Assembly: GCA_965649825.1 (NCBI GenBank)
Contig: OZ287698.1
Span: 449,949 to 513,948, forward strand
DNA length: 64,000 nt
Direction: 5' to 3'
DNA from: Penicillus capitatus
Taxonomy: Eukaryota > Plantae > Chlorophyta
The position numbers and the translations under genes were made by a program. Shown here one piece after another: positions 1 through 64,000 of the stretch (within the stretch, counting starts at the first letter, position 1; each line of letters starts with the position of its first letter). Under the pieces are notes generated by a model. That model saw nothing but the letters and a program-made list of their open reading frames with translations, was not told where the DNA came from and did not search any database.

Positions 1-34
1 GCATGCATTAAAGAACGATACGAAGAAAATACAA

Positions 35-2557
35 ATGGTGACGAGTTCAGTAGATAAGCACGATACGATGAGTTTAGTACAGAGGTTAAAAGGCATCTTC
101 CCGAATGTTTTTTGTGACAAGGTCAGATCAGCGAATGAGAATTTACTACGTATTAGAGTTAGCGAAAGGGATCTAGTATGGAATTTTGAGCCTAAACCTT
201 GCTGGCGAGAAAACTATTTTTCCGATCTGACCGAAAAAGAGATTACCGAAGAGATAGAGTCGTTACTTGAAGAAGAGATCATTCGAGTGTTATCTACGGA
301 GGAAGCCATTCATGCAGTCGTGGCACCTTTGAACTTTTTGAGAAAACCAAATGGGAAAATAAGACCGACTATTGACTTCAGAGATATCAACACATATCTA
401 AAAGGGAGTCAAGGTGGCACAATAACCCCGGTAGCTGACGCAATTAGTAAAATCGATCCAAGTTGGACTGTTTTTAATATTGTTGACGTGGTCCATGGGT
501 ACGGTTCAATACCAATAGACGATAGTCTGTCTAAGTTTTTCGCATTGCATTGGAAGGGGATAACATATGGTTTCCGTAGACTTCCGCAGGGTGTTAACAT
601 AAGTCCGGAGCTCTTTAATAATAGAATGACTCACATTCTGCAAGGACTAGACGTGATAAGATATTTTGACGATATATTAGTGGGTGGAGAAACAGTGAAT
701 GATCTCTTTGAAAAGACTAGGCTGCTATTACAGCGTTTTGATGAATATGGTCTGACGGTCAACATACAAAAATGTGATTGGTTCAAGAGCTCCGTGAGTT
801 TTTTGGGTACAGAACTGAATAATGGCACCATCAACCCATACCACAAGCTGCAAGCCATTTTACAGAAGTTGCCAAGGATCGAATCACGCCATGACGTTCA
901 AAGAGCAGTGGGGCTGTGTCAACAAGTCGCACCATATTGCTACAAATACACATATGTCATGAATGAGCTGAAGCCGTTTCTTAAAAGAGAAAATAATGAT
1001 TACAAACAAGCGAATAAGATTTTTCAAGAGACAGTAACCGATTTGTGTATTAATGCATACAGATTGACACTACAGAGGGTGGGTCCGTTTCATTTGTACA
1101 CCGATTGGTGTGGAAACCCTTTGAACCAGTTTGGATTCGTTCTCTTTAATTCAGCTTTGCAACCATGTGTTTTTGGTTCGTTTGCTACAAGCGAGAAGGT
1201 AGGAAGTTTTTTGGGGGAGTTGATGGGGATCGTGGAAGCTTTAAAGCAATGTTTTTACATGACAAAGGGATTTGCTGTTACCGTATATTCGGATAACCAG
1301 GCCACAATAGAGTGGCTGAAGGAGCCAACATTTTTGCACAAATTCAAGGATTTAAGGATACAACGACAATACAGTTGGCTGAGGCATCATTTTTCACTAG
1401 ACAGACTGAATTTCCGTTTCGTAGAAGGGAAAGACAATGCGATTGCAGATGTACTCAGTCGATGGAAAGTGGCTAATCCAGTGACCTCGGAAATCAACCA
1501 AAAACACCAGGGCTACCAAGTTTGTACCCTCGGGGTACAACAAGAAACACAAAGTTGGCGTAGGGATGCGATTGCTCGAGCACACAAAGGCCACTTTGGA
1601 ATTAGAAAGACGTGGTTGAATTTGAGATCGGATGGGTTCAGGTGGGAAAATGATTACGAAGACGTCAAAAGTTTCGTTCAGACTTGCGATGTTTGCCAGC
1701 AATTTAGACAATTGCAACACAACGTAGATTTAGGGATGATAGATAGTCCAACACCAAACCATACCTTGTGTTTAGATTTCATCGGTCCGTTACCTAGAGG
1801 AAGGCATGGTTATCGTTTTATCGCAACCGGTATAGATGCATTTACCAAGTTTGGCACGGCGCAAGCATCTAAAACGTGTTCTACTACTCAGATCATAAAG
1901 CTGCTGAAGAACTGGATTGCATTGAATGGCCCACCGGAACGTATTCTGTGTGACAATGGAGCAGCATTCATCTCAAAAGAGTTTGAGAGTTTCTGTGAGC
2001 GACACGGCGTTGACATCATTCACACACCGGCGTATGCACATAAAAGCGCCGGCACAATTGAAGCGTACAACAAGAACTTCGTCAATCGTCTAAAGAGAAT
2101 TTGGAAAGAGAAAAGAGGAGACTGGACCGAACACATCAACGAATGTGTACAAGAAATAAATCGAACAGTGCATTGCACTACTCTTTTCTGCCCAAGATAT
2201 CTCCTTAAAGGAATTCACAGAAGTGGCAGACAAGCAAATGATGAGCAATTAGCAAAAGATCGGAAACTGGCTTACGAGAGAATCAAAAGAGCACACGAGC
2301 AGTCTGCCAAGAGATATGCAAAGAACGTCAAAGATGTTCCTATTCACGAGGGCATGGAAGTATCTTGGTACAACTCCAAATTAGCTGATCGCTTAGACTC
2401 TAAGATCTATTCTAAGTGGGTCTCTCCCTGTGTATTGACAAAGAAACGTAGTGAACATCGTTGGGATATCGAACTGCCTGACGGGTCTTACCTATATAAC
2501 GTACATCGAGATTTTCTTCAACCATTTCGGCGAAAGATAGGTGGGCCCATGTTCTGA
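35..2557 (+). CDS. pol: Retrotransposon Pol (RT, RNase H, HHCC zinc finger, DDE integrase)
   Basis: RT motifs RPTIDFRDIN, LPQG and YFDDILV; RNase H YTDW, ELMGI, DNQA, NAIADVLSR; integrase AHKGHFG...CDVCQ, LDF, DNG, IEAYN. The frame is open back to base 2, so the ORF continues beyond the window. Confidence 0.95.
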   Translation: MVTSSVDKHDTMSLVQRLKGIFPNVFCDKVRSANENLLRIRVSERDLVWNFEPKPCWRENYFSDLTEKEITEEIESLLEEEIIRVLSTEEAIHAVVAPLNFLRKPNGKIRPTIDFRDINTYLKGSQGGTITPVADAISKIDPSWTVFNIVDVVHGYGSIPIDDSLSKFFALHWKGITYGFRRLPQGVNISPELFNNRMTHILQGLDVIRYFDDILVGGETVNDLFEKTRLLLQRFDEYGLTVNIQKCDWFKSSVSFLGTELNNGTINPYHKLQAILQKLPRIESRHDVQRAVGLCQQVAPYCYKYTYVMNELKPFLKRENNDYKQANKIFQETVTDLCINAYRLTLQRVGPFHLYTDWCGNPLNQFGFVLFNSALQPCVFGSFATSEKVGSFLGELMGIVEALKQCFYMTKGFAVTVYSDNQATIEWLKEPTFLHKFKDLRIQRQYSWLRHHFSLDRLNFRFVEGKDNAIADVLSRWKVANPVTSEINQKHQGYQVCTLGVQQETQSWRRDAIARAHKGHFGIRKTWLNLRSDGFRWENDYEDVKSFVQTCDVCQQFRQLQHNVDLGMIDSPTPNHTLCLDFIGPLPRGRHGYRFIATGIDAFTKFGTAQASKTCSTTQIIKLLKNWIALNGPPERILCDNGAAFISKEFESFCERHGVDIIHTPAYAHKSAGTIEAYNKNFVNRLKRIWKEKRGDWTEHINECVQEINRTVHCTTLFCPRYLLKGIHRSGRQANDEQLAKDRKLAYERIKRAHEQSAKRYAKNVKDVPIHEGMEVSWYNSKLADRLDSKIYSKWVSPCVLTKKRSEHRWDIELPDGSYLYNVHRDFLQPFRRKIGGPMF

Positions 2558-2705
2558 TGGAATACGATGAGAATAATCTTAGAAAAATGAACATTAAAAC
2601 GGACGCGCTGGATCACAGGATTGTAACTGCGATCTGTACGTTTCACAACGAACAGCCTACCGCTAACGCGTATTCCCTTACCTTTTCGAGCGAATTCTCA
2701 CAACA
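2550..2705 (+). repeat. Putative 3' LTR (156 bp)
   Basis: Starts TGTT and ends AACA (inverted termini), follows the PPT-like GAAAGATAGGTGGG, and contains TGTAA at 2622-2626. The second LTR copy is not in the window, so it cannot be confirmed. Confidence 0.65.
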
Positions 2706-3725
2706 ACGGTCGAGTCTTCGTCGACGCACCCATTCGCCAGCGTCGGCAGAACTTTTGTCAGCGAACTGCGGCGCCGCCTCGGTGACTCTTCCCATGGCAT
2801 TTATCGCCGCAACACGCACGTTTGAGCCTTCGTCGACGCATCCATTCTCCAGCGTCGGCAGAACCTCGCCGGCGACCTTCGGCGCCGCCGCAGCGACTCG
2901 GCCACCCGTAAACATTGCTGCATAACGCACGTTCCAGTCTTCGTCGACGCATCCATTCTCCAGCGTCGGCAGAACCTCGCCGGCGACCTTCGGCGCCGCC
3001 GCAGCGACTCGGCCCAAAGTAAACATTGCTGCATAACGCACGTTGGAGCCTTCGTCGACGCATCCATTCGCCAGCGTCGGCAGAACCTCGCCGGCGAACT
3101 GCGGCGCCGCCTCGGTGACTCTGCCCATGGCCTCCATCGCCGCAGCACGCACGGTCGAGTCTTCGTCGACGCACCCATTCGCCAGCGTCGGCAGAACTTT
3201 GTCAGCGAACTGCGGCGCCGCCTCAGTGACTCTGCCCATGGCCTCCATCGCCGCAGCACGCACGTTTGAGCCTTCGTCGACGCATCCATTCGCCAGCGTC
3301 GGCAGAACCTCGCCGGCGAACTGCGGCGCCGCCTCGGCGACTCTGCCCATGGCCTCCATCGCCGCAGCACGCACGTTCGAGTCTTCGTCGACATACCTAC
3401 TTATGAACGTCTGCATAATTTCACTAGCAACCTGCGGCGCCGCGGCAACGATGCTGTCCATGGCCGACATCGCTGCATAACGCACGTTTGAGGCGTCGGT
3501 GAGGTACCCATTTGCCAGCGTCGGTAGAATTTGGCCGGTGACCTGCGGCGCCACCACAACGACGCTACCCGCCGCTAACATCGCTGCATAACGCACGTTC
3601 GAGCAATCGTCGACACACCCAGTTGCCAGTGTGGGCAGAACTTTCTCAGCGACCTGCGCCGCCAATTTGACGACTCTGCCGACGGATTCCATCACCAGAT
3701 AACGCGCATGCGAGTCTTCGTCGAC
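2706..3725 (-). repeat. Tandem 111-bp (37-aa) HEAT-repeat array, 9 units plus a 20-nt partial unit
   Basis: The TCGACGCA anchor recurs at 2721, 2833, 2944 and 3055. Unit consensus is VDEDSNVRAAAMEAMGRVAEAAPQFAGEVLPTLANGC. Confidence 0.95.
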
Positions 3726-6700
3726 CCACATCTTCGCCATTATTGGCAGAATCTCGCCAGCGTGCCCAGGCATCTGTTCTGCGATAAAACTTAACCTTAT
3801 AATGCTCTCCTTTGGATTGCACCAACCATCGGGTTCTTCTGTCAACTGCAATACAAACTGAATTATTTTGTAACTCTGCTTCGGCGAGAGCCCTGCAAGC
3901 TTTAAGGTATCCGTAATTTTAGCCTCTTTCTCCCATGTCAACTTCTGCAACTGTGCTAACAGTTTCTTCGCTTTGTCGATCGTTTCATCGAGAACTTGAG
4001 GAAATTCTTTCAGAACACATGAGGGTTGTAGGAACTCTTCAACCACGATTTCTCGAATGAGAATATCGTCGAAAGTCCAATCGAGGAGTCGACGAGCAAC
4101 TTCGGCGAGCTTGATTGCTTGTTCGTCGTTGAGGAAATCTTTCATGTCTTTCTCATCCGTCTCCTCTAGGGTTGCCTCGAGAACTCGCATTTTCAAGAAG
4201 AAGTGCTGTATTCCAAGAACCTCGACGGGGTCTTCGTCGACGACCGAGAGCATCTCTTTCAACGCAGATTTGCTTCGTTTTTGCGCTAAAGCGTGCGTTG
4301 CGAAGGATAGTGTCAAGGCATTCTTCTGACAGTATTTTCCTTCTTTCACGAACTTTAGCACTCGTTCTTCTTGATTCGATCCTTTGTTCTTTAAGCTTCT
4401 GGCAATGAATTTTCCAGCAAAAAACTCCTGAAATGTGAGATGGGTAAACTGATACTGCTGTCCCTCCATAACCAGCAGGAGGAATCCGCTATCTTTGAAG
4501 AGTGCCGTCGTGTTTGTGGACGTTGCATTACTCTCGACGGTCCGCTCTTCGATCAATATCTGTCCGCTCCTAAGCGCCTCGAAGGCAATCTCTTCTAGAT
4601 CCTCGAAAACGATGTTCTTGTTCGCCGTTCTCGCTTCGGGCCTTTCCTTGAACCTCTTCCATACAAAATTCGTCATATCTTGGTAGATCTGAAACATGCT
4701 TGCCTTCTTCCCTCGATCCTCGACGGCCGTACCATGTTCTCTCGACAAGGAGCAGAGAATGTGGGCCGTCACAGGAGTGTGTGCGGTCTCCCACATGCCT
4801 CGATCTTGTTTCAAAGAACGGATAAGCCTCGAAGCTTCGTCTTGCTCGAGTTCTCTGTGCATGTAGTTTCTCAGCTGCTGGTCGTTGAATCCGAGGCACG
4901 CGAACTGGCAATCGACTCTTGCTCGTATCTGTTGGAGATTGTACGGTCGCGTCAGTATCAGCAACTTGCACAAACGATCCTCTGCCGCACGAACGAGCTC
5001 TCTGGCGTCTTCTCCAGCTTCATCCAATCCGTCAAACATCAGCAGAGTGGTTGGAGAATTGAGGTCGCCTTCGACTTGAGTCAAGAGATCTGAGTATTCG
5101 ACGTCGTCTCTTTCGCCGAAGCACACTTGTGCAATTACGCCCTTCAACGTTATTCCCTGTGAGCTTTTGGACTTTGCGGCGTTGACCCGTCTGATCGGAA
5201 CGACGTAGATGATTTCGAACTCTCGCATGATTTCCCCGATTGCCCACTTGTGTGCGAGGACTTTGCTGATGCACGTTTTTCCGGAGCCAGGGTTTCCGTA
5301 GAGAAGAACCCTTCTGACTTCGCTTTCCGGGTCGCCCGGTTTCAAAGATCTTGGCTTGAACAGTTCCTCCACACGAACGGGCGTTGTGACCTTTTTCTTC
5401 TGTTCGTAGTGCTCCCATGGGTGATCTTTTTTACGACTTGACGAATGTTTGACTTTCCCCTCTTCTTTTCGGTCTTCTCTTTTATCGATCGTCGTCTCTT
5501 CGACGATCTCTTCGTACGCGACGACGTAGTGCTCCATTTCTTTTACGTGATGTCCGACTTTCGTTCCGAACAAAGATGGCACCTTCAAAAAGAAAGTGAT
5601 CCTGCTTTTATCGACACACAATCAGAGAGACTGCTTACTTTGGCGAAGCTGTCATGCTTGTATCTTTCTTTCAAATCTATGATGTTGAACCGAACTATGT
5701 CCAAAGGGACGTATCCAACATCCCGTGCAATCTTGACAAAGACCTTGTGGCGCTATGCACACGCTTCTTGTCGATCTCGCATTTTAAGCTTGTCTTCCAT
5801 AGCATAGCCATCTAGCCACGCTGTGAACGTGCGTTTGAGATGACCCTCGTAAGACTGTTGCGTTTGCCGGAACACTTCGGCAGTTTCTTGATTGTCGTCA
5901 TCCGTTGTGTGGATTTCGTGTACAGCATCCAAGAACTCTGTAAAAACATCTTCATCGTTGAACCACTCTTCGAAGATTGCGCGAGTGGTTGCTAGCATCA
6001 GCAGCTTCGCCGTGGCATCTTTGCGCACACTTTCGCAAACGACCCGCCTCGCCGACAGCCTCATCTCTTGGATGATTCCGAATCTCAATGACTTCAACTC
6101 TTCCCCTTCTGTCATCTTTTGTTGGGATCCTATTGCAGCGTCGAATTCGGACCCGAAATGCTCAAGCTTCGTTTCGTCCTTCAGCGCTTCTAATCTCTTC
6201 GCCATCAGGCTTCGTAAGTGGTCAAACCATGGGCGCTTCGGTATTCCCATGTTGTCAATGGCGGCTTGACTTCTTTCGTACGCTTCCTCGATGGCCGCCG
6301 GATCGATGTCACCCCTTGCCAGGTTTCTGAGGAAATGAAAAACGTGCACGAATCCACACAAGCCCCACATAGCGTATTGCTTTTTCTGTGCGGCCCTTGA
6401 AGTAGCGTCTTCGTCTTTGAGGCGTTCTGCCGCCTGACGAAGCGCTTTGAAATGAAAGTTCACGGGGTAGTGCTTGCACGAGAGTTTCATGGCTCTCTCT
6501 TTCTCTGCGATGGTTCTACGAAACTCTTGCTTCTCGTCTTCGTCGATCTCGATTTAATTGGCTTCGCGAAGCAGGAAGAAGGTCTGCTGGAGAGCAAGAA
6601 ACGTCGCTTCGTGCTTCGCAAAGGTTTTCTTTGTGAGCTTCGGCTCTCGAGGGAGGCTGCCCAACAGTTTCCTCGCCACGACGACCAGTTGCCCAGCGTC

Positions 6701-7148
6701 GTCGTACGCGAAAGAATCGACGTGCACAAGTGCACTATAAAGGGCAGCAGCAAAGTTCGGCGGCAGAAAGTTTCCTTCGCAGATGCACGAAGCCAGGTCG
6801 CTGATCAAGTCTTTTAGTATATCCTTCTCGCTTGTAGAGTACGGGGCGATGTTGGCCAGTTCCGCATACTCGAGGACAACCATGGGTGTCAGACAGTCAC
6901 CACTTCGTTCGTGGTACTTGAGCAACCATCCAAGCAGGACAAGCGCGTTCCTCTTTATCCGTCGTCGCGTTATACGCTGTAACCAGCAACTTGGTGCTGT
7001 CGATGTTACGCTTGTGCGCGATAACACGCAAGAGTTTCGGGTCATAACGTCCTTCAATAGCCGGCAGCTCGATGACGGGTCGACTGCAAATTCTCGATGC
7101 GGATGGCCCGCCACTACTAGGGCCTTCATCCGGGGCTTGAGCTTGCAT
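2706..7148 (-). pseudogene. NLR-like gene (helical N-terminal domain, NACHT NTPase, HEAT repeats), disrupted
   Basis: Walker A GNPGSGKT, Walker B LLMFDGLDE and FTHLTFQEFFAG. ORFs 6897-7160, 6554-7129, 5753-6490 and 2643-5621 join into one gene through a frameshift near 6950, in-frame TAA (6554-6556), in-frame TAG (5753-5755) and a GT-AG intron (5583-5638). There is also a +1 frameshift near 2752 and an LTR insertion at 2705/2706. Confidence 0.85.
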
Positions 7149-7399
7149 GTCTGGTTTCAATCTGCAGAACAGAACAGCGTTGTTTTAGCTCGGCGCACGG
7201 GTCAAAGCACTTACCGGCGTTCGCAGTTCGCAGTAAAGTTCGCAGCGAAGAAGATGAATCAAACGTTCTCGTTAGGTTAAATCTAAACGACAGTGACTGA
7301 TCTGATGTCTCCTGTCAGTAGCAGAGATCATAATACCTGATACCGTCATCTGGCCGGATGCTAAACTCGATGCTTCATCAGCGCTCTTGTCTATAATCA

Positions 7400-8428
7400 T
7401 CAAAAGTACCTTTGCAGCACTACATATCTATGTCGATGTCGCAGAGAGCAACGGACATCTGCAGCACTTAACATGTTAGTAGATTGAATTCGAGTCAGTA
7501 CGCCAAAAACAGCCAGCGTTTTTCTGCTAAAACTCCCATATTCGTCGAGATTATTGCCAAAGGTGGCGTTCAGTAGCCTCCCAGTCAACACAAAATCAGA
7601 TACGCAGATCGTCTTCTTATCAATGCCTTCAACGAGTGCCGGTAGAGAACAGTGCGGCATATCTTTGTCCCAGTCATTCGCACAGGTAATCCATCTGATC
7701 CACTTATGCGAACGAAGGAATCGCTCTGCGGAGTTGCTGGATCGGGGAATGGAGATGGGTCGGTCTGCTCTGTCGTCTCATCCTCGTCTCCAAATCTGAA
7801 GAGGACAGATCCATCATGGCCGTGCTGGATTCTTTGCTCCTTCTCTTCGATGCGAGCCTTGTGGGCGTCCAGTGTCTTCTCCATGCGTTCCAGATAGGCC
7901 TGCATTTTTGCGTACTGTTCCTTGAGGTTTGCTCGCTGCTGTAGCAGTTCTGTGAGGCGTGCCTCGGCAGCGGCCGTTTCGTCGGCGGCCTTTGTCTTGA
8001 GAGATTCAAGTGCCTTCAGCCGTTCGGTCTCCTCTTCTGCTTCGATATCTCGTACAATGGCTCGGTATTCCAGAAACAGCTTTCTGCGCTGGTTCTCAGG
8101 GAGTGTGCGTGATAACGCCGATCGTCGTAGATCTGACGCTTGATGTGTGGCCACGATAAGGATCCTCGAATGGCAGGTTGCGTTTCTGGTGAGTGATTGG
8201 CAATGATGGATGGAACAGATGTGAGGGTGCTCACCTCTCAGGAGAATCCTGAAATCGGACGTTGCCTTCTCCAGTGATGCCTCGTCTGTGTCTCTCTGAT
8301 GCTGTTCCTGCCTCACACTCTCGAAGATCTGTCGATCTCTCTCCATCCTTGACAGCGAGGAAGGCCTTCTCTTGACCCAACGATGGAGCGATGTCTCCCA
8401 GTGGGATCCCGAATGAAGAAGGCCTCAT
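7400..8428 (-). CDS. Hypothetical coiled-coil protein (spliced, model uncertain)
   Basis: ORF 8231-8428 splices in phase (AG|gtgag...ccag|A) into the 7585-8346 frame, which has a long E/K/A/L-rich heptad stretch. The 3' end is unresolved. Confidence 0.35.
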
Positions 8429-8878
8429 TCAACAAACAAACTCTACAGGCCATACAAACTCAAAGCGCCTGAAACGATCTGAGACGACTCGGTCTACACG
8501 TCAAGTGAAGAATTGCACACATCACAGTGTTTCCAATAATTGAGTCTCTCAAGCTGATTCGGCCATATGGGGGGAAGAGCACAGAGCAGGTGTCTGTGTT
8601 CGCGGTGCTAACAATCTAGCATCTATCTTCTTCTAGCACAGAATGCGTGCGGTCTGCCGAGAACGGTTTTAGTTTCGTAGCTACCGCGAAAACGCAAACA
8701 CGGTGAGATAGTGTGCCCGAGAATGTAGATAATCAACTAATTACAGGAAAACCCACAAGTCTAAATATCTCAAAATTACTGAGAAAAAAATTCAACGTAT
8801 GGACATAGAAAATAGGGCTAACGAGATATTCTCGCTAATGTTGAAATTGATATATGTATATGGTACATCTCTTATTCT

Positions 8879-9895
8879 TTACGTGCACATAGCACAGGAA
8901 CTCGCATCGGACATATCTTCTATAGTGAAGCGCTCGAAGGCTTCATTGAGTTCCAATCGCATGCGCTTCGCGACGCGCCAATGGATCTGTGCAATTTCCA
9001 TCTTCTCAAACTCGCTCGTCATTGCAGCTGTAAGTAAGTCGAGTCCTGCTTGTTTTCTACTTCTCTTTCGATCGCTCGGCCGAGGAGGTGCAGTCGCTGC
9101 AGTTGGCGATTTTGTGAATCTCGACAGCGGCGGAGCTTGTTCCCAGTCCATGTCGGTATCACCTAAGGCGAGAATGGTCCGGTAACGAGTGACCAAGGAA
9201 TGCGATAGGAGATTCGATGAATCTACCTGTGTCACTGCCGGATCGACCATTTGAACCAGGTTTTATTTTGATTTTGCCATTGATTGACCCTTGCTGCCCG
9301 CATTGGCAGACTGTGTGGTCGGAAGTGGCGTTCGGGCGAAGCGTCTCCGAATTTTTGGAAGGACGAGGACTGGAGGACGCCTTGCGGCGAAGCGGGACGA
9401 AGATGGCAGGTCCGCTTGGCATGTGGCTAGTAAAGGGGATCGAGAACACGGAAGACCCCGTCGTAATGAACTCGCCGAAGATCGCCTCCAGTCCGTCCGA
9501 TGTGACAGCAGGTGTAGACAGTCGTGCCCCTCGGAGAATCCTTCTGGCCGGACGACGCCGAGGAGTCGGTGTGAGATCGATGCGGCGCTGGACAGCCTCC
9601 TTTTCCGCTCTCTCCATATTTCCTAGTTCCTTCTTCCTCCAGTACGCGGCTTGTCTCTCCTCGTCTCTCGCCTGAGTGGGGGAGACTGTCCGTCGACTCG
9701 TGAGGGAAGTAGAACTGTAAACGTAGCAATGAGTCAGAAGTGTCGGCGCGACGTGGGCCCTGCAAAAAAAGCCGCAGGAGCGCGGAGTTGAAACGAGCTT
9801 CGGTTAGCGTAAGAATACTCTCGCTTCTTTTTTTCGAGAAACGCGTACTGTTGCATCGAAAAGATTCCGTCTGCTTTGTTTTGCTTCATGAACAT
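8879..9895 (-). CDS. Hypothetical protein or degenerate gene
   Basis: Chain of minus-strand ORFs (9734-9967, 9159-9617, 8879-9250) with plausible splice sites and no recognisable domain. Confidence 0.2.
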
Positions 9896-11044
9896 CGTAG
9901 CGATGGTGCTCAAGGCAGGAGAACGCGTGCGTAAAAGAGTTAAACTTGTCGAAAAGGATAACCACAAAACGAAGAATGTATAGGAACGCTATCGACGTTG
10001 GAGCTTATTGTACCTTTATGATGTGACAGTCCGCGTAGCCGGCGCTCTCCTCCTTCCTTTGCGTTTCTGTTCCATTTCTTCGCCGACTCGACCCGTCGCT
10101 ACGCTACACTGAGGTTCGTTGAAGTCAAGACGCCGTTTACTTATCAAATTCGAATGGCATGGCTTCTATACAGTATTTCCGTCACATATCCGGTGGTTTG
10201 AATGGGTTGCTTGTTCATGTGCCGATACGAATTCGCAATGACTCAAATCTGTCTGAAAGACTTTAACAGTGTATAGTCGAGTTATCCGTCGGTAGCGCAA
10301 AGAGAAGCACCGACGTAATCTCTATCATCTCTTCTCCACCTGAATGTCGGGCGAGGCTCGCGGTCAACCTCCAGTGTGCTGACTAAAGTGTGTCATTCGT
10401 TTCTGCTCTCTATTCAAGTTTCAGTGTTACTGATTAAGTGTTCGTTCGATTCGTTTCTGTACCAAGAGCGATTTAACGCATTGACAAGGCTCGGGCGACA
10501 AATCACCTCGATAACAAATGTCCGCCATATGCGGGTTGATGACTATTTCCGATCAGGATTTTCTGGCCGAAATCTACGACGACGAAACCATCGACGTTAT
10601 AGAAAGGAGGTAATAAAATGATCGGTGAAGACATGGGCAAACCGTCCTGGGCATTAAACGATTCTCCTGCCTTGCAGGCTCGAACCGTCTCTTGTACTTA
10701 ACGATGCAGCCTTTTCGACGCAGCCATTCGCACTCGTGCTTCAATATTTCCGTCGTTCCTCCTTATCCATCGTAAAAAAGATTCCTCGACATCGCTCGTC
10801 GCGTATATTCTGACTGTGTTACTAGTTTGCTCCTCACGTAGTTCTACCGTCGAAAGGAATACAACGGGCAGTTCTACGGTTAACGCCTTTCCTGATGAAT
10901 GGTATCGACTCGTGGTGAATATTGAGCGTCAGCTTTTCACTTCGGTTCTTTCGTGCGATTTTGGCATCGATACTACTTCTAAGATGAAGTTCTTTTGTAA
11001 ATCATTGTATCGTGTTGTTAGGGTATTTTGACGCGACAGACCGA

Positions 11045-12416
11045 ATGGCGCTCGACCAAAAGGACGCCGGAAATGACGAAGAAAACCCGCTTGCACCAAA
11101 AACCACAACAACCGAAACAGACGTACTCATTCACAAAAGCAAAAAGGAGGTCGCGAACCTTAAAAGTATCGAGGCGTATCTTCTCCATTGGCTAATTAAG
11201 AAATGCCTCTGTTCTAGACATCAGCAAAGAGACAGACGCAGAAAACAGAACCATCTTCGAAAGAGTGAAACATCATGCTGAGCCCTTTGTGAGGTGTGTG
11301 GCTATGTGCCGAGAAGAGCGAGGAACGCATGATTGTTTAGGTACTACGTCAACAACTATGTGCTGTTGATTCTAACGGCTTCGATCGGAACCGCGTTGAA
11401 CATAACGAGCTTCAAAATCTTGTCGACCAAGATATCAGTCATAGAGGTTTCGGCAGTGCGATCACTGTGCTGTGTTCTGATCCTCTTCGCCATGTGCCGT
11501 TGGAAGAACATACAATGGAAAGAATCACGCTCACACCTTACACTCATTCTTATCAGAGGCATTATGGGCGGCGCCGCCTTTCTTGCCCAAGTCATGGCGA
11601 CCGCAATGCTTCCTTTGGGAGAATCCGCTTTTATGTACAACAGTTATCCAGGTGAAAGCCTCCATCGTCATCTTCTGATCTGAGGCATGTTCTTTCTCAG
11701 TCTTTACGTCGGTGTTGTCTTCTCTGTTTGGCATGGAACGCCTTGGGATTGTTGCATGGGGAGGGGCAGTTGGTTGCTTGATTGGCAATGCATTGCTTGC
11801 ACATCCTCCCTTTCTCTTTGGAGGACACGAAGAGTGGGGACAGCAACGCTTGATCGGTATTCTCTTTGCACTGGGCGGAGCTCTCTTGATGAGTTCTATG
11901 TTCATTGTTCTGAGGTAAGCACGATTTCGCAGATCCCATATCGCAACCAAGGAATTCTGTCATCCTTGTAGAAGGTTGGGAGGTAGTGTGAGTACGATGG
12001 TGCTGACCATCGTTACGAACATATTCATTGTGCTTTTCAGTTTGCCCTTCTTGTTCTTGGGTTATCCTAAGACGGTGAGTCTGTCCGTCGATTGGGTGTA
12101 CATCATTCCCTTCCTGATGACGATCGTCTCAGGCACAGCGGTCATGTGCGCTATGTCGCGGGCTTTTCAGATTGGACCCCCGTCGAAGGTAACTTCTCTG
12201 TTCATGACAAATACGTTGCTGGCTGCTGCCATCGGTGTCTTGGCACTGTCTGAGAAGATGTCTTTCGTTTCGATCATCGGCGCAGCAACGATTTTGCTCG
12301 CGGTTCTGCTCGTTCTGGCGAAAAGATCTGAAAAGAGCGAGAAGAGCCAGTATCGAGCAGTTCCTGCAGAAGAAGATGAAGAGGCAATCGAGATGTCCAC
12401 ACAACAAGCCGCTTGA
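11045..12416 (+). CDS. EamA/DMT (SLC35G-like) transporter
   Basis: Multi-TM exons 11333-11683, 11712-11918 and 11976-12416 join via GT-AG introns. Motifs LIRGIMGG...LPLGESAF and SRAFQIGPPSKV. Confidence 0.85.
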
Positions 12417-13557
12417 TGCTAGATTTTCTGTTTATGGGGGTGTTTTTTTATATTCCGAGGCACGAATTGAATTGCCTGCCATATGATTTTTATTCCAGTC
12501 AGTGTTCGCAACTTTAGCATTTGGTATTAGAAAGGGAAGAAACAAATGCGTTCTTCCTTTGAAAACGATCAAAATCGAAACGACTGGTCTGGACTGCGTC
12601 TTTATCTGTAATGGCAATGTGCGTTAAGAAAGTAGCTGAGCGTATGTATATGCTCTGCACTTTGTCCATTTCCACAGAATGACATATTTACTTTGCTTGC
12701 TTGAACACTCTTGGCAGTCTACTCCTTGGATGCACAGATACTCGGCAATGCAGGCTAAGAAAGGTTCATCCTCACTTGGTGCTGCATACAGGGACACAAT
12801 CTTCCCAAGGCCGCCAAATGAAGAAGTAGTCAAATGAGGCAGTGCTCGAAAACAGAGCGAACGTATATGCTTACTTTGGCCAAAAGGAAAGTTGCCCAGG
12901 TGACATCTCTGTCCTTTCATTCTGCTGTGAGCGTGATGACAAACAGTCGTGATGATGGCTCACGTCGCAGGAATCGTCCTGTCCTGTGCTCTGCTGCAAA
13001 GAAGCGTTAAGTACCGACGTTTCTTCTTTATCCTATTCATGCGGTTATCACATCAAACAGAGACAACGGAGAAGTGCCCTTCCATGCGTCTGGTACTGAT
13101 GATCACCTTTCTCTGCCTTTTCGGCTCAACTCCTCTCGAACACAAAAGGCATATCCTGTGCTTCGCAGACCGCAGTGTGATAGGAAGTGTGATTGTCATC
13201 CACTACAGTGTATGGATGTCTGCAACATCTTCACAGCAGTGTGGACAAAGATACACACTAACAAATCCTTCCCATACTGAACTCTCATAGCAATCTCGCA
13301 GTAAGTGGAGCAAAGAGAAGGCATTTCCCAGATAGACTGAGATGGATTAAATCTAGAAAGCAGGACAGAAAAGGGAACATCTTGTCGTTTACTGGGTGTG
13401 GCATTTTAAGCTCCACTTTGGAGGCTATGTCTTCTTCTCCGCAGAATCATTTTTGTTGATCAAGACATTCGATTAACCGTCAGCCAGACATAGAATCCAA
13501 CAGTACGACACTTTGACGTCTACTTCGACAGCCAGCTGCAGATCTTTACAGGCGACC

Positions 13558-14187
13558 ATGAGCAGCGAAGCGAGTCGCGGGAGCGAAGGCGCCGGGTCAA
13601 ACGCTATTCCCATTACCTCCCTCTCTATTCCCGACCTTCAAAGCCTACGCGAAAAAGTCGACGTCGAAGTGCAACGCCTTCAGTCAAGCAAATTTCAGCT
13701 TCAACGTGTCCTTAGCGCCTTTCAATCCTCAGACGTCGCCATCCGTCGTCTCAGCGAATCCCAACAAGGTCTCACTAAGTCCATTCCCACCACTTTTTGC
13801 CAGCCGCTGTCGCAGGAGATGAGATTCTGTTACCCCTGACAGAGTCGCTTTACGTCACCGGTCGCGTCGCCTCCACCGAAAAAGTCGTCGTCGACGTCGG
13901 CACCGGCTATTACGTCGAGGTAGGCCACCCGCCGCCACTCTACCCAACAGCAACCGTCCATACAGAGGACGGTCGATGAGGCCGGGGACTACTGCAAACG
14001 CAAAGCTGCCTATCTCACCGAGAACATCAAACAAGTCGGTCAGGTCTTCGCATCCTGTCACCACTCTCGCTGCCAAACTCGACCATTCCAGGCTCTGATG
14101 GAACAGCAGAAGGCGTTGAATATGATCGGTCATGTGCTGCAGGAGAAAATGCAGCAACAGCAGTCGGGCGAAGCTTCGCCTAGTTAG
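13558..14187 (+). CDS. PFDN5: Prefoldin subunit 5 (alpha type)
   Basis: [15 protein letters not shown]...[12 protein letters not shown], with 3 short introns. Confidence 0.93.
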
Positions 14188-14443
14188 ATGTGGTCCTCGA
14201 CGGTTGACCGACGCACCTGTAGTACCTTATGTGGTCTTGAGTTCGTTGCCCTTTGGCGCATGCATCCCCCCTTCGAGTGAATCGTCGAGCATTTTGTTGA
14301 ACATGTCTGCGTTGTCGTCTCATTTTTCGGCCGCCGTTCCGCAGCGCCGCCCTCCTTTGCCGCTGAAACGTCGCAGAGTCGACGGTAAAAGGAAGAAAAC
14401 AAGATTACGTGCACAACAGGATTTGACGCGTCGTTCAGTCGCA

Positions 14444-17400
14444 ATGCTTTCGCGTGTTCTGGGCCGACAGATCGGTGGGCGGCTTGTTCGATTTTCACCC
14501 GTCTGCTGCGCCACCGGTATCACTCAAACAGCCAAACTCGCCTCCGGGATTCCTTACGAAGAGCTAACGATCGGTAAGTCGGCTAAGACCAACGACGCTT
14601 TGATCAACGTCACGGAATGGCGGCCCTGAGCCCGCAATGGATAGGATCTGAGGATGTGATGGGTATGGTATGATAGGTGTGCCGAAAGAGACCTTTCCAA
14701 ATGAACAGCGAGTGGCATTGACGCCCACTGCCGCAGCCCAGTTGATCAAACAGGGGTTCAGAGTGCACGTCGAAAGCGGTGCCGGTCAGAATGCCAAGTT
14801 CTCGGTTCGTCGCCGCCACATCAGCTGAGATGACGTCAGAAGCGAGATGGGATTTGGCAGGATGAAGCATATAAGAAGGTCGGCGTCAAGATTGTCGATC
14901 AGCAGATGGCGTTCGAGCAAGATATCGTTTTGAAGATTCGGCCACCGTCGATCGATCACGAAGTCCAGCTGCTCAAAGAACGTGCCAGGTCAGGATTCGA
15001 TAGGCCAGGCACTCGTGCGAGATCTCACATGCAGATTGATCAGTTATATCAATCCAGCTACGAACACAGATCTCGTCGATTCTCTCAAAGAAAAGAAGGC
15101 GACCGTCATAGGTATCCCTGAGCATTTGTGTGATGCTGTGTCTTGACTGTGTGGTGTCTGAAATCTAGGTATGGATTGTATCCCCAGGCAGCTCAGGTAT
15201 CGTGTCTCTCTTTGCTGTTGAGTAAGAGGGGACGGCGGTGGTGTGTGTTCAGTCGGGCTCAGACATTTGACAGTCTCAGTTCTATGGCAAACATTGCAGG
15301 ATACCGCGCAGTGGTGGAGGCAGCACATCATTTTGGGAGATTCTTTACCGGACAGATCACAGCGGCAGGCCGTGTCCCTCCTGCCAAGATTCTCATCATT
15401 GGTATGCTATCGGGCGATGGTGCCAAATGACAGATGGCGGCGATCAGGGGGAGGAGTGGCGGGTCTATCCGCCATTGGAACCGCTAGAGGCATGGGTGCC
15501 ATTGTTCGCGTCTTCGACACCCGTGCAGCCGTGGAAGAACAGGTGAAGGCTTCATCTCTGCCATCCCTTGCCTAGGCAACCCTTACGTATCTGTAGGCAA
15601 AGTCACTCGGAGCCGAGTTTTTGACAGTTAATGTAAAAGAGAGCGGCGAAGGATCGGGTGGTTACGCCAAGACCATGTCTAAAGAATTCATCGAAGCAGA
15701 AATGAAGCTCTTTGCAGAACAGTGCAGAGAGGTGGACATCATTATCAGCACGGCGCTCATTCCTGGAAAGAAAGCGCCTTTGCTCATTACTAAAGAGATG
15801 ATCGAGACGATGAAACCAGGTTTCCGCCATCTCACCTTTCTCCCATCTCTGAAGCCTCTGTCCGACAAGGATCTGTCACGGTGGATCTGGCAGCCGAAGC
15901 TGGAGGAAACGTTGAGACCACTGTTCCAGGACAAGTCAATTATCACAAGGTTTGTTGGTTGAGTGAGAAAGTGTGAGAAATAGATTTTGTGTAGGGGGTG
16001 ACATGTATTGGTTACACAGATCTGCCAAGTCGCTTGCCTTCTCAATCGAGCACCCTCTATGCGAACAACATTTCCAAGTTCTTGCTCTCGATGGGACCTT
16101 TCACAACGCAGGAGAAAGGAAAGTTCTTGATCGATCCTGCAGACGAAGCTGTCAGAGGGGCACTGGTGCTCGAAGAAGGAAAGCTCATGTGGCCAGCGCC
16201 GCCGCCAAAAGTAACGGAATCTCACTCCTGCGAGCAATGCCAGTAAGACATCTCTTGAATGGCAGCAAGCGACGGCAACGCCGGCTCCGGTGGAGACCAA
16301 GGTGGATGTGCCCAGTGGACCGCCAGATAAATACCCAGAAACGCTCAGAAGTGCATTGACAACGTCCGGTGCACTGGGATCCGTATTAGCTCTGGGTTAT
16401 GCTTCTCCTGGACCAGTGATCAGCTCTATGCTGACGAAATTCGGTCTTGCGTCGATCTGTGGGTATCAGACTGTCTGGGGTGTGACCCCGGCACTGCATT
16501 CGCCACTCATGTCGGTCACCAATGCAATCTCTGGACTGACTGCCGTGGGTGGGATGCTGTTGATGGGCTCCGGCGCAGGCGGTCCAGGTCTCTATCCAGC
16601 AGACACCCCTCAGGCACTCGCTTCGACGGCGCTGTTTGTCTCCTCCATCAATATCGGCGGCGGTTTTCAAGTCACGCAAAGGTATGGCTCTTATCTCGCC
16701 ATCTCCTTGCTCAGCCATGTGCATTGGCAGAATGCTGGACATGTTTAAGAGAGAGGGAGATCCCAAGGAGTATAACTATCTCTATGGTATTCCAGGTGCT
16801 GTTATGCTTGGGGGTTATGCCTTTGGGCATCTGTCTGGCTCCACTGACATGACAGATGTTACCTATTTGGCAGCAAGTGCCTGTTGCATTGGCGCCATAG
16901 CGTGTCTCTCTCAGCAGTCCACTGCTAGAGTGGGCAATGCGCTTGGAATGGTGGGGGTCACATCAGGAATTGCAGCCACGATGGGCGTCATGCCACCCAG
17001 TGGTCCTCTTTTCACACAGATGTTTGGGCTTCTGGGCACAGGAACTGCTCTGGGTATTTATTTAGCCAGACGCATGAAAGTAACGGATCTGCCACAAATG
17101 GTGGCTGCCTTTCATGCTTTGGTCGGCGCCGCCGCCACCACAACATCCATTTCCAATTTCATGATGCTGGATCACATGGATAACACACACAAGATCACGG
17201 CCTTCCTCGGAGCATTCATTGGCGCCGTCACCCTCACTGGTAAACCAACGCCCACGCTCAAGTGTACGACAGATGGATATGTGCACTCGCGTGCAGGTTC
17301 GGCAACGGCATTCGGAAAGCTGAATGGAAATCTGCCCTCGGCCCCTCTCAGTCTTCCCGGCAAGAATTTCTTGAATCTTGTCTTGGCTGCTGGCAATGTC

Positions 17401-18396
17401 GGCGCCGGAGTGCTGTTCCTCAAGGACAGCGATCCCACAACAGGGTAGGTCGCCCTCTCATACCAGCCTGCATCCGTTACGCGATCCATGGTGTGATCTA
17501 GTCTCGCTTGCCTCTCTGCCACAAGTGCTCTGGGAGGAGTCATGGGAGCACACATGACGGCTTCCATCGGAGGAGCCGATATGCCGGTGGTGATTACTTT
17601 GCTCAACAGCTACAGTGGCTACGCCCTCTGTGCCGAAGGATTCATGCTTGGCAACGATTTGCTCACAGCTGTTGGCGCCTTGATCGGATCATCGGGTGCC
17701 ATTCTCTCCTACATCATGTGCAGGGCGATGAATCGATCGCTGGCGAATGTCATCCTTGGAGGCTATGGCACATCAGCCAAGGCCGCAAAGGTCGAAGGCA
17801 CGCACCAAGAGACCGATGTGCCCGGAGCTGTCGAATCGCTCACGACAGCAGAGAATGTGATCATCGTTCCTGGCTATGGCCTGGCTGTTGCCAACGCACA
17901 GTATGCCATTTCGGACCTCGTGCGGACATTGCGTGCCAAAGGCGTCAATGTCCGTTTCGGCATTCACCCCGTTGCTGGACGCATGCCTGGGCAACTGAAT
18001 GTGCTCCTGGCAGAAGCCAAGGTACCTTATGACGTGGTCTTAGAAATGGACGAGATCAACGAGGACTTCAAAGAGACAGATGTAGCTCTTGTCATGGGTA
18101 CCTCCATCAGTCTGTCCACGGTGCTCTCTCGATGGAGATGCTGACTAGGGGCAAACGACACGGTCAATTCGGCAGCGCTCGAAGATCCGAACTCCGTCAT
18201 TGCAGGCATGCCAGTATTGGAAGTGTGGAAAGCGAAGCAAGTGATCATCGTGAAACGTACGATGGGATCGGGCTACGCTGGAGCGGATAATCCTGTCTTC
18301 TACAAACCCAACACCATGATGTTGCTCGGAGATGCTAAAAACATTGCGGAATCGCTAAAGACCCAAGTCAATGCGCATTTCGGCGTCTCTGAGTGA
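14444..18396 (+). CDS. NNT: Mitochondrial NAD(P) transhydrogenase (alpha-beta fusion)
   Basis: [84 protein letters not shown]; about 12 GT-AG introns and an N-terminal presequence. Confidence 0.97.
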
Positions 18397-18515
18397 AGGA
18401 ATCGTCTCTGCGTGAGACAGTCATCAACGAATCAACTGCACTTTTGAATAAGATGTCCCTAGACACTTGGCCAATGCATGCACCTTTAATCCTAAGCATC
18501 CTTCGCCTCTGAATC

Positions 18516-19344
18516 TCAGCCGTTCATCGGTCTCAAATGACATCCAATCAATCCAGGGCCTCCCCATTTTCGTGGGGTCAATTCCAAACGCCGCACCTCG
18601 CCGTTACGCAGGAACACTGTTTCCACGACGTGTCCTTCGCGTTCCTGTACACGTCATCACAATTAGATTGCTCGATCTCTGCGTTGTGTGATTTCTGCCT
18701 TTAATACAGCAGCAACTCTTGCCAAGATGCCATCGTTCTTTGTGGCCTGGCCCCGGACAGGTCCGCACTGACACAGTTGATCGCCACATTCAATACCAGC
18801 TGCCGATGCTGGACTGTCAGGACTCACATCATCCACATAGGCAAACGGATAGTATCCACCACCTTCATCTCACACTAATCACCGCCGCCATTCTTCCACG
18901 CTCTCTCACTCTTTTCGGATGCTGACGGTTTCAATGACACTTCAGCGGCTGATCCAGTATCGATCTCCATAGCATCTCTATACATGACTGAACGCATTCC
19001 CCACATGATGACACCTCATCATATAGACCGTGCTTCGGCATGGAGTTTCAGAAGGGTCTCTTGGATTTCGTCCGTGATCGATTTGTGATCATTCGTCAAC
19101 ACGGAGACGCGGTGGCGGTCCTCTCTCACTGCATAGACATCGATATCCGAGCGCGGAAATCCCTGCAGATTCCTATATCTCTCTTATCGGCGCGACGCGT
19201 CGTTACCTCTGCATCGACGAGGCTTCCGTTGCGTCCTGCGCCACCGGGTCCCTCCAATCGAGCCAATCGTTCTTCGATTTCTTTCTCGATCGTATCGCGA
19301 ATCGCCATGAGGTGGCGAAGTCGTTCCTTCAGCGGTTCCATCAC
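18516..19344 (-). CDS. PSMD9: 26S proteasome assembly chaperone p27/Nas2 (PDZ)
   Basis: SLVDAE|GFPRSDIDVYAVREDRHR; PDZ FAYVDDVSPDSPA; C-terminus LTPRKWGGPGLIGCHL. Confidence 0.92.
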
Positions 19345-19509
19345 GACCAGGCTGAAACAGCGAAACCGTCAGAGAGTTTCATCATCGTTCGTTGATGTGA
19401 CGTTCGCTGCCCTGTCCAATCGCCAGACACATCACCAGTCGTCGTCGTCGTATCTACTTGTGTCCTATTTGCCTCGACGCCGCCCCTTCGACGCAGACGT
19501 GGTTCGGTG

Positions 19510-20869
19510 ATGGACACGATCGCGAGCCAACAGGAAATGGCGGAGTTCGATTTGCACGACCCTCGTTTCAAAACCGATGCCTTTATGGTCTACGGCTTCA
19601 AAGTAAACCGCCGCCGCGTCGCGACGCGACGCGCCTCGCCTCGCCGAACGAACACACGTCACTCCCTTAGGTCGCGCCGTGTCGTCGAACGCGGCGTCAC
19701 GACTGGCGCGAATGTCCCTATGCCCATAGCGGCGAAGTGGCCCGTCGTCGAGACCCTCTCCTCTACTCCTATGTCGGTATCATCTGCCCCGATGCCAAAA
19801 AGGTCCACCTGCCACTCCATTCGATCCGACGCCATCAACGTCTGCAGACTTCGCCGTGTCCGCGTGGAGATCGTTGCCCTTACACGCATAGTCTATTTGA
19901 GTACTGGCTGCATCCAACTCGGTCCGTTTCGGCAATTGGACGACGGCACGATGGTCGCATGTGCTCTTTAGGTACAAGACGGAGTTCTGTAGTCGTGGAC
20001 GACAATGCACCCGTCCGTTTTGTTTCTTTGCCCACTCGGAGGCGGAAATGCGCCCGGTCGATACAAAGGCGTTGTTGGCTGTTGCGATGTCTTCCCACGT
20101 GGACGCCGCAACGACAACGCCGGCGGCGATCTCGAACGCGCCGCCTCATTCACTCACACCGGCGTATCTCCCGTTCGATGATACGGTCACCCGCACGGCC
20201 GATTGGTTACGAGTAAGTCACACTTCATGTTTCATCATTCAAAAGAGTGACCTCTCTTTTTCCACACAGAACACATCTTTCTTTGACCCGATGCCTGTGA
20301 GGTCACAGTCGCTTGCAGAAAGATCCTTGATGCGTGGAAATGGTCTCTATGGTGTGAACCTGACCGATCTGCCATTGCTGCGTGCCCAGAACGATTCGCC
20401 GCTTCTGGCATCACAGACGCCATCTTTGGCGGCGCCATGGGATACTATTTATGAGAACGGTCATGTGTCGGCGATGGAGCATACAATGCCTCTGGATTTT
20501 CACCGTCCTTATTCCACACCGGATGCCACCAATGCTTCAGATGTCATTAGCAGATTGGGACTTAGTTACTTGCAACAGAGCGCCAAACAGCAGCGCGCCT
20601 GCCAGCCAAATGGCAACGGATTGAGCATTGAAGGACGAAGAGGTGGTTTGCTCCCAGTATCGAGGACCCCAACATTGGCGCCATTGTTGGACTCGGCAAG
20701 AATAGGGATGACAGATGTCGATGGCACCTATGCAGGAGTGGACAGGCACAGCAAGGATGCCCGTCTGCTGCCCTTGAACGCTGACGTGCATCTTCTGAAG
20801 ACGATCGATGCCAAGAGGGGACGCAGTATGCCAACAACTCTACCCCAGAGTTCTGGATACTTCTACTAG
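19510..20869 (+). CDS. Tandem CCCH zinc-finger protein (plant RR-TZF type)
   Basis: FMVYGFK|V...HDWRECPYAHSGEVARRRDP, CPRGDRCPYTHSLFEYWLHP and YKTEFC...CTRPFCFFAH. Confidence 0.92.
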
Positions 20870-21435
20870 AAAACGACCGAAGGAGTCTACAAAGAGACTC
20901 CGTCTCGCGCTTTCACACTTTTTTCTTAAGTATGGACATCGCTTGATATGCTTGAGGGATGAAGCAAAGACAGGAGCTGCCTTAATCAATGACGGATTGC
21001 TGATCTGGTTTCTCTCTTTAAGTCTTGTTAAGAACGGCCTGTTGACTGAATGGGTACTGGGGGCTGACCCAGGCAGCAAAAACAAGTGGACACTGACATT
21101 GGCATTTCCATTTTTGTCACGCACTTGCTCACTGTTGTTGGATTTTGACTTTGGCTGACAGGCACCTGTGTTAGCAGATCCTCTGTCTGGCCAAGACAGT
21201 TGGACAGCCTTGCCCGTTTTGTTCTCTGTGTCACACAAGCTGTCTTCATCCTCCTCACAATTTCAAGTCTAAGCAAATTCGTGTGTCACATCATCACTCT
21301 CTTTTTCTAGCCATGGATCAGGGACATCCAACCGTTTCTCACCAATCCTTGTAGTTTAGTACCATGCAAACGAACAGGCACTTTGCTGTCTTTCTTGCAC
21401 TTTGCAGCAAGTCGTGTTTTTAAAGAATAAGACAT

Positions 21436-23405
21436 TCAGACTTTATGCTTTTGGCGTAAATGCTCTTTGTACGACACAATATCACCATTCCATCTCTTCA
21501 CTGCTCCGTTCGCCACTTCCCAAATCTCTTGAGCCACTTGGGAGATAAGACGGAAATCGTGGCTGACCAACACCATGCCGCCATCCCATTGATTGATAGC
21601 CGCCGCTAGTGAATCGATGGTTTCCATGTCCAAGTGATTGGTCGGTTCGTCCAACAAAAGAATGTGTGGCGTACGATAAGCGAGCCACGCAAACATCAGG
21701 CGACTACGCAAGCCATCCGACATCTGACGAATGGGATGCGTCTGTGTGGGACCCGTAATACCAAATCTGCCTATCATGCTACGCGTCTTCTCCACCGAAT
21801 TGCCCTTGAACTCTTGCATCTAGATGCACAGCCATGCACAAGGTGATCATCCGTCACATCACGCATCTCCATACCATGTACTCAAGCGGTGTCTGATCCG
21901 GGTTGAGTTTCTCGGCCAAGTGCTGATGATACTGAGCGATTCTGAGATGATTGTGTCGCTTGACCATGCCATCGACAGGCTCCAGCTCCCCAATCATCAG
22001 CTTCAGCAACGTTGACTTCCCAGCTCCATTGGGACCGACAACCGCCACTCTGGAATCCAAATCCACACCGAAATCCACCTAATCCACACCGTCCCCTTTA
22101 CTCTTTCTCATGCATGGAGATGCTGGACATTGGAGTAGAGGATCTTGTCTTTAGAGTAGCCAAACGTCACATCAGAGAATTGCAGGACGGGCGGCGGCAG
22201 TGTCCCCACGTTTTCAAATCGAAAGGTGATCACTTTGTCTCCCTCCACCTTCTCAGTCAGACCTCCCTGAACCATCTTCGCCAGTGTCTTCTCTTTGCTC
22301 TGCGCTTGTCGTGCCAGTTTCGCCGATCCGTGTCCAAAACGGGCAATGTACTCCTTCATGTGAGCAATGCTGTCCTGCTCCTTCTTGTACTGCTTCATTT
22401 GATTCTCCTCCAACTCTCGACGCGTCCGCACATACGTATCATAATTTCCACTGTACCCTTTCAGCTTCTTCCCTTGCATGTGTATGATATTCGTACACAC
22501 CCCATTCAAGAAATCTTGAGAATGCGAGACCAACAAGAGAATGCGTTTGAAGCTCTTTAAATACTGTTCCAGCCAGACACACGCTTCCAGATCCAAATGA
22601 TTCGTTGGCTCATCCAGAATCAGAAACGTTGGATTAATGAACAATGCCCGTGCCAAGGCAATGCGCATACGCCACCCTCCCGAGAACTCACGCGTTTTCT
22701 TGTGTTGCATGGAGTGAGAAAACCCAAGTCCATGCAGAATCTGTGCAGCTCGGGCCTCAGCCGAGCCAGAATCGATATGATCCAATCTGGCACACAGAAT
22801 GCATCATCGCGGACAGATCGATATGATCGAGGTGCATGGATCGGACCTGTCTAGAACATCCTGTAGACGTTGTTCAACTTCGGGCGAAGGATCCATCACC
22901 GCCAGTGCTTCGGAATCTGCTTCGAGGCGTGTTCGTTCATCGTCCACATTCATGACTTCCTCCAGAGCTGTCACATCAGATGCTGGACATTCTCTAGAGA
23001 GATAGTATACGTCAATGTGCTCCGGAATCGCCACTTCCTGTGCTGCAAGAGCGGCGAGCAGGGTGGACTTCCCACATCCGTTCGGGCCAATTAAGCCATA
23101 GCGGCTACATACGCATATCAGGCAGGGGCAGAGAATGGATGGTCGATGACGCACCGGCCGAAGTTGAGCTGCAGCTCCGTATCCATCAGAAGCTCGTGTC
23201 CATGGAACAGAAGTGTCAGACTTTCGATTTGGATGTCGCGAGATTGAGGGTGTGAGGTAATAACGCCAGTGCATGCACGATTCGACACAGCCAGTGTCTC
23301 CTCTGCCTTCACTTCGTTCTCGGCGCTGCTCGGCTTTGTATCGACGCCATTACGTCGGCGCTCTTTCGCCTGAGCTGCTTTCTTCTTTTTGCGGTCGCTC
23401 GGCAT
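21436..23405 (-). CDS. ABCF2: ABC-F family ATPase (ABCF2-like)
   Basis: Two ABC domains ([25 protein letters not shown]; GPNGAGKS) and no TM segments. Confidence 0.95.
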
Positions 23406-23561
23406 CGGCTCAGATGAGATGACAATCAAAGGCAAACGACAACGACGACTCGCTCGACACGTGACATACGCTCGATACGTTCGCTGTATAGATACGGTCG
23501 ATACGGGCAGCAAGCAGTGTTGGGCAACGAGATGTGGGCCGTGTTGATGTGACATTTGGCG

Positions 23562-24970
23562 ATGGATTTCTCTTCCTACCTCTGCCCTTCTACGCCGGAA
23601 CAGATCATAGCGGTACGCGATCGGGAAGGAGTTCGAAAATTGGAGAGCGATGCATTGGATAGGAGTACGTGCCGAAGGAGGAATGGGGAAAGGTATTGCC
23701 AGTGCTCTATGGACACAATCGAGGATGCGACATCGCCGTGCCGGACGCCATGGCAGAGATCCGAGCACGATGTGACGCCAAGGGATACGACTTCACTTAT
23801 ACCCGTTTCCTGGCCGCCCTCAATCCAGACGGTCACCCTCCCACACCCCACATGACACGCATAGCCCTGATCCAGCATCAAATCCAGGCCGATACAAAGG
23901 AACCGTTCGATGTTCAGCGTCAGGTACAGAGAGAGACAGACCTCAAGCACGCATGAATTGGAGATCTCTATCTGTACAGGCCATTATAGAACATGTGGAG
24001 GAGGTGTTGGCTACGGCACAGGATAGTGGTGTGCAGATACTGTGCCTGCAAGAGGCATGGTCGATGCCATTCGTTTTCTGTACACGGGAGAAGCACTGGA
24101 CAGAATTCGCAGAAGAGATCGAAACAGGTCCATCGGTACAGTTCTGTAAAGAACAGGCAAAAAAGGCAAACATGGTCATCATCTGTCCCATCCTGGAACG
24201 CGATGTCGACCACAGCGATGTGCTATGGAACACAGCCGTTGTCATCGGCAACAATGGAAACATCATTGGATATCACAGAAAAGTGATCCCTTGCTTCTCT
24301 TCTGTCGTCTGGACAAGTGTCGTTCATCTGTTTGGCAGAATCATATTCCGAGAGTTGGTGACTTCAATGAGTCGACTTATTATATGGAGGGCAACACTGG
24401 ACATCCCGTTTTCGAAACGGCCTTCGGGAGAATTGCTGTGAATATCTGCTATGGGCGACATCATCCCCTCAACTGGCTTGCTTTTGGTCTCAATGGGGCA
24501 GAAATGGTGTTCAATCCTTCGGCGACGGTGGGAGATCTCAGTGCGCCTCTCTGGCCAATCGAAGCCCGCAATGCAGCCATTGCCAACGGATACTATGTGG
24601 GTGCCATTAACAGAGTGGGAACTGAAATCTTTCCCCGACCCTTCACGTCAGGCGACGGCAAAGAAGCGCATCGTGATTTCGGTCATTTCTATGGATCCAG
24701 CTATGTTGCTGCACCGGATGGTAGTCGGTCCTTCTCTTTGGGCACCGAGAAATCAGGAATGATCATTTCGGACTGCGATCTCGCTCTTTGCAGACAGGCA
24801 AGCTGTCACATCACAATAAAAAGACAACTTTGGTGTGTCAGGTAAAACAGAAGTGGGGATTTCAGATGACGGCGCGGATGCCAATGTACAGCGAACTGTT
24901 ACAGAGATTCATCCAGCACGATTTCAAACCGCAAGTCATTCGAGATCCCTGTCTGCACACTTCTCCCTAA
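23562..24970 (+). CDS. UPB1: Beta-ureidopropionase (nitrilase family)
   Basis: [13 protein letters not shown]|[35 protein letters not shown]. The last intron (24798-24841) is GC-AG. Confidence 0.96.
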
Positions 24971-25543
24971 TCACTCCATCCATTCTTCGCCTGTGCCAGT
25001 ACGTACTCAGCTAGCGATGCGATTTCTCCATCGGAGAGACGAGGACCAAATGTGCACTGCCCCTGAGATCGTGGCATGTTAGAGAAAGCTCAAGACGATG
25101 GTGTCGTTTCGTACCCTTGGCGCACAGTCGGTGCCAAATCCTGGCATGCGTTTGTTTCCGCTGTAGATGATTTTGGACATCTCTTCGATATCTGTCACTC
25201 CTGTCGCCTCTAGATCGTTCAATCGGAGTGTTCTGCCACCGAGGACGTTACCGCCACCCACATGGCACCCTACGATGACCATATCGCACCGAAGTGCATC
25301 GAGAGGAATCGATCGACCTGCACAGGACTTCTCAAACGTCGAGGCAATATCCGATGCCGAAACCGACGCCGTCAGGATGAAGGGAACGGTCAGCACAGTG
25401 ATCGTCGCCCAAGCGATCCGCCTTTGCGATCGATGCGTCGCTCGTTCGACACGGAACGAAGGTGAGGCGGTCGATCTCGATGCGTTTCGACATACGATAA
25501 GGTTCGATGGCTTTCGCCAAGATGTCAAGGACACAGGATTCAT
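24967..25543 (-). CDS. Cytochrome c6A (thylakoid lumen)
   Basis: Spliced heme motif CAG|CH, axial MPGFG, and the two-Cys loop DCAPR|GQCTFGPRL diagnostic of c6A; bipartite transit peptide. Confidence 0.92.
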
Positions 25544-25775
25544 GATCGCGTCACGTTTGACGATCGACAACCGAGATCGATATCATGGAGGCAAGCGGGC
25601 TGACCGAGAGACGATCGAACTTCGATGACATTCTCGATAAGCGACGCGCCCGTGGATTTGTAGAAGAGCTCTACTTCTATATGATACAGCGATGTTGTCA
25701 AGTGACGCGATTTCTAGGGCGATGGCATTGTCACTCAATTCGCTTACATTGCTAAGCTAACGAAGAAACAGTCCC

Positions 25776-26606
25776 ATGCCAACGCCCTACAAGGCTGGTC
25801 ATATGTCAAGCGTCGTTCTCGAGATTCACGTGGAGCGTGTTCGGAACAGGACTGGTGGATCCTGTGGTGCGTCAATACGGGGAAAAAGACGTTCATGTAA
25901 CGGGATGCCTGATCGTCTATCCCTGGTGTTTAGTGCATCTGATCGAGGTCGTGTTCATCGAACACGTGATTCCGATCGGCATCGCCTGCTGGTTTAGATT
26001 CAAAACGACATACAGCGTGCATTCATGGCCGATCTGTGGAAACAGTATGAAGAATATCAGACGTTCAAGGAATGCAAAGTACATGGTACTTGCGTCAGAG
26101 GTCTAGTCGAAAAAGCATGAACAGGTTGTGTGGAATGTGGATGATGTCCAAACACGCCTCTTTGCATCACATGTGACGTCGTTTGTGGAAATCCGGGGCC
26201 AAAAGCAGGGCATCAACACACCAGAAGAAAACCAGTCTCTTTACGCGCATTGTGTGACCTGTCACACTTTTGTCTCCAACAGGGCGCTGCAAGACGTCGC
26301 CACGCTCTACACAAAATTCCAGTCCATCAGTCACATCCTGTCGGACGTCGATGAGGCATCGCCTCGAATTCTTTCGCACTCTACCGGATGGAGTGCGGGT
26401 AGATGGAGCGATCGGAGATACTGAAGACGTTAGACGACACGTGTGCCGATCAGGTGCCCCATCCCATCGCCCTGTTATCCCTCCTCTCCCTCGAGGTCCA
26501 TCCGCGTTCACGTTATTCACATCTTCTCCCTTATACACTAAACCGTATGTGCTAGGTGTTGATGTCACCTGCTGCCTTCTTCAAATCTACGGCAAACTTT
26601 ACATAA
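25776..26606 (+). CDS. Hypothetical multi-exon protein
   Basis: Short exons bounded by splice sites give a coherent helical peptide (IQNDIQRAFMADLWKQYEEYQTFKECK, ALQDVATLYTKFQSISHILSDVDE). The family is not recognised. Confidence 0.45.
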
Positions 26607-26929
26607 AAACATGGCAGCGCTGTCTCTCGTCCATTAAGTGACACAACAACAGGTCTAAGATGTAAGAGTGCGTCTCTGGGAAACCGTTGTCCAGCATACA
26701 ATCACTTCGAATAAGTGTACGGCAATCAAGCGTCCGTCACATCAGGAGGAGGCTCCCATGATACTGTCCCGTCAAGACTTCCAAGAACAAAAGGAAAACA
26801 AAAACAAGATCGCGTTGCTCTTGCAGGACGTATCTTTCAGCTCATGGATTGTCTGAAGGAAGGCCTGTCATATAATCAAATCTAATTCGTTTCCAGATCG
26901 TCCTTTCCACTCCAATGACTCCTACGGCT

Positions 26930-28552
26930 TCACTTCAGCTGCAGTGTTCTGAGTGAAGGTAAGCTCCGTTTCAGTTCTTCCACTTCATCAGGGTTGTGGG
27001 CAAAGTGGATGAGCGTTAAGTACTTCAATCGAGTCAGGTATCCCCTGCCCAGAATTAGACAACCAGATAGGGGCTTCTGCGTTTCGTTCCGGACGGTCAA
27101 CAACTGAAGAGTAGATTTGTGGCTGAGGGATCTCAGAAAATGACGTCCATCGGTGAACCAGGAAGAGAATTCCAGAGAGGTGAGATGGGGCAGCGCGGCA
27201 ATGGCAGGTATCAGGTCTGTCTGTCTCGCCCCTTCTCCGCGCAGTGTCAGTCTCTTCAGTTTTGTGAGAGAGATGAGAAAACTGTATGGCAGTTCGACAG
27301 GAATGTCCACAACGAGGGACTCCAATTGGATGAGGGAAAGGAGATGCGTCCGGAGAATTCTCCCCCCGCCACAGAATGAAATATCGATATCTTTGAGGGA
27401 TGTCACACATGGGAGGCAATCTGCACTATGACAGGAATAGATGTGCAATTTCGTCAATCGTACAAAATCTCGCAGATCTGGCGGCGGCATTTCTTCGTGG
27501 AATTCATTGAAGATAGGATAAATGGTCAGCGACTGTAGGCGCTTCAGCTGCGAGAGCCGTTCAAAACGATCTTTATGATGCTGAATCCAAACATGGGTGA
27601 GCTTCAATGTGTGAAGGCCTTTGATATTGGAAAGGACAAGAAATGCATCATCTCCATGGATTTCGACGCCCTCCAGTTCCAACGACTCAAGATGCGTGAG
27701 CACTTTCAAAGCAGAGGAATCCATAGATGACCTCGAGAGTCTTTCCTCCTTGTTAATGCTGAGCGATACCAAACGTGACAGGCATTTCTGCAGCGTCCAT
27801 TCTTCCAATGCAAAATGCACAGGGGCGCTTGCCGTCGGTACAATCTGTAAACGTGTGAGGTGTGGCATCTTTGGTAGGGTTTGATGGTTGAGGAGATCCA
27901 TCCAGTGATGCAGTCTCAACGTCAGTTCTGTCGTGAGAGGCATGCTGGTGGCCAGGGCCTTCGATCTCGAAGTCGGTCGATCGATCAGCGCCGCCAACTG
28001 CATCGTGGATTTGAGAAAGGGAGACAAGGGATCGTCCTTATCACGCCATCTGTCTCCCAACGATTTCACCAGCGCCGTATCGGACCACCCTTCCGGTGCA
28101 TCGCGCAAGACATCCAATACAAAATCGCCTGGCGGATCGGATGTGACAGCCGTCACATGTTTGAGCGGAGCGAGGCATCGGAGGACATCTCGTCGATTCG
28201 TGGCAGACAGAGGCTTCCAACAGCCATCCCGATGGGAGAAGTGAATGGAATGGGCTTGGTGAAATCGGGCCAGTGATGGTAAACTCTCTGCCTCGATGGG
28301 CACGGAGACCTTCAATTTCACAGGCAGGTCATAACAGGCATCACGCCAACGACGGCAAACGAGGCGACATTCCTGAACATCGACATCCTCCACACGCTGC
28401 AGGACATGCCACAGAATGTCTTTGTCTTCTAATAATGCTCCTAGACTTCGGCTATCGGTCGTCGTTGTTCTTTCTGAAATCTCGGTGACGCATTGAACAA
28501 CGCGCCACAGAAATCGTTCGTCATGCAAGAGAGCCGTCAGACAACACTCCAT
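26930..28552 (-). CDS. F-box/LRR protein (intronless)
   Basis: DILWHVLQRV...ECRLVCRRWRDAC F-box followed by LxxLxxLxL repeats. The first ATG is at 28552. Confidence 0.85.
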   Translation of the reverse strand: MECCLTALLHDERFLWRVVQCVTEISERTTTTDSRSLGALLEDKDILWHVLQRVEDVDVQECRLVCRRWRDACYDLPVKLKVSVPIEAESLPSLARFHQAHSIHFSHRDGCWKPLSATNRRDVLRCLAPLKHVTAVTSDPPGDFVLDVLRDAPEGWSDTALVKSLGDRWRDKDDPLSPFLKSTMQLAALIDRPTSRSKALATSMPLTTELTLRLHHWMDLLNHQTLPKMPHLTRLQIVPTASAPVHFALEEWTLQKCLSRLVSLSINKEERLSRSSMDSSALKVLTHLESLELEGVEIHGDDAFLVLSNIKGLHTLKLTHVWIQHHKDRFERLSQLKRLQSLTIYPIFNEFHEEMPPPDLRDFVRLTKLHIYSCHSADCLPCVTSLKDIDISFCGGGRILRTHLLSLIQLESLVVDIPVELPYSFLISLTKLKRLTLRGEGARQTDLIPAIAALPHLTSLEFSSWFTDGRHFLRSLSHKSTLQLLTVRNETQKPLSGCLILGRGYLTRLKYLTLIHFAHNPDEVEELKRSLPSLRTLQLK

Positions 28553-28732
28553 TTGGTTCAATAGTTTCTTCGATGATAACACCCCGTGCGATGCGACGTC
28601 CAATGGCCTCTATTGCTGTCGCATCATTTTGTTCGTTATCTATTGTGTCGCTGGCTTTGGACCTCTCGTCGAAAACGAAATTGAAAAACAGTATTCTGCA
28701 CTGCATCCATTACACAGGCGACTGCCGCCGCT

Positions 28733-30872
28733 ATGACGCGCACATGGCTATTTGGTGCCTCCATTAATCTTGTACGGCCTTGCCCGTCTTCGTCTGTCGC
28801 TCGCTTCAAAGGCCGCGTGTAGGTGGGCAGTATCATGATCAACCTCGGCACGGTAAGTCACATCACGAGTCACACTTATGATAGACACTGCCGCGTCAGA
28901 ATGTCATGAAACTTGGACATAACAGACGCGCGGCTGCGGAGCATCGTCTGGCGAAGAAGGTACCCATTCGGTAAGACATCGAAGAGATGACGGCAGGACT
29001 TGACATTCGTGACCACCCACTGCAGGATTTTTCGCGAGTGGCAGATAGGAGTGGTTTTCTTCATCGTGGGCAACTTGGCCAACTTTATTTCTTTCGGTGC
29101 GATTCTGTGAAGCCTCTCAAAAAAAGAGTAACTGTGGGACAGGATATGCCGCTCAGTCTCTCTTGGCTGCATTGGGTTCTGTGCAATTCGTCTCTAATGT
29201 CGCATTCGCCTCGTTGGTACTTAAAGAAAAAGTGAGGCCATTACTACTGATGTCAAAAGAGTGAGAAAGCGGGGTACGGTTTAGGTGACGAAAACGATCC
29301 TTTGTGCGACAGGGTGTATTGTGTCGGGTTGTGTAATGTTGGTGCTCTTTGGCAGTCATGCCTCAAAACAATTCACCGTGGACGAAATGATGCATCTCTA
29401 TGCAGAACCGGCCTACATCGCTTACTTGATCTTCCTTGGTTCCATCGTCCTCTCAACATACTGCATCTACAAACGCGGAAAGAAAAAGATGCTGTAGGTC
29501 TCACACTCTTGCCCTGTCTCCTGTCCTCATGTATGTGGTCAGGTCTGTTGGTGTGTCTGGATTGAACCATTACTGGTATCGAATGCTGCCGGTGTCCTAC
29601 GCAACGTTTAGCGGAATGATCGGCACACAAAGCGTCCTGTTCAGCAAGACCCTGTCGACGTTACTGAGAGTGACATTGGGTGGCAACAGTCAACTGCAAT
29701 CCTGGTTCACGTGGGTTATCGTAGCCTTATTCTTAATCACAAGTTCCTTTTGGGTCAGTCGTCTAAACAAGGTCTGCATCGTGCGATCGGTCACTCTTTT
29801 CTGAAGTGTGATCGCATACAGGCACTAAAATTCTTTCCGGCCATGTTGATTGTCCCGACCATGCAAATCAGTTGGACATTTTTTTCCATCATATCAGGGA
29901 TGTTGTACTTTCAAGAGTATAAGGATTTCACACTATTCAATGGCATCATGTTCATCGTGGCTGTCATGGTATGACCCATCCACCTGTACAGAAGAGCACA
30001 TGCCTCTGTGTGTGCGCCCATACCAGATTGTGTTTTTCGGAGTCTTTCTACTGACAAAAGTGCGCGTCATAGAACAACGCTACTCGACGAGATTTGGCGA
30101 CACATTTCAAGAGGATAAGCAGAGAGAGCAGTCTGAGAGCGAAGAGAGTCAAACGGTTGCCGTATGATGATGCTTTTCTCTTTCGCCTGACTTCTGGCGC
30201 TGTGCAGAGTCGCATTGCAACAGATGGATTGCTCGAGCCGCGAGATGCCTCTTGGGATGATCGTAAGCACACAGAGGGACTCGGATCCTCTGATCCTGTT
30301 GATCTCTAGTGGAAGATGTTCGAAGTCCTATGGTAGACCGTGACCACACAGACAGCTTGCCGGGTGATCGTTCAGATTTGCCGAGCAAAGGCAATGCATC
30401 TCCGAATAAAGAGACAAAGAAAAACAGACTGTCATCGAAACTGGTGATCATGGAAGACGACGATGGCAATATGGCCGTTCACTCAAAAGAGTCTGCTTAT
30501 TCTATTCGTTTTCGTCCAGATGAGTGGATGAGAGTGTGACATTAGATGCCCGTCGTGTTCGAAAGGGCGTCTGCTAGAGGATGCCGTCGAAGATTTCTCA
30601 TTGGATATCTGGTCGAGTGTCAAAGGAAGCATCGGTATGGGTTCCGGTATGGCACCAGCTGTCACTCTGTTCGGACCACCTGGTAGACATCTCCATTAGC
30701 GAAGGTTTGGGGATCGGAGATGCGTCTAGGTGTTGGATTAGAGAGACGGTCATCTATTCGTGTAAGTACGAACGGTAATGGGGTTGTCGATCCACCAGCC
30801 TCTGAGACAATGTCGGATGCGATACCAATCATTGTTCATCTTGCAAATGAAGCTCCACTAAGGAAAGCGTGA
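28733..30872 (+). CDS. NIPA-family Mg2+ transporter
   Basis: INL|VGSIMINLGT|NVMKLGH, GTQSVLFSKTLS, FWVSRLN|ALKFFPAMLIVPTMQISW, YFQEY. The 3' exons are less certain. Confidence 0.88.
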
Positions 30873-31578
30873 CACAGATCAAGTGCAATGACAATGGAAA
30901 AGGATATGAATCCATGAAGGGTTTGAGATGAACTCTGTAGTAGAATTGTTCTGTGATAAATAAATAAACATACCAGAAATAACACAATGGCTTGACTCAT
31001 GTACGATGACGCGTAGTTGGCTGCACTTCTGATGCAACATCCGTATCTATGCGTCTGCACTCGGGGGAACATCATTGCGGCACAATCTCTGCCATCTGAC
31101 CACACAGTGGCGAAAGAACGAGATAAGGCAAGAAGGGGTGGCGGCACGAGGTGTACATGCAGCAACAAGTATCCCATATCCAAGGAGGCCGTGATTTCGT
31201 GGACTGAATCGAAAAGCGATCGTCGTCTGTTCAGGAGCCGACGCCAATGACGTCGATCTGTTCGACACGACGTCAAACGTTTCCTGCCCAGAGCTGTTTT
31301 TCTGGACGTTCGAGCGTCCAATGGCCATTTCGTGCATCCAACACACGCGTTGTCCCTTTCACGTGTCGAATCATCCTTTTCACGTGACGCCCTTTTCGAC
31401 ATCGCCAATCATCTTCCCTCAGGGCTGAGTGTTTGGTTCATGTGCCATGACTTTGGACCATCCATCTTCAGCGAGGCGTGTTGACCCCTATGGACGTCCG
31501 TCACCTCATTCATCCCTCTTAATTTTGAACGAGCGATCATGCTTTTGGAAAACGTCATTCGCCGACGCTGCACACACC

Positions 31579-34500
31579 ATGTCGGGTCTTCCCATCGGTT
31601 TTATGCTCGGAAACGTCGGACGAGATGAGAGCGATGTCGAAGCAGACTATCTCGACAGTGTTCGTGAACCCGACGACGCCGCAACGACTGCTGACCATGC
31701 TTTCCTTGTCGCCTTAGGAACAAAGGTCGGCTCTGCTCAGAACCAGCACCGATTTTCTCTTCGCCTTGCCGAAAGACATACGCGATGAGATTGCTGGCGG
31801 CCACGGTCAAGACGAGGGACAAAGCAACACACCTCCCAGCGTCGACGAGGACTTCGTCATATCCGAAGGCGATATCAGCGACGGCAGTTTACCGGAAGAA
31901 ATCACTCAAGCCATCGACCCTGGTGCCACAGACGGTACTGGACCTCCCACCCTGCCATTTTTCCTGACATGCTGTCGTACAGTGTCGAGGGAGGATGAGA
32001 GCGACGAGGAGGAGGTCGTCGAGCCAGCAGTGACCTCTGATGTGAACATCGATTTGCCGATTTTGGGATACGGAGAGAACAATGAACGCATTTTCTGTTT
32101 TTCGAAGATCTTTACCAACGGCGGAGTGAAGTACTTTCTCGATGAGCAGAGGCGAGAGGCAGAACAGAATGAGAGAAAAGCCAGACAGATGGCAGAACGT
32201 CTTCGGCGGAATCTCGAACGGCAATTGCCGCGGCCGCAACCAGTCGATGCGCTCACTGCCTGGCTGGCGGATCCAGAAACGACGTCGGAATCGGATTCCG
32301 AAATGTCACATGTGTCCGAAAAGCATGCGGAGATGGAGAACGGTGGTCAGGATGATGTGACCCTGTCCCATCCGAGCAGTCGCTCTGGCGAAAGATCGCA
32401 TCTGATCGACCAGAAACACTTTCTCAAAGGCAATCGCGATCGCTGGGAAGATCGCATTGCTGTCAACGAGGCAGAGGGCCGACGCATGTGGAAAATGTGT
32501 GAGAGAGAATGGAAGTCTTTGGGAGAAGAGACAGGACGCGTGATGAATCTGCACATCCTTGGCAACGACTGGCTCGATCACGATCAGATGTCGACATCGT
32601 CGCCTCGTCTGATCTGGGATCTCAATGATCCACACATGCGATTTCGTTTGCAAGATACATCGACTGAGGTCGATCTCACCAACGCAGTGGCCACCATTTT
32701 GCCACCTGCTGAAAAAGTGAGCTCTCTGTATGTCACACTTTTTCAGTGCGGCTGTTCAGAAAAGGCGCATCACTGGTCCGATGGCATGGCCGACAGATGT
32801 GTTCAAAGAATTGGCGTACTATAATGTGTCGAAGGATGAGCTCTATACCAAAGCGGTGCGCAATGTGGTGACGGCGAAGAATCAGGAGACGGATGGATCT
32901 GTGTCACTCAATGCTGTCTCAGCTCTGACCTTGTCGACCATTCCGATCCATGCTTCAGATGAAGAGGCACTGGACTATCACACGAGGAACAGTCACTTCT
33001 ATCCCCAAGAAAACACGTCGCAGTCCTTTATCAACAAGAATCTGCCAGAGAACAGACTGGAGATCATCTTTCGAAACGTGACTGGCAGAATTGCCACCGT
33101 TGTCAAGAAAACGGAAGAAACGCAGACACTGTCCATAGGAGACGTCTACAGACAAGTACTCTTGCATCGGCCGATCTGCTGGATGTCATCCTTCTGCGTC
33201 TTCAGGTTCAGCCAAAGGCATTTCCCGAGGCCAAGGATGAAGTGCCGGTCTTCCTGTTGGAATCGCCAGCCCTTCGGCCGATTGAACAGACTCGGACATT
33301 GCAAGACATCGTACAGAGTTTTCAGCTGACCTTGAACGTTGTGATCTGGGTGCAGTTTGAATTGACCAGCTTCGTGCCAGATTCCGCCACGGAGCTGGCA
33401 TCTGCCAATTCAAAACTGCCCGTCCGACCTCCCGGGGCATTTGGAAGACGGAAGGAACTGACAGCAACGGATGGGCACGTCCTGCTGCTTGAATACCTCG
33501 AAGAACATCCGCTCCTGCATTTCTATCCAGGCACAGGACCTGTCCCATCAAATCTCGATACCTAAGACAGCTCACTCGCCGGTTCATAGGTATGGGCGTC
33601 GTGCTGCAGACGACGTGTCCAACAAAGGAAGGCAAAGATGTTCAGACAATCCAGGAACAGCTGGAGAAGAAACACGAAGCTGTTAAGTGGAAGTACGGTC
33701 AGGTGAAGATGCATCCAGCCGGCAAACCTTCCCCCTTCATTGGTCCTTTCCAAGTGGACTCCTGTTTACCACTCTGATGCATCATGCCTTGGATCGTCTT
33801 TTAGAACGATGCCCCTGTGTTTGGCGTGGAATCGCATTTGATCCGGGCTCCCGCTTGCTCCTACGATACCAAGCCTACGGATTTTCTCCTGGTCTGGTCT
33901 CCCTCTGGAAACTGGTCAATTCGGCGCATTACGGGGGCACTGGCAGTGGGTCAACAGCAACCACTAGTCAAAATTCATCCACCGTTGGCGAGCACCATCA
34001 AAGACTTTGAAGAACGGCGCCTCGTCTCCTACGCCTGCCGCAAACTGAGTCAGCAGGTGCGGAAGACGGGAAAAGATACGAAACACAATGACACAATCAT
34101 CCACGTGGATGAACTGACAAACATGTTTCCTGTGCTCTCCGAGAGTGTCATCAAGTCCAGACTGAAAGACAGATGCCAATGTATTCCCATTCGGGGAGAG
34201 GAAGGGAGTTTTGCTCTGAAGGCCGGCGCGACGCATCATTCGGAATCGGAGCTGCGTCAGATCCTGAGTCCTGAAGAGGCCAGTGCCTACGACAGTTGTC
34301 GAATGTTCAAGGCGCGAATGGCCAGATTAGGATTGAAACACGTCGATCGGTTGACACAGATTCCGGCCGACAAATGGAAATTGGCACTCAATCTGTTGCC
34401 GGAACGCATGAAGCAGGTCGCTCTGTACATTCAGAGAACGATCCAAGGGGCACCTTGGAATCAGAGCGAAGGATACCATGCATGGAAAGGAGGAAAGGGT

Positions 34501-36300
34501 CAAGTCAGTGTCGTTGGCCCCGGAGAGCCTTCTGGACGTGGTCTCTGCTGCTCCTTTACAAAAGAGCATCTCAGAAAGACGGAAGACAGTGCTCTGCCTG
34601 TCAAACCGCAGCCGGTGATTACGGGGACCAAGGCAGATCTGCGTCGCCTCGGTGCAGAGGAGGCGATTACCGCTTTGCAAGGACTGCCAGAAGAGATGCA
34701 GTCCATGATCGAATTCGAAGATCTGCGCAAGATGGATCGATGGGAGATCATCCGTCATGTCCGTGCCATCGCCACAGCGGCAGTTCAAGACGGCGTGGAA
34801 CTGAGCCCAGAGCTATCCAAATTCGCACGCAATCCGCGTTCCACCGTGCAAATCGCTGTCGGATTGAAGAGAAAAGTCGAACAAGTGTTCGCAAAGCAGC
34901 TGAAGCTTCTACACAACGAAGAGGTCGAGACCAAGCCCCTCCCTCCTAAAGAGAAGACGCAGATTCGCCGAGAGGATCTTCCGTCCAAGGCAGGAAAGAG
35001 ACGAGTGCGCCGTATCGTTGTTGAGGGGGATGGCAGTCAGCGAGAGGTGATTCTGGCGATGGACATGTACGATCGGATTCTGTGGGGTGGCCCCGATGGC
35101 ATTCGTCAGACAGAAGGGGAAAAGCAGATCATTGAAGGTCGTCATCCGGTCGCGACAGTTATGGAGGATCAGATCGTCGAGCGTCCCTTGATGTTACAGA
35201 AACCCGTTATCGGAAATCGTTCACGGACGATTGCTCAGCTCGGGCAGTCTAGAATCGTCTTTAATAAGATGCCATCGAGGAGGAAATTCAAGCGGCCCAG
35301 GACAAAACTGACGAAGGAAGAGATCTGGGGCAGTCGCTATCATTACTTCGATCGTAAGCCACGACAGAAGAACAGAAAACCGCGAAAAGAGATTCACTTT
35401 ATCCATACCATCGAAAGCCTGGAACAGGAGGAGTTGCTGAAGGCCCTGGCAAAGCCCAAGTCCAAGAGAGCACTGCAGCAGGCCCTCTTTCAACAGCAGC
35501 AGATGATAGCCGCCGGCGAATCGCTGGGAGACCAGGAAGAGAGTTATCTGATGCGACAGGCATCGCTCTTATCCGAGATGGGATTGAGTGGCTCACTGGA
35601 TCTCGGCAGTCTCTCTCTGGATGGAAAGGCACGGATCCCTTACAAGACCAAGGACGGAAGACGGATGACGGGACGGAAGGTCCTCAATACAAAACTCCTG
35701 AGCAAGATTCATCACACCGTCATCCGTCATCCCCGTGCAAAGTACTTCAAAGTGAGATGCAGAGCTGATCTGGGTCACTTCTTCCGTCAGATGATGTGCA
35801 CTTGCAGTTGCAAGTGAACAAAGGCGTGGCACTGGACTACAATGACTATGTCTCCCCGATGGACGAGATCTGGTTGGACAAGATCGGCAGCAAGATCCGC
35901 GGTCTGAAATACAACACAGGGCAGATGTATCTGGACGATATGCATCGCCTGAGAGATAACGCTGTCGCCTACAATACTCCAGGCAAGGGGCGTTTTGGAG
36001 GACCACGTAAGTGCGAGACATCTCTTGCACAGACGGCCATATGCTCATCGCTCTGCTGCAGAGATCGTCGAATTTGCCAACAGTATTGTCGCTCTGGTGG
36101 AGGAAGAGATCGATAAGTACAAGGAGAGCATCGCGGAAGAGGAAGAGCGCATTCGATCGGAAGATACCGAGAAGGTTACCTCACTCTTCTTTACCGTCTG
36201 CTTGCCTCGCGTCTTGACCGAGGGCCTTGTGCAGGAGCTCAAACGTGTTGAAAGTCAGTCAAGCAGCGTTCGGGATATGGCTGCGGTCACGAATGGGTGA
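31579..36300 (+). CDS. TAF1: TFIID subunit 1
   Basis: N-terminal GFMLGNV...DYLD TBP-binding motif, LLEYLEEHPLL...GMG, TDFLLV, CSYDSC-like region and a C-terminal bromodomain (YLDDMHRLRDNAVAYN). Confidence 0.92.
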
Positions 36301-36360
36301 AGGAGTTTCGTGTCTCGTTATCGAACGGCATCGCTTCGTGACTCGTGGCTGTGCGTTTGT

Positions 36361-37870
36361 ATGGGCGATAAAGCGAATGGATCTGCGGTATCTGTTGTTG
36401 CGGTTGTTGAACCGTCCTCTGTTTTTAGAGCCAGCGCCCTGCATTGTACGTGCATTCCCGTCTTAACCCTGCTGAATGAGATGGCGCGTCGTAAGCTCTT
36501 TTCGCCGAGGACAAAATCACAGATAAAGCGTCAAACCGGCGAGAAATGCGCCGAGCGTGGCAAATCGACAAAGGCCTCATCAACACAGCACAACACAGCG
36601 ACCGGGGAAACGGTCTGCGTCCAAGTCCGGGATACATTTTGCGTGGGCGTCTCGGCGAAGCTGCGCACGGAACTCTGGCAGTCAATTCTGAAACGGCCAG
36701 GCATTCACAACGAAGCGCGAAACGACTACGACTTCTACCTGCAAAAGGCAGACATAGACGCTACAACCATCGACCCTATTCCTCACCCACCTGCCTTGCT
36801 GTCTGCGCAGGAGATTTCGCCTTCTGTCGTGACATCAATCGAAAAAGATGTCGGACGGACCTTCCCCGAGGTCGACATGTTTGGCAACGAGAGAGGACAA
36901 CAAGCGTTGAAGAATGTGCTGTTGGCATACGCTGCGTACGATCCCGAAGTGGGCTATTGTCAAGGAATGAACTTCTTGGCCGGGCTATCGCTTCTCTACC
37001 TTCCGATGGAAGCTGATGCCTTTGGGACGCTGGTGCTGTTAATGCAGGAACGAGGATTACGTGATCTCTACACGCAAGACATGAGTCTACTCGAAGCACG
37101 TCACATCATTAAACTGTATGGATGCTGACCCGTCTGTGTGCTTGGATTGGCAGGTATGTTTGTTTCAACTCTCGCAGCTGTTACCCGAAAGCCTGACAAC
37201 GCACCTCGAGTCCATGGGTGCTCTGCCCGTTCTCTTTGCCTCCTCTTGGTTTCTGACCTGTTTCGCCGCCGCCTTTCCGCTTCAAATAGCTGCTAGGTCA
37301 GACAATGCACACGCATGATCAATGTCGATTCAACACCTGTGTGCTCATACAGGATTATGGATGTCGTCCTCTGCGATAACGTCGACACCTTTATGTTAAA
37401 AGTGTCTTATGCCCTCATCATGAAAAACCGTAAACGTATCATCTCGGCATGCAGTATGGAAGACATCTTAGAGCTCATGACAGTGACATTACCAAGCAAG
37501 AGCACCACCCACTGATGGATGCTCTCTTCTGATGACGGTGTGTTTGGATGTGTGTAGAATGGAATGCTCAAGATCTCCAAGATGTCGTAACAGAGGCTCT
37601 CCAGATAACGTGGAACAAGAGCCAACGTGCTATCGTGGAAAACACTGCCAGAATTGAATCGTTATACGACACCATCTCGCGTGTGGAAGATGCCTTGTCA
37701 GAGACACCCCATCCCGGTACCATCTGTGCGTCCCCTCTGACTGCAGGTCGTCCTGATCTCTGTGCTGCGTGTGTCAGATGATGATTGCTCAAAGAGATCG
37801 ACCCCTCGACGGTCCTTCCTCCCAATGACTCTTTTTCTGCCCCATGGCCTTACCTCAAATGTCAAACTAA
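36361..37870 (+). CDS. TBC-domain Rab GTPase-activating protein
   Basis: IEKDVGRTFP, YDPEVGYCQGMNF, LFASSWFLTCF. The start codon is uncertain (36361 or 36481). Confidence 0.9.
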
Positions 37871-38668
37871 AAGCGTTTCAGTACATGCACATCCCAGTCC
37901 AGTCTTTGATGCGAAGATTTCGCTGAGGAGAAGATTTAACGCACGACGCCTATTCTTGTGACACAAGCCCACGTGGGGATGCTATCTGAGGTCTTTATTT
38001 ACAGAATTCCCCTTCATTTACGGACGCACACACACACTCATCAATGGAACCCCCTTATACCAAAATGTCTTAATTGTTATCGCAACTCCCTTTCCCGAGT
38101 CTGCTGGTAAATAAGGGGATGGCGGGTAATGTCATTGCCTGCAGCTTGTATCAATAATCCTGAAGAGCTTGAAGATCTGGAGCTATGCTGCTGTGATTCA
38201 TGACGGGACTTGCTACGTTGAAAAATTTCACTCTCACATGAGGGTGCTTTTGGTTAAAGTTCTGGGGGTGCAGCTTTCTTCCGTCTTTCCGAGCACTGCT
38301 TTTACATTAGACACTGACGCTTTGTGACGACCGACAAAATTCGTTGTTGTAATGACACACCTTTTTGAAGCTCAGTAGTCAGCCACAGAACGCAGCTCTA
38401 TTCTCGTTTGATGCTTTTTCGTTCATGGACCAACGCAACGACCGTTCCATAAGCCCGAGAACACAGAGACGAATTTGCTATGTCTCTCACTGAGATCAAA
38501 GAAATAAAGAGGGCGCATTTGATGATATCCAAAACGAGAATCTTTCCACGGCGATGATGATTCCTCCTGATGCATTCTTTCTTAGCGTACATACATACAT
38601 CTTTTCGGTACACCAATACGTACGTGCGTACATTCATACATAGTGCCTGAAGATTTTTGCATGGGCGA

Positions 38669-39273
38669 TTAACTGGTGGGTCGATCCCATTGTGTGGCTT
38701 TTGTTTCTTTGTGCCAGTAATAAACGCGGCCGTTTGAATCTTTGGCGGTTGCCCAGCCGATCGGCAGTTCCTCTCCTAAACACCATTGGAGTGTACGAAT
38801 GCAGATGACGACGATGACTCTCTCGAAACTAATCCTTGAATGAAAAAAGAACAAAAAACAAGAGATGATTATTAGAAGTGTATCGTCGTTGTTAAGTGTG
38901 TATTTAATGACGTGCCTGTTTCCGCAGATTCCGTTTTGATAGGCGTCGCAGTGGGCTTCTTGCGATTCTCTCGATCGACACGCGCCTCCAGATCGACCTC
39001 CTTCTTCATGGGAGGCCATTCGATGGAATGCTCGCCTTTAGACACTTCCTCATAGCTCACACTGTATGTCTCACATTGGCGCTGAGATAAAAAGTGTGAG
39101 AGATCGGGGGAAGAGAGATTGGGTCTGTGTACTTTGGCATAATCGATGGCGCGTTGTTTGAGGTCTTCCATATCGACCTCCCGTTGCTTTCGTCGACGCA
39201 CAATGTCGGACCAGTAGATAGGGGCACGCACGGCGAACTCGTCGTCGCCGTAAATCTGCCTCCAGTTCATCAT
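38669..39273 (-). CDS. C-terminal WW-domain protein
   Basis: Last exon LPIGWATAKDSNGRVYYWHKETKATQWDRP. Confidence 0.8.
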
Positions 39274-39327
39274 CGTGACGCACGTCTTTGAAGGAAAGTG
39301 TACGACGCTTTACATATCGGCGACGTC

Positions 39328-40223
39328 ATGACGCAGACTTTCGTCGGGAAGGTTTGCTCCGATGCAGACATCGGTATACGGGGAGGGATCGGATGCAGGT
39401 CACATCAAATAAAATGATGAAGAGTGTCGTTGTGACGGTGGAATACTGCCGGAAGCTGCCAAAGTATCACGTCTGGCGTCGTTTCCAGTCGAAAATCATG
39501 GTGGGCTTGGTCGCTGTCGGCGTGCCAGATACAGACCGTCTGTCGTCCAGGCGCATGATCCGTTGAATGAGTGTCAGATAGGAGACACCGTACGCATTCA
39601 TTCCTGTCGGTGAGACAGACAGACTCTCCGGTTGGTGGGCGGGAAAGAGCAGAGATATGACGTGACGTGATGTGACAGGCCATTGAGTAAACGCAAATTC
39701 TTTCAGGTTGTGGAACTGATCCATCGGGCCAAGCAATACGATGAAGCAGCCAGGAAGACAGCTGAGCATCAGTCCGTGAATGAAATGCGGAAAGCAGAGG
39801 AACGCCGTATGGCTTTGGAGAATGAAATGATGAGTCGTCGGCATTTGATGGATCAAAGCGCCATCAAGGAAGCGGAGGAAGAGATGGCCAAGAAGGCGGT
39901 ATTGATCCAACGCTTTAAAGAAGTCCAGCGCGCCACGCATGAAAACTTGCAGCCAGAAACGCATTCCGGTGCATCGATCAAGCACTCTCCCTCCATCTGA
40001 GATCTTTGCCTGTACTCTAGATGATGTCACATCACCGCCGCCAGGCGATCCGCCCGAGGTCATAACAGAGTTGGGTGATGATACCCATCACGAAGTGGCT
40101 GAGGCGAAAACCGAAGTAGAAGGTGACGAAGAGATCTCGAAGCCGGATCTCGGGTTAGACGCGCATCTGACGGAGAAAAGCGTCGTCCAACCGGACGACG
40201 ATTCGAATAAAGATGCGACGTGA
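39328..40223 (+). CDS. MRPS17: Bacterial-type ribosomal protein uS17 (probably mitochondrial) with long C-terminal extension
   Basis: MTQTFVGK|VTSNKMMKSVVV, AHD...CQIGDTVRI...R|PLSKRK. The end is 40223 if intron 39969-40020 is spliced, otherwise 40000. Confidence 0.88.
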
Positions 40224-40271
40224 CGTTTCTATCCTTGCGTTTTGACGCTACGCGTCGTTTCATTCTTTGCT

Positions 40272-40694
40272 ATGCAGACGGAACATACGCGCAATGTCTG
40301 TCGCCTCTACCGCGAGCTGTTAATTTTGATTAAGCGTCTCCCCAAAGACAAAATCGAGAACGCCTGGGAACAAGCACGTCGAGAGATACGTCTGCACAAG
40401 GACGAGAGTGACAAGATGAAAGCGTCGGATCTCATGAAACAGATGGTGGTCAAGATCGGCTATCTGAAATCTATCACTCCTCGACAGCCCGGCGACGCCC
40501 AACGTTTGCGTTGTGGCAGTGGTCACTGGGTGCTGCGTGATGGCAAGCTTGTCGAAGGGCATGGTGTTTCGAAAGGACAACGCGTCGCCGATGGAACGAT
40601 CAGTATGCAAGAAGCGCATGAGTTAAATCATAGACTCCTCAAGCGTCAGTACTTCGGACAGGAGCCGCCGCCGAATCCGGCTGGCGTGTTCTAA
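40272..40694 (+). CDS. LYR-motif mitochondrial protein
   Basis: RLYRELL...LP...AWEQARREIR LYR motif; single exon. Confidence 0.82.
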   Translation: MQTEHTRNVCRLYRELLILIKRLPKDKIENAWEQARREIRLHKDESDKMKASDLMKQMVVKIGYLKSITPRQPGDAQRLRCGSGHWVLRDGKLVEGHGVSKGQRVADGTISMQEAHELNHRLLKRQYFGQEPPPNPAGVF

Positions 40695-40703
40695 TCAAGC
40701 GCG

Positions 40704-41201
40704 TTAAGCTTTGGGAGGGAAGCCAAGGCGGCGACGTTCGCGATTCTCGCTCTCCACTTGAACCAACATTTCCTGTTATCCGATGATGCCAAGAAAGTGT
40801 GAGATGCATGTGTGAGATTTGACTTCTAGATAAGATTCGTATGGAGTCTGCTTGGCTTGCATCTCTTCGCTGAGATATGTGTGTTTCATTGAGAGATCTG
40901 TCGCGCGTTTGAGACGTTGCAGTCGAGCATCGGTCACTTCCTTCGGCAGACGACGCAAAGCCTCAGCGACGTCCTGCATCAACGAGACAGTCAGTCATCA
41001 AAAGTGTGACATCACACGTTTTTACGGCGCTGGCCATGGGATCATAGAGATCTTCGAGACGCAGTCCATACTTACGCAGCTCCTTGCCAACACGAGCTCG
41101 GTACCAAGTGCTCAGCCTAGTCATAAGGGGTTCGAACATACGTGCCAGTGCCTGAGAGCACAGAGCTTTAGCTAAACGTCGTCGCAGAGAGAACGTGCCA
41201 T
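40704..41201 (-). CDS. QCR7: Cytochrome bc1 subunit 7
   Basis: LRKYGLRLEDLYDP|DVAEALRRLP...RLKRATDLSMKH. The first intron (41152-41198) is GC-AG directly after the ATG. Confidence 0.93.
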
Positions 41202-41326
41202 TTGTGTGACCACCTCCTTCGGACGTATCGAGACAGACGCGCGCTGCAGAGCTGTGAATGTTTTACCCTCGTCGTACGGCAAGGATAAGAGAGATTGCTG
41301 TGCATGATGTGACTGTTGCTTGCTCA

Positions 41327-42024
41327 ATGGCTGAATCGTGGGACGACCGAACGCGTGAAACCGTCAAGAAAATTCCGCTGCTGTCCGTAAGAACACACGA
41401 TGTCTCACTCCATGTATCTCTCACACCTTTAGCGCTTCATAGGAGACCGGCGGGCCACGAGATAAAGAAGCATGGGGTCTACGGCTCAAACAGGTACGGA
41501 CAAGCCGACCACGTGGTCTCACTCTTTGTGAATTCAGGAACTGTCAACGTTGATTCAGTATGTCAACATGAACAAAGAGAGTGATACGGACTGGTTTACC
41601 ATCAGTCCAAGCAAAGACGGCACCCATTGGTCGGGAAAATGCTGGTGAGGCAAATCGGCCGATTCCGACAGTTTTGTATGGAGAGGGTGAAGGTATGTAC
41701 ATGAGCTCATTCGATATGAATTCGAGTTTCAGTTCGATATCCCTGCCACTTATCCCCTCGTCTCGCCGGAAATCGAGATCCCTGAACTCGAAGGGAAGAC
41801 GGCCAAAATGTACCGTGGAGGAAAGATCTGTCTGACAATTCATTTCAAACCGCTCTGGACGAAGAATGCGTAAGACATGGGTGGATGTTGGCTCCAATAG
41901 AGTTAGGTGCATGCACAGGCCTAAGTTTGGCATCGCACATGCGTTGTGCTTGGGACTGGCGCCGTGGCTGGCTGCCGAAGTACCGTACATGGTAGAACTG
42001 GGCGTCATTACTCCCAAAACATAA
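41327..42024 (+). CDS. UFC1: UFM1-conjugating enzyme 1
   Basis: [47 protein letters not shown]. Confidence 0.96.
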
Positions 42025-42091
42025 AAAGCGTCGTACGGTGGCCGTGTCTGTGAAAAAGGTGTCGCGTTTCTGATCGTCTGTGCGACGCGTC

Positions 42092-43675
<1,584 letters not shown>

Positions 43676-43742
43676 GGCGATATATCCTCTAATCAAAATG
43701 CATGCATCGTCCATTCTTTGCATTTTGACGAGCTTTTTGTGA

Positions 43743-44144
43743 ATGTTTGGCTTCGGACGACGCAGTAACGAATCTGCAGCGCTGCGCAAGAATCGAGAAG
43801 CTTGTTACAAGGTTCAGCTTCCTCGGCGGAATTGTCGATGCACGATGTCGCTGTAGGCAAGAGACGTTTACTATAACTGCGTCGACGCACAGGGGACGAC
43901 AACGGACGGCAGTATTCCTGGACCGTGCAAAAAACTCCGACGTGATTTCGAAGCGGCCTGCAAGGCGACTTGGGTTGTTTCTGTGTGTATGCTTGACGCG
44001 ATAGGCGAAAGCGTCTGCCTTTAGGTGCAGCACTTTGACAAATTGCGTGAGCGCGATTCTCGCGTCGCCAAGGAATTGCGTCGTGTGATCGACGCCACAG
44101 CTACCAGCGCAAAAGGAGCGACGGCGGGAAAACCGCAACGTTGA
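43743..44144 (+). CDS. COA6: COA6/COX6B-family twin-CX9C protein, 101 aa (absent from the ORF track)
   Basis: Exons 43743-43811, 43857-43973 and 44025-44144 with GT-AG introns of 45 and 51 nt. Protein has R..CYKARDVYYNC (CX9C) and CKKLRRDFEAAC (CX10C) followed by ..WVQHFD. Confidence 0.88.
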
Positions 44145-44147
44145 CCC

Positions 44148-44843
44148 ATGGGTCGAGAACGATATAGTCGTCGAAGGGATTCGTCTGAAGAATACGAGGA
44201 ACGCCGACGACGCCGACGGGCAAAGGAACGTCACGTTTCCGATCGTTCACCCGAACGAGAGAAGCGACAGCGACGTCGACGCGATGAAGATAAGAGAGAA
44301 AAAGACAGACGATCAAGACGGTCGCGATCGCGATCCAGATCGCGTTCGAGAGTGAGAATGGAGGATGGATGACAAAAAGCACGAGGTGCTTGGTGTAGGA
44401 ACGACATCGTAAGAAACGCAGCACGAGTCCAGGAACGCGCCATGATGTGTCAAAAGACAAACGACAGAAACAGGAGAAGAACGGGGGAGCGGCAGCAGCG
44501 GAGAGCGGAAAAATCGACTTCTCAGCGGACATCACGCCCGAAGACGTGCAGCTCATGCAAGCAATGGGCATTCCTTTCGTAATAACGCTCATCGCCGCAG
44601 GCGTCTGTCTGTGTTCGAGCTGTTGGACCTTTAGGGTTTTCAGTCGACACAAGGGACGCATGTGGGAGACGACGAGGCGAATACCGGGGCAATTCGGACG
44701 AAGAGTTTACGACAGGCGCGACAGTATATGAATCGAAAAGTGTGACAAGTGTGATACGTATTGCGCTGCAATGTATGGTTTAGGGAGGATTCAACCGTCC
44801 GTTGCCTCCAGAGCGAACGGGACAGAAGGTCGTTCGAGATTGA
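44148..44843 (+). CDS. SNRNP27: U4/U6.U5 tri-snRNP 27 kDa protein
   Basis: RS/RE-rich N-terminus, then LMQAMGIPF|GFQSTQG and RQARQYMNRK|GGFNRPL. Confidence 0.95.
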
Positions 44844-44853
44844 ATCATCGGAT

Positions 44854-44858
44854 TGTAA
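44854..44858 (+). promoter_or_regulatory. TGTAA chlorophyte-type polyadenylation signal in the 17-nt gap before TTC27
   Basis: Sequence TGA-ATCATCGGAT-TGTAA-GA-ATG. UGUAA is the known chlorophyte near-upstream poly(A) element. Confidence 0.5.
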
Positions 44859-44860
44859 GA

Positions 44861-47633
44861 ATGGAAGGTTTACTTCTTGCCACTTGCGGTGTCAACGTCG
44901 CCCATCGACTCGACGCGACGGAGATCCCTGCGGGTCTGCGCGATATCGCGACGGCGATACGAGACGGAAGATTGGACGTGGTCCTGACGAACGAACGTTA
45001 CGAGAAGCTGATCGATCCGCAGACAACGGTCCAGGAGAGACGTCGAGAGACGGAGAGGCTGTTGGGGAGATGCGTCGACGAGAACGATGTTCACGAAGCT
45101 CTCGCTCTGATGAGTATCGGAGTGGCGTCCCTTCTCCTTTATGTACAGCACAACGTGACTGGGTAATTACACGATGTAAGAATGCCCGCCTAATGTTGAG
45201 CGTTGCAGTCCGGATGTGTCGCTGGATGATGAGGGGGCCGATGCGTGTTCAGCTTTGGCCATGGACGGTGAAGATTTTGCAGCAAAGACAGTTCGGCCAG
45301 ATCGACTGCTGCTCGCACGGCTCTTACTGGTCGAGCCCCTGAGACTGGAGCATTGCGAACCCGCAACGATGACATGGCAGATTGGTGGTATGACTCTGGA
45401 AGTGGCCGAATCTGCCACAGATGCGCGATCGTTTATTAGCTCAACAATGCCGAGCTGGTTGTGGTGGGCTGCACGCGCCGTTGCCGTCCACCAACGATTC
45501 TTGAAGCATCACTCGGCAACGCTGAGAAAAGAGTGTGCGGCACTGTTGGGTTTGCTAGAGAAGCATGTTTTAGACCACGACGACGATTGGAGTGCAGCAT
45601 CGCGTGTGCAGCTTTGTTTAGAAATGGCTCAGTGGGAACTTATCTATCGTCGCATTCCGTCAGCGGAGAACTGGATCGACAAGGCAGAAAACCTGCTTCG
45701 TACGATCGAATCGCCATCCTGCCTTCTTGGCAAGACTGTGCAGTCTGGTAGAGGTGAAGATCGAACTCTCTGGAGCCATGGGCAAGAGAACGGTCCATCA
45801 GAAGGATGCCAAAGCGCAGTTGATTGCTAAGATCCACCGTTCTGGCGAGGTCATCATCTGCATTTATACCTCTCCTCAGAGCCACGAACCGTGTTTTCAG
45901 GCTCCCGTCGAAGCGACGCTGGAAGGAAGCTGCGAGGGGACGTCGTTGGATGCTGCCGTCATGGAGGACGACATCTTGATGAAACCTGTATGGGATGGAG
46001 AGGTGTCGACGCCGCATCTCTCCCCTCTTGAACAGTGCCTGGCTTTGGCTCGGTCGGATGTGCTGGAACTCGGTACGGCGAAGGACCCTCTGCAGTCGTG
46101 GGAAATGGAACCCTTTGCTCAGCTCATCCTATGTCAATCCCCCTCTACCTTTGCCATCCAAGTACACCACTCTTGTTTTCTATCTGCATAAGAACACAAC
46201 GGATATCCGTTCTAGATCAAGGCGCGCTTGATGCGAGTGCTGCACGAACGCGAACGGGGCAGGACGCGAGAGAGGTCGTTACTGATGTTGGAGAAGCTCG
46301 TGGACAGTGTTCGCGGAGACGACATCGCGACAGACCGTCTGGCGTTTGTGTTCTGTGTTCGGATGCCGGGTATATTGCAACTCAGGAAGCAACTGGCAGG
46401 GCATTACGTTTCCTTTGGCATCGTCGCCTCTGCTCTCAGCATCTATGAAGAGTTAGAGATGTGGGAAGAGCTTGTGTTCTGCTATCGTCTGCTCGAGAAG
46501 AAAGCCATTGCAGATGAAATCGTCACGTGTCGCCTGGAATCGGATCCACAGAATCCCAGTCTCCTGTGTACCTTGGCCGATCTGAGATCCGATCCAGATC
46601 TGCACGTAAAGGCGTGGACAGCATCAGAGCAATCCTACCCGCGTGCCCAACGCTCGTTAGCACGGCTGGCGATGGAGAGGAAAGACTACAAAGCAGCATC
46701 GTCATCTTTCGAGCTCGCACTCAACATCAACAGCCTGCATCCCGATGCCTGGTTCTCTTTAGGATACTGTTATCTGAAGTTGGATGACGATGCTAGTGCG
46801 CTGAGAGTAGGCCGCCATTTCTTGCCTCGCAATCATGGCGTTACATGTACAGGCATTTACGTGGTGTGCCCAGCTCGAGCCAGAGAATGGCGAGGCGTGG
46901 AATAACTTGGCCGCTCTGTGGATGCGGCAAGAGAAACCTGAACGGGCCCTTTGGGCACTAAAAGAAGCTGTCAAATTCATGCACCGCAGCTGGGAGACAT
47001 GGGAGAACTATGCCAAAGTGTGACCACGTCTGTTCTCTTCTCACTCTTATGCCGCATACTTAGGCAAGTCAAGAGTGTGGTGAATATGCTATGGCGATTC
47101 GTGGAATGACCAAGGTCTTCGAAATGAGCGACGGACAGCGACTGCAGGCGGATCTCCTTACCTCGCTGATCGACGCCGTCCTGGATCTCCCTCAGCATTC
47201 CAGTCCACCAACAGCAGACACAGGCAAAGTGCTCAAACAGCTGGAAGCTTTTCTGCAGCGGGCGTCAAACGGATCTGGATGGCGATTTGAATTCTGGCTG
47301 CCCTTTGCTCGACTGCATGACCATCTCGATCAGCCATCTCTCGCCAAAGACTGCCTCACCAAGTGCTTTCGACATCTACAAGGCGCTGCCTGGAAATCCG
47401 ATCCCTCTCAATTCGCCCTGCTCGTTCAGGTGATGACTGCCTTAATCGAGCACACACAGGCTGAGGCATCCCAAAGAGACCTCGCTTCTCTTGCATTACA
47501 ACTCAGAGGCATCGTCAAACAGGCAGAGCGGAACTACAGCGATACCGAAGACATGCATCAACTCCAGTCCCTTCAGTCTCGCCTCCTCCAGTTGACCAGA
47601 AAAGAAGGCCTTTCGGATTCTACAGCCCCTTAG
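44861..47633 (+). CDS. TTC27: TPR protein TTC27/Emw1-like
   Basis: LLYVQHNVTG, ELSGAMGKRTVHQ, YEELEMWEELV.CY, RAQRSLAR, AWFSLGYC, GEAWNNLA. Confidence 0.9.
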
Positions 47634-47901
47634 CCTCGCGCCGTGTGGCATCGTGCAGCAGCTCTTCGTCCACTTCTTCGGGCGAGAGATGCACGTAACG
47701 GATGACAGACCCACGGACAAAGCAGTTGTGTACAGATTTCATATGGGGATGCTTCTCTTCGTTCACGATACGAATGTTACTCAGTTTCACGTTAAGGAAC
47801 TGATCCACCGAGACGAGGTTCCCCGTAATCGCGAGGTCGTTCTTCAGTTCAACGGTGACCTCTTTTCCCACAAGGGTCTTGAAGAGACTAGGAAACAGCA
47901 T
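47620..47901 (-). CDS. LSM2: U6 snRNA-associated Sm-like protein LSm2
   Basis: FKTLVGKEVTVELKNDL...SVDQFLNVKL...FVRGSVIRYV...DATRREA. Confidence 0.97.
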   Translation of the reverse strand: MLFPSLFKTLVGKEVTVELKNDLAITGNLVSVDQFLNVKLSNIRIVNEEKHPHMKSVHNCFVRGSVIRYVHLSPEEVDEELLHDATRREAKGL

Positions 47902-47958
47902 TTCTAGCGAACGAATGTACCAGCGAACGAACATACGCGTGCGGATTGCGAAGTGGTT

Positions 47959-48979
47959 ATGCCTCTTGAAGAGGACGCCGCCCTGCCTTTGCTGCACCCT
48001 TCACAGACCAGAGCCTGTCTATCGTGGAAGACGCTACATGAAGCTTATTGGAATTCGGGATATGCCTGTCTCTGCACGACGCCCTTTCTGTTGTTTCTTG
48101 GCAATTTCACAGTAGCATCATTAACAAGGTCCTTGCCTGTGTTGGAAGTGGTGATGCTGCGATCGATGTTCGTTGCTGTTCTGGCGGTTCTTTACCAAAC
48201 GTGGCAGAAAGGACGACCTCAGTTGGCACTGGGCAGCAAACCTGGGCTCGTCGTCTTACATACGATTGGTGCACTAGCAGCTAATATCACTGCCTTTGCT
48301 GCCATCTCTATGATACCTTTGGCCAATGCGCTGACCCTTATGTACGCAAACATCGCCCTCACTGCCGTGCTCTGTTTCATCTTCGGCCTCGAAACTCTCA
48401 GGTCTGTATCCTCTCCACAACCGAACGCATCTGGACACGTGTGATAGGTGGTTTGCATCGGTGGGAATCGCTCTTTGCATTGCAGGCATCGTATTTGTTG
48501 TCCAACCGACGTTTTTCTTCTCTGTCAGTGATGAAGAAACTTCGTCGAATCGACGGTTAGGAATCATTCTTGCTGTGCTGAATGGCATCCTTGGATCGCT
48601 TGTTCTCTTGTTGAAACGGGCCATCGGGACATCTGTCCGACCAGATGTCCTCCTGCTATACCCTATACTTTTTGTGATCTTCACTGCATTTGTATCTCTT
48701 GCCTGTCATGTACCAGAGAGTCCAGTCTATCGATTGGCATTGTGGCATTGGGGTCTGCTTGCGTTGGGCGGAATCGCCTCCTTTCTTGCAAGAGTGCTTC
48801 TCAATAGAGGCGTTGCACTGCTATCGGGCACTCTGGCTGCTATCTGTGCCAGTTTTCAAATGCTCTTTGCCCTTGTCTCCGATCTCCTGCTCATGAACGA
48901 GGCATTTTCACCAAACGTTCTCATCGGTACGGTGCTTATGTTGTCCGGTAGCGTTGCGACAATTCTTTCCATTCAATGA
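47959..48979 (+). CDS. EamA/DMT transporter
   Basis: Two multi-TM exons joined by one GT-AG intron; IPLANALTLMYANI and LLMNEAFSPNVLIG. Confidence 0.85.
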
Positions 48980-49015
48980 ATTTGTAAGAGAACGGACGGA
49001 CAAATTCAAAGTTGA

Positions 49016-50266
49016 TCAGCGTAGTCGTTTAATAGAGTGAACATCTCTCTCACATCGCAGACAACGAAATGTACGGAATTTACCTGTTGCACAGAGACGG
49101 CTTGCAATACAGTAATAGCAGTAAGCATGTCCACAAGGGACACAGACATAGGGATTCTCTATATTCGGCCGCAGGCAGGCTGGACAGCAACGATCTCCGG
49201 AATGCAGCACTCTCCCTGAGGGCAGAGATCTGAGAGGCATCTGGGAGATGCAGAGTGAGTGACCTGGATGTGTGAAGAGAAACCCGAATCGCGTTAAGGC
49301 ATTCGAGGCCGTATGCGTTTTTAGCAGAGACATCAGCAGCAGAAGCATATCGCAGATTTGGTGCCATATCAGACCACGGTTAATGAGATCCCGTTCCATT
49401 TCGCGACCCAATGTCTGGCCTTCTACGGAACGGCACACCACTCGACTCAACCGTTCGGCCAATCCTCTTCAACACACAAGCCGGAGAATAAACAGACGTG
49501 TGGCGGAGAAGGTCTGATGGGGTACATGTATCTCCCGGTGGTGAGGAAGTGAAGAGAATTGAGCAAAGAGAGACAGGTATAGCCACATTGACAGAGCCAC
49601 TCCATCTTCTCCCCTCTCGCTGTACGGTCATCCCTGCAAACAGCGATCGATGGACTCAGACCATCCATCCATGCAAGGCGCTGCTACGGCAGTTGATGGA
49701 TGTCTCCTCGAATGGACTTTGAGAACTTGGCAAAGAAGTAGGGGACCAAAATGGAACAGGCAAAGAGACAGGCCTTCTGCATCTGCGAGATCTCTTCGCC
49801 CTAGACCCATCCCCATCCCGTCCCTGATGTGACAGCGATGGTCTCACTTGCAGATTGGTGTAGTGAAGGTTGAGGAGGGCTTGACCTGGAGTCGGTCTAT
49901 TACGTCCGACGGTGAAGAAGAACACCTTTACCACACATGATCATCACTCATCGTGTCGGATCCCTGCATCCTATCGTGCACCATCGACTTGAGCAGCGCC
50001 TTCACCTCGTCGGCAATGTACTGCACGTCCATGTGGCTCGAAAAAACAGTGGCGATGCGACCAAAGATGTCATTTTCGCAGACAGTGTCCAGAGCAACGG
50101 CATCCCATTGCAACGCCCTCGGTGCACTGTTCAGCAACAACAGGCAGTACGTCACCTGAGAGACTCTGTGGGCGTACTACGGCGTAGTGTTCTGCAGGAC
50201 GGTATTTCGCGTTTGGAGGAGAGCCAGTGCCAAGGCACGTTGTCGTTTGTCCGGATCCATCGCCAT
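49016..50266 (-). CDS. PEX2: Peroxin 2 (RING)
   Basis: RALQWDAVALD, RPTPGQALLNLHY, and C-terminal CPAC...PCGHAYCYYC...FRCLRC. Confidence 0.88.
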
Positions 50267-50614
50267 GGCGCCACGGATGCAATGACGCAGGAGATGTCGC
50301 TTAACGGATTTGCGATACTGTCATATCTCCGACGCATCATTCGGATGGACACATGTCTTGTCCAAACAGCCGTCCTCGACAAACAGAACAGCGTGAGCCA
50401 TCCCGAACACGATAGATCCATCCATATATCCACGTTAAAGAGCCTGCCCACTTTAAAGGCGCTGTCACCACAGCTTTATTGTCATACAGGCAGAAGAATA
50501 GACACCTGATTGGCATTGGACATACACGGTGCACAGCGCATGCGATTTCAACAAGGCAGCGCATGAGAGAAAGTGTGATAAGTGTGATGTTGAAGAGAGA
50601 GAGCAAAAGTTGTT

Positions 50615-51652
50615 TCATTTTTTCTCCATGGCCTTGGCCCGAACGAAGATGACGCCTGCACACAGACCAACCAGCACGCTCAGTACATTCACCGCCGTGG
50701 TTTTCACGCGGAAGACCAGCCATCCCAGAATAGCCGTTGGAATTTTGTTCAGCGATCCTGTCATGACGAACGTTGTCGATGTCGTGGCTCCCATAAAACG
50801 AAGACTCGAATAGCTCACGGCAAATCCCACAAACCCGCTCATGAAGAGCGCGATCAGAAACCATGGATTGTGGATGGCTGGCTGAGACCAAATGATCTGC
50901 GATTCGCCCACAGTGACGATCAGCATGAGCAGCCAAGGTAGACCCAGGAGATGATTATAGTAGACTTTGGTAATGTCTGACATTCCTTTCTTGGATGTCA
51001 CATCGTCCACTCTATTGAGGACGTTTTTCAGGTAGAGAGCATAGGCAGCCGTTACTGCACAGTTGAGGAGCTGCCATGTGTAACCGACAGGATGAAAAGA
51101 GAGATCCGTCATGCTTCCCACCACGGCCGAAAGGGCCATCAATGCCAGCGACATCCAGACACCCAGGACGTAATGCTTGCCGAAGAAATACATGTCTCCC
51201 AAGATCGTCAAGAGATTCGTGAGGTTTTTGAGCAATGTCACCATCGGGACCTGCAATGTCTTGAGTGCATAGAAACCGGTGCCGATCATGGCAACGAAGA
51301 GACAGTTCACAGGCCACCAGATCTTGACGATGCGCCAGTCTAGTGCATCGCGCTGTACGATATTGAACTGTCCAGCGATGTCGATCAGCAGCACGGTCAT
51401 CATAAACTGGCACAGAAGCAGAGCATTGGGGGCATCGAATTCGAATGACGAGGCCAGGAGTTTGTTTGTGAGAATCATGCTGAAGGAACAGATGCAGTAA
51501 GCGATGCCTGATGTCAGCTCCGACACTTTGTGCTTGTTTGCGTAGTTGTTGCTTTTGGGAGAAAAGGTCAATGCGTCGAAGGGCTTCACGGGGACGACCT
51601 GTGTCTCGCTTTCGACCTCAACGCGCAGAGATTGCCCCGTTTCGGCAATCAT
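50615..51652 (-). CDS. Golgi GDP-mannose transporter (GONST/Vrg4 family), paralog a
   Basis: SMILTNK, WWPVN, KNLTN, YYNHLL and the GSLNK motif; intronless. Confidence 0.92.
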   Translation of the reverse strand: MIAETGQSLRVEVESETQVVPVKPFDALTFSPKSNNYANKHKVSELTSGIAYCICSFSMILTNKLLASSFEFDAPNALLLCQFMMTVLLIDIAGQFNIVQRDALDWRIVKIWWPVNCLFVAMIGTGFYALKTLQVPMVTLLKNLTNLLTILGDMYFFGKHYVLGVWMSLALMALSAVVGSMTDLSFHPVGYTWQLLNCAVTAAYALYLKNVLNRVDDVTSKKGMSDITKVYYNHLLGLPWLLMLIVTVGESQIIWSQPAIHNPWFLIALFMSGFVGFAVSYSSLRFMGATTSTTFVMTGSLNKIPTAILGWLVFRVKTTAVNVLSVLVGLCAGVIFVRAKAMEKK

Positions 51653-51681
51653 TTTAGTGTCTCGGGTGCTTTTCAATGCCG

Positions 51682-53411
51682 CTACAGTTTAGCTCGAGCG
51701 TCGGTTTGAACAACAACAGATTCGGATGATGTGACGTGACGCACCGTGCGACGAATGGCCTCGCGTTGGAGTTTACCCGACGCCAAACGCGGCAAAGGAC
51801 TTCGTTGCGCCACAAAGATCTTGGGAACTTTGAAATGCGTCAGGCCATGGTCTCGGCAGTACTGCTGCAGCTCAGCAGGTGAGAGACAATGTGATGGAGA
51901 GGAGAGTGCCGAGAGGTCGATTGGAGATGACGATGTCCAGTGGATATCGCCCTTCAGTACGATATTGGCACAGAGAACTTCGCCGAAACGCATGTCTGGA
52001 ATGCCAACGACGGCGACGTCCACGATGGCGGGATGCTCGATGAGCAACGTTTCGATTTCGGTGGGGTAGATATTCTCGCCGCCACTCTTGATCATCTCTT
52101 TGAGTCTCCCGCGCAAAATGAGCGCACCGTCGGCATCGAAGCATCCCACATCGCCAGTTCTGAACCATCCTTGCTCGCCGAATGCATCGGCGGTGGCTTT
52201 CGCATCGTTCCAATATCCGATCGTGAGATGCGGGCCCTTTGCCAAGATCTCTCCAGCTGAACAAACACACCGTATACACTCCTCACACTTCATATATTGA
52301 AACGGAAGGTGTGACTTATGGGGTCGAGTTTGAGGGATGTGCCGGGAATGCGGAATCCAGCGACGAGGTGGGTAAGGTGGAGTCTGGATGAAGAGATGGG
52401 ACCGTAGTATGTCAGAGAGGATGACGCTTCTGTCATGCCATAGGCGGTATAGACAGCAGCATTCGGAAACATCATCCCAATCCACATGCTCTGTTCACAC
52501 ATTCTCACTCTTTAGCCTTCTCTTATCTCTCTCACTTGTTGCCTATTGAGACTCCCACCACCGATCAGCAGCTTTTGCACAGAAGGAAAAAACAAGGGAC
52601 GGCCGTGCTGCGTGGCTAGATCCGTTATCATGGCAGGAACGGCGATGAGACACGAGACGAAGTGTCTGGAGATGAGCGATGCCGCCTTCACTGAGCGAAA
52701 CCTCTTCATCATGACATGCCGTGCGCCGACGGTCATCATGGACAGTGCAGACACGAGCCCGCCCACGTGGAAGAGTGGAGCCGTGTGGAGATACACATCT
52801 TCATAAGCATAATGACACAAAGCGATCTTGTAGAGGAATTGAAAAGACAGAGAGCGATGTGTGAGCATCACACCCTTCGGCGCTCCAGTGCTGCCAGATG
52901 TAAAACAGATGACAGCCATATCTTTGGGAGCCCGACGACAGGGCACCTCTCCTTTACGTGCATCTGAGATCAATGTTTCGGTACAGAACCTTCCGGCGAT
53001 CGCTTCTCCGCAGCTTCCGATCACCACCGAGGTGCAGGACACCGTGTTCAGGAGGATCTCATGTGCAAGGCTAGATGCCTCATCGTCAAAGAACAGCGCA
53101 TCAGCCGACACACTTTGCAGCGCCTTCGTTGCCTCTGCGCCACTCCATCGAGTATGGATCGGGACCAGAATCCATCCGTTCCATGCACACGCCAACATAA
53201 CCTCTATTCCCTCGATCGTCGTATCACTCAACAGAGCGACCCGTGCTCCGACACTGAGTTCAAGAGTGTGACGCAGCGATGCCGCCAGGGTCATGACACG
53301 TTGCCGAAATACACATGCCGTTCGATGGTTCCCCGCATCACTGATCGCAAGAACACGGTCGACGTCGTGAAGCCACGTCGCCTGTGATAAGAAATCGCAG
53401 ATGTGCGCCAT
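51682..53411 (-). CDS. menE: o-succinylbenzoate-CoA ligase (AAE14/MenE type)
   Basis: MAHICDFL start, FTSGSTGAPKGV, LHTAPLFHVGG, AYGMTEA, WFRTGDVG, IKSGGENIYP; ends in AKL. Confidence 0.85.
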
Positions 53412-53497
53412 TGCGTCATCGCTGATGTCGAAATTGAAGGCATTACAGCGAAAGCATCGTCGTATTCGTCATAGGCTACGCAAACCCCTGTGCCACG

Positions 53498-54780
53498 ATG
53501 GAAGATCAATTGACACTTTTTAATCAGTATGAGAGCGAGTACTGCAACAAGTCCACAGACGTTGCCCGCAAGATTGACGGTCTATCATCCCTCGTCGGCG
53601 GTACGTCACATCTCTTCTCCCGCTACTCAACCTTGTTTGTACGTTCGGGTAGATTCGCGACGCCGCAAAGTCTCGGAGCTTGAGTATGAGATACGGGAGG
53701 CGGAACAGATTGTATGTTCGTTCGGGAGATTTCATGACAATGGAGTGAAGATGCTGCTGTAGATTAAACGCATGGAAATGGAGGCACGTAGCTTTGCTCC
53801 AGACAAGTCCCAGCAAGTTCTTGGCAAGATACGCGACTACAAGAGTGATCTACAAGGACTGAAGGACTCCCTCAAAGGTGCCTCCCGGGCGCCAGCTTCT
53901 TCCGGACAGAGTGCCCGCAAAGACATGGTAAGCGTGCGCGTATCGGCGATCACTCTTCTCAAAGACACCTGTCACATCATCCCAGGGACTTGGATCGGAT
54001 TACTACTCCACCACCTCTTCACAAAGAGACACGATGCTGCGTGTGACGGAACAGGCGAATCGCTCAAAGGAACGACTGCAGTACGGCAGACAGCAGCTCG
54101 CCGAAACAGAGGTATGCCTTCGATAAGACATATACGCGTTAGATACGCGGGTAGATAGACGCTTGCATTTTTGTTTGTTCGCTGGGCGATGATTGGGAAT
54201 GCGATGCCCTGGTGTTGTTTGCATCTATCGTGTCTGCTTGATCTTTGGGTGTGGTAGGCGATGGGCGCAAGTGTTTTGGAAGAACTGTCACGTCAACGCT
54301 CTTCCTTACATCGATCCACCGCTAAACTACAGGACGCTCACGAGAGTGTCAAAGACTCACAAAACACTCTTTCTCGAATGGCCAAACGATCCAAATGGTT
54401 TTTCTGGCCATGATAAACCTGCCCTCTTATCCTTTCTGCTTTCCATTTCATTGTCCCGCATTTCGTACCGCAACCAACACCCATTAGAAAACGCTGTTTC
54501 TGAGATTCTTTGAATGTGGGGTCCTGTATACGTTGCGAGGCACACGTGCTGTGTGTAGGATATCGGTGTGAGTATTCTGCAAGATCTTTCGCGTCAGAGA
54601 GAGACGATCGTCCGTGCAACGGATACACTTCATGGAGCAGGTGAGAACGTTGGCGCCGCTCGGAAGATTCTGGGATCCATGAGTCGCCGGATCACAACAA
54701 ACAAGATCACGTTGGCCATCATTGCTCTCTTTCTTCTTGTAGCCATCATCCTCGTCATTTATTTTAAGATTGCCAATTAA
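53498..54780 (+). CDS. VTI1: Qb-SNARE VTI1 (membrane-anchored isoform)
   Basis: FNQYESEYC, MEMEARS...YKSDL, QLAETE|DIGVSILQDLSRQRETI...ILGSMSRR followed by a TM helix. Confidence 0.93.
54258..54413 (+). CDS. VTI1: Alternative VTI1 terminal exon (SNARE C-half without TM anchor)
   Basis: Phase-0 acceptor ggtag| matches the donor at 54112. It encodes AMGASVLEELSRQRSSLHRSTAKLQDAHESVKDSQNTLSRMAKRSKWFFWP*, homologous to exon 54559-54780. Confidence 0.75.
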   Translation, partial: AMGASVLEELSRQRSSLHRSTAKLQDAHESVKDSQNTLSRMAKRSKWFFWP

Positions 54781-54839
54781 CAACGACAGCTGTATCACAC
54801 CACATCGCTTACAATAATGTCCAGTAAAGTGAAAGAATT

Positions 54840-55215
54840 TTAAAGAATCTTGTGGACGACGGATAGCACGAGGCCGAAGCCAAATCCAATGGTCCCCATT
54901 TGAAAGAGCTCGATCGTCCGCGATGAGAGAAGCGAGCTGCTCCCCGAGGGAGAAGGCGGACAAGGAGCATCTAAGGGCGTCGTCTCATCTGTGCAGAGAA
55001 TTGTTAAAGTGTGAGATTTTGGTGGCAGAAGAGTGACTTGTTGCTTGATTCCAGTAGTAACCTCTGCCGCTCTTTTCCTCGCGGACAAGTGTCCAGTCTC
55101 CGAGGCTACGCTGCGGCGTTAGCTGTGACTTCCACGCTGCTTCCGACCCTCGTCCAAAGGACCGCAGGGCAACGGACGTTTCTCTCAGCAGCGTGGCGGA
55201 ACGAAGCGACTGCAT
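54840..55215 (-). CDS. Small WW-like-domain protein with C-terminal TM helix (probably organellar)
   Basis: Arg/Ser-rich presequence, DWTLVREEKSGRGYYWNQAT|DETT, then GFGFGLVLSVV. Confidence 0.72.
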
Positions 55216-55217
55216 CG

Positions 55218-56454
55218 ATGGCGTCTGTGAACAATAAAGAATCGTGAGATCGAGAATCGATCTGAAAACGCTAACACAGCAGAAAAGCTCTATCGTACGA
55301 CACACTCAAACGCATCCACCGCGTCCTTTATTGACAGCCATGATGTGACAAACGCATCGATAGCTGACGACACGAACACCAAGCAGAACCTGCCCGAAGA
55401 CCACGCCATCGGAGACATGTCTAAGAATGCCGGCGATGATGGAGGCGAAGATGACGCGAGATACCCCGGCATGACGGTGATACCTATCGAAACGGTCGTC
55501 GAGAAGCCGGCGGCTGATGCCGTGAAGAAGAGACCGTTGATACCACCCCAAGTACCGGCTGGCTTTGCATGGTGTTTCTGCTCCTTCTCGATGATGTTGA
55601 CGAATAAACTGTTGCTGTCTTCTTTTGAGTTCAACGCTCCATTGTCACTGGTGTTCATCCAGTTCATCATGACGGTCGTTCTGATCGATATGGCAACGAT
55701 GATGAACGTCTTGGTCCGCGATCCACTCGATTGGCGTATCGTCCGAATCTGGTGGCCCGTGAATCTCATCTTCGTCGGTATGATTGTCTCGGGATTCTAT
55801 ACACTGAAGACATTGCAGATCCCGATGGTCACACTTTTGAAGAATCTCACCAATTTGCTGAGCATCTTGGGAGATCTCCTTGTCTTTGGCAAGCGATACT
55901 CGTTTGGCGTCTGGGCTTCGTTGGCACTCATGACGCTCTCTGCCGCCGTCGGCGCCGTTACCGATCTGCAGTTTGATCTGGTGGGGTATCTATGGATGGC
56001 TATCAACTGCATCTTGACCGCTGGCTATACTCTTTATCTCAAATTCGTTCTCAATCAAGTCGATGATGCGACGTCCAATAAAGGCCTCTCAGATATCAGC
56101 AAAGTGTATTATAATCATCTTCTAGGCCTCCCTTGGCTCCTGTTCTGTATTTTGTGGTTTGGAGAAGCGAGTGTCGTTCTGGAGCAGCCGGCGCTATACG
56201 ATTCGAATTTTCTCTTTGCCTTGGCTTTCAGTGGCCTTGTGGGATTTGGCCTCAGTTACTCGAGCATTCGGTTCATGGCCATGACAAATGTCACCACGTA
56301 CGTCATGGTGGGATCCTTCAATAAGCTCCCCACCGCTGTACTCGGATGGATTTTCTTTCAAGTCCAGACGACTGTGATGAATGTCGCCAGCGTCATCGTG
56401 GGGCTCTGCGCCGGGATCGTCTTCGTTCGCGCCAAAATCTCCAATGCAAACTGA
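55218..56454 (+). CDS. Golgi GDP-mannose-type nucleotide-sugar transporter, paralog b
   Basis: Colinear with 50615-51652 and carries GSFNK. Proposed exon 1 is 55218-55243, then intron 55244-55337, in frame with ORF 55345-56454. Confidence 0.9.
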
Positions 56455-56939
56455 ATATCTATTTACCTTTGTTGCTTCTGTATCTATGCATCTGGCGTCG
56501 GGCGATACTCACACGTCCATCTTGATAACAATTCTGCCGTTTCGGCATCGAAGCTTATGGTAAATTTCTTAGCCATGAAAAGCATGTCCCTATAGGGCAT
56601 CGGGTTCCAAATGATTTAACCGTAGAATGGAGGGAGTCTTCTCAATTGATGGCTTGTAGACATGTTTAACATCTACGTAGCCATGGTGTCCAAATCCATC
56701 ATTTTATGCACGAGATCTATGCGTGGCCATAATGTGGTACAGTCTCTATTATGTAACCCACTCTTTGTCTTATCTCACACATTGCCTTATACATCTCACT
56801 CTCTCTGAAGCATTCTGTGATTTCTGATTCCTGACGAAGTGGGTTTGAAGATGGGCGTCTATGGAGATCGATCGCATCTGGCGGAATGTCCTGTCTCCAT
56901 CTGCATTCTTTCTTCTGTGCGATATACCTTCAGCATTCG

Positions 56940-57610
56940 ATGGCGTCTTTTACCGCTGTGGTGCATGTCGACCGGAATCGGATAGATCTTCTTTAAAACA
57001 GCGTCTGTTTCTAGCGTTGCTTTGGCCTGACGTCACGGCCTGTCGTGCCCCGGTCTTCTCGCCGAACGGCGATTCGAGCCGCACCTGAAGAAAACGATAA
57101 AAAGTTCTTCGAAAACAACGCATTCGCGGTACCTATCGTCCTTTCTCTGTTCAACGAACCACCATCGGCTTACCCACAGAATCGAGGCTATTTGGAAGAC
57201 TCAGCTGGACAGGAGAACATTTTTGCCGTCCAGGCAAGCATACGCAGATTTCACACAAACACACTCACAAAGACTCTGTGCTCTGTAGCCGAAGAAGTAT
57301 GCCCAGGGTTCTGCCGTGGATGATACCACAGGTAATGCTGGGAATACCTTCTTTGGTGTGGCTGGCGCGGCACTGGCATTGGTCATCGTTGCCGCCGGAA
57401 CGACAGCTCTTTTTGTGCAAGATGCCAAAAGTACACCCAACTCCGCCACTTGCCCTCTCTCAATGCATACCCTCTGCAGCAAAATCGCCAAGTCCATTCA
57501 GTAGAGATATTTCAAATCTGTCAACGCTTTCCCAGTACAAGGCAAAATTCACGTCCGAGATTCAGCAGCAAGCATCTGTCGAAGCTCCAGATGTCCAGAC
57601 GGAAAGCTGA
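56940..57610 (+). CDS. MPH1: MPH1-like thylakoid protein (maintenance of PSII under high light)
   Basis: Transit peptide, then NRGYLEDSAGQENIFAVQ|PKKY, a single TM helix and LSTLSQYKAKF. Intron 57234-57288 is GC-AG. Confidence 0.8.
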
Positions 57611-57836
57611 ACGTCTTTTCGCACGCATTCCTTCGATCGCTGCCGGATGTTTGAGACGACAGTTAACGAGAGATATTCTTTATTGTTCTTGACAAAGAGA
57701 GTCGAAACCGGACCCATGGTTCATTTAACATCACTATACATTCATGGCTGATATGCTTGAGACAGTGCATGCCATGTAAAGATCGCCATCTCTATACCCA
57801 ACTGGATAGCAGCGTCTTTTCCAAAGAAGCAAGGAT

Positions 57837-58700
57837 TCATGTGCGCGGTGTCTTGGACGATGTGCCGGCTTTCTTTTTCTTTGGAGGCATCTCCTCCGCC
57901 CGCTTTCGTCTGAATTCTTCGTAGATCTGTTTCTCCATATCCACGAATCGCTCCTTTGCTTCTTTCTCGTCGAGGATGATGTCGTTGCAGCAGTCTCGCA
58001 TTTTGAGAAAAGCGGCAAAAGAGAACGAAGCATGCACAAAGACCATGCACATCTGTGCAGAGATAAAGTACCCTGTCGACACTCTGAAGTCACAGATATT
58101 CTGATCATAATCTCCACAGTCGCCATAGACCAAAATGACCCAGGCAAAGAGGGTCAGCGAAAAGATGACCATATCGTAGATCCACGCCCAAAAAGCAATG
58201 AAGTAGATCATTCTGGCATAGTACTTTCCACCATACTCCGATGGCGACCGTCGTCTGGAGAAGTACAGAAAACAGGCGAAGAATGCCAAGAGGCATCCGA
58301 TCGGAATGGTGATGAGACAGAGGCCAAAGATAAGAAACGTGACCAGCAGCCATCCCGCCATAACGGTCTTGCAATCGACCCAGGCCTGAGGCATCCCTTC
58401 AAACTGCAGGAGAGTATCAGATGGAGTGGATAGGGCAACGGAAGGACATGCCTCTTCGGCGGCGTCATCGCCGGTGGGGTTGATGGATTCTGTACGCTTT
58501 GACTTTTTCTTCTTCTTTTTCTTGCGTCGGCGTTTCTTTTCGGGTTCGAGAATAGGTTCCTGTTCTTCGCTGATTTCTATGACGTTGGTTCGCGAGCCTA
58601 AACCATAAGACTCCACGCGTTTTGTTTGCAAACGGCTTTGGTACGACGCACTTTCGGCAGTCGGCTGAGGAGCCTCGAGAATTGTTACCGTGCTGCTCAT
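57837..58700 (-). CDS. Four-TM membrane protein of unknown family, paralog a
   Basis: Intronless 287 aa, four hydrophobic segments, a Cys pair in the loop before TM4, and charged termini. Confidence 0.8.
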   Translation of the reverse strand: MSSTVTILEAPQPTAESASYQSRLQTKRVESYGLGSRTNVIEISEEQEPILEPEKKRRRKKKKKKKSKRTESINPTGDDAAEEACPSVALSTPSDTLLQFEGMPQAWVDCKTVMAGWLLVTFLIFGLCLITIPIGCLLAFFACFLYFSRRRSPSEYGGKYYARMIYFIAFWAWIYDMVIFSLTLFAWVILVYGDCGDYDQNICDFRVSTGYFISAQMCMVFVHASFSFAAFLKMRDCCNDIILDEKEAKERFVDMEKQIYEEFRRKRAEEMPPKKKKAGTSSKTPRT

Positions 58701-58927
58701 TTCTTCAGCGCCGCTGTCGGCAACGACGAATGCAACGCGGCCTTCTAATCGACACTCCGTTTATGGAACGGTACGCTTAAAGGACATCTCATTTTAAGAG
58801 ATTGATTGTGAATGTCATAACCAGTGCTTCTTAGGAAGCGACTCTCATCGACACTTTATAAATCTGGGCGCTTGAAGGGTGTCTTATTCAACGAGATTGA
58901 TCTTGAGTGTGTCAAAATTGATATATG

Positions 58928-59675
58928 TCAAGAAGCGGCGAGCGGCCTGTCGCGTGTCCTCTTCGATGTATTCTTGGCAGCCTGGCGTCTCTGATATTCC
59001 CTGAATCGCTCGTCCAGTTCTTGTTGTATACGTTTCTCCAGCATCTCCTCTCGCCAAATCTCTCTTCGGTAGTCACGCATGGCAAGGAAGACACTGAACG
59101 ACATGATAAAGCGTACAAGCGTAACGGCAGCACTTGAGTAGACAATCAATCCGACGATCGCTCGAGCATCACACAACGACTCTATCAGATAAACGTCGAA
59201 CGACATCATATGACTGGCGAAGGGATCGACCTGCGAAAGGACAGTCGGCAACGATGTAGAACGTGCCGATGGCGACAAGAATGACGACGCTGATGATGTC
59301 GACGCAGAGAGCAGCGAAGGCAATGTAGTGAATGCAGCATGCCGATGTCATCCCTTTGGCGTTTTTCCCCGGCTTGCAGCAGCGACAAACGTAACAGGAG
59401 CCACCCACGATGCCAAGGATCGCACCGTAGGGAAACCAGAAAATCAGAAGCGACGTCACCATGGAGTAATACGTCCATGCCACCATAATGCCGCGGCGCT
59501 CGTGCCATTGCGGCGGAAAATCCCACTAACCCCACAACGTATGCTGCAGAAAATGAAGTAACGGCAAACCCACCTGATCTTTGCGTGAAGGGGGAATAAC
59601 GACGCTACGGTCTCTGGATGTCCCAACGCGTCCGCTCTCGATATCCACATCCGCTAACGACCGACCACCCGTCAT
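58928..59675 (-). CDS. Four-TM membrane protein of unknown family, paralog b
   Basis: Two GT-AG introns join ORFs 59526-59921, 59169-59486 and 58928-59323. Aligns with paralog a (MVAW/MAGW, DC...CD, SF..FL.MRD). Confidence 0.75.
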
Positions 59676-59826
59676 ACCATACCATCGGATAGAAGGCGGA
59701 AGATACCTCGCACAAAGGGCGATTCGGGTACGAGAGGTTGCGTCGAGACGTTTGTCTTTTTCTTCTTCCCGAACGAAAACATGGCGTAACTGGACGTAAC
59801 CGCCCCTTCGTCGAAAATGATCGTCG

Positions 59827-62800
59827 TTAATAGACATGTTCTTTGAGCTTTCGAACGAGAAGATCGATTTCTTTGCGTTTGGCAATACGTCTGGATGCCC
59901 TCTGCGCTTGCCAGCCGCCAATTTCGCGATACTTCTCTAATGCCGCAATCAAGGAACGCGGACTCACTTCTGGCAGATGCTGCATGATCGTTGTCACCTC
60001 GTCTGTCAATCCTTGTCCATTGAGGATAAAGGAACAGAGCTTCCGTGGTGCCGTGATCTCTTTGGACAGTCCAGTCACGGCAAAATGCTCAGCAAACTGC
60101 TCCAAAGCTGTCAGATCTTCCAGAAGACGAGCAAAGCCGTGTTCGTTAATGTTCGCCACAGTCGTGCCGCAGAGAATATCGAGGAATCCGCTTCCGACGA
60201 GGTGCATCACCGATCGAATAACATTCTCGGAATTGGAACGCGGCATCTGTTGCTTCCCCACATCATAGACACCCTAATGATAAATCTCTCTCCAAGCAGG
60301 GTGGCGGCGCGAAAGGAAGGGCGTCATACTTGAAGGTAGATGATGAGCTCTTCGACCAGAGGCGAAGTGGCAGATGTCGGAGGAGATCGAGGAACAAAGT
60401 CCCATGTCTTGATTTGCGTGAGGAATCGATTGATTTCGTGAGAAGCGACATGCACAACGAGCCGAACGCATGCGTCCTCTAACGCACGGAGGGGCAGTTG
60501 ATAACTGGCACCACCTGTCACATCATCATTCTCAACAAACTATAGGGTTTTACATTTTTGGTTTTCTTGCTTGGCGCTTTGACGCTGGGACGACGATGGA
60601 TTGCGTTGGTGTGAGACGGTGGCGAAGTATGACCCATAAACTGTCGAAGTGTCCAGTCATCGAGGGCACCCAGTCCAATGCCAAAGGCCCACATATTAGA
60701 TACCAATTGCATGCTATCTCGTAGACTCATATCGCTGTATGCCATGCTTGTCGTTTCACTCTGGATGGTATCAAACAACACCTGATACGCACAAACACAC
60801 TTTACACATCTCAATACCACATGCCCTCTGCACCTTGAGCATCTTGTCCCGATGTTGACAAGCAGTCGTGAGGACATCTCCAGGATTGATGAGTCCCTTG
60901 AGATAGGCAATGGAATCTCGCACATATTCATGAATCGTGTAGATGAGCTGCGGGACCATTTCTGTAAAGGGGGCAAAGAAAGGAAAACGATCTGGCTTCT
61001 CATTGGGATCTGTGGAATCTGGCAGACAGAGAAGAGTGACGTACTCATGGTACATATCTTTCGATGTAATCTTTGCTGGATCCATCCGATCATCTCGCAC
61101 GATTTTGTTCACTTGACTGAGGACATGATCGTTCATGAGCGCATGGTATTTTCCCATGTTGCTGCTCAAGATCTCTTTCAGATTTGCTGCTGGATATCCC
61201 GAAATGCTCAGACCGCTGCACACCAGCAGCAGAAAATCTTTCACCAGTAACATGGCTGGGGCAGAGTTGAGTCCTTCAAAGGCAGAATCGACCACGCTCT
61301 TCAACATGACGATCGCCATTTCCCAGAACCCATCGACATCCTGCTGATGAATGAGATCATCGGCCATTCGCAGTACATTGTCTTCAATGATGAAAAATCC
61401 TGTGACCTGTGCCAAGTAAGACTGATAGACTTCCAGAAAATTTGTGGGCGGCCTCAGATCTGAGTCGATTTGCAAACGGCGTTGTTCCAGGTAATACTCT
61501 CGAAACTGCTCCATCTTCCCCAGGCGTTTGTGGACGTAAATGCATCGGTGCAGACATCGCATGTTCATGCCTGACTTGTGGGAAGATTCCATCAGAGGAA
61601 ATCCACCGGAACGTGGCTGAAACAGACTTCCTGTCATTCCCGAGCGTTCCGAGAGGACAGATGTGTGATCATCATCCTGATGACTGGGTGTTGCCGTGCC
61701 AGAAATGCTCATGACATCCATGCTCTGAAATGCAGGACGACTGCCGATCTCCGACGTCGCGTCATGCGTCCCCAAAGTCGACGAAACCAAAGGCAGTGCA
61801 TCACTCAAGGAACTGAACAAGATAGCTATCAGGGTAGCGACGAAGAAGGACGCTGTCGATAGATGTACTGTGAAGATTTGATCTGTTCAAGCACTGCCTT
61901 GCGTTCCTGGGCACACCGATCTTCATGCTGTCGGTTAATGGCTGCCTGGCGAATAGCCTGTAGACCGATCTGTCGCGCTTCGCTTCTGGCCGTGACCTAA
62001 CAGAGACGACAGAGTTCACACACTTCTCCTTTACGGAAGACTTGAGCATTTCTACCAGCCAGTCATTAAAATCTGCCACGGCCATCTGTTGAATGATGAA
62101 ACGCAGATCGTTCATGATCTCATTGAGGAAAGTGTGAAGAATGTCGCTCGTCGTGGATGCGTCATCTGCCGTTTCTCACTCACAAAAGAAGTGTGCTTCC
62201 TTAACAGACCTGCCATCTGCTGTTGAATCTCTTCTAAGATATTGAGTGCTTGATAGAGTTTGTGCTCATCGATGTCGACACTCACATCGACACATCTGTG
62301 CAGCAGACTGCATGCCCATTCCAAATTGCGCCCTGCATTCAGCAACGTATTTTCCACCTCTTGCAACTCCGCAAACTCCTTCCAACGCGTCAGCAATGCC
62401 TCTCCGGATGACTAGAGACACACATCCACCTTCTTTCTGTCCCCGTTCAAACCTCCACCTGAAGATCCGTATTGATGGCTTGGTATTCCTTAGACAAGTT
62501 CTCTGCAGATTTCTGTATGGACTCAAGCTCATCGAGTGCGGTGGTAATCGATCCAGTATTGGCCCTGATGGTCATGAAGTCCATGGGAATGTGCACTCAG
62601 TTCTGACTTGCCTGGAGAGCACGGCAGCTGATGCATCTGCCTCGTCTATCACTTTCTTCAGGCATTTCTTCACCATCTCGGAGACGGGTTCCGGAACAGA
62701 ATTGGTAGAAAAGGGAGAACCCACGTCGACTTGACCATCCAGCACTAATCGAACCTAAACAGAAATATCTGTTGAGCAGACCGCCTCAAATATGCGACAG

Positions 62801-62872
62801 GACGAGAGGCAAGAGGTCACTGCCGTCGATGGATGCTTCCACCACTTCTTCGATCTGTTTCTGCTCCTCCAT
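59827..62872 (-). CDS. SEC15: Exocyst subunit Sec15/EXOC6
   Basis: FNDWL, YYLEQRRLQI..DL, YLAQVTGFFIIED, IKTWDFVP, LALRALEDAC, NINEHGFARLLEDL..LE.FA. Intron 62565-62611 is GC-AG. Confidence 0.92.
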
Positions 62873-63000
62873 GTTTCCCAGAGAATGCGTACGCATCGCC
62901 ACGTTGTGCGTCATCTAGACGGTCGAAGAGATGACGTCACATCAACGATTTCTGCGTTTTTGCCCATTCGGCCGCCAAAGAGTGCCCGTTTGTTTTTTAC

Positions 63001-63857
63001 ATGGGGTCGTCGAAGTACATCCAAGAGCTCTGGCGTAAAAAACAGAGCGACGTTTTGCGTTTTCTGTTGCGCATTCGTTGTTGGGAGTATCGCCAATGGC
63101 GCACGATCGAACGGGTGTCACAGCCGACGCGCCCAGAGAAGGCCCATCGTCTAGGCTACCGTGCGAAACAGGGTTACGTGATCTATCGTATCCGCGTGCG
63201 GCGCGGCGATCGCAAAAGGAAAGTGCCCAAAGTAAGCACGAACGAACATACACTGCGCCTCGTCGCATGCCACGTTTTGGCAATGCTCTCTGTCTGCAGC
63301 ACAGATTTTGGACTCGACCTGGCGAAATGGGCATAGGCGTGTTCCTAACACGCGTTGCGCCCTTTAGGGAATCGTCTATGGCAAACCGGTGAACCAAGGA
63401 GTCACGGCCATCAAGATGAAAAAGAATCTGAGAGCTATCGGCGAGCAACGTGTTGGGAAGAAACTCGGCGGATTGCGCGTCCTCAACTCCTACTGGATCA
63501 ACCAAGTGCACAACAGCGTCCATGACTCCGTTCATATGTCAAAGAGATTCGTGGCAGGATAACAAGTACAAATACTACGAGGTGATTCTCGTGGATCCTT
63601 TCCACGCTGCCATTCGCAACGTGAGTGCCTGTCTCGGGGGAGGAGAGGACTGACGTTGACGTTGTGAATGCTAGGATCCCAAAATCAATTGGATCTGCGA
63701 TCCAGTGCATAAACACCGCGAGCAGCGAGGATTGACATCTGCTGGACGGCAGCACCGTGGATTGCGCGGAAAGGGAGTGGGATATCACAAACTCCGACCT
63801 ACATGGAAGAAAGATTGGAAACGCAGAAACACGCTGAAACTGCGCAGATACCGGTAG
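63001..63857 (+). CDS. RPL15: 60S ribosomal protein eL15
   Basis: [64 protein letters not shown]. Confidence 0.98.
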
Positions 63858-64000
63858 ACAGTATCGCATTCAAAAGCGCACGTCCGTCTGCCATTAAACA
63901 AGAATGTTACCGTACGCTCTATGATGCAAAGACGCGATTGGCGAGAACGGTGTCTCGGCGCCACATCAAAGCGGTTAGTACGTGTGACGGTTGTTCGCCT

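Follow-up and report, generated by a model that had tools for sequence, protein, structure and literature searches.

The window analysed here, a stretch of 64,000 nucleotides from the green alga Penicillus capitatus, carries on its plus strand (53498-54780) a VTI1 gene in which one 5' splice donor is followed by two in-frame acceptors (Table 1). Vti1 is a core fusion protein of the endosome, the vacuole and the TGN, and is usually regarded as obligately tail-anchored. Exons 1-4 together encode the Vti1 N-terminal domain, ending in GRQQLAETE, and behind them lie two adjacent and homologous exons, A and B, which share the reading frame and both follow the one donor in phase 0. An exon homologous to exon 4 precedes A/B in all related loci. 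The introns elsewhere in the gene have 51-58 nt, while that between exon 4 and exon B has 447 nt because exon A sits inside it. In Pfam, the Vti1 N-terminal domain (PF05008) is matched by isoforms A and B with 75 bits each (cutoff 25.9), and V-SNARE_C (PF12352) with 49.2 bits by isoform A and 62.4 bits by isoform B (cutoff 27.1).

Table 1. Features of the VTI1 gene, in positions of the window.
Feature	Position	Strand	Remarks
Exon 1	53498..53600	+	Start ATG at 53498; MEDQLTLFNQYESEYCNK...; inside the PF05008 match of the spliced product
Exon 2	53653..53711	+	GT/AG borders; upstream intron of 52 nt
Exon 3	53763..53927	+	Gene model
Exon 4	53986..54111	+	First (N-terminal) half of the SNARE motif, last residues ...GRQQLAETE; common to both isoforms
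5' splice donor GT, common to A and B	54112..54113	+	GAG/gtatgc, phase 0
Proximal 3' splice acceptor AG, for exon A	54256..54257	+	ggtgtggtag/GCG; homologous acceptor used in mRNAs of relatives
Exon A	54258..54413	+	AMGASVLEELSRQRSSLHRSTAKLQDAHESVKDSQNTLSRMAKRSKWFFWP; C-terminal half of the Qb-SNARE motif, layers -3 to +8, no anchor
Basic-aromatic tail AKRSKWFFWP	54381..54410	+	In exon A, in place of the juxtamembrane region and transmembrane anchor
Spacer, exon A stop to exon B	54414..54558	+	145 nt; contains the distal acceptor AG (54557-54558) and TGTAT at 54525
Exon B	54559..54780	+	DIGVSILQDLSRQRETIVRATDTLHGAGENVGAARKILGSMSRRITTNK, then anchor ITLAIIALFLLVAIILVIY; C-terminal half of the canonical Vti1 SNARE motif

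Two homologous last exons

Exon B, with its zero-layer Q at 54595-54597, is 60-76% identical to the Vti1 of Caulerpa, Bryopsis, Trebouxia and Coccomyxa, and isoform B has 76% identity with a Vti1 of Caulerpa lentillifera. Its SNARE half is followed by the juxtamembrane SRRITTNK, by the transmembrane anchor (54706-54762), the Kyte-Doolittle 19-residue mean of which is 3.19, and by the stop TAA at 54778-54780. Isoform B thus has tail-anchored topology with ITLAIIALFLLVAIILVIY, and isoform A does not: exon A contains no hydrophobic stretch (its maximum 19-residue mean hydropathy is -0.51), and its zero-layer Q (54294-54296) and +8 Met (54378-54380) are followed by a stop TGA at 54411-54413 and then by TAA. 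Isoform A has a single SNARE motif and ends 10 residues past layer +8. The peptide region specific to isoform A includes ...LSRMAKRSKWFFWP.

In BLASTP the two exons are 40% identical over 43 residues (E=3e-11). Their DNA is 50% identical, and third codon positions agree at 11 of 44, the chance level, so the duplicate is old. The zero-layer Q and the layer residues are intact in both. We rechecked the coordinates and translations of the initial annotation on the sequence and they are as it gave them; its claims that both exons keep the heptad register around the zero layer, that the two have diverged in DNA, and that KRSKWFFWP takes the place of the anchor in exon A were likewise borne out.

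Conservation of exon A and of its tail

Bryopsis, two Trebouxia genomes and a number of separate green-algal lineages from metagenomes have an A-type exon in the same place, behind exon 4 and ahead of the anchored exon. That of Bryopsis sp. KO-2023 (L002, 4871-5026) ends in ...RMGKRAKWWFWP and a stop, and the exon is present at the loci of Trebouxia C0004 and C0009 (L001, L004), in the same position on a Bryopsis-like contig (L089), and at a number of metagenomic loci (L008-L016, L018, L019, L053/54, L064, L068/69, L088). Partial A exons are also contained inside gene models of Chlamydomonas incerta (KAG2443670.1), Botryococcus (Bobra.0395s0040.1) and Trebouxia C0004. In the metagenome scan, seeds made from the A-exon pattern gave no matches and the exon B seed did. 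Against an HMM of A-type exons, exon A of the window scores 82.4 bits, as high as the A exons of relatives.

In a neighbour-joining tree the A exons all group in a single clade that excludes the B exons, and they have derived residues in common, for example GA at positions 3-4, where B exons have GV, and R/K at position 40, where B exons have S/T. All 12 layer positions are of SNARE type in the 11 A exons taken from loci, with the core layers -3 to +8 kept; it is on these 11 exons that the statement on layers rests, since the protein set selected by regular expression is partly circular and was used for tail composition only. Among the loci compared, exon A is absent in Coccomyxa viridis, in Elliptochloris and in loci without an intron here, and it is therefore dispensable in some lineages.

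Selection on exon A was assessed by dN/dS, a check that the initial annotation had proposed. In Trebouxia the exon is under purifying selection, with dN/dS of 0.04-0.15 at dS of 0.2-1.1, although the introns are unalignable. The Bryopsidales pair gives pN=0.12 with a saturated pS of 0.85, and in a GC-rich clade (L088, L053, L064) the pairwise values of 0.6-1.8 come from very few substitutions and are indistinguishable from neutrality. Another value, 0.92, was discarded as spurious, as it came from an ungapped comparison across the tail indel. The initial annotation had called exon A an old, maintained duplicate and had named beforehand its conservation in relatives as one of two points on which this reading would stand or fall; the same position across green-algal classes and the purifying selection in Trebouxia uphold it. 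Judged by its sequence, exon A is not a decaying copy.

The tail is conserved as well. Tails nearly identical to that of the window are found in Bryopsis (GKRAKWWFWP) and in L089 and P0055 (SDRAKWFFWP), and Trp-rich tails are general among A-type sequences. About 60 anchor-less cluster representatives end 1-15 residues past the +8 Met, nearly all of them with Trp. Stand-alone anchor-less genes with the same ending exist too, for example in the Mucorales fungus Fennellomyces, and stand-alone anchor-less forms were also found in the prasinophytes Pterosperma and Cymbomonas and in several unidentified protist transcripts ending in ...M-G/S-K/R-W-W. It may be, and we put this forward tentatively, that the Trp-tailed anchor-less Vti1 is an unrecognised, ancient and functional Qb-SNARE class that extends beyond green algae, with partners of its own, a role in a fusion step for which the Qb has to be recruitable, and an aromatic tail that acts as a wedge in the membrane interface where fusion takes place. 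If this is true, core chlorophytes encode that class as an alternative ending of VTI1, and other lineages as stand-alone genes.

Splicing mode and competing explanations

Junction-bearing A-type proteins were obtained with an exhaustive HMM search. A full-length Vti1 ORF from a Trinity assembly of Neomeris dumetosa (P0133) ends in ...KWWHIW and a stop, and two spliced Logan RNA contigs (L090, L091) contain the junction of exon 4 to exon A, with the spacer and exon B kept downstream as 3'UTR. These two contigs differ solely by a 17-nt alternative-acceptor segment and are therefore RNA. The proximal junction is thus seen in L090, L091 and P0133. The distal one is seen in L006, in L007 and in many B proteins of full length, which come from other species. 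For Trebouxia-like and other Logan transcript contigs (L006, L007), the B isoform alone was assembled, and A may therefore be the minor form. In the word-indexed protein collection, the exon A peptide with its junction had no match, and neither isoform of the source organism is present there; a profile search of the same collection with A exons returned just short ORFs on genomic contigs, none with the junction.

The initial annotation had also made its reading depend on use of the exon A acceptor, and spliced transcripts with the homologous acceptor do exist in relatives. Its further idea, terminal exons that exclude one another and a poly(A) site behind 54413, probably does not describe the mechanism exactly, as exon B is retained as 3'UTR in L090/L091, from the one relative with a readable A-type mRNA. 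Mutually exclusive exons leave one copy per mRNA, and the A-type mRNAs of this relative contain exon B; the switch there would therefore be a choice of acceptor. Two other arrangements were considered and rejected. Exon A as a cassette with a donor past its stop finds no conserved GT there in the Trebouxia set, and the spacer is retained in L090/L091. The annotated 250-aa and 289-aa models, made of part of A plus B, are not taken as real products, since they hold one-and-a-half copies of the exon-encoded SNARE part and use ad hoc internal donors that differ per species.

The best explanation, and in our view a probable one, is that exon A really codes for protein as an alternative ending of VTI1, combined with a two-acceptor switch and an anchor-less Qb-SNARE. 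One tandem duplication of the last exon would have taken place before the core green-algal classes diverged. Joining donor 54112 to the distal acceptor 54558 would give the canonical tail-anchored Qb-SNARE, and joining it to the proximal acceptor 54257 a 202-residue Vti1 with unchanged N-terminal domain and first SNARE half, the second half of which would be a different copy, fully competent by sequence, with a basic Trp-rich tail and no anchor. The two 3' splice sites would compete, and by analogy with the mRNAs of the relative, the A-type message probably continues through the spacer and exon B as 3'UTR. Isoform A would be a cytosolic or peripheral Qb-SNARE that could enter four-helix SNARE bundles, with its aromatic tail presumably placed in the membrane interface beside the anchors of its partners. 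It would then work less like an integral SNARE than like the soluble Q-SNAREs that can be recruited, such as Vam7 or the Qb helix of SNAP-25. Exon A differs from exon B in its surface residues, and these evolve faster in A, which hints at other partners.

It is possible, if the less probable course, that transcripts with exon A are instead cleaved and polyadenylated at a site of their own within the 145-nt spacer, which would make A a true alternative last exon, A and B then never being in one mRNA; the protein would be the same as in our preferred reading. CTGTAT about 110 nt past the A stop (54525), with a similar element 11 nt past the B stop (54791), would fit this, and so would Bryopsis, where A and B are about 1.1 kb apart and A-rich sequence follows the A stop. 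However, the sole readable A-type mRNAs (L090/L091) keep the spacer and exon B, the 55-68 nt between A stop and B acceptor in Trebouxia leave little room for a 3'UTR and a poly(A) signal, and in the window neither TGTAA nor AATAAA follows exon A, TGTAT at 54525 being alone. A different question is what the protein does; the initial annotation inferred that it could act on fusion complexes by inhibiting or redirecting them. Tomosyn and amisyn are inhibitory SNAREs acting at the R position, and the anchor-less isoform could likewise be a decoy that fills the Qb position and passes no force to the membrane. As a dominant-negative or i-SNARE it would weaken or reroute fusion that depends on Vti1. 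The intact SNARE motif, the missing anchor and surface residues unlike those of B are consistent with this, and anchor-less regulatory SNAREs are an established class, e.g., tomosyn (PMC2639358). We nevertheless find it unlikely. Reconstituted yeast vacuole fusion proceeds without a transmembrane anchor on Vti1, the Qb-SNARE, and with an anchored Qa rapid fusion needs no Qb anchor (PMC10398888), so an anchor-less Vti1 need not inhibit and loss of the anchor alone is not inhibitory. In addition, the strongly conserved Trp-rich tail suggests a positive role in membrane contact, for which a simple decoy has no need.

Two further explanations seem very improbable to us. In regulated unproductive splicing, use of the A acceptor would mainly lower anchored Vti1, the diverted pre-mRNA becoming a message that stops early and has a long 3'UTR, while the peptide itself is unimportant; about 370 nt of B-derived sequence would indeed follow the A stop if the spacer is retained, and in several relatives B transcripts alone were assembled. 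A stop-codon cassette, however, would not retain in one class after another 12 SNARE layers, the zero-layer Q and a Trp-rich ending, its dN/dS is not expected near 0.1, and stand-alone anchor-less genes with this ending, such as that of Fennellomyces, speak against it too. Exon A could also be a dead pseudo-exon in this genome, an ancient duplicate that is functional elsewhere and unspliced here: the isoforms of the window's organism were not found in the protein collection, and some green algae have lost the exon. Against this, exon A of the window is preceded by an intact acceptor, has its frame open and retains all layers and the family-typical KRSKWFFWP with its stop, and its HMM score is level with that of the A exons of relatives.

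Comparison with known SNARE systems

Isoform B is an ordinary member of the Vti1/VTI11-14 family (Qb.III.b; yeast Vti1p, plant VTI11/12), with the three-helix domain PF05008, the PF12352 motif, the zero-layer Q and an anchor. Isoform A is the same up to layer -4 and continues with a homologous motif, but it has no anchor and carries the Trp-rich tail instead. Literature searches, including surveys of plant, algal and fungal SNAREs (PMC7573729, PMC2639358), yielded no description of an anchor-less Vti1 isoform. The finding points to a conserved, selected Vti1 isoform with its own copy of the half-motif, no anchor and a Trp-rich tail, and green algae, including the tractable Chlamydomonas, would offer a natural experiment on the purpose of the Qb anchor and on how soluble Q-SNAREs are recruited. 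The green-algal annotation of the VTI1 locus needs correcting, since the models of Trebouxia C0004, Botryococcus (.1) and Chlamydomonas incerta splice from mid-exon A and give chimeric proteins with one-and-a-half copies of the exon-encoded SNARE part.

The arrangement resembles SNAP-25, where exons 5a and 5b are an ancient duplicated exon that encodes part of the SNARE motif and splicing picks one copy (PMC2581893); in both cases the tandem exon duplication lies inside a SNARE gene. The SNAP-25 exons, however, are internal cassettes of equal length that differ in few residues, whereas the duplicated unit of VTI1 is the last coding exon, one copy of which has acquired a stop and no longer has the anchor. 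Splicing here apparently chooses between acceptors, and in the mRNAs of the relative the distal copy stays on as UTR. Soluble syntaxin 3 (Stx3S) is a case in which a tail-anchored Q-SNARE loses its C-terminal anchor through alternative splicing (bioRxiv 10.1101/162958). Anchor-less syntaxins reuse the one SNARE motif without the anchor exon, whereas isoform A has its own diverged half-motif and a conserved aromatic tail; moreover, Stx3S is a Qa and isoform A a Qb.

Soluble Q-SNAREs such as Vam7, an unanchored Qc (PMC2639358), and the Qb helix of SNAP-25/SNAP33 are alike in having an anchor-less SNARE helix, and are recruited to membranes by other means. Some Qbc-like matches have a similar linker start, ...M-x-K-W-F, after the Qb helix (P0164). 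SNAP-25-type Qbc proteins have two SNARE motifs and a linker, and isoform A, with its single motif, is not one of them. Unlike Vam7 and SNAP-25, isoform A has no PX domain, no second SNARE motif and no cysteine cluster, and its sole candidate for membrane contact is the tail, which among A-type sequences has 1-15 residues.

One VTI1 donor and two endings

A gene with five exons occupies 53498-54780 on the plus strand of the window and encodes a Qb-SNARE of the Vti1 type. Exons 1-4, with GT-AG introns of 51-58 nt between them, specify its Vti1 N-terminal domain together with the first half of its SNARE motif. The donor at 54112 is followed by two acceptors, both in phase 0, which lead to two homologous coding endings: exon A, which has no transmembrane segment, and exon B, which has a clear one. 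Over 43 residues the two share 40% protein identity (E=3e-11); their DNA is only 50% identical, and third codon positions match in 11/44 cases, which is the chance level. The products of joining exon 4 to either ending (isoforms A and B) both score above the Pfam curated thresholds for PF05008 and PF12352. The best matches to isoform B are Vti1 proteins from green algae without exception (closest Caulerpa lentillifera g3425.t1, 76%, then Ostreobium, Bryopsis, Coccomyxa and Trebouxia); judged by this single gene, the source organism is most likely a siphonous ulvophyte with affinity to Caulerpa. From the re-derived exon borders, frames, sequences and presence or absence of the transmembrane segment, together with the identities and Pfam results, it follows that the two endings described in the initial annotation were accurate in all details.

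A CTGTAT element follows both stops, about 110 nt past that of exon A and 11 nt past that of exon B, and may be a candidate poly(A) signal of the source alga; neither TGTAA nor AATAAA occurs in either of these two regions.

The upstream neighbour of VTI1 in the window lies on the minus strand and encodes an AMP-binding enzyme with the motif FTSGSTGAPKGV, in place of Med20, which lies head-to-head upstream of VTI1 in Trebouxia and Bryopsis; the Med20-VTI1 pair is microsynteny conserved across classes. Two paralogous long ORFs, similar to nucleotide-sugar transporters and having the motifs SSFEF[DN]AP and LKTLQ[VI]PMVTLLKNLTNLL in common, flank the AMP-ligase and VTI1 pair in opposite orientations.

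Coordinates of VTI1 exons and associated features (L-numbers, genomic or RNA contig loci from other organisms)
Feature	Locus	Position	Strand	Details
VTI1 exon 1	window	53498-53600	+	
VTI1 exon 2	window	53653-53711	+	
VTI1 exon 3	window	53763-53927	+	
VTI1 exon 4	window	53986-54111	+	ends GRQQLAETE
Exon A	window	54258-54413	+	acceptor AG 54256-54257; AMGASVLEELSRQRSSLHRSTAKLQDAHESVKDSQNTLSRM-AKRSKWFFWP, then TGA and TAA
Exon B	window	54559-54780	+	acceptor AG 54557-54558; DIGVSILQDLSRQRETIVRATDTLHGAGENVGAARKILGSM-SRRITTNK-ITLAIIALFLLVAIILVIY-FKIAN, then TAA
CTGTAT after exon A	window	54525		
CTGTAT after exon B	window	54791		
Transporter-like ORF	window	50615-51676	-	
Transporter-like ORF	window	55345-56454	+	
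Exon A, Bryopsis sp. KO-2023	L002	4871-5026		acceptor ttttcag/GAA; ETAVGILEELHRQRETIQRASDTMQTTDQELRGAQKILGRMGKRAKWWFWP, stop
Exon A, Trebouxia sp. C0004	L001	3570-3713		ends KRMSSWWSW, stop
Exon A, Trebouxia sp. C0009	L004	3383-3526		
Exon A, Bryopsis-like Logan contig	L089			ends RMGKRAKWWFWP, stop
Exon A	L088			ends RMGRRFWPFW, stop
Med20, Trebouxia	L001	852-2146		
Med20, Bryopsis	L002	1-2054		
Gene model P0022, Trebouxia sp. C0004	L001	2501-4003		
Partial exon 4 copy, Elliptochloris bilobata	L005	3110-3166		RTTEHLERTGERITQGRQR
Segment before retained exon B	L090	771-790		ctgcagTCGG/GAACTG
Anchor-less gene, Fennellomyces sp. T-0311	L092	3001-3390		KAI8138686.1

Exon A in the genomes and transcripts of relatives

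Loci of related Vti1 proteins were scanned with tBLASTn, a search of other algae proposed in the initial annotation, and with an A-exon HMM. In several green-algal loci, those of Bryopsis and Trebouxia included, the exon ending in QQLxETE and the anchored exon have an anchor-less SNARE exon between them, so that the position of exon A is conserved. Of 80 loci recovered from metagenomes by a scan with exon B as the seed, 16 have exon A at the same position (L008-L016, L018, L019, L053/54, L064, L068/69; several are near-identical copies), with tails that include SSWWSW, W, GRRAKWFF, GRLWPFW, ARGWWPFGG and ASWMPWARRQD before the stop. Exon A is absent from Coccomyxa viridis (L003), Elliptochloris (L005), L027/28, L033 and L062, where the intron is present, and from the many loci without an intron at the end of exon 4. 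In Elliptochloris bilobata, exon B is divided into two exons, and part of the exon 4 peptide is repeated in the intron that follows exon 4.

Three deposited models, P0022 (Trebouxia sp. C0004), P0019 (Botryococcus braunii Bobra.0395s0040.1) and P0041 (Chlamydomonas incerta KAG2443670.1), fuse the first 23-29 residues of the A exon to exon B through a donor in the middle of exon A, and so predict proteins in which the exon-encoded part of the SNARE motif is present one and a half times. These chimeric proteins are probably a prediction artefact from the in-frame duplicate. The models show that gene predictors mis-handle exon A, and its pieces in them mean that the exon is present in Chlorophyceae too. 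For a second VTI1 paralogue of Caulerpa lentillifera, the alternative model P0024 (g8092.t2) runs into the intron past QQLLETE and then stops, which hints at transcript coverage within the homologous Caulerpa intron.

An exhaustive HMM search with the A-exon profile gave 878 matches, and most of the best 150 were of A type, some of them with the Vti1 N-terminus directly joined to an A-type ending. One is P0133, a 196-aa Trinity transcript ORF of Neomeris dumetosa (Dasycladales, Ulvophyceae), which reads GQAMLNEAE/AEGVAILQQLHGQREQ...RKMEQRTKWWHIW and stop. Two others, P0184 (194 aa) and P0096, come from contigs of about 1 kb from two sequencing runs in Logan (L090 and L091), in which exons 1-4 are contiguous, exon 4 joins exon A as GAGACCGAG/GCCACGGGC, and downstream of the A stop come 77 nt of spacer, the anchored exon B in intact form and the sequence 3' of it. 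Their sole difference is a 17-nt segment flanked by repeated CGCAG, the pattern left when the exon 1/2 junction has two alternative acceptors; the contigs therefore represent spliced RNA rather than genomic DNA. Use of the proximal acceptor thus yields the A isoform in their source alga, with exon B left as 3'UTR. In this GC-rich alga the segment before the retained B exon is identical in both contigs, with no AG immediately 5' of the first B codon, and a phase-0 join to exon 4 is not obvious. B-type transcripts are represented by L006, L007 and many full-length B proteins from other relatives, the A-type and B-type junctions coming from different species, all relatives of the source organism. 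The A-type exon is transcribed in relatives, where a search for transcripts using its acceptor finds the homologous junction in P0133, L090 and L091; in the source organism itself, we infer that the proximal acceptor is in use at some level.

Origin, tail and possible role of the anchor-less ending

A neighbour-joining tree built from residues 1-41 of the A and B exons of 11 loci places the A exons in a single clade with every B exon outside it; mean identity is 43% among A exons, 72% among B exons and 39% between A and its own B. A exons share G-A, not G-V, at positions 3-4 and R/K, not S/T, before the +8 Met (the last core residue before the tail), and have lost the invariant B motif LHGADD. 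The core layers are retained in all A exons of the 11 loci (unfiltered set): -3 G/A, -2 I/V, -1 L, 0 Q, +1 I/L/M, +2 A/S/T, +3 L/M/V, +4 A/T/V, +5 L/V, +6 S/A/G, +7 L/V and +8 M. Between Trebouxia C0004 and C0009 the flanking intron is unalignable, while exon A shows clear conservation and changes mostly at third positions (dN/dS 0.10, dS 0.84; exon B, dN/dS 0.02), and eight Trebouxia-like loci give pairwise exon A values of 0.04-0.15. In the Bryopsidales pair (L002, L089) pS is 0.85 (saturated) and pN 0.12. The GC-rich clade (L088, L053, L064) gives 0.6-1.8 from only 2.5-8 synonymous changes, which is uninformative and at most hints at weaker constraint. A-type exons are thus ancient and under constraint and appear to derive from one duplication maintained by selection, and the single clade and low Trebouxia dN/dS bear out the earlier view of exon A as an old, maintained duplicate.

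In the protein set of the HMM search, 66 anchor-less sequences terminate <=16 residues past the +8 Met, and all but a handful (mostly contig-truncated B forms) contain Trp, with typical endings M-G-R-W-W-x-F, M-S-S-W-W-S-W and M-x-K-R-x-K-W-[WF]-F-W-P. Trp accounts for 24% of the residues in the tails, against 0% in SNARE cores and 0.5% in the juxtamembrane regions of B, a descriptive comparison since the set was chosen for aromatic tails. On the Wimley-White interfacial scale, WFFWP gives -5.5 kcal/mol and the entire window tail -2.4 kcal/mol; together with the three basic residues of this tail, these values would fit a tail that binds peripherally at an acidic membrane interface. The closest known parallel is in synaptobrevin, where the juxtamembrane segment is basic and contains Trp.

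Anchor-less Vti1-like proteins ending in M-G/S-K/R-W-W, some with divergent N-termini, also occur beyond core chlorophytes: in Pterosperma (P0081), MMETSP transcripts (P0173, P0075) and contigs (P0082, P0140, P0161, P0123). A Cymbomonas protein (P0166) has the A-type motif start only (ATGANVLEELQRQRETI), its deposited model continuing to a different end. In the Mucorales fungus Fennellomyces (P0066, ending KNMSRWFNFF) a stand-alone gene encodes the protein, and no anchored exon follows it; its annotated 110-aa model probably omits upstream exons, an ORF starting MTDQFVVLEKRLQ lying just 5'. These proteins from beyond core chlorophytes may represent an unrecognised SNARE subtype.

The A product would be a Qb-SNARE, either cytosolic or peripheral, that could join SNARE bundles, and its conserved aromatic tail looks selected for membrane contact. 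That isoform A inhibits fusion, as initially suggested, is possible; we do not favour it, as the tail resembles a membrane-contact feature and the Qb anchor is dispensable in reconstituted yeast vacuole fusion if the Qa is anchored (PMC10398888). Pure regulated unproductive splicing is made unlikely by the residue-level conservation of exon A. The window copy scores 82.4 bits against the A-exon HMM, as high as any other, and is therefore unlikely to be a dead pseudo-exon in this genome.

Comparison with known SNARE systems

No description of this combination was found in SNARE surveys or literature searches, the coverage of which is incomplete. Exon A resembles soluble syntaxin 3, where alternative splicing removes the SNARE anchor (bioRxiv 10.1101/162958), in ending without an anchor; SNAP-25 exon 5a/5b, an ancient tandem exon duplication within the SNARE motif (PMC2581893), in being an ancient duplicated exon there; and the naturally unanchored SNAREs Vam7 and tomosyn (PMC2639358) in yielding an unanchored isoform. 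Unlike all three, in VTI1 it is the last exon of a Qb-SNARE gene that is duplicated, with one copy having lost the anchor and gained a conserved Trp-rich ending, an arrangement that is conserved across Ulvophyceae, Trebouxiophyceae and Chlorophyceae. Anchor loss by splicing, exon duplication in the SNARE motif and unanchored SNAREs are each known separately; it is their combination in Vti1 that differs.
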